DNA of 64,000 nt. Source: the human T2T-CHM13v2.0 reference genome, Homo sapiens. Of the stretch, positions 1 through 64,000 are shown one piece after another. The stretch is from NCBI RefSeq assembly GCF_009914755.1, contig NC_060931.1; one strand, given 5' to 3'. The notes under the pieces were generated by a model that saw only the letters and a list, made by a program, of their open reading frames with translations, did not search any database and was not told the DNA's origin. Each line of letters starts with the position of its first letter. Position 1 is the first letter of the stretch. The position numbers were made by a program, and so were the translations under genes.

Positions 1-585
1 TAATGGTTAAGAGTACAGACTCTGAAGCCAGACTGCCTCGATTCAAATCTAGGCTCTATCACTAGCGAACTAATTGCCTGAGTTTCCTCATCTATAAAAT
101 GGAAATAACAATACAAGTTGAGCATCCCTAAGCCGAAAGTTCGAAATACTCAAAAATTGGAAGCTTTTTGAGCACCAGAAGTGGAAAATTTCACACCTGA
201 CCTCATGTGTTGGGTTGTAGACAAAATGCAGTCAAAACTTTGTTTCATGTACTTCATGCACAAAATTGTTTAGAATATTGTACAAAATTACCTTCCGGCT
301 ATTTGTATAAGGTATATGTGAAACATAAATGAACTTAAATGAACATAAGTGAAATAATATATCATTATGTAAGTGCAAATATTTCCAAATCCGAAAATAT
401 CTGAAATCAAAAACACTTCAGGTCCCAAGCATTTTGGATAAGGGATACTCGACCTACAATAGTACCTACTTCATAGTATGGACATGAAAATTAAATGACA
501 ATGTATATAGATATAGCCAAAAATAGTCCCTGGCACATTGTAACACTGTAAAAAAAGCTTTAACTGCTTGTTATTGCTATTACTT
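1..585 (+). mobile_element. MIR SINE interrupted by a Tigger4 element
   Basis: MIR core (tggttaagagtacagactctgaagccagactgcc...agtttcctcatctataaaatgg) breaks at 113 and resumes at ~458 (atagtacctacttcatag...cctggcacattg). Confidence 0.8.
114..456 (-). mobile_element. Tigger4/Zombi-type (MER46 group) non-autonomous DNA transposon
   Basis: Terminal inverted repeats caagttgagcatcccta / agggatactcgaccta; TA target at 112-113; subterminal aaacacttcaggtcccaagcattttggataagg. Confidence 0.85.
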
Positions 586-665
586 ATAGAGGGACTTCTC
601 TAGAGCACAGTGAGGCCAGAGGAGAGTAGAATGTTTCTACACATTTCTAAAAGAAAATAACTGTA

Positions 666-812
666 GGCTGGGCACCGTGGCTCACATCTGTAATCCCAGC
701 ACTTGGAAGGCCAAGTGGGGAGGATCAGTTGAGGCCAGGAGTTCAAGATCAGGCTGGGAAACATAGCAAGACCCCATCTCTACAAAAAAAAGAAGAAAGA
801 AAGGAAAAGAAT
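666..812 (+). mobile_element. FLAM-C / Alu left monomer
   Basis: ggctgggcaccgtggctcacatctgtaatcccagc...gaccccatctctac followed by an A-rich tail; no right arm. Confidence 0.9.
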
Positions 813-900
813 TATACACCCAGTAAAATCACCTCTTTTGAACAAGGTCGAATTAAAGTCATTTTGAGATTAAAAAAAAAAAGACCTTACCACCAACATC

Positions 901-1123
901 TTTTTATTTGCTTGTTTATTTAAACGTTTATTTTAAGTTGAGGGGTACAGGTGCAGGTTTGTTATAATAGTAAATTATATGTCATTGGGGTTGTGTGTAC
1001 AGATGTTTTTGTTACCCAGGTAATAAGCATAGTACCCGATAGTTAGTTTTTTGATTCTTACCTCCTCCTGTCCTTCACCTGGTGGAGGCCCTGGTGTCTG
1101 TTGTTCTTTTCTTTTTGTCCATG
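901..1123 (-). mobile_element. 5'-truncated L1PA (about PA13-16) 3' end
   Basis: Antisense 3'UTR ggggtacaggtgcaggtttgtta...cccaggtaataagcatagtacccgatag; TSD taccaccaacatc (888-900) / taccgtcaacatc (1124-1136). Confidence 0.85.
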
Positions 1124-2664
1124 TACCGTCAACATCGTACTAAAGAAACTTCTAGAAAAAGTGCATTAGGAAGAAAGAATATCGTCCCATAACGAAACCC
1201 CCATTATGTAAGAATAAATATTAAAAATATCAGTATATCTAAATAAATAGAAACTGTATAAAATAATAATAAATGTTTAACATGTAGAGCTAAAAAAAAA
1301 TAAGCAGAAATAGCATATTATTTGTCTATGGAGTGGTGGTATCATTATAATGAAAGCATTATAAAGTCTTAGTATTCCAAGAGAATGCAAAGACATGGAC
1401 TTAACTTAAATATTAATGTTAATATTTATAGAAAATCATTAAAGAATGGGAATCAAATTTATAATTTTTATACTAATAGAAAAAATAAAATGGAACACAT
1501 TTTTAAATTGAGGCAGGAAAGAACACTATCAGAAAAAAACAAATAAACCCAAATGATAAGATTGAAGAAATGATAACATGGACTAAATATATCACAATTC
1601 ACAATAAGAGTAAATAGGTTACACCTTCTAGTTAAAAGATAATGACTATCATACCGAATTAAAAAATAAAATCCAGTTTGGTTATGTTTTCCCTAAAGGG
1701 ACACCTAAAATATGAAGTCATTCCACCAGAAGTGTTTAAAATTAAAAGATTAACAAAAATATATACCAGGAAAATACAGCTTAAGAGAAAGCTGATGAAG
1801 AGAAAGTAATTAATATCAGACACAATAAACTTTAAGGAGGTGGATAATGATGAATGATGTAATTCACTGGGAAGCTTTAACCATTCTAGGTGTATATCGA
1901 CTTAGAAACAGAGATTTATTTCATCAAAAGGAAATTCTGGTTAAACTACAAGAAGTTGCTAAATTCACCACCATTGTGAGAAATTTGATACATATTTCTA
2001 TTACAGTAATTAAAAGATCAAAAGACAAAAATTGCAAAGTATATAGAACCAAACAATACCACCAACACATTTGGTAAAATGAATCTATATAAGAACATTG
2101 CTCAACAACTGGCAAATATGCATTCTTTCCAAGCACACAGAAAATTTATGAAAAGTGACCATGTGCTAGGACAGAAAAGTCTGGTATCATACATTCTATA
2201 CTCTTACAATTAAGTTAGAGAAATGCATACTTGTAAGTTTAAAAACTCCTCAAATAATTTCTGCATCATAGAATTAATATAATGGAAGATACTTGGAATC
2301 GAATGATTAACAAGACTAAATATCAAAACTTGAAGAAAAGCTGTACTTAGAGGAAAATGTATTACCTGAGTGCTCATATTGATGAAAGGTAGAGATTAAT
2401 GAACTGATCAAATTTGAGAAATTAAAAACAGGAACAGCAGAATAAGTCTTAAGAAACTAGGTCAAAGGAAATAAAATATCAGGTTGAAAATTAATGAAAC
2501 AGAAAACATCGATCAACAATTGAGATTGGTTCTCTGAAGAAACTTTGAAAAGGAACAAAATTCTGGCTGCCTGTATTAAGAACAGAAGACGGATCATATT
2601 AGGAATGGAAAAGAGGACATAACTGGAGACAGTGAGTGTTAAAGGGGCTTAGAGGAGACCACAC

Positions 2665-2865
2665 AGCATTTTAACTCAGAGCATAGGTTTGGGGGTCAAA
2701 GAGATTTGGTTTTGAATCCTAGATCTGCTGCGTTCCAGCAATGTGATCTCAGGCCAGTCTCGTGACCTCAGCACCTCATTAGAACAATGGCAAAGCTTGT
2801 GAATATAAAATGAAACAGAAAGTAAAGTACTTGGCACATTAAAAACAGGAAAAATTAGCTATACA
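2665..2865 (+). mobile_element. MIR SINE
   Basis: ggttttgaatcctagatctgctg...atgtgatctcaggccagtc...aaagtacttggcacat. Confidence 0.65.
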
Positions 2866-3456
2866 TTTTATTGTGATTTTTTATTCTTGGCATTAGAGTT
2901 CAGTACTCCTGGGCAGCTTTACTGGTTTTTTGATGTATAAGTAGGGCACCAAGAGCAAGAAACAGAGCTGGACAGAGACTGGAGGACATTTCATGGGGGT
3001 CAAATGTGAGTGGAGGCCTAGGAAGTGATACACAAGGCCTGAGCAAGTCTCGTAAGTGGAAAAGCCACAGGCTAGAGAGTATGTTTTTTAACATCAAAAG
3101 CTTTGAACACACACAGAGAACACCCACATTTCTCCCTCTGTGTACTCCCCAAACACATTCACTAGTACAAGCCTCTGCGCTGGGGACTGCTGCTACAGAA
3201 GGATTAGATTAAAGCAATAACACAGGAAGAAAATCAGGCCAGACCACATTTCCATATTAAAATTTAGAATACAAATTTTGGTGTTTTCAATGGTCTAGGC
3301 CATAGAGAAGTTGTTTATACCCTCCGTCCCCCATCAAACTGAATTTTACTTTATTCCACCTAGAGAAGAACCTGGCCTTGTTTAAACACCTAAAAAAAAT
3401 CTAAGGGCTCAAGAATATTGTGATTCTTCACATTCCTGTGTTTTAACCCTCAGGCA

Positions 3457-3636
3457 CTAAATAAGTATTTGATATCAAATACTCTAAATAAGTATTTGAT
3501 ATCAAATACTCTAAATAAGTATTTGATATCAAATACTCTAAATAAGTATTTGATATCAAATACTCTAAATAAGTATTTGATATCAAATACTCTAAATAAG
3601 TATTTGATATCAAATACTCTAAATAAGTATTTGATA
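3457..3636. repeat. 27-bp minisatellite, 6.7 identical copies, each containing a perfect 20-bp palindrome
   Basis: Unit CTAAATA-AGTATTTGATATCAAATACT; copies start at 3457, 3484, 3511, 3538, 3565, 3592 and 3619 (partial); no mismatches. Confidence 0.98.
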
Positions 3637-4844
3637 AATGAGGGCAGCAATGAATAACCTGAACACTGATAGTACCAGATCTTGGACATTTTGTGAATAT
3701 GTGCATATGGCAAGTCAGGGTAGAGTATGCCAGGCTTTCTCAAATGTGTGAACCTTCAGTGAGGTCTGAGCAGCATTCAGTCCTTCAGTATCCAGTAATC
3801 CTGTCTTCGTGAATTAACACCAGCTTCCCAGATCAATTTCTGACTGGGTGCTTTACATGAGAATCCATCTAGGTTGCACTGCTGCCTTTAGAAACAATCT
3901 GGAATTCTGAGGAGCCCAGAACATTTATAATTTCTCTCAAGGGAGACGCTTCCCAGCAGCACAGTGCCAGAAGAAGATACACATCCATGGGCCCACCTCT
4001 GGCTTCAGCAGGGCTTTGTCCAGCTAAGCTCTGAGAAAGATGGTTTAAAAAAAAAAAAACAGAGAAGCCCAGCTGTCTTCACCTAGGGTCCCCTGCTTAG
4101 TAACCTTCCCAACAGGGGCTACACAACCTTCTTCACTGGCTGCTTGTTTCTCTGAGTGTCGTGCCTGGAGATTCCTCCAAAAAAACGTATCCCAAACCTG
4201 GGCTGCCTAGGCCTCTGTCATTAGGAAGTCCAGGAGCCCTCAGATACCAGAAGCCTGGTGTTTTGAGGGATGGCTCAGAGCTTTGCCCCTGCTGGTCCTG
4301 GCAGCCTTTATAGCTGGAGATTGCAGTTCAATGCAAAGGGAGCCATTTGACAGTGTTTGCACCTTATCATTTCCAAAGAGTCTCTGCTCTTGAGATAGTT
4401 GGTGCTCTCAGCTGTCTGTCAAGTTCAAGAACTTTTTGTCTTAAGAATATCTGAGTGTTGGGCCTGAGGAAACTAAAGGAAACTCACCACAAGAGACATT
4501 ATTTGTGGGGCTCAATTTTCCCCAGGGTTGTATCTTTCTGCTATTCTTTTGTACCATGTCAGTCTGGGGACATAATTGGCCCTCTTCCTGTGGAACTGGT
4601 TCTTAAAGTTCTTTATAATTCTGGCCTGGAGCTGCTGGGAGGTCTCTGTTTTGGTGAAACCGCTGTTCCATGGTGAATCAGTCACTTCCTCCAGGCTGCC
4701 TTCTTTCTGTCCTGCCACGAGGTCAGGGACACTGCCATTTGGGGACAGTCTGGGCTTTCATCTATATTTCGTCTGGCATGGGAAACTGGATGGACACTCC
4801 AGTCTGAACAAATAGACCCAAGGGGATTGTTGAAGCTGACCCTT

Positions 4845-6060
4845 GGAGGGGATTTCAGTTCTTTATTATAAACTGTTATATAAAATATATTTATCCTCCT
4901 ACCTTGAGAAATATACCCTCATAGTGACAAAAAGCAAAGGATATATGTAAAGCTACAGTTTTTATATGTCTGAAGGCTGGCAAAATGTCTGCTAAAGTTA
5001 TTATGGCATACATCTGGCTTTTCTGTCTATGGGTTGTGATGGTTGAATGAGTAATAAAATGTATACGTAACTTATAAATTTGTATTTGTTCCATCAGTTA
5101 AGTTTTCTTGCCTTTATTTCAGAAAAAGTACTTTGTTGTTATAATCAATATGTTTACATAATTTGTTTTCAACTCATTGTAATTCTCTGAAGGCTTTAAA
5201 AATTGCAATTATATTCAAAGTATATTTAAACATATTTTAATGAGAATATATAAATTGAATAGAAAAACAATCTAAAAGTTATTTTATATGTTTATTAAAG
5301 TCTTTTAAAATATTCAAAATGATCTATTAACTTTAAAAGGTAAAATCCAAGTTATAATTAATATATGCCAAAATTTCATTTCATATATGAACATTTTAAT
5401 TAAATCTTGTTTTTATAGAGATAACACTATTCACATTGTAAATGTTCTATATCCACCTAGTTACCAATATAAAGAATTGGTACCATGATACACATATGAT
5501 GCATGCATGCAAATTTAAGGGTAATATGAAATGTTAATATTACAACATGTTCCTAAATCACCATCTGCAACTTTTCTGAATATTATGTTAATTGAGTAGC
5601 ATGGGAACCAGGAATGTGAACAAGAAGAGAAGCATGAAAAAGGATTCTTGGCATTATTGAGAAATGACACTTTGTTGTAAAAGAATCTATTGCATTTATG
5701 TTATCTTCAGGGAGGAATTTGGTAAGTTTTGTTCTTCTCATAACCCAGCACTATTTTTCTCTTACGTCCTCCAAGAATTCTGAAGCAACATCATCATAAT
5801 CCCTGATTTTTATCAACTTTCAAATTAGGTCATCTTTTCTTTTAAGGATACAGGGAAGAGATACAGAGGCACACTTCCCTAGGACCTGAGCAGTGTGGTC
5901 ATGAGAGTGATGTTAAGTGTTATAGACTATGCTGGGCCAGCTCTGAGTGCCACATCCTGAGTGATAAAGGCATCTGTGTGCTCTTTAATACATTTATTTG
6001 TGGGTGATTGTGGTATGTGGAGCCCTCTAAAATATCTCTTGCCCAGATCTATGAAAAGTA
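4845..6060 (-). mobile_element. Old hAT-Tip100-type DNA transposon remnant (Zaphod/Arthur-like)
   Basis: Minus strand 5170-5103 reads ENKLCKHIDYNNKVL/FSEIKARK with one frameshift, resembling a hAT transposase C-terminus; very AT-rich interior; end-like ggagccctctaaaatatctcttgcccag. Confidence 0.55.
5984..5998 (-). terminator. Candidate polyadenylation signals (AATAAA 5998-5993, ATTAAA 5989-5984)
   Basis: Minus strand caAATAAAtgtATTAAAgag; first AATAAA downstream of the stop at 7514 (a lone ATTAAA occurs earlier at 6844-6839). Confidence 0.45.
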
Positions 6061-6737
6061 CTTTATATATCACCCATCCAAATGTATACATCACATTCTC
6101 CGGGAGAAACTACTGCTAACATTTTGGAATATTTCCTTCCAGTTATTTTCTGTCCCTTGATTTCACATAGGATAATATACTTTACATACAGTCTTGTATC
6201 TTACTTTCTTGATAAAGTTACCAGTGGAAAGAGATCTTCACTGACTGACCACTTGGTACAGGAATTCCTGTCAGATGGGTCAACAAGCCTTACAGAACTA
6301 AATTCTTTAAACTTGGGGGCAAATGTTTCCCGGTCATGGAGGCTTATACCATCGGTGTTGGAGGAAGGATTACGTTGTTTTCCTAATGGATATGGCAGAA
6401 ATTAAACATAAGAAGCATTCAAAACAATTAAATAAAGATCCAGAAATATAGCCGAGGCACAGTGTTAGAGGCAGTAGAGGATATTCAAAGAAATACAAGA
6501 CAGTTTCTGTCTCTCTAGAGGCTTGCTTACAAACAACTAGGCTGGCTTTGTTCTCAGCAACAAGATGACTGATAGCTAAACTCTAAGAAGAAGGATGAAT
6601 AGGCCATTGCAATGGATTAGCCTGTTCTGGATTAGTTCAAATTTACAGCAGAAAGTTGGGATTTTTAGAGATAATATGGTCCTAGAAACTACTTTGGAAA
6701 ATGGCATGGCTTTGTCCATTTCCTTTGTGTTAGTAAG

Positions 6738-6970
6738 GCTAACTACCATTTACTGAGGATATTATGGACTAAATAAGTACTTCATAGGCATTATGTCATT
6801 TGAATTTTCATTTAAATTTAAAATTTAAATACTCGTTATTTAATTATTTCATTTGATCAATAACTCCATGAGAAAGGTCTTATTTACTCCCACTTTTAAA
6901 AGGGAAAGCTGAAAAGTGAAGAGGTTTAGTAGCTGGCTTTATGCCACATGGGTAAGAAGTGGTAGAGAAA
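6738..6970 (-). mobile_element. MIR SINE
   Basis: accatttactgag...taactccatgagaaagg...cccacttttaaaagggaaagctgaa...gaggtttagtagctgg. Confidence 0.65.
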
Positions 6971-7089
6971 GAACTATTTCCAGAGGCTGCTGCTATCTAA
7001 TATTAAGATATAACAGGGAAAAAACTCTGTTCCTCATCACAGCAGAAGTGGAAAGACTCTTCTGTTGTCAGGTTAGTCAATAATAGTCA

Positions 7090-7460
7090 TATTTGTTAGG
7101 ATGGGTAAGGTTGTGCTGCAGTAGCAACAAACCATCAAACCTCAGATGCTTAACCCAACAAAAGCATTTTCTCACTCACCCTACATGTCCATATTGCATC
7201 AGCTACAGACTCTACTGGGCTCTATTTTCACTCTGGAACCAGCCTGTTGGAGAAGTCACTGTCTGAAACATTGTCAGTTGTGATGACAGAGGGAAAGAGC
7301 ACTAGAATATGTATTAACAATTAAATGCTTCTAATCATAATTCATCTGTCTGAACTTGTCATGTGACCCACCCAGCCACACAGAAAGCTAGGAAGTATAG
7401 TTCTACCATGTGCCTTGAAGACAGAGAGCCAGGGATATCTGGTATCAGCATGTTTACTTC
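7090..7460 (-). mobile_element. Old MLT1 (MLT1K/L-like) ERVL-MaLR LTR
   Basis: ttaggatgggtaaggttgtgctgcagtagcaacaaacc...cttaacccaacaaaagcattttctcactc...gtcatgtgacccacc...gctaggaagtatagttctaccatgtgcc. Confidence 0.7.
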
Positions 7461-7513
7461 AATAGATGTGGGCACCATATGACCAGACTTCCATCTCTGC
7501 TATTGATATGCTG

Positions 7514-7643
7514 CTAGCAAGTTCTTTCTGCTGGGGCCAGATTGTAGAGGTCACCCGAATGGCAGCCAGGCAGGCAAGAACAATCTTCACAGTGCACCAA
7601 GGATGGTGGGGGGCTCAGTGGAGCAGTGGAAAGAGTCAGGGAC
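7514..7643 (-). CDS. LINC01619: Putative last coding exon segment: (R)SLTLSTAPLSPPPSLVHCEDCSCLPGCHSGDLYNLAPAERTC*
   Basis: Acceptor tcattcttcttcatag|GTCCCTG at 7644/7643; 1 nt plus 42 codons plus TAG (7516-7514), in frame with the upstream exons; translation unproven. Confidence 0.55.
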
Positions 7644-7689
7644 CTATGAAGAAGAATGATAAATGCTGTGGGCCAGGAATCATTTGATT

Positions 7690-7870
7690 ACACTTCATGC
7701 ATATTAACTTATTCAATCTTCACAACAACCCTATAGGGTAGATCCAATCATCCCCATTTTAGAGATGAGAAAACTGAGGTATAACTGTTAAGTAAGTTCC
7801 CCAAAAAAAGATAGCTAGTAAGTGGCAATGTGGGATGCAATCGCTGGCAGAATAGGTCCAGAGGTTATGC
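7690..7870 (-). mobile_element. MIR SINE
   Basis: aatcttcacaacaaccctatagggtagat...ccccattttagagatgagaaaactgagg...tagctagtaagtggca. Confidence 0.8.
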
Positions 7871-8479
7871 CCTACAGAGTGTACTCATGTAGCCACTGAG
7901 TACATTCTCCTTCCTGCCTGTGGTCGCTGCTCAGAAAGGAATCTGAAAATCATATGCCTGTTTTCAACTTCATCTTCACCACAATGACTTTAACTCTCTA
8001 TAGAGTGAAGTTCTTTTTCAAAGGCACATCAAACTATGGCATCTCTCTAACTGTGAAGATGAATGAGAAGCTCTTCATGTGAACCAGAGAAGAGAGCCAG
8101 AAACCATAAGGTAAAATGCTAAGTGTGGCTACATGTGTCTCACTCTAAGTCAGTAAATACCTGAAGAGAATCACAGGCATGGCTTTATGGATTTGAATTA
8201 TCTGTGTGTGTATAAACCTTGTTGATTCAGACTCCACTGGAAAGTGTAAACACATCAGTGCCATAACCATTATGAACAGAAAAGGCATGGCCACAAGTAG
8301 ATACAGAAGCCAGCATGGAATTGACAAGAAGTTATTCCACTCACTTACCAAAAAGCGCCTCCCAAATCCTAACTCTTCCGAATGACTCAATTTCACTGGC
8401 ATCACTGGGTGCCTTAAAAATCCTCTCACCATACAGAAAAGTTACCCATTTATATCCATTTATATCTTTGTTCCATTAC

Positions 8480-8509
8480 CTTGCCCACTTCTTTTTTCTT
8501 GAGGTGGAG
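8480..8509 (-). CDS. LINC01619: 30-nt phase-2/phase-2 microexon: (S)STSRKKKWA(R)
   Basis: ctaatatttacag|CTCCACCTCAAGAAAAAAGAAGTGGGCAAG|gtaatg; frame-preserving, no stop. Confidence 0.5.
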
Positions 8510-8873
8510 CTGTAAATATTAGATTTCATGATTCAAGTCTCTGGAATCCAACTTTCTAAATTGTCTTACCCTGGTGGAAATGGGAACACCATATCCTACA
8601 GTCAGCTGTTATTCCTGTTGAGACTGACAAAAAGCATTTATTAAGTGCCTCATAGTATATAGCACTGACATGGGTGCTGCCAAAGTGTCAGGCCTGTGCA
8701 CTATGCCATGTTCAGCTCAAACAAACTTTGAGGTCCTCCAAATACACAGCGAAGTAAATGTTTTGCCAGTTTTGAACATTTGCCACCAAATTACTTACAA
8801 GACAAGGTCATTGCTTATTAAGTCTAGGCAAAATTTTTTAAGTCAGAATGACCAGTGTTAACCCATTACCAAC

Positions 8874-9626
<753 letters not shown>

Positions 9627-9858
9627 GCCACCAAGGTTTTTCTGATATGTGATAAGCTGTATAACACTTTATTCTAAAAATCATTATGTAAGGACCAGGG
9701 AAGAATTGGAAGAAAGGAAAATATCACGTGTAAAGATCACGGTTGAGTATGTCACAATGTTGCTGGCCTTTAGTTTTAGTATCTGGTGTCAAAGACTTAG
9801 AGAGTTAATTTTTTTTCTACCTTTTTTTTTTTTCCTCCTGTGGCTGTCATCTGCTTAC

Positions 9859-10073
9859 CTGCAGACCCAGGCTAACTCTGTTGTCGCTCTGGAGTTGGGC
9901 ATCTCCAAGTTTATCTGTTGCTTTGCAAAGGCCGGATGCTTACTCTCATGGATCCAGGGTCCTCTGGCCCGCTGAGCTGGGCTTCTTATGCTGGGTCTCC
10001 TCCCCCTTTTTATGCCATGCTTTCTTCCCACTTTTCCTCCTTGTACAGCAAACACAGCACAAATGTTGGAGTC
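9859..10073 (-). CDS. LINC01619: 215-nt internal exon: DSNICAVFAVQGGKVGRKHGIKRGRRPSIRSPAQRARGPWIHESKHPAFAKQQINLEMPNSRATTELAWVC
   Basis: Acceptor ttcaacttcccttatag|GAC and strong donor CAG|gtaagc; open in phase 0 (71 codons + AG); overlaps ORF-track 9855..10055. Confidence 0.65.
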
Positions 10074-10770
10074 CTATAAGGGAAGTTGAAGGTATTATCC
10101 TAGACCTTTCAGGCTGGCAGGAGGTGAGGAGGCGGGCACCTGTTCCACCTGGCCCTGTGTCTTCTCATTACTGGATTTTAAGCAGCCTCCTTGAGTGAGG
10201 TGGGGAAACCAAAAGCAGTGTAAGAGCAGGGGCTTCTTTCTGCCCAGCAGGTCACCCCTCTCCCTGACCCTCAGGCCTCTTTTTAATCATTCCACTCCCT
10301 GGTTACCAGCTACCCAGCCTGGGTGTCACTTATTCTTGCCTCCAACACAAGGGGACTTGGTAACCTTGGTATATAATAGTAGCCTTTGAAATAAAAAGCT
10401 GCACATGAGGCAACTTGCAAATCCAAACTTTTCTGGGATGGGTGTGTAGTTGCAGAAAGAGTTCTTCCTTAAACAAAGGCAAATTTTCCAGTTACGCCAG
10501 TTAAACTGGTTCTCACACCAAATATCCCAATGAAGAGTTCTTCTTCTGTGCCCCTGGGAAAGGGAGGCCCCTGAAAAGCACTGTGCGCATGCCTGTGCCT
10601 GCCTTATGTTCTTAGGACCACATTCCCACCATTCAACAGGCAGAATTTAGCTAGGATGCCAGCACAGCTTTTTGTCGTGTGCATGCAACTATTTGAGGAA
10701 ACGCTGGAGCTGGGAGAGTCCAAGCCTGGTAAAAATGACAACATGCATCTGCACAACCTATTCTAGATTA

Positions 10771-11185
10771 TAGGGCTGGGACTAGGGAGAGACCAGTAAG
10801 TTACTAACCTGAGGTGCAACTTTTAAGGGAGTATCACACAGTAATCAATTAATCAAGAAAACAATATTTTGATGGAAGCACTTTTTAAAAATCAAAGTTA
10901 ATGCAAAATATCTACAGTAAACACAATATCAAATTTTAAAATAAATATTAGTAACAATGCCATGCTATACTATGAGTCTGAGGCCAAAAGAAAAAAATTA
11001 GTAACACTAACCCAAAACATCGAAAGTGTTGATGTTTTGATCAGTATGGACTTTTATCCAGTAATTTTCATTTAAAAATATTGCATTAAAATATTATTTA
11101 TCTTGATTATGGGTATTTTGGGACCCCCTTTAATTTTGTGCCCTACGGTGAGTGGCTGACTCGCCTCACTCTAGTGCCAACCCTG
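10771..11185 (+). mobile_element. MER96B hAT-Tip100 MITE
   Basis: Long imperfect TIRs tagggctgggactaggg... / ...ctcgcctcactctagtgccaaccctg; about 415 bp. Confidence 0.8.
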
Positions 11186-11209
11186 TAATACAAAGGGCAG
11201 TTTGGAGGC

Positions 11210-11400
11210 TTTAACTCATTTGAGCCTTACGACTATTCTCTAAGGTGGACATGGCAAGTATTCTTACCTGCATTTGACAGTAAAGGAACTAAATCCCAAA
11301 ACTAGAGGCATGACTTGCCCAGGACTACATGGCACATGGTGAAGATGAGATTAAAAATGAGGCCTGTCAACTCTGAATCTGGGGATCTTTCCATGACACC
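11210..11400 (-). mobile_element. MIR SINE
   Basis: catttgacagtaaaggaact...tgacttgcccaggactacat...ctctgaatctggggatctttccatgacacca. Confidence 0.7.
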
Positions 11401-11590
11401 AGAGAGTCTCAATCTCCAGTGTACCAAAAAATAATCAGGAGAGTTGTTAACATTCAGAGTCCTGAGTGCCAAACACTGAGACTCTGATTCAGAAGATCTA
11501 GGGTGGAATGCAATAGTCTACATTTCATTTAACAAACACACTAGCTGATTTTGACATCAATGAGCTGCCAACCAGTTGGGGCAACTCTGT
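11401..11590. mobile_element. MER5-family hAT-Charlie MITE
   Basis: ggagagttgttaacattcagagtcctgag...ctgagactctgattcagaagatctagggtgg...tttaacaaacac. Confidence 0.65.
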
Positions 11591-12938
11591 AAGGACTCCA
11601 AGGCAGATGTCCCCAAGCTATGTCTGCAAGAGCTTGCTGTTCTTATCATTCACATTTCTTCTTGTAAGAAGATATCCGTACTCATGTGGGTTAAAATATT
11701 ACTTTATCTAGTAAGGGTAACCTCAGCTAATTAACAAATAGCAATCATCAACTCATCATCCCTATTGTTAAACCAAGGGAGAGCATGGTCTTCTTAATCC
11801 ACAAGACCAATGTACTATGACGCATGAGAGAAGAAGAAAAATCTGAAAAATGAGGGACCACTCCCATTAAATGGGAGGCCTGAGCAATCATGGGTCTGCT
11901 TGTGGGCACTGGGTGCATGGGATGAGTACCTCAGAAAGAAAGGGAAAGGGACTTCAAAGACAAACTTAGTCTACTTAATACTTTCTCTTGTACTGGTTAG
12001 AAATGAGAAGTTAATTATTTCTATCAAGGTAGTTTCTAAATCTAGAGCGAGTAAGAGAAAGAGTTATAAGAAAAATTAGTACTTTTTACCTTAATGCTTG
12101 TGGAAATGGTACCTTAAGTTGACAATGCAATAGTAGGGCCATAAAGGCATAAGAGAAACTTGAGCTGAATATGTGACTACAATGCAAGCAACTTGAGAAA
12201 GAATGTTATCAATGCTGCCAGGGAAGCCTTTCTGCTTGAGGTCAGAAGGATGAAAATCAAGGAAACAAATAAAAATATTTAAATTGGATTCTCAAACCAT
12301 TCATCTCTGAAAAAATAACATCTAATATTTTCTTTTCTATCAACTGCCAGCCATGTGGATTTTACCAACGCTTTTCATCAAGGGGGACAATTTCCAGTTA
12401 CCCCATCCTTAGTGGTTACTGTAGCCTCACATAGCTTGATTCTGGCAAAGAGCATAATTCCGTGCCAAAATGAAGTGTATTGGCCTGTTTTGTTCTTTGG
12501 GCTGTGGGTAAAAGAAGTGGCAAGGGGAGCCAGTTTTCTAATAATTGAAGTGAAAAGAAGTTGGCCTCAATGAAGTTTTTCATCTCAGGTATTCAGATTG
12601 CCCTCCTTCTCTGCCTGCTGGGATGTGCGTACAGATACAATCTTAATGTAGAGTCTGGGTGGCTATAGACCTGAATAGTAACAAAATTGTCAGGGCTGCC
12701 TGCACATTTGAAAACAGTATGTCTTCAAAAATTGCACTTGGCAGATGATTGATTGGACACATACCTCTAAGCAACACCAAGCATGATGTTGACATTTTCA
12801 GATGTACTCTCACAGTGCCGCCAGAAGAACACATGAACACTCCTCCCTTACTTTCTAAAATATGTCTGCCTATTGCTCTGCTCCATTCCTGTTCACTGAT
12901 TATTTTCCATTGCTCCCTGGATCCCCTATCAACCAGAA

Positions 12939-13226
12939 CAATGGTTCTCAAACATTAGTGGCATCAGAATGACCTGGAGTGCTTGTTAAGCTACGAATTG
13001 CTGGGCCCTACCCCTAGAATTTTTAATTTGGGAAGCCTGTGTGGGGCCAGAGAATTTTCATTTGTAATAAGTTCCCAGTTGATGCTGATGCTAATGAAGA
13101 CTTTGAAAGCCACCAATCTAGAGTGATGGGTCTAAAACATTAGAATCACCTAGGGAGCTTTCATGAAAATACTGATGCCCAAGTTTACACCAGGCCAATT
13201 AAATCAGACTGTTTGAAGATGGAGCC
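12939..13226. mobile_element. MER5A followed by a partial MER5B-like element
   Basis: caatggttctcaaac...gcatcagaatgacctggagtgcttgttaa...ttcccagttgatgctgatgct; then cattagaatcacctagggagctt...ccaattaaatcaga. Confidence 0.8.
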
Positions 13227-13688
13227 TGTATTAGTTTTCTAGACCTGCTGTAACAAATTACCTCAAACTGAGTGGCTTAAAACAACAGCAATCTCTTCTC
13301 TCACAGTTCTGGAGTCTGGAAGTACCAAGTCAGTGTTTGCAGGCCACCATCCCTCAAAGGCTCCTGGGAGGGGGCTGATTGTAGCTCCAGCTGTGGCCAG
13401 CAATGTTGGGCCTTCCTTGGTTTGTAATTGTATCACTCTAGTCTCTGCCTCCGCCTTCACATGCACATGGCCTCTGTGTATCTATGTCTGTGCGCCCTCT
13501 CCTCTTTTCATATGGATGACAATGACTAGATTTAAGTCTTACCCTAATCCAGTATGACCTTTTCTTAATTTACACCTTAATTATATCTGCAAAGACCCTA
13601 TTTCTGAGTAAAGTCATGTTCTGAGGTTCTTGGTGGACATGAATTGTGCAGGGGCATTGTGAGGAGACACACTATTCAATCCTGTACG
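13227..13688 (-). mobile_element. MLT1C-type solo LTR
   Basis: tgtattagttttctagacctgctgtaacaaatta...actattcaatcctgtacg; 5-bp TSD gagcc / gaacc. Confidence 0.88.
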
Positions 13689-16073
13689 GAACCCTGACTT
13701 GACTATAAGATCCCTGAGGGTCAGATCCATGTGTGTCCAACTGCCTTGGAGAGTCTGGAACAGAATGGGATGAAAAAAAATTTCTTGAATGGATGAGCCT
13801 GTATACCCTCTACTTCCAATTCACGGTCATCACAACATAACAGATGAAAAACACTCTTCATTTGTCTTAAAAGCTTGTTATAAACTATCTGCAGATTCCA
13901 AGGACGTTGAAGTGTTTATCTGTATGACTATTCAACTCTAAATTAAAGACCTTTCCTCAAACAACAAAAGATATTGAAGGTATTTCTTTGTAGAAAGACT
14001 TGTATTCTGTTCCTCAGGGCATTTTATAGGGAACATACCTATAAAGAGCCCAGATTACACACTTCTGAGAGCTTTTAATGATAAGAAACAATGTTTTTGA
14101 ACTTCCCATTATGAACTAGAAATAATATTTTTACATGAAACAAAAATGCTAAATTACTTAACTGCCTCCCTAGAGTTTTAAGTTTTGTACAGTGTAAATG
14201 ATTGTTGTCCAGGAATTAAGACCACAGGGGTGTCTCTTTAAAATGCCTGCGATATAAAGCAGGAGGCAGGATGCCTGTTGTCTGAACTTCAGTTGCAGAG
14301 GTGATTATTCATGGGGTCAGGGTGGGGGTGGACTAACATGCAAGCCACAAGCCCAAGCCAAACGTGATCACATTGGAAGGTGTGCTGTGGATTGTCAGTC
14401 AGTTGGAAATCAGAGCGAGAGAGGCTTATTTTGGATGAGGTGGCATCTCAGGATCACAATCAAAATTGTCCAGATGGCTTTATTTTGGATCCGTTATGCC
14501 AATATCAGATATGGGGGTGGTTTATGGGGGGTTCTTTGAAGACCACTCTGTGACCCCCTGCAGTGGCAGTGGATACAGTGGGACATAAAACTGAATTCAG
14601 GATTAGGAGCCCTGGATTCTGGTCTCAGCTCCAGCACACAGGATCTCTGAGATTACTTGCAGTTTTTAAGAATACTGATGTGGGGTATACAAATGTAATG
14701 AACGTCTAAATTCATGTATCTCGCTTTGCATTGCTGCATCTGCTTTACAGAGGTATCTCTTTTTTTCTTTGAAAGAGAGAGGTTTGGTTACTTATTTAGA
14801 TTGTTAGAAGTATTTTCTCATCAGTGGATTCTGGCTTTGACATCCTTTTTGATAAAAAAAATTCTTCTTATATTAACCAGGAACATGATAATGTTTAGAA
14901 GTTATGAAAATATCTAAGTGTTTTTATAACATTTATGATATTTTAAAAATTCTTTCTAACCACACGCTAATAGTTATGATAATTTCCAGTTTTCTTTCTT
15001 AACCAGAGGCAGTGGTAGGCTTTTAACATGTCTTACTTCTCCCTTGAACCTCCTTCTCTATCAATGAACTGAGAGGACTGAAATCATCCGGGCATTTCTG
15101 AGCAAACGTCAGCTTTCTGAGAACTTGGAAGTTTTCTCACATCTTACTAGTTTATTTAGTCGTAAAGATTCGTTAAGATAAAAACCAAACACAGTCAAGT
15201 GTATGTGACAGATGTTTCTGGGATTTGGGCTAGAGGCACAGGCAGGAAGGGAAGCTGTCAGTCAAAGGCAGCCTCATATTTACTGCTGCGTTTTCCTGAT
15301 TTTTAGACTTTGCGTAAAGAAAGGGGTGCCCTTCCTGCATGAGCGAGGCATATCTTTGCTCTCTGACAGCTGCTGCACCTCTTCTTTGAAGTTATTCTCT
15401 GGCATGCAAGATGCACAGTAATATATCTGAAGTCTAATTCTGTCAGGGAAAAAGTTCAAATTGAAGAGTAATTTTTTTTAACTGTAAAGAAAACTAATAT
15501 TTGTGGAGCACCTACCAAATACAAAAAGAGTGCTACATGTTATTTCTTTTAGTTCTCATCATTGCACCCTTTTACAGACAAGAAAAAGAGGCATACAGCT
15601 AGTAAGTGGCAGGTCCTATGTTTGAATTCAGGTGTACAGATTCCACTTGTTTCTTGGAAGCACTTCCTTGGTTTGCCCTCAGTGTTTACACAGTCTTTCT
15701 TTATGACATTCATTTTTCTATTTGGAAGTATACATAATATAAACTTAACCATTTTAGCCATTGTTGAGTATACATTTCAGTGGCATTAAGTACTTTCACA
15801 TTGTTCTGCAACTGTCACCACCATCGTCTCCAGAATGTTTTCATCTTTCCAAACTGAATTCTGTACCCATTAAACAATAACTCTCCATTCCCCTCTCCCT
15901 TCAACCCCTGATAAACTCCATCTACTTCCTGTCTCTAGGCATTTGACTATTACAGGTACCACATACAAGTGGAATCATATAATATTTGTCCTTTTGTATC
16001 TGGCTTATTTTACTTGATATAATGCCCTCAAGCTTCATCCATGTTTTAGCATGTATCAGGGCTTCATTCCTTT

Positions 16074-16396
<323 letters not shown>

Positions 16397-16413
16397 TAAG
16401 GGTGAATAATATT

Positions 16414-16415
<2 letters not shown>

Positions 16416-16446
<31 letters not shown>
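16416..16446. repeat. (TG)15 microsatellite
   Basis: Pure TG run. Confidence 0.95.
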
Positions 16447-16449
<3 letters not shown>

Positions 16450-16631
16450 TGTACACCCCATTTTGTTCATTCCTTCATCCTTCAATGGACATTTTGGTTG
16501 TTTCCATCTTTTGCTACTGTGAATCATGCTGCTCTGTGAACATGGATGTACAAATATCTGTTCAAATCCCTACTTTCAATTATTTCTGGTGTATATTCAA
16601 AAGTAGGAATGCTAGAAGATTAGAATGTTTT

Positions 16632-16909
<278 letters not shown>

Positions 16910-17019
16910 TAGAATGTTTTAAAAATATATATAAAAATGTTAATTGAAGCTACCATAATCTCAAATACATTTTACAATTTTTCGAAAATGCATTTCCTAT
17001 CCAAGTTACCAACTTTCTC

Positions 17020-17670
17020 ATTTCTCGGTGATACCAGCGTTCTTCCAGCTTTCCAAGCTTGAGATCAAGATGTCACCTTGGACAATTTACCAGTGCCCTT
17101 CTCCTATAGTCTGCCATACACCATTGTTTATTTCTTCAAAGTATCCTCAAGATTGGGTTATTTTCATTAATTCTGCCATAACCTCAGCCCAAGTCTGATC
17201 ACTGTGGATCACTCCAACAGCTGCTTGATACAGCTGCATGCTTCCAGACTGTTTCCTACCAAACCTCCAATATCATTGTTGGAGTGATTTTCCTAAACAG
17301 TTCCTTCATCATGTCACTCCCCACTCAAGAATCTACAGTGGCATTAAGTTCAAGGTAGTAAATGAATTGATTCCCTCTCATCTGTGCAACACTATTTACC
17401 TGTCTTCCTTGCCTTCTTCTCTACTCCAAGGGCTCTCTTCAATGTTAGTCTTATAAACCAAGCTATTTCCCCAATCTATGCCATTGCTTTCTACTCACCT
17501 AATCTCACAAAACCATTTCCTATTGCTCTTCAAAACATATAGGTTCTCCATTTATTTCCTACATTTTTTAGTTTTGCTCCCCACAACCACACGCTAAACT
17601 TCTTGAGTGTAGGATCTTTGTCCTGTACTTTTTGTGAGAATCCTAAGATTCTGGACAGATATGTGCTTGC
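17020..17670 (+). mobile_element. L2 LINE 3' portion
   Basis: ggagtgattttcctaaac...tcatgtcactccccactcaagaatctacagtggc...taaacttcttgagtgtaggatctttgtc. Confidence 0.65.
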
Positions 17671-18310
17671 TGGCTCATGAAATAAGACAGAGTAACAGGA
17701 AGACACAAATTGCAAAAGGTGGAGACAGAGTTATCAGAGCCCTTAGGAAGAAACTGCTTTACACCTAGGAAGAAATCTCTCGTAGTGGTTGTCAAATACC
17801 AGAATAGAAAGAGTTCAGCTTAAATAGTTCCTTATGCATCTTTTGCATTGTGGTGTACAAACTCGGGCCAGTGAATTTTCAAGGCAAAATGCTACCCAGG
17901 TGAGTCTGTTTCTTATTTTAAATAATTCTCAAGATATGTGAAATACTTAATAAGTGTTCCTGCTCTTCTCCTAAGCATTTTGATTACATGCAAACCCTAG
18001 AAACACAGCATTCTAAGAAATTTGAAATGTTCTTACTACTGTAAAGTTTGGGAGCTTTTCTCAAAGTAGCTTTTTGGTCCAGTTAATAAAGAGATTTTTT
18101 TTTTCCTTGAGAAGGGCTTAGGAGGAACAGTTTCACACCTTATAGTAATTTCATAAATGCATAATTTGACACTAAGTTGGGAATACAAATCATTTTTCTG
18201 TAAGCAGACATGACATCCAGAAAGTTAACCCCAGAATCTGGCATGCCCTCCTCTTAGATTAGGACATGGGTGTTAGAATCACAACATTAACCAATTCAAG
18301 TTTAAGAACA

Positions 18311-18806
18311 GAATATGTCACAGAAGGTCAGATAAGTGAGAGCTACAAAAACTCAGAGAGATAATGAGAGAGAAGGGGGTGGAGAGAGAGCAAAAGGGAA
18401 AGAGAGAGGGTGGGAAAATAGCATTGGAAGAATATTTTAATGATATTTCAGGCCATAGAAATATTGTGAAATTTTATGAATATGTCACAGAAGTTCAGAT
18501 AAGTGAGAGCTACAAAAACTCAGAGAGATAATGAGAGAGAAGGGGGTGAAGAGAGAGCAAGAGGGAAAGAGAGAGGGTGGGAGAATAGCATTGGAAGATT
18601 ATTCTAATGATATTTCAGGCCATAGAAATATTGTGAAATTTTATGAATATGTCACAGAAGTTCAGATAAGTGAGAGCTACAAAAACTCAGAGAGATAATG
18701 AGAGAGAAGGGGGTGAAGAGAGAGCAAGAGGGAAAGAGAGAGGGTGGGAGAATAGCATTGGAAGATTATTCTAATGATATTTCAGGCCATAGAAATATTG
18801 TGAAAT
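18311..18806. repeat. 167-bp tandem repeat, 3 copies
   Basis: Copies start at 18311, 18478 and 18645; copies 2 and 3 identical over 162 bp; copy 1 differs at 6 positions. Confidence 0.98.
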
Positions 18807-20634
18807 ATAAGATTAATTAAAGACAACCAGAATTTTTTGGTTATGGATAATGAATAAATAAAATCATGCAGCCAAATTAGCTCATTTCCATCTCCTATTT
18901 ATAGACATTGTATTTAGATAGACTTTTTCACAAATAAATACCAAATTTGGAGCTAACATGACTGAAGGCATCTCTACTTTCTGTTCTCTTCTCTTTCACT
19001 GCTCTTAGGTGAGTCAAATAAGCTCTCAGGGCCTTTACTTTAAACTGATACTCTTCTAATTCCTGTTAATGCAATCTGTAGGAGAGACATTAACAATGTA
19101 TTTTGAGGACTCCTGATAGTAAAGTGCTGTTCTAGCCACTACTGCAGTTATGAAAGTTAAAATTTAAAAATATCCACCATTGTACCAATATTTAATTAAC
19201 AATACTCTATCACTGTCAGCACCAGAGGGCCTTGAATAAACTATTGTTCTGGCTTGGTTGACAGACAGCTTGTCAGGAAATGATCAGTATTGGCCATGAT
19301 TTAGGGCTAATTTCATGGATGTTTTCCAGTTTCCGCGATCTTCCTTTCCCCTCTTCCAAACAAAAGTGCTTCTGAAAATTTCTGTTTAACATCTTTCACT
19401 TTGAATAAAGAAAACACAAAACATACCCCTCGTGGCTGGTATTGGTGAAATTACTTCTCTGGAGAGACCAGCAGATGAAGGTCTTGTTTGAGAGGCACCA
19501 GGCAGAGGTTTCATTCTGTATCAGAGACCACACTCAGACCTGCAACCTGAGATCTATCTCTCCCCCTCCCTTCACCTACCTACACACATACACCACCTAA
19601 ATGAACACAGATGGCTGGCACCCAGAGTAGGCATCTAGGAAAACAGCCGCAGGCCTCTCTGTTTGCTGTCATTTCATTGTACAAACAGACAGCCTTCGAG
19701 ATGCTGGTGTTGTTTCTTAATCTGAGATCATTCTTGTTTGGAAGTTTACCCACTTCCTGTTGAGAAATATAGCAAAAGCATCAGAATACCCAGAGCTCGA
19801 TTTGACTAAAACCAAACATTCATTTTAACTCGTTAGATAGTTAAAATCATCGTCATAGTACACTCAAGGTATACTAACTCATGTAGAGGATTATATTTAA
19901 TAAAAGCCACATATTGATATAATCCATATCAGTTCCTACCTGGCAATACATGTTCTTCCTTCAGAGCTGCATAGCATCATCTGATGTATTTGTTTCTCTG
20001 TGTGAAATAAATTAATTATTCAAATGTAATATAAAAGAGTGTAAAGCCAAACTTCACAAATGCTGAAAAATAATCTAAATCTTTATACTGCCCCCCCCAA
20101 CAAATGGAACATATGTTTTCTCCTATTTATTTCTGTATAAAATATGTAAACAATTACCTGGGTTTGGAGGACATAATTATGAAGAGGTTGATATCTAAAA
20201 GGTTATTACTGATTTATAGAACTCTCTAGTTTAATAGAAGACATATTTAGGATAAGAAAAAAAATACTGCTTTCTCCAGGAACAATAAATGTCTCAAAGG
20301 GGAAACGTAAGATTTAAGAGTAATTTTTATTAGACATATATACTACAGTTTGTGAATCTAGCAGGTGTTTCTCATTTGAATGATTTCTACATAATAAAAA
20401 TTTTGTAGAGCTATCTCACACTTTGTAGTATATTTTATATGTCTCAAAATGCAGTGATTAAATTTCATTTCAAGGGCATTTTTTTAAAGTCTGAATTCCT
20501 CAATTTCCCTTCATGGGTTTATAATTCTCAGCCTGAAGATTAAATACCATATTAACAAGTATAAAATATTTATTTAAGCAAGAAATTGAGCTTAATTCTC
20601 CCTGGCATGTGTGCGTATTCTTCCTGGGTCTCCT

Positions 20635-20703
20635 ATACACACACACATGCGCACGAGCACGTATACACACACACACACACACACACACTCTGTCATACAC
20701 ACA
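20635..20703. repeat. Interrupted (CA)n microsatellite
   Basis: tacacacacacatgcgcacgagcacgtata(ca)n. Confidence 0.9.
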
Positions 20704-21269
20704 CTTTCTGCAAATTCATCTAATGTTGAACAATGTAATAATGCTTAATATTAGTATGATTCTGCATAATAAAAATTAAACCTTGCACTTGGGAGGATCT
20801 TAATACTTTAACTTCATAGGTTGTTAAATTACAGTTGCAATGTATTTATGCAAGAGTAATCTAATTTTCAATATTCAGAAGATTGCATGGCTCAGGAAAA
20901 AAACAAAAAAAATCAAATTTTTTTCTTTTAGGGAAAATTTTAATTTACCAAGTCATTCACAAAAGCCTTAATCATACCTTAAGCAGGATTTTAAATTATA
21001 CAAAACTTCCTAACTTGTGGCTTTTCATAAAGATTGGCCCAGTGTCAAGAATTCAAAAACCAAATATTTTCAGAAGTGGAAAAACAAGAAGAAAAATAAA
21101 ATGGTACATGCTTAAATTGATACATGTATTTAATAACATCCTATAACCGCATACATAAACCTGTATAGTCTCTAATGTATCACATTTGTTACTCCTTTTA
21201 ATCTGACTTACAGCTGAGGACTGCTTTATAACTAAGGCTGGCTTTCAGATATAATAATAGCCAAAGACT

Positions 21270-21660
21270 TCAACTTCTGGCTAAGATGGAGTAACGTGGA
21301 CTGGATTTATCCTCCCACCCTGAGCAACTGGAAAACTGGACAAAAAATGTGAAACAGCAATTTTTAGACATTGGACAGTAGAGAGCACAGGACTCTCATC
21401 CCTGAGAGAAGAGAAGCAAACAAGGTGAGTCCTGTGATTGCACCAGTTTAATGACCAAAGTATTTCCAGACTGGGAAATGACAAAGATAAGGGAACTAAC
21501 AGATGACGGAACTAACAGATGAGGACTTCAAACACTTATTATATTCTCTATGTGCTAAAAATTTTAGAGAAAACACAAGCCTGATGAAGAGAGAAATAGA
21601 AAATATAAAAAGGATCCAAATAGAACTTTTAGAGATGAAAAATACAACATCTGTAATGAA
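21270..21660 (+). mobile_element. Old L1M 5' end joined to an ORF1 fragment
   Basis: acttctggctaagatggagtaacgtggactggatttatcctcccacc...; then gagaaatagaaaatataaaaaggatccaaatagaacttttagagatgaaaaatacaacatctg. Confidence 0.7.
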
Positions 21661-21664
21661 GAGT

Positions 21665-21890
21665 AATAATTGCTAAAATTTAATGAATTTTAAACGTGGC
21701 AAGGTGCCAGGCCCTGCGCTGAGTGTTTTACATGCAACATCTCATTTAACTACAGCCTTTCTCCTATAAAGCAGGTGTTACAGATGAGGATGCCAAGGAT
21801 TAGAAAAGACAAATAATTGTACATTGTAGAGCTGAAACTTGAAACCACATGGCCCGCCTTCTAGGCTCATGCTTTTAAGCAACATTCCTA
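21665..21890 (-). mobile_element. MIR SINE
   Basis: gtgccaggccctgcgctgagtgttttacatgcaacatctcatttaa...ttacagatgagga. Confidence 0.7.
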
Positions 21891-22304
21891 TTGTTTATAG
21901 CAATGTTTGCAATAAAATATAATTTAGTCTAAAGAATGAACCTTATCTACAGATGTTTATTGAAATTCGTAGAGAATCTCACTAAAAATTACACGTCGTT
22001 TTGTGTATGTGTGTGTGCATGTGCACGTGTGTCTGTGTAAGTGTGCACACACACGCATGTGTGCATGATGTTGGTATAGATTTGCTAGAGATCAGATAGG
22101 TTTTTCTGAGAGTCTTATAAGGTTTGAGATGGAGAATGATTGAACTTATTTCTATTCTGCTGTTTTCTCAGGAAGATACGACAGAGATGAATTGAGGGAA
22201 ACTTGCAACTTAATGGTAGAACAATACACCATAAGATTGTTCAGAGCTTTTTTCTTGCTGTTAACGTATTCTGCAACTGATACTTCAAGTGTGCCAATAA
22301 TAAT

Positions 22305-22505
22305 AAGAAGAATATAATATTAGCTAAAGTTTGTCAAATGATTGTTGTGTGTCCTGCTCTTCTAACATACATGTGTTACCACATTTAATTCTTTGAGGTA
22401 GCTTCTATTCTTATTTATAGCGTCGAGGAGCAGGGAGATGTTACCTGACTTGTCCAAGTAACCCTGTAACCTTGAGAAGGTTACACAAAGGTCATACAAA
22501 GTATT
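22305..22505 (-). mobile_element. MIR SINE carrying a small templated insertion
   Basis: tagctaaagtttgtcaaatg...catttaattctttgaggtag...tgacttgtccaag...gtcatac. Confidence 0.6.
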
Positions 22506-24119
22506 TCTTGTAGAGAATCATTCTTGAAAATGAGTTTAATAATAGTTTCTGTCCCATTATAACTTTTCTGTACAAGACATTTATTTTAATAGGTTTTCTA
22601 TAAAATCATTTTATATAAAGATTATTTAATAGACTAGCTTTAACTATAATAGACACTATCCAACTGATAAAGAATGAAGCACATAGATTTTTCAAAAACC
22701 AAAATGTCTTAATACTCTGGTGTGAATACATCAATGAAGTAATCATATTTGTTCTCAAGAGTACCTTAACTTAAATAATGGGTTTATCCTGAGATTAAAA
22801 TATTTCAGCTTCACAATTTTTGAAGTCCATAGTTATGTCAAGAAATTTCTGTTCCTGAATAATGCCTACATAACTAATTCAGCCTAATGTCCTTATACTA
22901 AGACTATTAGGCAACAACAGTAATTTGCCACTTTTTCATTCTCTGCAAGTAGGATAGAAAGTCCACTTGAGTGACCATTTCAGGTCACAGAATAAGTCAT
23001 TAATAAAATTGAGACTGAGACTCTCATAAGTAGATTCTTGCCGTAATACTCCATCCCTTTATAAGAGCTACTTTTCACTCACAGAAAGTGAGTAGCCCTG
23101 TGCCGGGTGGCAGTTGGCCGAATGTGACTCACAGCGGGCAGGAGGGAACTGCATGAGGGTTCCTTATGTGTCTTGAACAAAGCGAGTCAATTTTATTTCA
23201 ACGAGCATTTACTAAATGTGATGCTGTGCACATTCTAAGTTAAAGATGGAACTACTAAGTCCTGATGCTATCCTCATTGTCTAAGCCAGGCATGTACTTA
23301 ACAAATAAACAAGTCAGTTGTGCCTATTTTTGTTCCAACTCCACCACAGAAAATCAGTCACATGAGTAGTCACTAGGCATAGAGTGGAAAAACAAACATT
23401 TGATCGGATTGTGGCAGTCACTTGTAGGCTAGATGCATTGCTGTTGAGTATATCAGGAAACAATTCCTACAATTTTGATTTCATGGGCTAGAAAAACGTT
23501 TTTTGTTTTGTTTTAAATTGGAGACCAACATAGATCAAGTAGAATAAAAATCAAAGAACAAAACCACCATCAAATATCACCATCAACACATATTTTGTTT
23601 AACATCAAATAATTAGTAAGGGTATAATTTTTTGACCTTATCAGAATAAAGGATAGTTACTTAAATTGAATAGATTTAGTTTTGTGAAAGAAAATTCATT
23701 TAATTTTCCCTGTTCTTCTCATTTTTACATGAACCATGAAAAACCTTGTCAGTCTGGCACCCCTTTGCAAATAGGAGTTTAAGAACCCTTTCCATAGATA
23801 CATTTTAGTCTCCATGATACAAACAACACTGGACTAAAAAGAGAGAGGTGAAGCCACACACCCAGGGCAGTCTTGAGAATACAGTGTCAGCAAAGGGGAC
23901 ACTGGCCTGCTGATCAGGCCTTAGTCTTTCTTGGTGGCCGCATCGAAGGCAGGTGGCTCTCTGGGCCAAGTGGGTCCTCTTTGGATATGAAGAACAGCAA
24001 CCTGTGAAAATGCTGTGATTTCACTACTTACTACCTGTGTTTTTTTATGAGTTCAAACGTTAAGGAAATATGTCTCACGAATGTAACTACCAAATAATCA
24101 AGTCTATATGAACTTCACT

Positions 24120-24290
24120 CAGGCCAGTCGTCATACATTTTTTGGATCACAAACTACTTTGAGAATCAGATGAAAGCTATGAACTTTCCTCCCAGAAAAC
24201 TGCACATATGTGTCCACCTAAGAATATTTTGTGCATATTCCAGGGGGACCTCTGAACTCCGTAAATGGATTCCAGTTTAGAGATCTCAGC
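24120..24290. mobile_element. MER117 hAT-Charlie MITE
   Basis: ttttttggatcac...ctttgagaatcagatgaaagctatgaactttcctcccagaaaactgcacata. Confidence 0.7.
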
Positions 24291-25375
24291 TTTAATGCAT
24301 GAAGGGATTTGAGGTCTTCACCACTGCTATTCTAACTTATCTGTGCTTCCTTATACTGCTTTAGTTTCTACTTAATTCTCAAAAAGCACTTCATGATTAT
24401 CTTTGCTGCAGCTTCTTCTCGTATCCTGTAGCACATGTTCCTGGAGAGGAGGTTAGATTTTCATCTTGGCTCCTGGATTTCACTCCTTCCAGGTCCCTGC
24501 CAGGCCTGGACTACATTTGGCTGTGGTCCTGAAAACCTTTCTAGCTCTTACCAACTTTCCTTCAAAATCTGGATCTTGTTCTTACTCCTTTTGCCACAGA
24601 TTTATACCTAGCTACAACTGGATTTTGTGAAAAAAGTCTGCCTCTTATTATGAAATCCCAAAGAACCAAGATGTTACTGCCTAAAGACTATTGTGGTGCT
24701 CCTGCCATGAGATCAGACTTCTTCAATATCGTGACAAGTTGGAATCAGACCTAAGGTCACTGTTAACCCTCTGCACGTTCTAAGTAATGGCCAAGATTCT
24801 CAGTTAGTGGGTAGAGCTCATCTGTCCCCTCTAGTCCTGGTTTACTCTTTTCTCCATCCTGCCTTGCCACAGAAGTCTCAGTAGGTCTGAAAGCTACGAT
24901 GACATCCAGAGTTGATGTTAAGTCCACTTCTCTATATGGAAATAAATGGTCAAGGCAGGTTTTAAAATGTTTTCTCACTGACCTTTAGTAATATTAACTC
25001 CTACTTAGCAGGGAGTGGATCTGAGCAACATATAATTGGCTAGCCTTCTTCAACTCTCTGATTTAGGGCATCTTAGTAGTATATAGACCTTTCACACACA
25101 CACAAAAAAACCCAATCTTTTTTGATTAATCATTAACTTGAGGCTAATGAAGATTGTTCCACAAAGTTATTGAATTCAATGATGATAAGTACATGCCTTA
25201 ATGTTAGGAAAGACTAAAAACCATCCAAATGTGGTGGACTTCAACCTGTCATTGAGCACACTGAACTATGTTAACTAAAATTTATTGGATGTTTAGTAAG
25301 TACATAATAGCTCAGTAAACATGTTAGTATTATCATTATTATGTGTGCAAAACATACTAAGTGCTTTATGTGAAT

Positions 25376-25780
25376 TATTATTATTTTTTAATAATTTCAA
25401 CTTTTACTTTAGATTCAGGTGGTACTTGTGCAGGTTTGCATAATGCCGATGTTTGGGGTACAATTAATCCCATCACCCAGGTACTGAATGTAGTACCCAA
25501 TAGTTAGTTTTTCAACCCTGACCATCCCCCTCCCTCCCACTTCTAGTAGTCCAAAGTGTCTGTTGTTATAACCCATCTTTATATCCATGAGTACCCAATG
25601 TTTAGGTCCCACTTACAAGTGAGAACATGTGGAATTTTGTTTTCTGTTCCTGTGTCAATTTACTTAGGATAATGGCCTCCAACTGCATTCATGTTGCTGC
25701 AAAGGACAAAATTTCATTCTTTTTAATGGCTGCAGAGTATTCCCATGATGTACATGTGCCATATTTTCTTTATCCAGTCC
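25376..25780 (-). mobile_element. L1PA16/L1PB-type 3' end inserted in a MIR (about 25325-25940)
   Basis: atttcaacttttactttagattcaggtggtac...cccacttacaagtgagaacatg; TSD-like tatgtgaattatt / tatgtggactatt. Confidence 0.85.
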
Positions 25781-26044
25781 TATGTGGACTATTTTATTTA
25801 ATTTTCAGAAATGCTCTCTGAGGCAAGTACTATTATCTCCAGTTTAAAGTAAGCTTAGAGAGGTTAACCTGCTTAGGATCATTAGTAGAGCCATAAATCA
25901 AATCCTGATTCTGGGGCCTAGGCTCTATACCACTGTAGTATATGGCATCTTTATCACACTGAAAATTTTCTTTGTAAGATCCTCTCAAAGTAATGTAGAT
26001 CTTTAAACAAGGCCTTTGTTCATTTGCTGTGGATAGGTAGTGGC

Positions 26045-26290
26045 AGTCTGAAACACTGGTAAAGACTGCCGATCCTGGTGTGAGTCAGACTAGGTTTGAT
26101 TCCAGGCTGTACCACTTACCAGTTATAAGACTTACAGCATATAAATTTAATTCTCTGTGCCTCAGTTTTCTATTTGTAAAAATGGGTAATGACACCTATC
26201 TCACTAACTTGTGAGAATTAACACATGTAAAATGTTTATAATACTCCCCAATTTACAGTAAATGTTCAAAAACACAAGCTACTATTATTT
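26045..26290 (+). mobile_element. MIR SINE
   Basis: gagtcagactaggtttgattccaggctgtaccacttaccag...ctctgtgcctcagttttctatttgtaaaaatggg. Confidence 0.8.
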
Positions 26291-27138
26291 GGGTTATGTC
26301 AAAATAGCCTAATACATTCTCCATTCCTTTATTTTCTGATGAAAGAGTAAATTCCAGAATAGAAAAATTTCTCTAGCCAACGATTTCATGCTCAAATTCA
26401 CTGATACGCTGCAGTAATTCATTCAACACATGTTTGAGTTCCTTCTACATGTAAGGCATTGTGCTTGGCACTGGCCATCTTGTTCTGAGGTAGGGGCCAA
26501 ATGAATGTGGACAAGTTATGCAACTTCACCATAAGAGGCATTCTATAATAGGTGATTAATTCTGTTTCAGTCTGAGAAATGGCTTGGATCTCACAGTTTC
26601 TCTAGGGGTCTCTCCCTTTATCAGGCCAATCTAAGACCCAGCAGTGCTGATTCCCTTAAATAATGATTGGCAAGGTCTTCTAACACCCAAGCATTGATCA
26701 AATGCTGAATAAAATAACCCTGGATGGTCAGCAACAGAATACACTGGTCATTATTTCTCTACTAGAAGCATAAGCTTATCTTTAGACATGCAGGCTCTCC
26801 AAAATGGCTATGATCAGCTCGGTTGTTAAAAACATGCCTATTTAGTGAGTTGTTAAACTCTTTGATCCCCATTATAACCTCCAAGGACCTATCAATCTAT
26901 ATGCTGTTCTGTTTTATAGTTATTATTATTCTTGAGCAATGAGCATTTGGCATCTGAGAGCTCTGGAACTCTGTCTTTTTGAATATAATAGCACAGACTT
27001 GAAAGTAAAAACCTGCTTGCTATTCTGAAAGCCTCTTCTTGCTGGTTGCCCAAGTCACCACTACAACTTTTTTCTCAGCAGGCAAAAAGCCCTGATTACC
27101 TTTTGTAGGAGAAAAAGGATTAGTCTAGGAAAACTCAC

Positions 27139-27268
27139 CACTTTTGTTTTCATCTCGGAGACTGCATATCGTGAATTGCGTAAGTCACTGAGACGAATAA
27201 ATCATTGAGAGAAGCTAATCAATGTCCCTGGAAGTTTATATTTCATCTTCTCTTAGATATCTGGTGTG
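27139..27268 (-). other. Candidate 130-nt exon ending ATG AAA ACA AAA GTG (phase 0)
   Basis: tgtgttatttcag|CACACC...AAAAGTG|gtgagt; splice-motif evidence only. Confidence 0.25.
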
Positions 27269-27677
27269 CTGAAATAACACAGGGTTTCCTACACCTTAGC
27301 CTCATTTATTTTCAGCATCAGAAGGACCCTTAATGACAGGGCCTTTATGAAGCATTAGAAAATTCCAGGGCCAATAGATATTCTGAACAGAAAGTGCTGA
27401 CTTGAAAATTCCCTAAACTGAGGATTGCTGCCGTTACAGCTGCATGAGCTCTGACATTAGTTGTTGGTAAAGTGCATGGGGTCAGGGTTCACCATGACCT
27501 TTTCTTCAGCTAGAAGAGTAAGGGATGACTGACCACAGATACAACCCAGATACTGTGGTACTGCCCAAGTATCCAGTTCACAGAGATCCTGCAGTGCTCA
27601 CAGCTGCTCACTTCCTATTGGGTTGGCCATGGAACCCATGGGTATAAATCCTTTCTGTTTTCGTTTCCCTGCTGCAG

Positions 27678-27850
27678 GTAGTAGTTCTTAAAAGTTCAGG
27701 AGGAAAGGGTTCCCTTTAAGGGTCTGATGAAGCTTTGCACTTTCTTTTTAGAAATATGCGCATATGGAGAATATCTTGAGTACAACTTCAGGGAATTTGA
27801 AGACTTTCTGAAGTCCATCTCAGCACCCCGTGGGGTCCAAACCTCACAGG
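27678..27850. mobile_element. MER117-like MITE
   Basis: ccctttaagggtctgatgaagctttgcac...agaaatatgcgcata...caacttcagggaatttgaagactttctgaagtccatc. Confidence 0.55.
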
Positions 27851-28751
27851 TATGTTGTTTGAACAAGTACAGTTTCTGGAATTTATTTTTATGGTTTTCA
27901 CATCATATCCTTTCCTAAAGTGACCCCTTTTCTTACAGAATCTGGAACTCTTGTCTTAGAAAAACTACAAGCAGAGACTCCTAAGCAAAGCTTGGTGTCT
28001 AAATTCCTCTTCCCCACTTTATTTTTCCCCAGTTAGGTTTTTTCAAAAACTTTTTAATATGGAAAATTTCAAACATATAAAATAGTATAACAAATCCCCA
28101 TGAGCTCATGAACTGATTCAACAATTACCAGCTTATGGCCAATTTGATTTCATTTACATCTATACCTCTCCTCATATTATTTCATCAGTTAGTTACTGAA
28201 GTATGACATACGTTCTTTCCTTATTATCTTGAATCAAAACCTATATACTAATTCATTTATAAATACCTTATTTACATAAGAAATCATGCAAATTATAAGA
28301 AAAGCTACAGTACCATTTTCAAACCTAAAAACATCGAGCAATTCCTCATATCATCATACAGTGTTCATATTTCCAATGATCTTATAAATGTTATTAAAGT
28401 GTTTTAATGGTTCATTTGATTATATCAGAATTCAAGTAAAATTTCCATGTTATGATTTCTTGGTATGTTTCTGAAGTCACTTTTAATCTATGAATTCTCT
28501 CTCCTTTCTTTCTGCTTGTAATTTACTTGTTGAAGACACAAGGTTGTTTTTCCTATAGAATCTCCTTGAGTTGGGGTTTTGCTGGTTGCATCCCCATGGT
28601 GTAGCTTAGTATATTTCTTGCATATGCTTTTCTTCTGACTGTATTTCCCATAAATTATTAGCTGGATCTAGCTTTCTTGGATTTAAGTTTGATTTGTTTG
28701 TTGAGGCTATTTCATCAAAGTGGTGGTTTGTATTTCTATCAGGAGTTATCT

Positions 28752-29059
28752 ATCTATTTATTTATTTATTTATTTTGAGACAGAGTCTCACTCTGTCCCC
28801 CAGGCTGGAGTGCAGTGGTGCCATCTCAGCTCACTGCAACCTCGCCTCCCAGGTTGAAGAGATTCTTCTGCCTCAGCCTCCCAAGTAGCTGGGATTACAG
28901 ATGCACACCACCACGCCCAGCTAATTTTTTTGTATTTTTATTAGAGACAGGGTTTCACCATGTTGGCCAGGCTAATCTTGAATTCCTGACCTCAGGTGAT
29001 CCACCCACCTCAGCCTCCCAGAGTTTTGGGACTACAGGTGTGAGCCACTGTGCCTGGCC
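28752..29059 (-). mobile_element. AluSx
   Basis: Full dimer with (TTTA)n tail; TSD tat(c/a)aggagttatct. Confidence 0.95.
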
Positions 29060-29224
29060 TTATAAGGAGTTATCTCTAATTGTGAGATGTTAGCAGCTAT
29101 TGTTAATCCATTAGTTCATGAAAGGTTGCAAAATAGTACTATTATAATTCTATCATCTCTTCTTTATTTATTAGCTATAACACTTACTCAAAGAGCTATT
29201 TTCTTGCATTTCCTATTTTGTTGC

Positions 29225-29549
29225 TATTTTAGTCTGTTTTGGCTGCTATAACAAAATACCATATACTGGGTGGATTATAAACAACAGAAATTGATTTCTC
29301 ACATTTCTGGTGGCTGGGAAGTCCAAGACGAGAGTATCAGAAAATTCAATGTTTGGCGAGGGTCCACATAGTAGAAAAGGAGAGGAGTCTTTCTGTGGTC
29401 TCTTATAAGGGCACTAATCCAAACTCTTGAGGGTGGAGGCTTCTTAACCTAACCACCTCGCAAAACCCTCACCTCTTAACACCATCACCTTGGGAATTAG
29501 GATTTCAACCTGTGAATTCTAGGGGGACACAAACATTGAGACCATAGCA
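29225..29549 (-). mobile_element. MLT1A/A0 solo LTR
   Basis: agtctgttttggctgctataacaaaatacc...gggggacacaaacattgagaccatagca; TSD gttgc / gttac. Confidence 0.88.
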
Positions 29550-30439
29550 GTTACCCATTGGCATATAATATATAGGGAACCTGGGATAAATACTTGATTC
29601 TTTCTGTTTGTTTACCTATTTTCAAAATTATGAGTTGTCAATGTCTTGCATTCTCCAAAGGTGACCATGGATTTAAATGTATTTGATCAGTTTTAATCCA
29701 TTGCAGTTTTTATCTGAATTGACGCACTACTTAATCTATTTCTGGTCAGTTGGAGCCTCTTTATTTTGGTTCCTGAGTCCTTTTGAAATGACCATAGAAG
29801 TCTTTTGATAGTTTACTTGATATCTGTAGGACAAGATGTTCCCAGATCATCTTGTATATTTCTTGTCACAGAATCAGCCACTTCTCCGAAGACCTCTGGT
29901 TCTTTTCAGAGGGAAATTTTATATGGACACATTAATCTTACTTCTGGATGTGTTCATTGATTGAGCCAAGTCTGGATATGGGCTTTTAACATTCTAATAA
30001 ATTAATTGGTAAGAATATGTTTGGAGTACTGTTTAAATGATAAGACACACCTATCTTTTCTGTGATGTAATTAAAATATTATGGCCTTTTCTTGGTTATT
30101 ATATATGTCAAATTTTATATGATCATTATATTCTAGACTTACTGTTAGAAAACTTCAAAATGTCACCTAAGGAAACTCCAAAATTTAAATGTCAGAGGAT
30201 GGTCCAGTCCTATAAGTTATTACAAATGCTATTATCAGGTTATGGATCCCACTTATTAAATTTATTTAATATACTTACAACATCTAGTGATGCTGTTGAG
30301 AACTGCATCTTCAACAATTCCACAAGGTCAAACAGAGCCTACCCATTTTGGGATCTGCAATTAGATAGAAGCAATGACAAGGGAATTAGGAACTTGCACA
30401 TATAATTGCAAGTATTGAGAAGTGGTACAAATATGTGAT

Positions 30440-30720
30440 AAAAATTCAAGAACAATGTTGAGTACAAAGGTCACATTTAAGAAAGATATATATGGAATAA
30501 ATCAATACTTATAAATTTTAAAATACTCAACAGTATTGTATATTAGTTCAGGATGCACACAGATGCAATTAAAACTTAGAATATGAACAGGAAAGATGCA
30601 CAACTTTGGACTGCTGGTTACCTCTTAGGAAAGAGATAGGAAGAGAAAGAAATGAGATCAGGGAATGGTGCCAAAAGGACTTAATTACACCTGTAATACT
30701 TTATCTCTTTATTAAAAAAA
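30440..30720 (+). mobile_element. L1ME 3' end remnant
   Basis: aacaatgttgagtacaaagg...gctggttacctcttagga...tgtaatactttatctct. Confidence 0.55.
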
Positions 30721-32592
30721 ATTAGAGGAAAAGACAACAGAAAAAGTATGAAAGCCTCTGAATATATGAAATACAGGAAGCAGTTTGACTTATTAACCTA
30801 TGTGGTATGTGGCAAAGCAGTAATATTAAGCTTTCAGCCACCTGCCTGCTCCATTTTTTAAGGTAAAGAATATATATAATGTTTTCAAATGTGTGTGTAT
30901 GTATATATCCATATAGTTGAGAATTACTAAACTGCCTGAGTTTTGCGGCAGTATTCAGGTCAAGGAAACATGGGTCTTTATTTTTGCCAATAATATTTTA
31001 TTGCTGTAAAAATTACTAAATGCTAACTCTATCCTGAATCACTCAGCATATAACTACTGCAACACAAAAGGAACGAAAAGCACAACCCCAAACAGCACAT
31101 TCTGGCCAACATAACCAGTCTCCAACCTTCTCCTTTCAGCCTCTTTGCCTACATGACCTAGGAAAAAATTAAGATTTACCCAGGCAAGATGACCATTCTT
31201 AGTCCCTTTCAGCCCAGTGCTGGACCTCTTCAGTGATGCTCTTTCTAAGGGGGAAGAATGCTGTGGATGATGGCTACTATCCCTAGTCTTCTGGCACTTT
31301 TAATTGTGGATTTACCTTCTTCATTCCCTATTATCCTCTTCCTCCTGGTGAGGTTAGATGAGGCAGAAGAGTGTCCCCATGGATGTGAAATCAACCTGGG
31401 CATCTCTTTGATGAAAGTGGGGATGACAGCAACCCAGAAATGCAAAGATCTCTGATTCTCAAGGAAATCACAAGTTTCCTTGAGAGGGCGTCTCAGAATT
31501 GTCAACAGAAAATTCTGCTGACTACCTACTTGATAGGATGGGATGCATTGAGAGCAGTTTTCAGTTCACCCAGAATCCAATCCCACAGATCCCTGGGACT
31601 CTTCCAGTTTTCCATTCTGTTTCCTAGTTTGCTTTTTGTGTTCTCTATCACCCTTCGCATATTTCTCCCCTTGCCTTAGTGTATTTTAGAGGAATATATT
31701 ATATTGGGAATATCTTATATGAAACTCAAGCTGGTGTAGGTATGAAAAAGAGGGTAGTGTAGAAATGGGGTGAGTCTCTACAATCAGAAAATCAATGAAA
31801 TAAAAGCAGATAGGAAAAAGAACAAGATTAGGAACAAGAGAATGAGAGCTGCTTAGAAATGGAAGAGTGGAGATTCAGGGGGAATCAATATTCTCTGTAA
31901 GTTTTTGAAAAATAATAAAATGTATTTATGTATTGCTCATATGATACAAATTTAGTACAATTTATTAAGAAATAGGGAAGATGAGGAAAGATAAGAGAAA
32001 TAGAGGGAAAGAAGAGAAGCAATGATATCATAACAATGTAATAAAACACTTCTGGTGGCAGGGCAGGGCAGGAAGCAGTTTGGGGTCAACGAGAACAGTG
32101 CAATTACAAAATACTCCACTCATGTATACATGGCCTAAGTGATGAAGCCAAGAATAAAACCCAGATTTCCCAATTCCTGGCCCTGGGCCTTATGTATTAA
32201 ATCATGTTGCCTCTGCTGTCAGATAATCATCTTGCATCTGGAACATAAATACAGCCAATTCAAATATGCATCTTGATCTTATCATGTGGTTAGCAATCCA
32301 CACTGTTATTACTGTCAATAGGACTGCATCCCATTAATACCATGTTCACTTTTTGGCTACAGAGCTAGTGGCATAAGGTGGATAAATACAATATAGAATG
32401 TGGTCAAAGAAAATCACCCTCATTCCAAATACTACAAGATATAAGAGGAAGCTCCCAGGTAGAGCTACTGTGGAGAATCTTCAGGAAGCCACATGGAAAA
32501 TCTGGGAAAATTTATTTTAAATAAAGATGTATTCTGTAATACGTCTTTACTTGATAACTCTAAATCAGGTGGGATTTGAAAAAGTGTAGTGA

Positions 32593-33054
<462 letters not shown>

Positions 33055-33243
33055 TAGTTGTTACAAAGACTGAAGGACTGATTATCAGAATTAGTTATTT
33101 GATGTATGATGAGTTATCAGCATCAATGTGGATTTTGACACTGAATCAATGGAAGAACAAACTCTACAGCTTGTGCTTCTCCAAATGCATTGACCTCATG
33201 TTCAAAATGCTAGATTGTCTCAACAACCTAAACTACAATTTGG

Positions 33244-33739
33244 ACATCCATGTTCATAGCAGCATTATTCACAGTAGCCAAAAGGTAGAAGCAACCCAAG
33301 TATCCAAGAATGGATAAGTGGATAAACAAAATCTGACATATACATACAATGGAATATTATTCAGCCTTAAAACGGAAGAAAATTTTGGGGCATGCTACAA
33401 CATGGATGGACCTTGACAACGTTATGCTAGGTGAAATAAGTCATACGCAAAAGGACAAATATTGTATGATTCCATTTAAATGAGGTATCTAGAATCCAAG
33501 GCAAATTCATAGAGACAGAAAGTAGGATGGTGGTAGCCAGGGATTGAGGGAGGGGAGGAACAAGAAATTCATGTTTAATAAGTACATACTTTCAGCTGGA
33601 ATAGATGAAAATGTTCTGGGGACGGATGGTGGTGATGGTTTCACAAAAATGTGATATACTTAATACTGCTGAACTATATATTTTAAAAATGGTTAAAGTG
33701 ATACATTTTTTCTTACATATAAATTACCATAATAAAAAT
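33244..33739 (+). mobile_element. L1MB 3' end
   Basis: catgttcatagcagcattattcacagtagccaaaagg...aaggacaaatattgtatgattcc; TSD-like aaactacaatt / aaactacattt. Confidence 0.88.
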
Positions 33740-33883
33740 CACCAAACTACATTTTATCAATCACTTTAAATTCAAATCTATTGTATACGCCCTTGGGTTT
33801 CCACAGGAAATCTGATTTAGTTATTTCTGATATTGATATTCACATTACAATAGTTTCTTGATAGGTGCACCACCTTTGAAGTA

Positions 33884-34228
33884 CAGTCATGTATCACTTA
33901 ACAATGGGGATATGTTCTGAGAAATGCAATGTGTGTGATTTTGTCGTTGTGCAAACATCATAGTGTACTTACACAAACCTAGATGGAATAACCTACTACA
34001 CATCTAGGCTATATGATTAACTTATTGCTCTTAGGCTACAAACCTGTACAGCATGTTACTATACCAAACACTATAGGCAATTGTAACACAGTGGTTATAT
34101 ATTTGTGTATCTAAACATATCTAAATATAGAAAAGGTACAGTCAAAAGACAGTATTATAATCTTATGGGACCACTATCATATATGTGGTTCATCACTGAC
34201 CAAAGCATGGTTATGTAACACATGACTG
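33884..34228 (+). mobile_element. Tigger3a (MER7A), full length
   Basis: TA-cagtcatgt...acatgactg-TA; internal cacaaacctagatgg and ggctacaaacctgtacagcatgttact. Confidence 0.92.
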
Positions 34229-34889
34229 TACTTGCTTAAGCAAAGGAAACCAAACCTAATCTATCTCAAAAGAGAAGCTGTATGTTGGATCACAGTTGGT
34301 ACAATCTGGTATAATCTGGATTACCACATAGCATGCCAATATCAGGGAAGGTAAAATTAACATGATATAATGTTATAAAATAGTCTGCTTTTGAAGTTGA
34401 TGCCTGAAAATGCTATTTCTGAAGATCAAATGAGAATCTCTGCAGGTGGTCATTGCAAATAGTTTGGGCATTTCATCCTCTGGCTGCAGCTATATGCATC
34501 TCTTCTCATCAATGCTCCTTTGGGATATTTTTGGATTAAAAAGATTATTTGGATGAAATTATGTCCTGAAAGCTGATTGACCCTCAGTAACTGTGTAAGC
34601 TAGAAGGGCTGTCATGAAGAGATTGCCTCTTCTAGAGGGCCTGGCTACCCCTGCAGCCACTGGAACCACCATCAGTCTGGGTTTGATGTAGGCTGAGGAA
34701 GGCTGACATTATCTTCTGGTTTTGATTCAAGCAAACGTCCTTGGTAGACTCTAATCACTGCCTGAGAGTGTTATATGAGATGAGATGATATGAATACTAC
34801 CACCTCAGGAATTAGAAAACAAATAGAATCACAGTTTTTAGAACGTAACCAGTCCTCAAGGAATAATTTGGTGATGTCCTGACCACAGA

Positions 34890-35330
34890 TTCATTCATTC
34901 AGTCAGTCAGTTATCCAATTGTTATTAATCACCTGCTGAGTATTTAGGCACTGTGCTAGTCCAATCGAGTGGAGAGAAAATGACTGCCATAAAAACAATA
35001 TAATCAGTTTAAGAGAGGTATACAATTTAATAAAGATTCCAAGAGAGAGATTCTTTTTGATTGAAGAATTATGAAAAGTCTTCATGGAGATGGACACTGA
35101 ACGAGGAGAGAGTGTGAGAAGTCTATGCTAGCATGTCCAATAAGGAAGAATGCATGGTGTTTGTCCAAGGATTAGCAAACACACCTATTGGACTGATGTA
35201 TATAGCACAAATTGGAAGAGGAAATATGGCTAGAAATTTAGGTTGGAATATAATATAGAATGTCATATTGAAGATTTTTGGGAAATACACAGTGTTTGTG
35301 AAAAGAGGAGTAATTACAACCAGAGGATAC
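34890..35330 (-). mobile_element. L2 LINE 3' end
   Basis: tcattcattcagtcagtcag...aggcactgtgctag. Confidence 0.65.
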
Positions 35331-35534
35331 CCAGGTTCTTACATCAAGGACCATCTAAAAAAGGGGTTAAAATTGATGGTAGCATGAAGAGTAAGTGCAT
35401 AAAATGGACATTACTTTTTTTTAATAAATAGTATTTTTTTGATTGCCTCTCACTGGGTTGCACAGTCTGTCCACTGATGTGAACGTTACATGTGGAACCT
35501 ACTGACCATTGTTTTCACAAAACTTCCTTTAAAG

Positions 35535-35697
35535 CAGGGCTTCTCAACATTTTAAAATGCATACAAATCACCTGACATTCTTGTTAAATTTGAGATTCTG
35601 ACTCAGTAGTCTGGGGTGGAGCCATAGATTCTGGATTTCTGAAAAGCTTTGAGGTGCTGCTGCTGCTGTTCCTGGGAGGACATCTTAATTAGCCAGA
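35535..35697 (+). mobile_element. MER5A1 MITE
   Basis: cagggcttctcaac...ttctgactcagtagtctggggtgg; perfect 8-bp TSD ctttaaag (35527-35534 / 35698-35705). Confidence 0.88.
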
Positions 35698-36609
35698 CTT
35701 TAAAGTCTTAAGTTTTCACAACCATTTCATCAAAAGACACAGCTTTTGGACACTGTGCTCCTGGGGCACATAACCATTTCTACTGTACCCACGACTGCTT
35801 CCTGTCCCCACTCCAAGCCCAGGATCACCATTATTTAAGGCCCATATCAGGAAAATTAATTGAGTTTTGAGAATAGAGTAGGGAGAGCCTGACATTGGGG
35901 ACTGCAGTCTAGGTGAGATGACAAAGGCCTCTTGATGAAGAGAAACATATATAACATGGGGTGCTTGGAAGAAGTGAGACTCTTCTGACTTATGGTATGA
36001 TCCATCTGAGATTTATAACAATTTTTAAAATTAGATTAGCAAGTACACACGAACTACTAAGCTAATGAGCCCTCACCACCTGCCTGTTCCACCTCTGGTT
36101 GCAGGTAGCCTGTGAACAGGCTTGGATCAATTAGTCAATATAATTGAAGCCAAATGTAATTAATTATATAATTTCTGGCTGTCCAAGTTTAATTCACTAA
36201 ATCACATTATGAAACTAGGGCATTATGAAGGATTAGTGAGAAAAGGGAAACGGGCTTGAGTAAAGCTCTCACAGGAGCTACAATGCATGTATTATTTCTT
36301 GAACTGCTATCCTTAGGAATGAAGCAGAGGCTCTAAACTCCCACTATTATTGATACAAAGCCATGTGTCTTGTACACTCATGGGTTTGTGATCAAGTGTC
36401 ACTAGTGTAAAAGCATAAAAAGTCTGTTATACCTGATGGGAGGGGCCACTGGTTAGGAGAAAGTTCAGGAGGAAGAGTCAGAAAGGCTGCTCACATTTTG
36501 ATATTTACAAAAAAAGCATCAACAGAAACATAGAAGGGAGGCAAAGAAGTTGATGTAGGAGTGAAGAGCATAAACCACGTTTTCTTAATTGCTTTCATTA
36601 CATAATTAA

Positions 36610-37048
36610 CACCATGGATTGAATTACACACTGCCCCTCCCATATACTGAAGTCCTCATTCCCAGAACTTGTGAATTCGATCATATTTGGAAACAGGATC
36701 TTTGCAGATGATCGAGTTAAGATGAGGTTATTATGATAGGCACCAGTCCAATATAACCGTGTCCTTATAAAAATGGGAAGTTTGGATACGGAGACAGATA
36801 CACAACAAGGGAAGAGGATGGGAAGACACCAGGAGAACACCCTGAACAAGCAAAGGATCCCTAAGGCTGCTGGCAGTTAAGAGAGAGGCACGGAATGGAG
36901 TGTCTCTCACAGCCCCAAGAAGGAACCAACCCTGACAGCACCCTGATTTCAGATTTCTAACCTTTGAAAATGTGAGGTAATAAATTTCTGTTGCTTAAGC
37001 CACCCAGTTTGTGGTACTTTCTTACAGCAGCCCCAGGAAACTCATACA
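36610..37048 (+). mobile_element. MLT1B/C solo LTR
   Basis: tatttggaaacaggatctttgcagatg...aataaatttctgttgcttaagccacccagtttgtggtacttt...ggaaactcataca. Confidence 0.88.
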
Positions 37049-37201
37049 AAAAATATATGATTAGTATTTAAAAATCCAACACTAGAGAAGTATAAAGTAC
37101 AGAAATAAAAGGGGAAACTTTTATCCTTATCTGATAGCATTAGGGGGTTGATATGTTTCTTTCCAGGTCTTTTATCTATTAATATGTATGTAAAGAACGT
37201 A

Positions 37202-37886
<685 letters not shown>

Positions 37887-37893
37887 AGTTACC

Positions 37894-38031
37894 TTTTTAT
37901 TTATTTATTTATTGTAAGAAATGGAGTCTTGCTATGTTGCCCAGGATAGCCGTGAACTCCTGGGTTAAGCAATCCTCCCATCTCAGGCTCCCGATTAGCT
38001 ATGACTATGGGCACATGCTACCATACCCAGC
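37894..38031 (-). mobile_element. FLAM-A/FAM monomer
   Basis: gtcttgctatgttgcccagg...gaactcctgggttaagcaatcctccc; degenerate TSD tgcagttacctttt / tgcaactacatttt. Confidence 0.85.
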
Positions 38032-38777
38032 TGCAACTACATTTTCAACATCATACTGGAAGTTCTAGATAATGCAACAAGACAAGAAAAGGAAATAAAA
38101 GATATACAGATGGGAAAGAAGAAATAAAACTGTCTTTCTTCACAGATGACATGATTGTCTCTGTAGAAAATCTTAAGTAATTGACAAAAAACCTCCATAA
38201 TAAGTGATTATAGCAAAGTTGCAGGATGTGAGGTTAATATACAAGTCAGTCACTTTCCTATATACCAGCAACGAACAAGTAAAATTTGAAATTAGAAACA
38301 TGATACCATTTATGTTAGGACCTCCAAAAATGAAGCAGTTAGGTATAAATCTAACAAAATATATACAAGATTTATATGAGAAAAACTACAAAACTCTGAT
38401 GAAGGAAATAAAAAAGGTTTTATAAATAAATGAAAAGACATACTATGTTCATAGGTAGGAAAACTCAGTTATTGTCAAGATATCAGTTTTTCTCACCTGA
38501 TATATACCTTCAATATAATCTCAATCAAAATCCCAGCAAGTTATTTTGTGGATGTTGACAAACTGTAAAATTTATATGGAAAGGCAAAAAGACCCAGGAT
38601 ACACAACACAATATTGACGGAGAGCAAATATTACCAACCTCAAGACATATTATAAAGCTGAAGTAATCAAGACACTATGGTATTGGTGAAAGAGTATGAA
38701 GAGATCAATGGAAAAGAGCAGAGAGCCCAGAAAGAGCCCCACATAAATATAATCAACTGATATTTGACAAAAGGGCA

Positions 38778-39476
38778 ATGTCAATACAATGGAGAAAATA
38801 CAGTCTTTCAACAAATGGTGCCAGAACAACCGGATATCCACATGCAAAAAGGATATCCACATGGGCAAAGGATATGAACAGACACTTCTCAAAAGAAGAC
38901 ATTTATGCAGCCAACAGACATATGAAAAAATGGTCATCATCACTGGTCATCAGAGAGATGCAAATCAAAACCACAAAGGGATACCATCTCACGCCAATTA
39001 GAATGATGATCATTAAAAATTCAGGAAACAACAAATGCTGGAGAGGATGTGGAGAAATAGCAACACTTTTACAAGGTTGGTGGGAGTGTAAAATAATTCA
39101 ACCATTGTGGAAGACAGTGTGGCAATTCCTCAAGGATCTAGAAATAGAAATACCATTTGACCCAGCAATCCCATTACTGGGTATATACCCAAAGGATTAT
39201 AAATCATGCTACTATAAAGGCACATTCACACATATGTTTATTGCAGCACTATTCACAATAGCAAAGACTTGGAACCAACCTAAATGTCCATCAATGATAG
39301 ACTGGATTAAGAAAATGTGGCACATATACACCATGGAATACTATGCAGCCATAAAAAAGGATGAGTTCCTGCCCTTTGCAGGGACATGGATGAAGCTGGA
39401 AACCATCATTGTAAGCAAACTATCACAAGGACAGAAAACCAAACACCACATGTTCTCACTCATAAGTAGGAGCTGA
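38778..39476 (+). pseudogene. 232-aa chimeric L1 ORF2 C-terminal reading frame (not a host gene)
   Basis: [23 protein letters not shown]...[32 protein letters not shown] is L1 ORF2p; zinc-knuckle LLHCWW replaced by LLQGWW. Confidence 0.9.
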
Positions 39477-39711
39477 ACAATGAGAACACAGGGACGCAGG
39501 GCAGGGAACATCACACACTGGGGCCTGTTGCGGGGTCGGGGACTGGGGGAGGGATAGCATTAGGAGAAATACCTAATGTAAATGATGAGTTGATGGGTGC
39601 AGCAAACCAACATGGCACATGTATACCTATATAACAAAATTGCATGTTGTGCACATGTACCCTAGAACTTAAAGTATAATAATACAAAAATCTTTTTCTT
39701 TTAAAAAAAAA
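38862..39711 (+). mobile_element. 5'-truncated L1PA5/6-type element
   Basis: ORF2 end plus 3'UTR gatgagttgatgggtgcagcaaaccaacatggcac...ccctagaacttaaagtataataa. Confidence 0.93.
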
Positions 39712-42700
39712 GAACCTAAAGAAAGGCCTTATATACGTCACAAAAATTACTCAAAATGGATTTACAGACCTAAATGGAAAGTGCAAAAGTATAAAACTCC
39801 TAGAAGATACCATAAGAAAAAATCTAGATAACCAATGACTTTAGAGATATGACACCAAAATCATGATCCAACAAAGAAAGAACTGATAAGTTGGACTTCA
39901 TCCAAATTAAAAATTTCTTCTCTGCAAGACAGTCTCAAATATGAAAAGACAAGTCACAAGCCAGGAGAAAATATGTTTTCAAGAGATACGTCTGATAAAA
40001 GAGTGTTATCCAAAATAGACAAAGAATTCTTAAACCTGTTAGTCAGAAAACAACCTAATTTAAAAAATGGGCCAAAGACCTAAACAGACAACTCAATAAA
40101 GAGGATATTCAGATAGCAGATAAGCATATGAACAGATTCTCCACCTCTTATATTACCAGGGAAGTGTAAATTAAAACAACAGTAGGATACTACTACACAC
40201 CTATTAGAATAGCTGAAATGCAGAACACTGACAACATCAGATGCTGGTGAGAGTGTGGAGAACCAGGAACTCTCATTCATTGATGGTGGAAATATAAAAT
40301 GGTACAGCCACTTTGGAAGACAGTTTAATGCTTTCTTACAAAACTAAACATATTCTTACCATAGGATCCAGTAATCACACTCTGGTATTTATCTAAAGGA
40401 GTTGAAAACTTATAGAACATGCACATACATGTTTATAGCAGCTTTATTCATAATTGCCCAAATTTGGAAGGAACCAAGATGTCCTTCAATAAGTGAATGA
40501 ATAAGTAAACTGTGTTGTGTAAAGACAATGGAATATTATTCAGTATTAAAAAGAAACGAGCTACCCAGCCATGAAAAGATGTGGAAGAAACATAAATGCA
40601 TATTTCCAGTGAAAGAAGCCAATCTGAAAAGCCTACATACTGTATGATTCCAACTATATATGACATTCTTGAAAAGGTAAAACCATGGAGACAATAAAAA
40701 GATCAGTGGTTTGTAGGAGCTCTGGGAGGAAGAGACAAATAGGTGGAGCATGGAGAACTTTTAGGGAAGTGAAAATACTCTTCCATGATACTGTAATGGT
40801 GGATACATATCATAATACATTTGTCCTAATGTGTAGAATGTACAACACCCAGAGTGAACCTTAATGTATACTATGGACTTTGAGTGATAAAGTGTCAGTG
40901 TAGATTCATCAGTTGTAACAAATGTACCATTCTGGTGGGAGGATATTGATAAAAGGGGATGCTATGCTTGTTGGGACAGAGGGTAAATGACAAATCTCTG
41001 TACCTTCCTCTCAATTTTGATGCAAAGGTAAAAGTGCTCTAAAAGACAACTTTAAAAAATGTTGCCATTATACTCTAGACATGGAGTTTGAGATTGTCCC
41101 TTTCTCTACATTCTTTTCAACATATGTATAGTTGAACTCTTCAAAGTAATGAAATTCTTTATCTTTCGGGTTAGATATGTATTAAAAATTTTAGCACATA
41201 TGTCTATAATCACTAGCGAGATGGGGAAACTTCATATTTCTGGACATTTGAAGTTCTTATTTTGAGAATTGCCTATTTACATACTTTGCTGTTCCCTGAT
41301 AGTTGTCTTTTTTTAAATTAACATAAATATTTGTATGCTTGGGATAGTAACAAATAGTCATGGTGAATATTTCCTCCCATATGTGTTAAGTTTGGTCTGT
41401 TAAATATGTGGCATATATATTCTCCCAATATGTTATATGTTTAGTTAACGTTTATTATGTTGAGATAATAAGACTACTGTTTTTCAGTCTCTAGTATATT
41501 TGACAGTAGTCAAATCTGCTAGTCCTTTCATTTGTGATGCTTGCCTTTCATGTCTCACTTAGGCTATGCACAGGTATATATGTAGATGGAGAGGCATACT
41601 TGCATTCATTTTAAAACACGTAAGAACGTTTACTGTACTTAAGAGACAGAAGGCATTAGGCCAGATGATACAAGGACAATTATCATATAGGATGGATATA
41701 GCATTTGAAATTAGAGAACACGCAGTATAGGCCAGTGCCAGAATGGTGAATTCTGTGGTTGAGGCAAATCACAGTTTACGTAATCTGCATAGATCGTAGT
41801 AGTAATCCATTCTCTAATGCCATTGGCAATGGCATTGGATGCATGTATTGAAGGTATAGTGTTGAGGGAAAGTCACCCCATATTATTCTTACTCAAATTC
41901 GGGGCTGGAGTGGAAAGTTTCTGCCATTATTACCACTTAGCAATGGGCATAAAATATAATCAGCCTATATAATAAACTGGAAACTTATAAACTGAAATTT
42001 TAATATATAAAGTCCATGTGCATATTAAAATAAGAATGAGTGAAAGAGCGATGAGTATAACAAAAGTATAATGTTGTCATTAAGTCAAGAACAAGAGAAT
42101 TAAGGCTGACAGCCTATGCCACTGTGTCTGTGGCATGTGTAGGCTGAGGATACTGTGACCACTGATGTGACCATTTGGTCCACTGTCCATATCTCTAATT
42201 ACTGGAGTTGGGATATCACTGCTGCCAGTTAGTCACTACCAATTTCCTTTTCTCTGAATTTATATTCATCACGCAGCCCTTCAGTTCATAATTTAGTTTC
42301 CCAAGCAGACTGCCTTACTGAGAAGGCAATGATCAAGTGAACCAGTGTCATTATTCTGATTAGCTTGGCAGGTATGTATCTCTTTGCGAATTATTCAGTT
42401 CTTTAGTAAATGAGGTGATGTTTTATATCATCCCCCCACTCCATCATTCCCCTAACAACTGGTTCATATGGTAAGGGAAAGTTTATAAGCTAATACTGTA
42501 CATGCAATGGCCTGCATGGCCTAGTATGTGCTGCCATTATCCAAATACCCCCACCACAAATGATTCTGTCCTTGTGCTTGCAAACATTGAATAACTTTTC
42601 TTTTCCTTACTTTAACCCAGTGATATCTACTGACCTATACACAACATTCCATGTAACACACATGTGCTGGCAATTATTGTGACAGAAAGTAGAGAGCAGG

Positions 42701-42900
42701 GAGAAGGGTCACAAAGGATGGAGGGGGTGAAGCATTTCACATTTTATCAAGATATGAAAACTGGCACCTAGATTTTTATGCACTGGAAATAATTATTGGT
42801 CTCATGTAATTGGGTGTGAAGAAACTAGTGACTGGCAGAGAGGAATGGGAACAATCTTGAAGGTTGAAGAAGGGAGGTAATATTTACAGAGGACAGAAAT

Positions 42901-43300
42901 TTCATTGATTCAACAAAACTATTTTTTTTGAGCACTTTCTATCTGCCAGGCGTTGCTTTAGGCATTTAGGATACATCAGTGAACAATAAAAACCCAATTT
43001 CCTCTCCTCTTAGGACTTAATTCTAGAAAGAAGAGTCAGACCAATCAACAGCAGACAGACCAGATGAGTAAATTACACAGTATTTTAGGAGGGGATACAT
43101 ACTACGGAAAAAGAAAGGGTAGATCAAGGTAAGTGGGATTGGAGATGTGAAGTGGGAGTGGGTGGGTTGAGATTTTTTAAATAGGTTGGTGATGAGGAAG
43201 AGGGATCACTGAGGAATGAAGTTGGAGTGAAGACTCGAAGGAGGTGAGGGAACAAGCCATGTTAATATCTGGTGACAGAACACTCCAGGCAGAGGGAGTC
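42901..43300 (-). mobile_element. L2a 3' end
   Basis: ttcattgattcaacaaa...tgagcactttctatctgccaggc...atacatcagtgaacaa...ctccaggcagaggg. Confidence 0.8.
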
Positions 43301-43884
43301 ATCAGGATGAGACCCTCCACATAGCTGAGATTTTGAAAGTTTCCTGTGTTTAGACAAAATGAAAATAAACAAAAACCAGTGTCCTGAAAAGATCTCAAAG
43401 CCTTCCTATGCTAGCCAAAAAGGTAAAGGTGTGTATAGGTACACACTTATCCATGCAGGTAAGGGGGGTTATTCCGAGAGTTTTAGATCACATGCAGAGA
43501 TTAAAAAGAGCAAGCTTATTTGGTGACGGAGTGAGAAGGAGCACCTAACAGTCATGTACTTGCAAGGAAAGAAGACGGGGGAAAGAAGGGGCCTCTTGAT
43601 AGACTTCTTAATTAGAAATTCGGCTCTTATCTCATGGGAAGTGAAACCCACTTCAGTCCAAAATGGTCTGCCAAGAAGATCCTGCTGGGAAATATTTTGA
43701 TGGATTGCAAGAAGGGAAGCTTGAGGCAGCCACAAGAAAGATGTTATAATCATCCCAGCTGAGATGACCAAAGCTGAAGTAGGATCATACATACATACAT
43801 ACAGATGAAGATATGATGACAGAGTATGCCAAGGGTCACTCATCATACTGTGTTATTTTGCAATGAGATAAGACTTTGGCAGGA

Positions 43885-44095
43885 AACTGTGTAGAATGAC
43901 AAAATTCCTAGACCACGCTTGCTCTGCCACATATTTCTGTGATTTCTGGCTACAAAATCAGCTGGGGGCTCAGTTTTCTCATCTGTAGAATTGGGGAATA
44001 ACACCTGCTTGATCTAGTTCATAGAACTTTTGTGAGAATCAGATGATGAAACAGCAGAAACTGTTGGGTAGGTAATTAAATGCTATACAAACAGG
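43885..44095 (+). mobile_element. MIR SINE
   Basis: gctctgccac...ctcagttttctcatctgtagaattggggaataacacc...tgtgagaatcagatga. Confidence 0.7.
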
Positions 44096-44379
44096 AGACA
44101 TTCTCAAAGCTTTTATTCTCACCAAATAGCTGATATAACACTTGACTTCTTTATTTTCAGTTCACACCTGAAAATAATCTGCATTTTCAAGACCAAAGTA
44201 ACCTCAATCCTGGTGGGTTACTCTCTAGTCTCTTCCTCCTTCTCCTTGGTCCCCCAGTAAGGCTGGAAGGGCCAACAGGTAGGGAGAAGTTTCGGAAGAA
44301 AATCTAGCACCGTGGTATAGGTTAAGAGGCAGCATAGGAAGAAAAGCCATCCTCTACCTCTATTTCTTTTGGAACAGAA

Positions 44380-45980
44380 ATAAAAGGGTATGGTGTCTGT
44401 GTTCCAGCATCTGCTCCCAGGTTTTGATTTTTCTGTGACTCAGGAGAAGACAGAGGCTAGTAGGCTGGCCTCCCCGATGCCCAGGCTCTCCCCTTCTGGG
44501 TTCTTATCGGAGAGAGTCTGGCCCACTGATCCCAGCTTGCAAAAGCAAGCAAGAAAAGGCTTGCTTTTCTCCTCCATGGCTGATTGTCCTGAGAGCCCCG
44601 TAATTCTCAAGGTCAGACCTTCCCATGCAATGCCGAAGCTGACAAATCTAATCTCTCAGGCAAACAAAACAGGTTATTTTGCTGCAAAACCTCACAAAAA
44701 AAAGGGGACGGACATTCCCCTTGGCTTGAAATTTTAAACTATTTTGAGTCCAAGCTCACAGAGCATCTCTATGATTTTCTTCGAGGGGGCCTGAGGGCGA
44801 AAAAGGAGGGCCTGCAATCTCTTATTGAATATCCCCATTTCCAGCCTCAGTCAGACCACTCAGAACACACTCTCTCCAGCTTTTATCAGCTTAAACCCGG
44901 AGCAGACATGTGGTGTGTGAAAGGATGTAGGTTGTTATTCAGTGCCTCTGGCATATCGTGTTAAGATGAAAAACACAAGTTTGCTACTTAAAGGGGAACT
45001 GTCAGTCCAAGGTCATCATTCCCCAGCAGGCCATGGTACAAGCCACACCACAAATACCCATTCTGGGTGTGGGACAAGCGTCTGGTTAGTTTCTCCATTT
45101 GAGAGAAGCACAGAGAACAGCATTTCCTCCAAACACCAGATCAATCATTTAGGGGCAATTCATCTTTTACTAAAATGATCTCAAGTTCACGACTAATAAG
45201 ACCACAGCTGCCTTTTTTATGGCTGAGTTACCCACACACAACTCGGCACGGTATTTTCGGTCAGGTCACAACTGCGTAATGGGGCCTCAAACTTGGCAGT
45301 TTCATGTTCTTCTGTCTTTTCCTTTCCCAACCCACACTGAATTACACGCTGACCAAAGCTCCCCTGGAGTCACATGGAATGAGAATTTGGCTCCAAATAT
45401 CCAAATTTGCAGCCCAAAATGGAGGCGTCCCTGGGCCGACTAAGTTTTTCCATTTCACTGCCTGGGGTTTGCCATTCTCTGTGCAGAATTCAGGCTGCAT
45501 TTTCCTGTTGATGATCCAGGTTATGCAAATGTAGATAGGAGAGTCACAACAAATGTGTCCAGATGGCCCTTACACTATAGAGTTACCCCAAATTCAAGAA
45601 CAAAATGAGACAAAATTATTTACAGCATGAAATTGAACTGTAAGGAGTACAGAGGGAAACAGATCTTAGAGAAAGAGAAGAAAAAAAGTAAATAAAATTT
45701 TGTCTTTGTTTCCCCTCTTTTCAAAATCAATTTTGCCAAATTGTTAATTACCCTCGAAAGGATATTAAGGGCAGTCAGGAGGAAGTCAATGTTAGTATTT
45801 TGGATATCCTGGCATACATCACGTGTAGTTCCTGGGACATCCAAGATGACACAGACTGACATGTTGCTTCAGGCACATGCTCTATGTTACCATTATATTT
45901 GCGTAACTGATCCATTCCGGGCATATATAGCCCTGACCTCTGGGTGCTGAGGAATTAAAATATCAGTCACAGGGCTCAAA
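44380..45980. promoter_or_regulatory. Candidate enhancer (repeat-poor, motif-dense)
   Basis: TGACTCA 44436, kB-like GGACATTCCCC 44710, TTTTATGG 45215, GGTCAGGTCA 45259, CACGTG 45820, TTGCGTAAC 45899; 8 CpG in 45190-45440. Confidence 0.35.
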
Positions 45981-46250
45981 CTGTTGTCCTTATGTAGATG
46001 AATGTTAGCTTCTCCTATTTGGCAGTTTGTGTCCTAAACTTTTAGTTTGCTCTAACAATGATTGCCCAAGTCAACTAGTAGGCACTGTTCTGAGGACCAG
46101 GTCATTGAGATTTACTGCTTTGCATTTTTGCCTTCATAGTTCTACATTGCACGATTAGCACTCCACCATGGGACTACTGCCATGCCAGGTCCATATGCAG
46201 AGCTCAGCACAGTGCTTTGTGAGAAAAAAAAAAAAAAAAGATGTTGTTGG

Positions 46251-46567
<317 letters not shown>

Positions 46568-47954
46568 GAGAGATGTTGTTTAAATGATACTGAGGTGCTG
46601 ATACCATTCTTCTTGGATCCCATTTTATCATGAATCTATCCTCTATGTTGCCAATAGGCTGCTTCTGCTTAACAATCTGTGAAGATGAACTGTGGCTCAG
46701 CTTTGTGTTATTTGCCTAAGGATGCCTTCATTCAAATCTTTGACAAAATAATGAACACGAAGACACAGAGGGCAGAGCTATGTGATGTTTCACTACAGAT
46801 GTTCTTCTAATTTTCACCTAAACTTATAAATCCAGTCTCTCTCTATATATTTTTGCTTGCAAGAATCTCAACCAAACTTAGTTTGACATAAACTTATTGA
46901 GATCTAGAAACTGGAATAAATGAGGAAAACATTGTTCCAACTTTCAAAGGACTTCCAGTCTGACGAGAGTATATATGGTGTATCTGATGGAGGCAGTGGT
47001 TGGGGATCAGGGAAGTTGGTAGGGAAGAGGAGTAAGAGGCGGGGCTTAGATTACTATATAAATAGTCACAGTTCAAAGCATAAAAAATTTTACCTGAGGA
47101 GTGCAAAATGCCCCAGGGTTCAAAAGAGGGAAAGATCACATTTTACTAAGGAAGTTCAGGGCAGTGTCGTAAATCAGCATATTTCTTGGTTCCCCACATC
47201 ACTCTGATCATCGTTCTCCTCTCTTTACAGCTTTTGTTGCGGTTCAGACCATTAGCTTATTCAACATTTCCCTTTCCTGACCACAGCCACCCACCAACTC
47301 CTGGATACTCTTCCACCTTCAGCACCTGCCCAGTCTTCTCCCTATCTTTTCTACCAGCTATCATCCTCAAAAACTATTGAATGTTGTTGACATTCAAATA
47401 TGCTGGCTCCTTCATTATCAACTCCAAACTCAACTACCCTCTGATGTAGTCAAAACTTAGCCTCCATCACCCCTTGAAATTGTTCCACCCCAATGACACA
47501 AACTTAAACATTTCTCCTATTATTTCTCTTATCAGATGATGCATCTCACCCCTTTCATTTCTCACTTACGTTTAACAAACTTTGTTTTGTTTGTTGCTTT
47601 CATTGTGATCTTCATTTTTTCCCTTGGACGTTCACAATATGCTTCACCTCTGTCCCCTTTTGGGTTTGTTGTCCTCTTCTTCCCTAACCTGGAGTTTCTG
47701 GTTAGCCTATTAAACAGGGCACTTCTTATGTAGACTTTTTGGACATGCTGCCATGCTCTGTCTCTGTCAATCTTCAACTGCCTCGCTTTTGTGAGGGTTT
47801 TCTGGCTACACTTCCAATCCTTCTACTCATCTCTTGTAGATGCCCTGAAGCATTTCTACATCCGCCATTTCATACCTTTATTTCTCTCCTCCGAATTCTC
47901 AACATCACCCCTAGGACAGGACCTCTTCTCTTAATTCACTGAAAAGATATAGAC

Positions 47955-48162
47955 CAAAGCTGCTCAATAGAACTCCTGCGATGATGTCAGTGTTTTATAT
48001 TTGCATTATGCAATATGGTAGCCAGTAGGCATGTACAGCTATTGCACACTAAAATTGTAGCTAGTAAGACTGAGGTACTGGATGTTTTATTTTATTTTAT
48101 TTTAATTAACTTAAATTTAAATAGCAACGTATAGCTAATAGCTACTCTATTCCATGCCACAG
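47955..48162 (+). mobile_element. MER3 MITE
   Basis: caatagaactcctgcgatgatg...caatatggtagccagtaggcatg...ctgaggtactggatgttttattt. Confidence 0.85.
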
Positions 48163-48170
48163 GTATAAAT

Positions 48171-48700
48171 CAGTGCTGTCCAATAAAAATATAATTATTT
48201 CATATATCATTTCAAATTTTCTAGTAAGTACATTAAAAAAGTAAAAATGAACAGGAATTATTTTTATATGATTAATAACATTACTTTTATTTAATTAATA
48301 TATTTAACCCATTATATTAAAAAATTATTATTTCATTATGTAGTCAACATAAAAATTATTGATGAGATGTTTTACAATCTTATTTCATGCTAGATTTTCA
48401 ACATCTTGAATATATTTTATGCTTCTAGAACATCTCAATTCAGATGCTAGATTTTCATGGGAATTATTTGATCTGTATTTAAATATCATAAAACTTACAG
48501 TTGAAAACACAGATTTATACCAAGTTGTTCGAAGCATACTTAAAAGTTTTCATTAACTGAATGAAATATCAGTTTTTCCATATCCATTTCAATTAATTAA
48601 ACTTAATTAAATTAAAAATATATGTCCTCAATCAGATTAGCCACATTTCAATTGCTCAACAGCCACAGACTGCTGGTGGCTGCCATATTGAACAGTGCAC
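48171..48700 (+). mobile_element. MER33/Charlie5-derived element
   Basis: cagtgctgtccaataaaaatataa...catctcaattcaga...tagccacatttcaattgctcaacagccac...ccatattgaacagtgcac. Confidence 0.8.
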
Positions 48701-48929
48701 TACGGGTGGCTGATTCTTCTCCAGCCTCAAGTCTCTGAATGTCTTGACCCTGGCCCTTCCTTTGCAAGTTTGTCTAAGGAAAACACATCTTCCTTAACCA
48801 CTCTCATCCCCACTGCTCCTTTAAACCTTCTCTGCGTGCCAATCTCAGGCTCTTATATAAACAATTACCCCTCCCTTTTCTTATTCTCATCATTGATCTT
48901 GTCTAGTCCTGACTCCTTTTTTTTTTTTT

Positions 48930-49040
48930 GGTTAGAAATGTAATTCTGGGCCCTGCACCAGACCTAAAGAATTGGAAACTCTGTGGGTGGGACCCAGCTG
49001 TCTGTGTTTTAACAAACCCTCCAAGTGATCCTGAGGCATT
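48930..49040 (-). mobile_element. MER5A fragment
   Basis: gttagaaatgtaattctgggccc...tctgtgttttaacaaaccctccaagtgatc. Confidence 0.75.
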
Positions 49041-49313
49041 TGCGAGTGCACGTGCAGATTCACAAAAACTAATAAAAGTGGTTACTTCTGTATAGAGTGG
49101 AGGCCGGGTACAACTCGGATAGAGAGAAGACTGGAAGTGAGTTCTTTTACATTGTTGTGATTTTGAACCATCTGAATGTTCAACTCAGATTTTTAAGAAG
49201 AAGGAGGATATTTAGAATATACTGATGGCCTCTTCTCACCTCTTTTTCATTTGATGTTTGGTAGGGCTTGGACCTTAGTAAAATTAAAAAGGTCTCCAAG
49301 TGATCCTATAAAG

Positions 49314-49623
49314 CAGGGGTCTCCACCCCTGGCCCCAGGCTGGAATTGGGCTGCATAACAGGAGGTCAGCAGCAGGCAAGCCAGAATTACTGCCTGAGCT
49401 CTACCTCCTGTCAGATCAGAGGCGCGTTAACTCCTCATAGGAACGCCAACCCTATTGTGAACTACACTTGCAAGGGATCTAGGTTGTGCGCTTCTTATGA
49501 GAATTTAACTAATGCCTGATGATCTGAGGTGGAACAGTTTCATCCCGAAACCATCCCTCAGTCCATGGAAACATGGTCTTCCAGAAAACTGGTCCCTGGT
49601 GCCAAAAAGGTTGGGGACCACTG
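49314..49623 (+). mobile_element. MER1B (hAT-Charlie)
   Basis: caggggtctccacccc...ggtccctggtgccaaaaaggttggggaccactg; TSD ctataaag / ctgtaaag. Confidence 0.92.
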
Positions 49624-49629
49624 CTGTAA

Positions 49630-49780
49630 AGTGCACAATGCAATGTATTCTAGTATATTCACAGGGTTGCACAACCATGACCTCAATTCATTTTAAAATC
49701 TTTTTATCACCCCCAAAAGAAACCTCATACCTATTAGCAGTCATTCCCATGACCTCAAACCAACCCCTGTCAAACTTTAT
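49630..49780 (-). mobile_element. L1MB 3' end fragment
   Basis: tagtatattcacagggttgcacaaccat...tttttatcacccccaaaagaaacctcatacctattagcagtca. Confidence 0.75.
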
Positions 49781-51804
49781 TATTTTTAAACAATATTTCT
49801 TTACTAGCAATGTAGAAAATAATATCACTCACCATTATATATTTAGGTGAAGTGTATTTTTCAGACATTGATATGACTTTTGACAGTGATAAAACAGTTC
49901 TCTGGGCACAGGTACCTCCTTAGGCCTAAAGCATTTATTTTTTTTTTTCATTTTCAAAACCATAGAGTATGCAAAGTTTCTGCAAACAATAGACAAAGTT
50001 GCTTTTGACTTGGAGGTGAAATGAGTCCTCAATATAAAGAGAAAATGGTCTCTTCTTATTCCCAACTACCAGTACAAGATTCCCAGTTTACACGGGGGAG
50101 AGGAAGGCATAGAAACAAGTCAGGAAGTGCTCAATGAAGACCACCACCCAAACTAAACCAGAAAGAAAAAGAAGGGTCCTGGCAGCTTCCTTTGACTCAG
50201 ACCAGGCTGAGTATCCTAGGAAAAGGCAGGGAAAGCCACCAGGACAAACAAAAGACTTCCTTGGAGGCAACTTTCCAAACAGTGCCTTCCTTGATCTCTT
50301 GGGGCCAGAGGATGATAAAATGGTTTGTGGGCTCTGGCTGGTGCCACAGTGATGAGAAGCTGCACATGACTCCCCCAAGCCCTCCCCTCTCCTTTCTCCT
50401 TTCAGAGGGTGGCTTTGTTCTTCCCAGCCCCTGGGGCTTGTGTTCTGTGGGAGGTTAGGACAGTTTTTTGTTATCAAGCAGACATATTAGTTTCAATGAC
50501 AGTCGTCCTCCTCCTCCTTAAAAAAAAAAGTTATTGCTCATGATTTTGTCCCTTACTCTAAAAATGTAAGCTTTAAAAGGAAAGGAAGAAGACGTGGGTA
50601 AAAGAAAGGCAAGAATATACCAACAGGGAAGTAAAATGATGACCCATAAACCATCCCTCAACCAGTGCCACAGAGTTCTCTTCCAAAACTCTGTGAACAT
50701 AAAGAAACGTATTTCCTCGTATGTGCACCAAGAAAGTTAACTCAGGTTGGTACATAAAGAGCCCTGAGATGAAAGATATATAATGCATACCTTGAAGGGG
50801 AAGAGAGGGAAGGGAAACATGCAATGAAGTGAAATGAGAAAGGAGGATGGCGGAGGGAAAGGGAAAAAAATCCCTAGCTAATAACGTGTTCTTGCCTTCC
50901 TTCCTAACACAATGACACGTGACTTAATGAAGCCAGTGAGTTCTGAGACTGATGTAAAAGTTCCAAAAAAAATATTCTGCGGCAAAGGCCCCTGGGTAAA
51001 CGGTGTCACTTCTAATTTCTCTGGTTCCCATGATTTAGAGCAGACCCAGGATCTGAAATTCACACCAGCTTTTTGTGTACCAGGGTGCGGGTAGCGAGGG
51101 CCCAGGCTTGGGGAACAGGGACATGGGCTTCCTATGTGATTTTACCACTGCAGCCCTGCTTTGTCTCACATTTAAAATAATTTGCCAGGTAAAAATAAAC
51201 TTCTCAGAATCACAGAGTGAGAAATGTACTTAACAATTCAATCCCTGTAAGTTTGGGATTGACAGAGAAAGTGCAGCCAAGGCTAATTAAATTACCCAAC
51301 GTGTATTTGAATGGTGGTTTCACTAGCAAGTTTATTAATTCACATCGTTATCATTGTTATTATTGCCACAACTGGTAAATTATGCTTTTCATGAGATAAC
51401 AAAATATGCAGACTGTTAGCTCTCAGTTATACCCTGCTTAGCTGTTGGTTTCTCTCCTGAGTGCCATTCTTAGAAAGCAAACCTCATTTGTTCTAAATTC
51501 CACATCCCCAGATGGCATGTTCTGAGTTCTTTTTTGTTGTTGTTGTTACTCTTTGGAAATAATTAAAATCTACAAAGGGTTTTTGTTTTCCTTCTGCTTT
51601 TGCCAGTAATTCTCACAATAGGAATATGTATGGTTCATGATATCAGCTCCTTGCAGGATGATGTTTCTGTATTTTGCTGATTTGTAAAACTCGTATTCCC
51701 AGGTTCAAATCCAGTGGACTCAGAACTGCTTTTTAATCTCTCAGGGACAATTTATGGTATATGTATAGAAGTTTTGTGCAGTCAGATTGGCTTCATGTTA
51801 TTAA

Positions 51805-52147
<343 letters not shown>

Positions 52148-52304
52148 CTGCCCAATAATTCTGGACAAATTTGAGAAGACTGAAATGAGCAAAACTTAGT
52201 TGTAAGATACATCAGACAGGCATGCCATCTTGATTCAAAAACAACCTACAAAATTTGTGCAAGACACTTTCTAAATCTGGGATAAAACAATTTTGACATC
52301 TAGG

Positions 52305-52461
52305 CTTGCTACTTTAGGTGTGGTCCCTAGACTAGCAGCATTCATATCACCTGGGAGCTTGTTAGAAATGCAGAATCTCAGACCCATTCCAGACCTACTG
52401 ATTCAGAATCTGCAGTCATCAAGCTCTCCATGTGATGCACATACATATTAAAGTGCTAGAG
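52305..52461 (-). mobile_element. MER5A1 MITE
   Basis: cttgctactttaggtgtggtccc...atcacctgggagcttgttagaaatgcagaatctcag...agacctactgattcagaatctgca. Confidence 0.85.
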
Positions 52462-53397
52462 TATGGAAGAGAGAGATGTCTTCTCATCCTATACCCACCA
52501 GCAGCATACTACCACCGTGGCTTTCTGCACCAAACATTGAAATATATACCATTTGATAACCTTAGATATTGTATTCTAAAATATATTCCCGTACCTAATA
52601 AATTTAATGCAATTTACCCAAAATATATTTCAAAAACTTAAGCAACACAAATGAAACATCTATTGCCAATACAGTCTATCCTGCAACTCATTTTGGTTTG
52701 GAAGAAAGAATAAAGTGTATTGGATGGTGATTAGGTAACTGACCTCATCCCTTATGATACAAAATCACTTTTTTACTCCATGTCCCAGGGTTTGGCTAAC
52801 ATTGCATAATGGGAAAAGTTTTCAGGATATAGCAGCTTGTAGACATTCCTTCCCTCCTCCCAATCTTTTTAGAAGACAAAAGAAAAAAGAAAGGATAAAA
52901 GATTGTATAACCTAATTTCTTAAATTAAAAATGTTAATTTATAAAGTAAACAAAACGCTAATTTGAAATCCACTTTTTTCCCTACCATGAAGGCCTCCTT
53001 GAATTTCATACCATATCAAAAGTAGCTTATTTAGGAACTACTTCCACTAATAACACCATTGTGTATTTATTTGCTGGATCATAGTTACAAAGTACTTTTG
53101 CATATTGTAATAGCATTTCTCTTCTAATTTTCATCTCAAACTAAAAATCAGTTATCTCTTCCTCATAAAAATATTCATGTAAAATAATTTGGTATTTCAA
53201 TTATCATAAGTATGGCAAAAATTTTTGCATTAGGAATAAAATGTATGTCACTCATACAACTGCAGCTCTTGATAAAAAAAAAATTGTAGTTCTTGAAGAA
53301 GGGTTCTCACTTAGAATTATTTGGAGTACAGAAAAGTCTCATTTCTAAAAAAGACCATCACTTTACAGAAATAGTTGTCCAAGTGTTTTACACTCAC

Positions 53398-53460
53398 CTC
53401 AGCAATCGTTGGGGAGATACAAATAAAATGTTTTTCATGTATAGTAACTGTGATCCTCCT
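53398..53460 (-). other. Candidate 63-nt exon
   Basis: gtgtgtgtttgtttttag|AGGAGG...TGCTGAG|gtgagt; consensus-quality donor; splice-motif evidence only. Confidence 0.3.
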
Positions 53461-54942
53461 CTAAAAACAAACACACACTTTGGGTTTAAAAATTATCTTG
53501 GTGATATGTAAAGGAAGAGCTTTCACTGCGGTACTAATGCATTCTGAATTACAGTAGAGGAGCTCTGGGAATCCCTGGCTCCTAGCATAAAAACAGTTGT
53601 ACAACTTCCTTCCTGAAACACTGTGCAGAAGATGCTACTTAACTCATGGGAAAACTCTCAACTAGCATTCGTGGATATCTGAGGATGGCACAATTTGATT
53701 TGTTTTAGACCTGATTCTAGGTGGTGGTTCTTTGTGGCTCCCGTTCGTGTTACCATTGTAACATGACAATGAGGAAAGGCCAAGATTACAGTGGATCTAG
53801 CCCCTGGTGCTGAGGAAAGGCAAGATTGCTAGGAAAGGCCATAGCTTGTCTGGACTGGGTGGGTGGCAATTGACAGCTGGTGGTGGCAGGGAAGCAGGAG
53901 AGAGGGAATCAGCAGGAACTTAAGGGGATATGGTGAAAGAGTAGCTGCTGGTGGTGGAGGTCAAGGTGCACTACAGCATAAAACAGTGCCTGGAAGTAGC
54001 AGAGCTTGGCCACATCCACCACAGGTGAGGGCCCCATGGAGGTCTCATCTAGGGAACATGGGAACTGAAACCAAGTCCAGGAAAACAGAGTGAGTGCTAT
54101 GATCCCAGGAAGTGGTTGTAAGAAGTCTGCCAGAGAACATGAGAAGCACATTCCTAGTTTGGGATCTGCTGGGAACAAAAAAGAGCACAAGCCCCAGGAA
54201 TTTGCCTGGAAGTCATAGTAAACGTCCCTCAGGTATCGGGGCATCAGGGTCCTCATGAGGGATAAACTGTCCCAGTGATGCCTCATTCCCAGTGATTCCA
54301 TTTCTCTAGTGGCCAAAGACCAGAAAACAATTCGGCGTAGCATTCCTAAGCAGGATTCCACCAGAACTCCTGATGGAGCTGAAAAAACATTGATCCATTA
54401 TAGTGCCTGTAAGTTGCCTAGGAGTGGATTCAAAACATCTGAGAAGGATAGGGAGTAGGAAAGAGTACATGAGAAGAGTTGACACTGTGTAAAATTAAGA
54501 GAACAATCCATGTGGGTTGGGGTGAGGGAAAAGGGATTCCTTGTTCTGCTAAGTTGAGCTGGGTCTTAAAGAACATGATCATCATGAGAGGAAGAGAAAA
54601 GGAACATTTATTTAACACACAGTTAGTCAGGCGCCATGCCCAAAACAATCAAAACTGTTGCAATAATCTGGGTCTGGATCATAGAATTTAGCTATGGGGG
54701 AAGGGAAAAAGACTATCTTCTAGAGATTTTAGTTTCTAAGAGCTAAAAGTCATGTTGGAGATATTATTATGGATGAAGTAAGACATAAGGGATAGAAAGA
54801 TGACCATATAAACATGAAAGCACTCTGAAAATTATAAATATGGATTGCACATATGAAAATTTATGCTCTAATAGGAAAAATATGAATGAAGATTCTTTGA
54901 GTGAGATCAAGGCTCATGGCTTTACATTGAAAATGCACAACA

Positions 54943-55279
54943 GGCCAGGTACAGTGGCTCACGCCTGTAATCCCAGCACTTTCGGAAGCTGAGGCAGCAG
55001 GATGGCTTGAGACCAGGAGTTCAAGACCAGCCTGGGCAACATGGTGAGATCCTGTCTCTATAAAAAATATAAAAAAAAAAACAACAAAAAAAAACAAACA
55101 AAAAGAAAAACTAGTCAGGCAGGGTGGTGTGCATCTGTAATCCCTCCCAGCTACTCAGAAGGCTGATGTGGGAGGACTGTGTGGGCCCAGAAGGTCAAGA
55201 CTGCAGTGAGCCATCATCATGTCACTGCACTCCAGCCTGGGCGACAGTGAGACTCTGTGTGGAAAAAAAAAAAAAAAAA
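54943..55279 (+). mobile_element. AluJo-like with expanded middle A-rich linker
   Basis: Full dimer; TSD aaatgcacaa(c/t)a. Confidence 0.93.
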
Positions 55280-55559
55280 GGAAATGCACAATAATTATTC
55301 ATATGTCTATCAATCTTTGAAAGAAAACTTCCTAAGAGTTAAAATAAGAATACATGACAAGGATCAGAACATGTAGATGCTCAGTGTTAAAGAAATTTTA
55401 ACATTTACCCTATTATTACTGGTAGTTAATATGGCAAGAATCTAGACATTTCAGAATTTCTATGTGCATTTCTAGAAAATATTATGAATGGCAATACTAA
55501 ACACCTTCTCTGTAAGAATCAAGGTACTATTTAGTTCCCAATATTTTTATCACTTTCAT

Positions 55560-55810
55560 TTTTATCCCTATTAAGTATTTTTACAGATCTAATTGAAATG
55601 TCTTCATCTGCTCTGTGAAGACTTCCTCAATTCTTCTGGAAAGTTAGTCTTCCTTTTCTTGAGATCCCATGGCCTCTGCTCAGTCCTCCCTGGGACATTG
55701 TAAGTGATCTACCCTCTGTTTGCCTCACCCATTAGGTTCCGGGCCCTTTGATATAGGGGCTGTATTAATATATCTTTAAGGTCTGGCAGTATGTGGCAGA
55801 ATACAGGCTT
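55560..55810 (+). mobile_element. L2 3' fragment
   Basis: aaatgtcttcatctgctctgtgaagacttcct...tctgtttgcctcacccattag. Confidence 0.5.
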
Positions 55811-57315
55811 TCATTTTCCTAAATTCAAACAAGCTAAAACATGTTTTAAAAAAATCATTAGTATTTAAAAAATATTTTCTGGGATGAGCCCAAAGTTCTG
55901 TTTTTATTCACTTTTCCCAAATTAATTTTTTACATTGCCAAGGCAATATAAAAAGACACAGAAAAGTTTGAAAAAAAAACCCTCTGATTCCACCTCACAG
56001 TCACTGCTAATATTTTGGTAAGAGTAATAAGCATTCAGTGTTGTCTTGGACACCAGATGACACTTGAGGTTGTCTTCATGGAGCATTACAAAATAAACAA
56101 TGTTTACTATGAGAATTTGAGTGCTGCTGCTCAGCTTTTCTTTCATAGGCCCTCAGATATAATATTTCTTAACCTTCTTCATTGGGGAACATTTAAAAAT
56201 GGTGCATGTTCATTGTTGCCAACATTCCTGACTGGTAAATTGATAAACAGATCTTCCTGTTGTAGTTCTTGCACCTGCATGAGGCTGTCTTCCATAACAT
56301 GCTTAGCCAGGGTGTAGTGGATGCATCTGCTTTATGAGTTAACTGACAGAATTTGTTTATAAACCCACTGAAGAGCTAAATGAAGCAAAATGCATTATCG
56401 TACTTGCTAATTACATTTCATTTCAGCTGAAAGCTTATTACAGATACAGCCTGAAAACCCGACTTTTTAATTTTGTTTACAGCCACTTCTGCTTTGACTT
56501 CAAACCCTACAAGATGTTTTTCTCCACAAAATTCAGGAGGATCAAAGCTGGCTGGAGGACTCTGTGGTATTGGTTAATATCTCCTGAACTGCACTTGCTA
56601 ATAAGAAAAGACTTTTACTTCCGCTACAGATTGGTATCAGTACTTGTTCTAATGGACTCCTTAAACATCCAGAAATGCACAATATTTTCACTTGCCTTTA
56701 ACTCACCACTTTCTGGGAGGAAGTTCCATCTCTTATACACCCAGCAATATGACTGTAAGCACAAAACAAGCTGAACCCCAATGCCACACATATCTGAACT
56801 AGCCACATTCTTAACACTGTCACGTCAGCTCAGATGTGCTCTCCTCCTTTTTCATCAAAATGAAACTGTCCCCAGAATGTCATTAACCACTAGCTTTGTG
56901 TGTATTCAGGAATGGCAAAACCCATGCTGACCTTGGCTCCATTGCTAGTTGACCCTTCCCACATTCCCCCTAAAAAGCAATTTTCTCCTCCCACCGTCTC
57001 CATCAATCTAGAGTCATCAAAGATGATCATTACCTGCTACTACCTTCTAGAAGAGTCACCCGCAAAATTGCTCTTCTGTATAGTGACCCTGAATCTCTAG
57101 GCTGTTTAATTTATTTCACTTCTTTATAATTAAATTAGACTGTCTGATATTTGTGTATTATGGTTACTTTTTTCTTAGCTTCTCCATTCTACCACAGCTG
57201 CAGATGCTACCTCAGAAATCCATCATAAGCTTGTGAAGGTAGCAGAAACGGCAGGCGCTGAATTATTTGGATATCGCTGACAAAGCCTTTGTTATTCCCT
57301 CCTTTGGTGTCCCTA

Positions 57316-58688
57316 CAGGGCAATTTTCAAAGTCCCTGGAGTCCTCTGGGGGGTCCCTAAGATACTTCAAAGAGGCCATGGGTTCAAAAGTATTTTCATA
57401 AAAATACTAAGGTATTATCTGCCTTTTTCATTGCATCATCATTTGAACTGATGGTTCAAAAGCAGTTATAGCTACAAGTGCCAGTACCTTAGTTTGAATC
57501 AAGGCAGTGGCACCAAACTGTGTAGTAGTCCTATTTGTCATCACTGTGTACTCACAGGAAAAAAAAATCCAGTGTAACTTAATAATGTTCTGGTGAAGCA
57601 GTAAAATAATATTAATTGTATTAAATCCCGACCCCTGAGTGCAACAAAATGAGAGGTATACGTAAAGCACTTTGCTGCTTACTCAAGTACAATATACATC
57701 TATGCAGATATCTGAGTTGAGAGCTGAACTAGCTGGGTTTTCTTTTCATGGAACACCATTTTACTTGAAAGAATGACTGACAAACTAAGGTTATTTATAC
57801 TTAGGTGTTTGGCAGACATTTTGTCAAAAATGAACAAAGTGAACTTGTCACTTCAGGGAAAACAACTGAGAGTATTTGTTGCCAACAAAAAAAAGTTCAG
57901 CTTTGAAACAAAATTTAGAATTTTGGAAAATTTGTAACTGCCACTGTGAGCTTGACAGCTTCCCCGATACTTTAAGGCTTTTCTGATAAGACTGGTGTGA
58001 TAGTAATGAATGTGATCTGTTGATACTGCCTTATGAAATGTGTCAACATTTGGAAAATCTATTTAACTCAGTGAAGCAACATTTTCCAAATGACCAATGC
58101 ATGATGTTACAAAATCAGACATGGGTAAAAGGTCCATTCGAAGTGCAAAACAGAATAGTTGATTTTAAGGTAATGGTATGACGAACAGGAAAATTTCATT
58201 GGTAATAGTTTCAGATTCTGCATTGCAATTATCTTTTAAGAAACTGCTGCTTGTGGAGTTTTGGTGTAGTATCACAGAATAATAACAATTATCTACAAAG
58301 GTTACTAAATACTCTTTCTCAATGTGAGAGGCTGGATCTTCTTCACATACTTCAATCAAAACAACGTATCGCAATAGATGGAATGCAGAAGCAAATGTGA
58401 GAATCCACTTACCTTGTATTAAGCCAGACATTGAAGAGATTTACAAAAATAAAATATTGCTCTTCTCACTAAATGTTTGTTTTTGAAAATATTGTTACTT
58501 TTTGTTAAAATATGTTAACATGTATACTTACTGCTTTTTAAGAAAAAATTCTTTTTAACATTTCTGTTTTAATTTCTAATATAATAGATACCAATAAATA
58601 TAACCCATATAAATGAGAGTTCTTTGGAGTTATTAATAATTTGTAAGAGAGCAAAGGAGTCCTAAGACCAAAAACTTGAGGCCTTCTG
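57316..58688 (+). mobile_element. Charlie1a hAT transposon, near full length, decayed transposase
   Basis: gaatcaaggcagtggcaccaaactg, catggaacaccattttacttgaaagaatgactgacaaact, attttccaaatgaccaatgcatgatgttacaaaatca, aagccagacattgaagagattt. Confidence 0.92.
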
Positions 58689-59009
58689 TTCTATTTCATG
58701 CCATGGTTTGCATAGCAAAATTATCTGTTGTCTAACTCATAAGTTAGACATTACTTCAAGGTAGCCATCTGCACACAAATGTTTTGTATTTGCATGTATG
58801 GCAAAAAATAGACTAAATTTCTAAAATTTTGTGTACCTTAATAAGCAAGCTCTGTAAAGTTAAATTTGTAAAATTTTGCATTAAATAAACTAAGAACACC
58901 TGTTTTACAATGGTCTAGTGTCCTAGACCACTAAATTTTTCAGTATGTTGAATATAATCATTCTTACAAGCAAAAATCCTTAAGGAAAAGACATATGGTT
59001 AACTTTGTG

Positions 59010-62000
59010 TTTTTTTCTTTTCGAATATATGTATTTAATGCTATAAAATGTCCTGTAAGCACTGTTTTTACTGCATCCTACAAATTTTGATGTCATATTT
59101 TAATTTTCTTTTTTATTAAATATTTTAACTTTCATTTTAGGTTCAGGGATACATGTGCAGGTTTGTTATATAGGCAAACTCACAACTTGGAAATTTCACG
59201 TACAGATTCTTTCATCACCCAGGCACTAAGCATAGTGCCCAACAGTTTCTTTTCTCTGAATCTCTCTCTCCTCTCCCCTTCCTTCCTCCCCAGTATCTGT
59301 TGTTCGCCTCTTTCTGTCCATGTGTTCTCCTTATTTAGCTCCCTCTCATTAGTGATAACATGTGGTATTCGGTTTTCTGTTCCTGTTTTAATTCACTTAG
59401 GATAATGGCTTCCAACTACATCCGTGTTGCTGTAAAGGACATGATTTTTTACTTTGTTACGGCTGTCTAGTATTCCATGGTATACATGTACCACATTTTC
59501 TTTATTCAGTCTACCACTGATGGGCATTTAGGTTGATTCCATTTCTTTGCTATTGTGAATAGTGCTGCAATGAACATACAAGCACATGTGTCTTTATGGT
59601 AGAATAATTTATATTCATTTGGGTACATATCCGGGAGTGGGATTTCCGGGTCAGATGGTAGTTCTGTTTTTAGTTCTTTGAGGAATAACCACACTGCTTT
59701 CCACAATGGTTGAAATAATTTACACTCCCACCAACAGTGTATAAGCATTCCCTTTTCTCTGCAACCTCATCAGCATCTGTTATTTTATATTCATTTAATT
59801 CAAAATGTTTTAAAATTCCTCTTGAGACTTCCTTGACCCATGTATTATTTAGAAGTGTGTGACTTAATTTCTAAATACTTGGGGAATGTTTTCCAGCTAT
59901 CTTTCTGTTACCGGTTTCTGGTTTTATTCTATTGTGATTTGAGAACATACTTTTTATGATTTCTATACTTTTAAGTTCTCTGTGGCCCAAAATGTGGCAT
60001 TTATTGGTGAATGTTTCTTGTGACCTTGAGAAGAATGTGTATTCTGCTGTTATTGGTAGGAGCATTCTATAGATATCAATGAAATCAAGTTGATGGATCA
60101 TGCTGGTCAGGTCACATGATCAAGACTGATTTTCTTCCTGTTTGACCTGTCAATTACTAACAGAGGAGTAGTGAGGTCTCCAAATACAATAGTGGATTTG
60201 TCTATTTCTCCTTGCACTTCTATTAGTTTTGCCTCATGTACTTTGATGTTCTTTTGTTAGGCACATACACATCAAGGATTGTTATATCTTCTTAGAGAAC
60301 TGAATAATTTTTCATGATGTAATGCTCCTCTTTGTCCCTCATGATCTTCTTTGTTCTGAAGTCAGCTTTGTCTGAAATTAATATAACTACTTCAGCTTTC
60401 TTCTGATCAGTTAAATGTGGCATATCTTTCTCCATCTCTATATTTTTAACCTATTTTTTACTTTATATTTAAAGTGTATTTCTCATAGACAACATAGCTG
60501 AGTCCTATTTTTCAAACACTCTTAACAATCTCTGTTTTTACTAAGTGTATTTAAACCAGTCACATTTAAAGTAACTATTGGTACAGTTGGATTAATATCT
60601 ACTATACTAGAGACTTTCCTATTTATTTCATCTCCTTTGGTTTATTCTCCCTCTTTTACTGCTTTCCTTGGTTTTAACTTAGAATTTTATGTAATTCCAT
60701 TCTGTTTCAAATATTATTGTATCAATTTTACTTAAAATGTTAGTAGTTGCCCTAGAATTTATAATAAACATTTTTAACTAATATAAGTCTACTTACTTTC
60801 AAATCACACCACCACTAATGATTAGTATAGGTGTCTCATAAAGACTATTCTCAATTTCTCTCTATGGCCCCTTGTGACATTGTTGTCATTCACTTCTCTT
60901 ATCTATATGTTATAATCACCGAATGCATTGTTAGCATTGTTGCTTTGAACACTTTTTTTAGATCAATTACAAATAAGAGAAGTAAATGATTTTACTTTCA
61001 TTTATTTTTACTTTGACACTTCTGTTTTCTGAATATAGAGTCAACTTTCTAACTTCTTTCTTCCTGAAGAAATCTTAACATTTTTTTCAGGGTATGTCTA
61101 CTGGTGATTAATTACCTCAGTTTTTGCTTACCTGAGAAAGTATTTCTCCCTCACTTTTAAAAGATAATTTTGCTGGACATGGAATTCTAGATTTTTTTTT
61201 CTTTCAGTACTTTAAATATTTACTTCCACTCTGTTTTTACTTGCATGGTTTTCAATGGGAAGTGTACAGTAATTCTTGTCCTTATTCCTCTATAGTCCAG
61301 TGTCTTCCTTGCCCCACTTTGGCTTCTTTCAAGATTTTTTCTTTGTGCTTGATTTGCTGCAGGTTGATTATGATATGCCTAGATTTTTTGTTTCTTTGTT
61401 TTTCTGGGTTTTTTGGTTTGTTTTGTGTATTTATCCTGGTTGGTGTTCTCTGAGCTTCCTGGATCTGTGGTTTGGTGTCTCATTAATTTTGGAAAATTTG
61501 CAGCCATTATTACTTCAGATAATTTTTCTGCCCTGTCCTCAATTTCTTCTGCTTCTGGTATTCCAATTATGGAGATATTATGCCTTTTGAAATTTTCCCA
61601 CATTTCTTTGGGGTTCTATTCTGTTTGTTTTCTTTTTTTAACTTTAATTCTTGTTTCTTTTTGTACTTCAGTTTAGAATGTTTCTGTTGACTTATTTTCT
61701 TCAGGCTCACTGACTCTTTCTTTGGTTGTTTTGAGTGTACTTATAAGCCCATCAGAGACACTTATAATTTCTTTAATAGTGTTTTCTTTTATTTCTCTAG
61801 ATTATTTATTAGACTTTCTGTCTCTCTGCTTACATTACCCAAATATTCTTGAGTGTTGTTTACTTTTTCTATTAGAGTCTTTAACATATTAAGCATAGCT
61901 ATTTTCAATTCCATCTGAATTTAAATTCCCAACCCTAATTCCAAAAGCTATGCCATGTCTGAGCCTAATTCAGATAGTTGTTTTGTCTCTTCAGACTATG

Positions 62001-62700
62001 TTTGCCTTTTATATGCTTTGTAAATTTTTGCTGAAAACTAGACATATTGTGTTGGGTAATAGGAGGCAAATAGGCCTTCAGTGTGAGGATTTATGCTAAT
62101 CTGGCTAAAAGTTGGATTGTGTTTAAAATTTTCTGTAGCTATAGGTGCAAAAGGACTCACCTTCCTCTAATGTCTTTGTTTTTTCCCCATTTGACTTGGG
62201 GCTTCCCTAAGTTCTACTCTTCAAAGAGCATCTATGTCTTGCAGCTCTTTCAGCTATGATCTACTATTATACTGAAGCCCTGTTAATGTGGTGGTGAAGT
62301 ATGGAGGAGGGGAAGCATTGTAACATCTTACAATATACTCCCATTGTTTAGGCATGTGTCTCTGAGTTGTGAACTTCAGAAAAATATAGCTCTACCCTCT
62401 GCTCTCACTTCCCCCTTTTGGTGAGACAGAAAGGTTAGAGGAGACTGGAATGGGAGAAATGCCCTTTCCTCGGCTGAGATAGAGCTGCGGTAATGTCTTT
62501 GCCCCTGGACAGTAGTTCTTTGCTAAGAAGCTGGTCATATTGCACAATGATTACTCCTCTTTTCTAGTCAGAACCATGAAGGATCTTCCTCAGATTTTCA
62601 ATGTGAGAACCTGCTATGGTTGCTATAAATAAAATCCATGATCCCCTTAACACTGCTACATAAGACTGTGGTTTCCTTCATGTTAGCAGACACTTCCTTT
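59010..62700 (-). mobile_element. Old L1M (L1MC/MD-like): 5'UTR, ORF1 and ORF2 endonuclease start
   Basis: Minus peptides MWENFKRHNISIIGIPE...ANFPKL (ORF1) and QLDFIDIYRMLLPITAEYTFFS (ORF2 EN). Confidence 0.88.
59105..59785 (-). mobile_element. L1PA15/16-type 3' end nested in the L1M
   Basis: HCWWECKLFQPLWKAVW...WNQPKCPS and 3'UTR ggttcagggatacatgtgcaggtttgttatatagg. Confidence 0.9.
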
Positions 62701-62749
62701 TGTTTTCTTTGGTAAAACAAGCTAGCATGTTCAAGGTTCCAATCTGTCA

Positions 62750-63033
62750 AGATACTGAGAATGACCTCTAGCCATCAGCCCTCAAGGAACTGAATCCTGC
62801 CAGCAACTGTATGGATGAGCTTGCAAGTGGATCCTTCCCCAGTTGAACCTTCAGTTAAGACCACAGACTCTGGGCTAACACCTTGATTATAGATTTTTGA
62901 AAGAGCATGAAGCAGAGAATCTGGCTAAGCAATGGCCAATTCCTGAACCACAAAAACTGTGAAATAATACTTACATGTTGTTTTGAGCTGCTATTGGGAG
63001 TAATTTGGTATGTAGCAATAGATAACTAATATA
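62750..63033 (+). mobile_element. MLT1E/F LTR 3' part
   Basis: caaggaactgaatcctgccagcaac...gtggatccttccccagttgaaccttcag...gcaatagataactaata. Confidence 0.8.
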
Positions 63034-63344
63034 ATATATACCAGAAATAACAAGTTGAAGAAAAAAATTCCATTCACATGTTTAATGAAATTATAAATTT
63101 ATCCACTCAACAAGATTTTGTTATTGTGTTGCTCCTACAATATGGCACTGAGCCATTTAAAATATAATGGTAAGCTAAAAACAAACACAGTATAAAATTC
63201 TAGAAGAATTAGAAATTCTATTTACAACTGGAAATGATGGGATCCATATGCATGAAGTTATCGCATTGAAAAAAAGCCTTACTAAAATATATAAAATATG
63301 ATTTAAAATAATGTGTTGAAAAGGATGCAATATCCTTGGATAAG

Positions 63345-63460
63345 CCAGAAATAAGCCTCCTGGGGCAAAAACTTTGGATTCATTGCTGCAACCTCAGCAC
63401 TCAGACCAGGGCCTGTTTCATGATATGTGCTCAATAAATACTTGTTGAATAAATGAAATG
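63345..63460 (+). mobile_element. L2 3' tail
   Basis: gtgctcaataaatacttgttgaataaatgaa. Confidence 0.7.
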
Positions 63461-63541
63461 TTAAGACAGCTCTCCTAAATGAATTCATGGGCTTAATGTA
63501 ATCTTGATACATTAAGGTTTTATTAAAATAATTTTATAATA

Positions 63542-63622
63542 TTAGGCTGGTGCAAAAGTATTTATGGTTTTTGCCATATAAAAGTAATAGCAAAACCTGC
63601 AATTACTTTTGCATCAACCTAA
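63542..63622. mobile_element. MADE1 (Hsmar1 MITE)
   Basis: TA-ttaggctggtgcaaaagta...tacttttgcatcaacctaa-TA; 81-bp near-palindrome. Confidence 0.92.
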
Positions 63623-63699
63623 TAAATTATAATATATAAATAGGTTATAAATATAATAAGAATTATAAAAATAAGTTATAAAAATAATTCAAAAATCAT

Positions 63700-64000
63700 C
63701 ACAAACGATAAATTTACAACTTATATAAAAAATTGAAAAAGAATTCTTAACATTGTGAAACTGATAATACAAACAGTAGCACTAGCACAGAGAATCAATT
63801 GGCAGATCAACTGAATGAAACTCAAAACTCTGAAAACAACCTAATATTTATTTTTTAAAACTTTATGACAAAGAAAACATCACCAATTAATAAAATTAGG
63901 CTGCATTTGAGTGTTGAGAAAATTGGATATTTAGGGAAAAGAAATCAAGACAATGTCGGGTTCACACAATACACAAAAATAAATTTCATATGATTTAAAT
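63700..64000 (+). mobile_element. L1ME ORF2 remnant
   Basis: tttatgacaaag...gtgttgagaaaattggatat...cacacaatacacaaaaataaatttca. Confidence 0.55.

What the first reader, a model, noticed from the sequence alone, without database searches (positions are those of the whole stretch)
3457..3636. Perfect tandem array of 20-bp palindromes grown from an L2-like tail
Seen: 6 full and one partial identical 27-bp units, each a 7-bp linker CTAAATA plus the perfect palindrome AGTATTTGAT|ATCAAATACT. Collapsing the array restores caggcactaaataagtatttgataaatga, resembling the L2 3' tail (aggcactcaataaatatttgttgaatga). Each unit is therefore 18 bp of ancestral sequence plus a 9-bp inverted copy (TCAAATACT). 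Inference: a fold-back template switch created the palindrome, and hairpin-assisted slippage or iterative re-priming amplified it; zero divergence implies a very recent, probably polymorphic event. It could form multiple hairpins or cruciforms, and it multiplies forkhead-like TATTTGA sites on both strands. It lies about 2.4 kb beyond the candidate poly(A) signals.
Basis: partly seen in the sequence, partly recalled or inferred. Interest (0 to 1): 0.7.

Follow-up and report, generated by a model that had tools for sequence, protein, structure and literature searches.

The report
Minisatellite seeded by template switch
This is a real, already catalogued 180-base human tandem repeat whose unit likely began as one copying error (a short stretch copied backwards, then forwards again) and likely grew by slippage; it shows no sign of a function.

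Summary
The array is real: window 3457-3636, period 27, 6.67 identical copies, six 20-bp palindromes found nowhere else in the genome. A published VNTR catalogue lists a repeat of the same period, length and copy number at the matching GRCh38 position (chr7:96479802-96479981), so an assembly artefact is very unlikely. Non-reference alleles were called in only 6 of 2504 people, and no TFBS or DNase cluster overlaps it. That survey could see only 2.67-4.67 copies. Each unit is 18 forward plus 9 inverted bases, the anatomy of a known '4 before 1' template switch or miniature inverted triplication. A fold-back fits only the bottom strand (7-nt loop); there the zero-spacer palindrome forms at the return step. 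One unit folds as a complete 27-nt hairpin, which likely aided slippage. Two claims weaken. The L2 match is 28 bp at 1.9 bits with no upstream homology. Zero divergence bounds the age only below about 17-37 Myr. The ape allele was not found. Verdict: a clean example of known mutational processes, probably neutral.

The parts
3457..3636 (.). Perfect 27-bp minisatellite, 6.67 copies
   Evidence: same period, length and copy number catalogued at GRCh38 chr7:96479802-96479981
3457..3474 (+). First copy of the 18-bp forward segment, the inferred ancestral stretch
   Evidence: ancestral status is inferred, no ape allele was seen
3475..3483 (+). First 9-bp inverted insert, the reverse complement of unit positions 8-16 (9-11 bp, given a 2-bp junction ambiguity)
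3464..3483 (.). First of six zero-spacer 20-bp palindromes; inferred to be the return junction of a bottom-strand fold-back
3474..3500 (.). One-unit hairpin register: 10-bp stem and 7-nt loop (3484-3490), exactly 27 nt, predicted -6.2 (top) and -6.6 (bottom) kcal/mol
3619..3636 (+). Last copy of the 18-bp forward segment, running into unique right flank
3452..3641 (+). Extent of the weak L2-tail-like 28 bp (3452-3474 plus 3637-3641) that the array interrupts
   Evidence: 1.9 bits, E 6.9; 14 of 12794 window 31-mers score as high

Best explanation
The locus is a perfect 27-bp minisatellite that likely began with one short-range template switch and likely grew afterwards by hairpin-assisted slippage. 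Step 1 (inferred): synthesis of the bottom strand stopped at the end of an 18-base stretch, folded back around a 7-nt loop (a 2-bp stem with a 5-nt loop plus a 2-nt stutter would give this), copied 9-11 bases backwards, then returned to the parental template at a 2-base microhomology and recopied the stretch. The product is forward-inverted-forward (1.67 units), and the return junction is by construction a zero-spacer palindrome. Step 2 (inferred): the 18-bp direct repeat at 27-bp spacing let whole units loop out; each is predicted to fold as a complete stem-loop, so slippage or unequal exchange added identical units up to 6.67. Shown: the array, its anatomy, its uniqueness, and rare non-reference alleles in a published survey. 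It is probably neutral.
For: Exact four-point fits on both strands; only the bottom strand gives a loop of 3 nt or more, and a 2-bp stem with a 5-nt loop exists at that stop. All linkers face one way and both junctions are identical in 6 of 6 units, as expected if later units copied a finished first unit. A one-unit loop-out is -6.2 kcal/mol against a mean of -1.08 and a best of -5.5 among 300 shuffled units; the whole array is -51.8 against -13.9 +/- 9.0, with 0 of 300 as low. Whole-unit alleles exist in 6 of 2504 people. '4 before 1' switches and DUP/IN/DUP products with hairpin slippage are in print.
Against: The ancestral allele is deduced, not observed; no ape or long-read data were found. 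The priming stem is only 2 bp and needs an extra 2-nt stutter; in the exact register that junction has no microhomology. An inter-strand switch on the top strand or a repair-polymerase insertion gives the same product. In the SIT paper, slippage removed these structures in E. coli and yeast rather than amplifying them. One of the 300 shuffled-unit arrays came close in energy (-51.0).
Confidence: 0.62

Rival explanations
1. Same two-step history, but the founder arose by an inter-strand switch on the top strand, or as a short inverted templated insertion during end-joining (polymerase theta or delta type) at a staggered break that duplicated the 18 bases.
For: The top-strand fit is also exact, with a 2-base self-complementary overlap at the first switch. 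Inverted templated insertions of about 2-35 bp with 0-5 bp microhomology are described (PMC11724301 passages).
Against: It needs a 7-base jump with no microhomology at the second switch, and a staggered cut is not evidenced.
Confidence: 0.2
2. All six units were made in one burst, by repeated fold-back and return at a fixed stall site or by rolling-circle copying of an excised 27-nt circle.
For: Zero divergence and uniform orientation; intermediate alleles of 2.67-4.67 copies are rare (6 of 2504).
Against: Repeated fold-back would have to repeat the same 2-nt stutter six times. The rare intermediates show that unit-step changes occur. Perfect identity over 162-180 bp is compatible with many millions of years.
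Confidence: 0.12
3. The array is a functional or selected regulatory element (multimerised forkhead or GATA sites) acting in the SEM1-DLX5/6 region.
For: It multiplies TATTTGA 13-fold and the GATA core 13-fold over the reduced allele. The wider locus holds bone and craniofacial enhancers and association signals (PMC11434253 passages).
Against: No TFBS or DNase cluster overlap in the catalogue row. TRTTTAY has 0 matches and WGATAR 1, the same as the reduced allele. No RefSeq functional element lies here, and the locus was not found in the GTEx VNTR table. The tested enhancer eDlx36 is roughly 110 kb away (using a recalled hg19 offset).
Confidence: 0.04
4. The array is an assembly or library artefact of CHM13.
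For: Palindromic perfect repeats can trouble sequencing (general knowledge).
Against: GRCh38 carries a 27-bp, 180-bp, 6.667-copy array at the matching position, and reads from 6 samples were genotyped there.
Confidence: 0.01

Closest known systems
Short-range template switch mutations, '4 before 1' type (Walker et al. 2021, PMC7954356; Loytynoja 2022, PMC9435742)
   Same: A reverse-complement copy of at least 8 bases taken from adjacent sequence, with the return point before the departure point, which creates a duplication and a perfect inverted repeat.
   Different: In the passages read these are single events; here the product is the unit of a 6.67-copy array. Loytynoja notes that VNTRs evolve through switching, but the example shown is a dinucleotide tract.
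Small inverted triplication (SIT), Lei et al. 2026, PMC13334657
   Same: DUP/IN/DUP anatomy, fold-back or sister-strand switch then return, and hairpin slippage acting on the product.
   Different: Much smaller: 18/9-11/18 against a median of 148/160/148, with the insert below their 20-bp minimum; spacer 7 and 0 against 30; junction 2 and 0 bp against 6. It is germline and amplified, whereas theirs were somatic or mutant events that were eliminated.
Catalogued human minisatellite VNTR TRid 183156134 (Eslami Rasekh et al. 2021, PMC8096271)
   Same: chr7, period 27, 180 bp, 6.667 copies at the expected GRCh38 position.
   Different: The row gives no sequence, anatomy, mechanism or function; identity rests on position, period and length.
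AT-rich minisatellites of FRA16B (33 bp) and FRA10B (about 42 bp)
   Same: AT-rich unit of similar size with structure-forming potential (81% AT here; PMC9714581 passages).
   Different: Those become fragile at several kilobases, and 14 copies were reported to stall forks in vitro. This array has 6.67 copies and no evidence of fragility or large expansion.

Membership tests
Minisatellite VNTR | Tandem unit of 7 bp or more, at least about 2 copies | tested here: met
   27 bp x 6.67
Minisatellite VNTR | Copy number varies among people | tested here: met
   listed as a private VNTR, count 6, in the published table; not regenotyped here
Short-range template switch mutation | Inverted segment of at least 8 nt, exact reverse complement of nearby sequence, all four bases present | tested here: met
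   9-11 nt with an exact four-point fit; criteria
Short-range template switch mutation | Ancestral allele known from an outgroup or second haplotype | not testable with these tools
   no ape or other human sequence is held; the tables searched gave no row
Small inverted triplication (SIT) | DUP/IN/DUP order | tested here: met
Small inverted triplication (SIT) | Reported size range: inverted fragment 20 bp or more, spacer about 30 bp, junction about 6 bp | tested here: not met
   9-11 bp insert, 7 and 0 nt spacers, 2 and 0 bp junctions; it works like a SIT but is not filed as one
L2 (LINE-2) 3' tail remnant | Similarity to the terminal L2 motif | tested here: inconclusive
   ungapped score reached by 14 of 12794 window 31-mers, but only 1.9 bits, E 6.9; the reference arms came from the mir-325 model, whose mouse locus is listed as L2a/L2b-derived
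L2 (LINE-2) 3' tail remnant | Homology continuing upstream into the L2 body | tested here: not met
   the match covers profile positions 171-198 only, whereas three other remnants in the window cover 105-125 profile positions at E 1e-9 to 5e-5
microRNA or other Rfam family | Score at the family's gathering threshold | tested here: not met
   0 of 53 matches reach it; the best is 28.4 bits against 140
Fragile-site AT-rich minisatellite | Kilobase-scale expansion and inducible fragility | not testable with these tools
   180 bp in both references; longer alleles are invisible to the survey
Human-specific expanded VNTR | Absent or single-copy in apes | tested here: inconclusive
   no coordinate hit in the 467-locus table, which is a filtered subset; the parent list was not held

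The most novel reading that the evidence does not exclude
Miniature forward-inverted-forward template switches are a distinct birth route for human minisatellites. Because the new unit is itself a complete hairpin, it primes its own expansion, and alleles should change preferentially by two units (predicted -8.6 kcal/mol per unit for even loop-outs against -6.2 to -7.9 for odd ones). This locus, and a 29-bp array on chr15 with the same two-centre layout, would be the first worked examples.
Probability: 0.22. Interest if true: 0.58.

Novelty: new member of a known kind. Interest (0 to 1): 0.3.

Why it matters
How minisatellites with complex units are born is rarely visible, because the founding junctions erode. 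Here both junctions survive unchanged, so the founding switch can be read to the base and a strand assigned. It also gives a cheap prediction (even-step allele bias) that existing long-read panels can test. There is no evidence of a phenotype or regulatory effect, although the array lies at the edge of the SEM1-DLX5/6 bone locus.

Tried and rejected
Rfam: 53 weak hairpin-type matches, none at threshold. Dispersed family or transposon: a 501-bp query found only this locus and one chr15 array, the 180-bp array the same two, and the 80-bp left flank only itself; these DNA searches skip common words, so they do not prove rarity, while the exact-pattern scan does for the 20-mer. An L1-type target-site duplication was considered because 18 bp fits; it was rejected because the insert is only more copies of the target, with no poly(A) or foreign sequence. 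A top-strand fold-back was rejected because the loop would be -2 to 2 nt. Stable cruciform in relaxed DNA: a 20-bp duplex is -19.4 kcal/mol against -4.3 per hairpin, so it would need supercoiling or single-stranded DNA. Literature: no paper holds SEM1 + VNTR + bone mineral density or the 20-mer; searches listed no paper on a minisatellite born this way, judged from listings and abstracts only. Ape and long-read tables: three papers were not held; the others gave no row, with some files unreadable or unsearched, so these are weak negatives. No genome-wide base rate was obtained; a scan of 116,794 bases already held found no unamplified founder of this type apart from the array itself, too small a sample to mean much. 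Of six other AT-rich loci examined, three gave no qualifying array near the match and three were degenerate AT tracts, not clean two-centre units.

Full report
Observation. TRF reports period 27, 6.7 copies, 100% matches at 3457-3636, and the perfect period-27 run starts and ends at exactly those bases. Six 20-bp zero-spacer palindromes are separated by 7-nt linkers that all face the same way. The 20-mer has 6 exact sites in the 3.12-Gb genome, all in this array. A single palindrome of this size is not rare (0.11 expected per window; a 26-bp one lies at 37535), but the inverted 9-mer in that register has a chance of about 8e-6.

It is real and catalogued. I converted the position to GRCh38 using a recalled SEM1 coordinate and searched supplements by coordinate prefix. 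The supplement of PMC8096271 (searched; the file is cut when stored) has the row TRid 183156134, chr7:96479802-96479981, pattern 27, array 180, 6.667 copies, in Private_VNTRs.txt with count 6 and 'no' in every annotation column, including TFBS and DNase. The row gives no sequence, so identity rests on position, period and length. Passages of that paper define private VNTRs as non-reference alleles in under 1% of 2504 people sequenced with 150-bp reads, and state that arrays need about 1.9 copies and must fit in a read with 10-bp flanks. For this locus only 2.67, 3.67 and 4.67 copies are detectable. So those three alleles are rare, but the empty, one-unit, 5.67-copy and longer alleles are untested. 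The locus was not found in the 467 human-specific VNTR table (PMC8327921, 2 of 3 files searched) or in the GTEx VNTR table (PMC8024321, whose two hits were other loci).

Anatomy. Removing six units in memory leaves an 18-base stretch, and each unit is that stretch plus the reverse complement of its positions 8-16. An exhaustive four-point fit of the one-unit allele gives three equivalent solutions per strand. If the top strand was being made, the first switch needs a loop of -2, 0 or 2 nt, too small for a fold-back, followed by a 7-base jump without microhomology. If the bottom strand was being made, the first switch has a 7-nt loop and the return falls at or within 2 bases of the point where backward copying ended, with a 2-base overlap. 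A 2-bp stem with a 5-nt loop exists at that stop; with a 2-nt stutter it gives the observed junction. On this reading the hairpin that started the event is centred on the linker, and the zero-spacer palindrome is the return junction. This is inference from an ancestral allele that I deduced and did not observe.

Amplification. With DNA parameters the best one-unit loop-out is exactly 27 nt, a 10-bp stem and a 7-nt loop, at -6.2 kcal/mol; 300 shuffled units average -1.08 (best -5.5). Loop-outs of 2, 4 and 6 units give -17.2, -34.4 and -51.6, about -8.6 per unit, while 3 and 5 give -22.8 and -39.4. The region folds at -55.3 with z = -16.4 against 200 dinucleotide shuffles, although that control does not keep the repeat; the fairer shuffled-unit control gives 0 of 300 as low, with one close. 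Both junctions are identical in 6 of 6 units, which favours copying of a finished unit over six separate switches. In duplex DNA a cruciform is unfavourable without supercoiling.

Age. With no substitutions in 162-180 bp and rates of 0.5-1e-9 per base per year (recalled), the 95% upper bound is 17-37 Myr, even without homogenisation. The same length in both reference assemblies and the rarity of mid-length alleles fit a near-fixed allele as well as a very recent one. I could not obtain the ape state: three papers were not held, PMC11811171 gave no hit with 3 of 14 files unsearched, PMC4419785 held only about 10,000 characters, and the one supplement of PMC12058530 had no text. Supplements that I could not see may hold the answer.

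L2 claim. I took L2-tail-like arms from 18 genomic matches to the mir-325 model; PMC6433296 passages list mouse miR-325 as L2a/L2b-derived and L2 microRNAs as coming from the L2 3' end. I chose that model after it weakly matched the array (E 0.34). For the reading: the reduced 31-mer scores 19.2, reached by 14 of 12794 window 31-mers, and those 14 lie in four tail-like clusters. Against it: a profile of 19 arms matches only 28 bases at 1.9 bits (E 6.9 in the window, 0.065 in 601 bases) with nothing upstream, while three other remnants score E 1.1e-9, 5.3e-9 and 4.8e-5. L2 ancestry is possible but unproven, and the mechanism does not need it.

Function. The array lies 1645 bp past the annotated SEM1 3' end and in an intron of predicted lncRNA LOC105375411 (annotation given with the finding). 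TATTTGA rises from 1 to 13 sites, but TRTTTAY has none and WGATAR stays at 1 (motifs recalled). No Rfam family reaches its threshold. PMC11434253 passages place craniofacial enhancers and bone-related signals in SEM1 introns, roughly 90-115 kb away by a recalled hg19 offset. Nothing ties the array to them.

Comparison. The founding event matches '4 before 1' short-range template switches found in ape genomes (PMC7954356 passages), the template-switch mutations of PMC9435742 (part 1 of 6, passages and 12 of 22 supplement files), and the palindromic insertions of PMC3638132 (passages). It has the order but not the size of small inverted triplications (PMC13334657, parts 1-4 of 8), where slippage over the hairpin removed the structure. 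Short fold-back inversions at breaks (PMC11724301 passages) offer another route to the same product. A separate 29-bp array at chr15:94,587,789-94,588,262 has 12-bp inverted arms around 1-nt and 4-nt spacers and 9.2 perfect copies. The flanks do not match, so it looks convergent. The other AT-rich hits examined were degenerate. Searches showed no paper describing a minisatellite born this way; that was judged from listings only, and most subscription papers are not searched.

Verdict. This is a real, catalogued, apparently rarely variable minisatellite with an unusually legible origin. Its component processes are known, its age and function are unshown, and the L2 link is weak. Interest 0.3; new member of a known kind.

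Noticed in passing
G000:C15:94587789-94588262 (L004 1377-1850, L034): AT-rich 29-bp minisatellite, 9.2 perfect copies plus degenerate upstream units; each unit has 12-bp inverted arms around 1-nt and 4-nt spacers. It has the same two-centre layout and is about 81% similar to this array without matching flanks.
   Followed up: partly
window 18311-18806: 167-bp unit repeated 3.0 times, 98% matches (6 and 3 differences between successive copies), about 450 bp before the RefSeq enhancer at 19262-19759.
   Followed up: no
window 37535-37560: A 26-bp perfect palindrome inside a short AT-rich repeat (37526-37575) next to a masked repeat; possibly another template-switch product.
   Followed up: no
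window 63343-63454 (+), 42924-43048 (-), 26418-26538 (-): Clear L2-tail-like remnants, unmasked in the supplied list (E 1.1e-9, 5.3e-9, 4.8e-5). The middle one overlaps the start of LOC105375412 exon 43014-43128.
   Followed up: partly
window 5291, 5984, 5993: Minus-strand poly(A)-type hexamers; the one at 5291 sits 10 bases from the annotated SEM1 3' end, the other two about 2.35 kb from the array.
   Followed up: no
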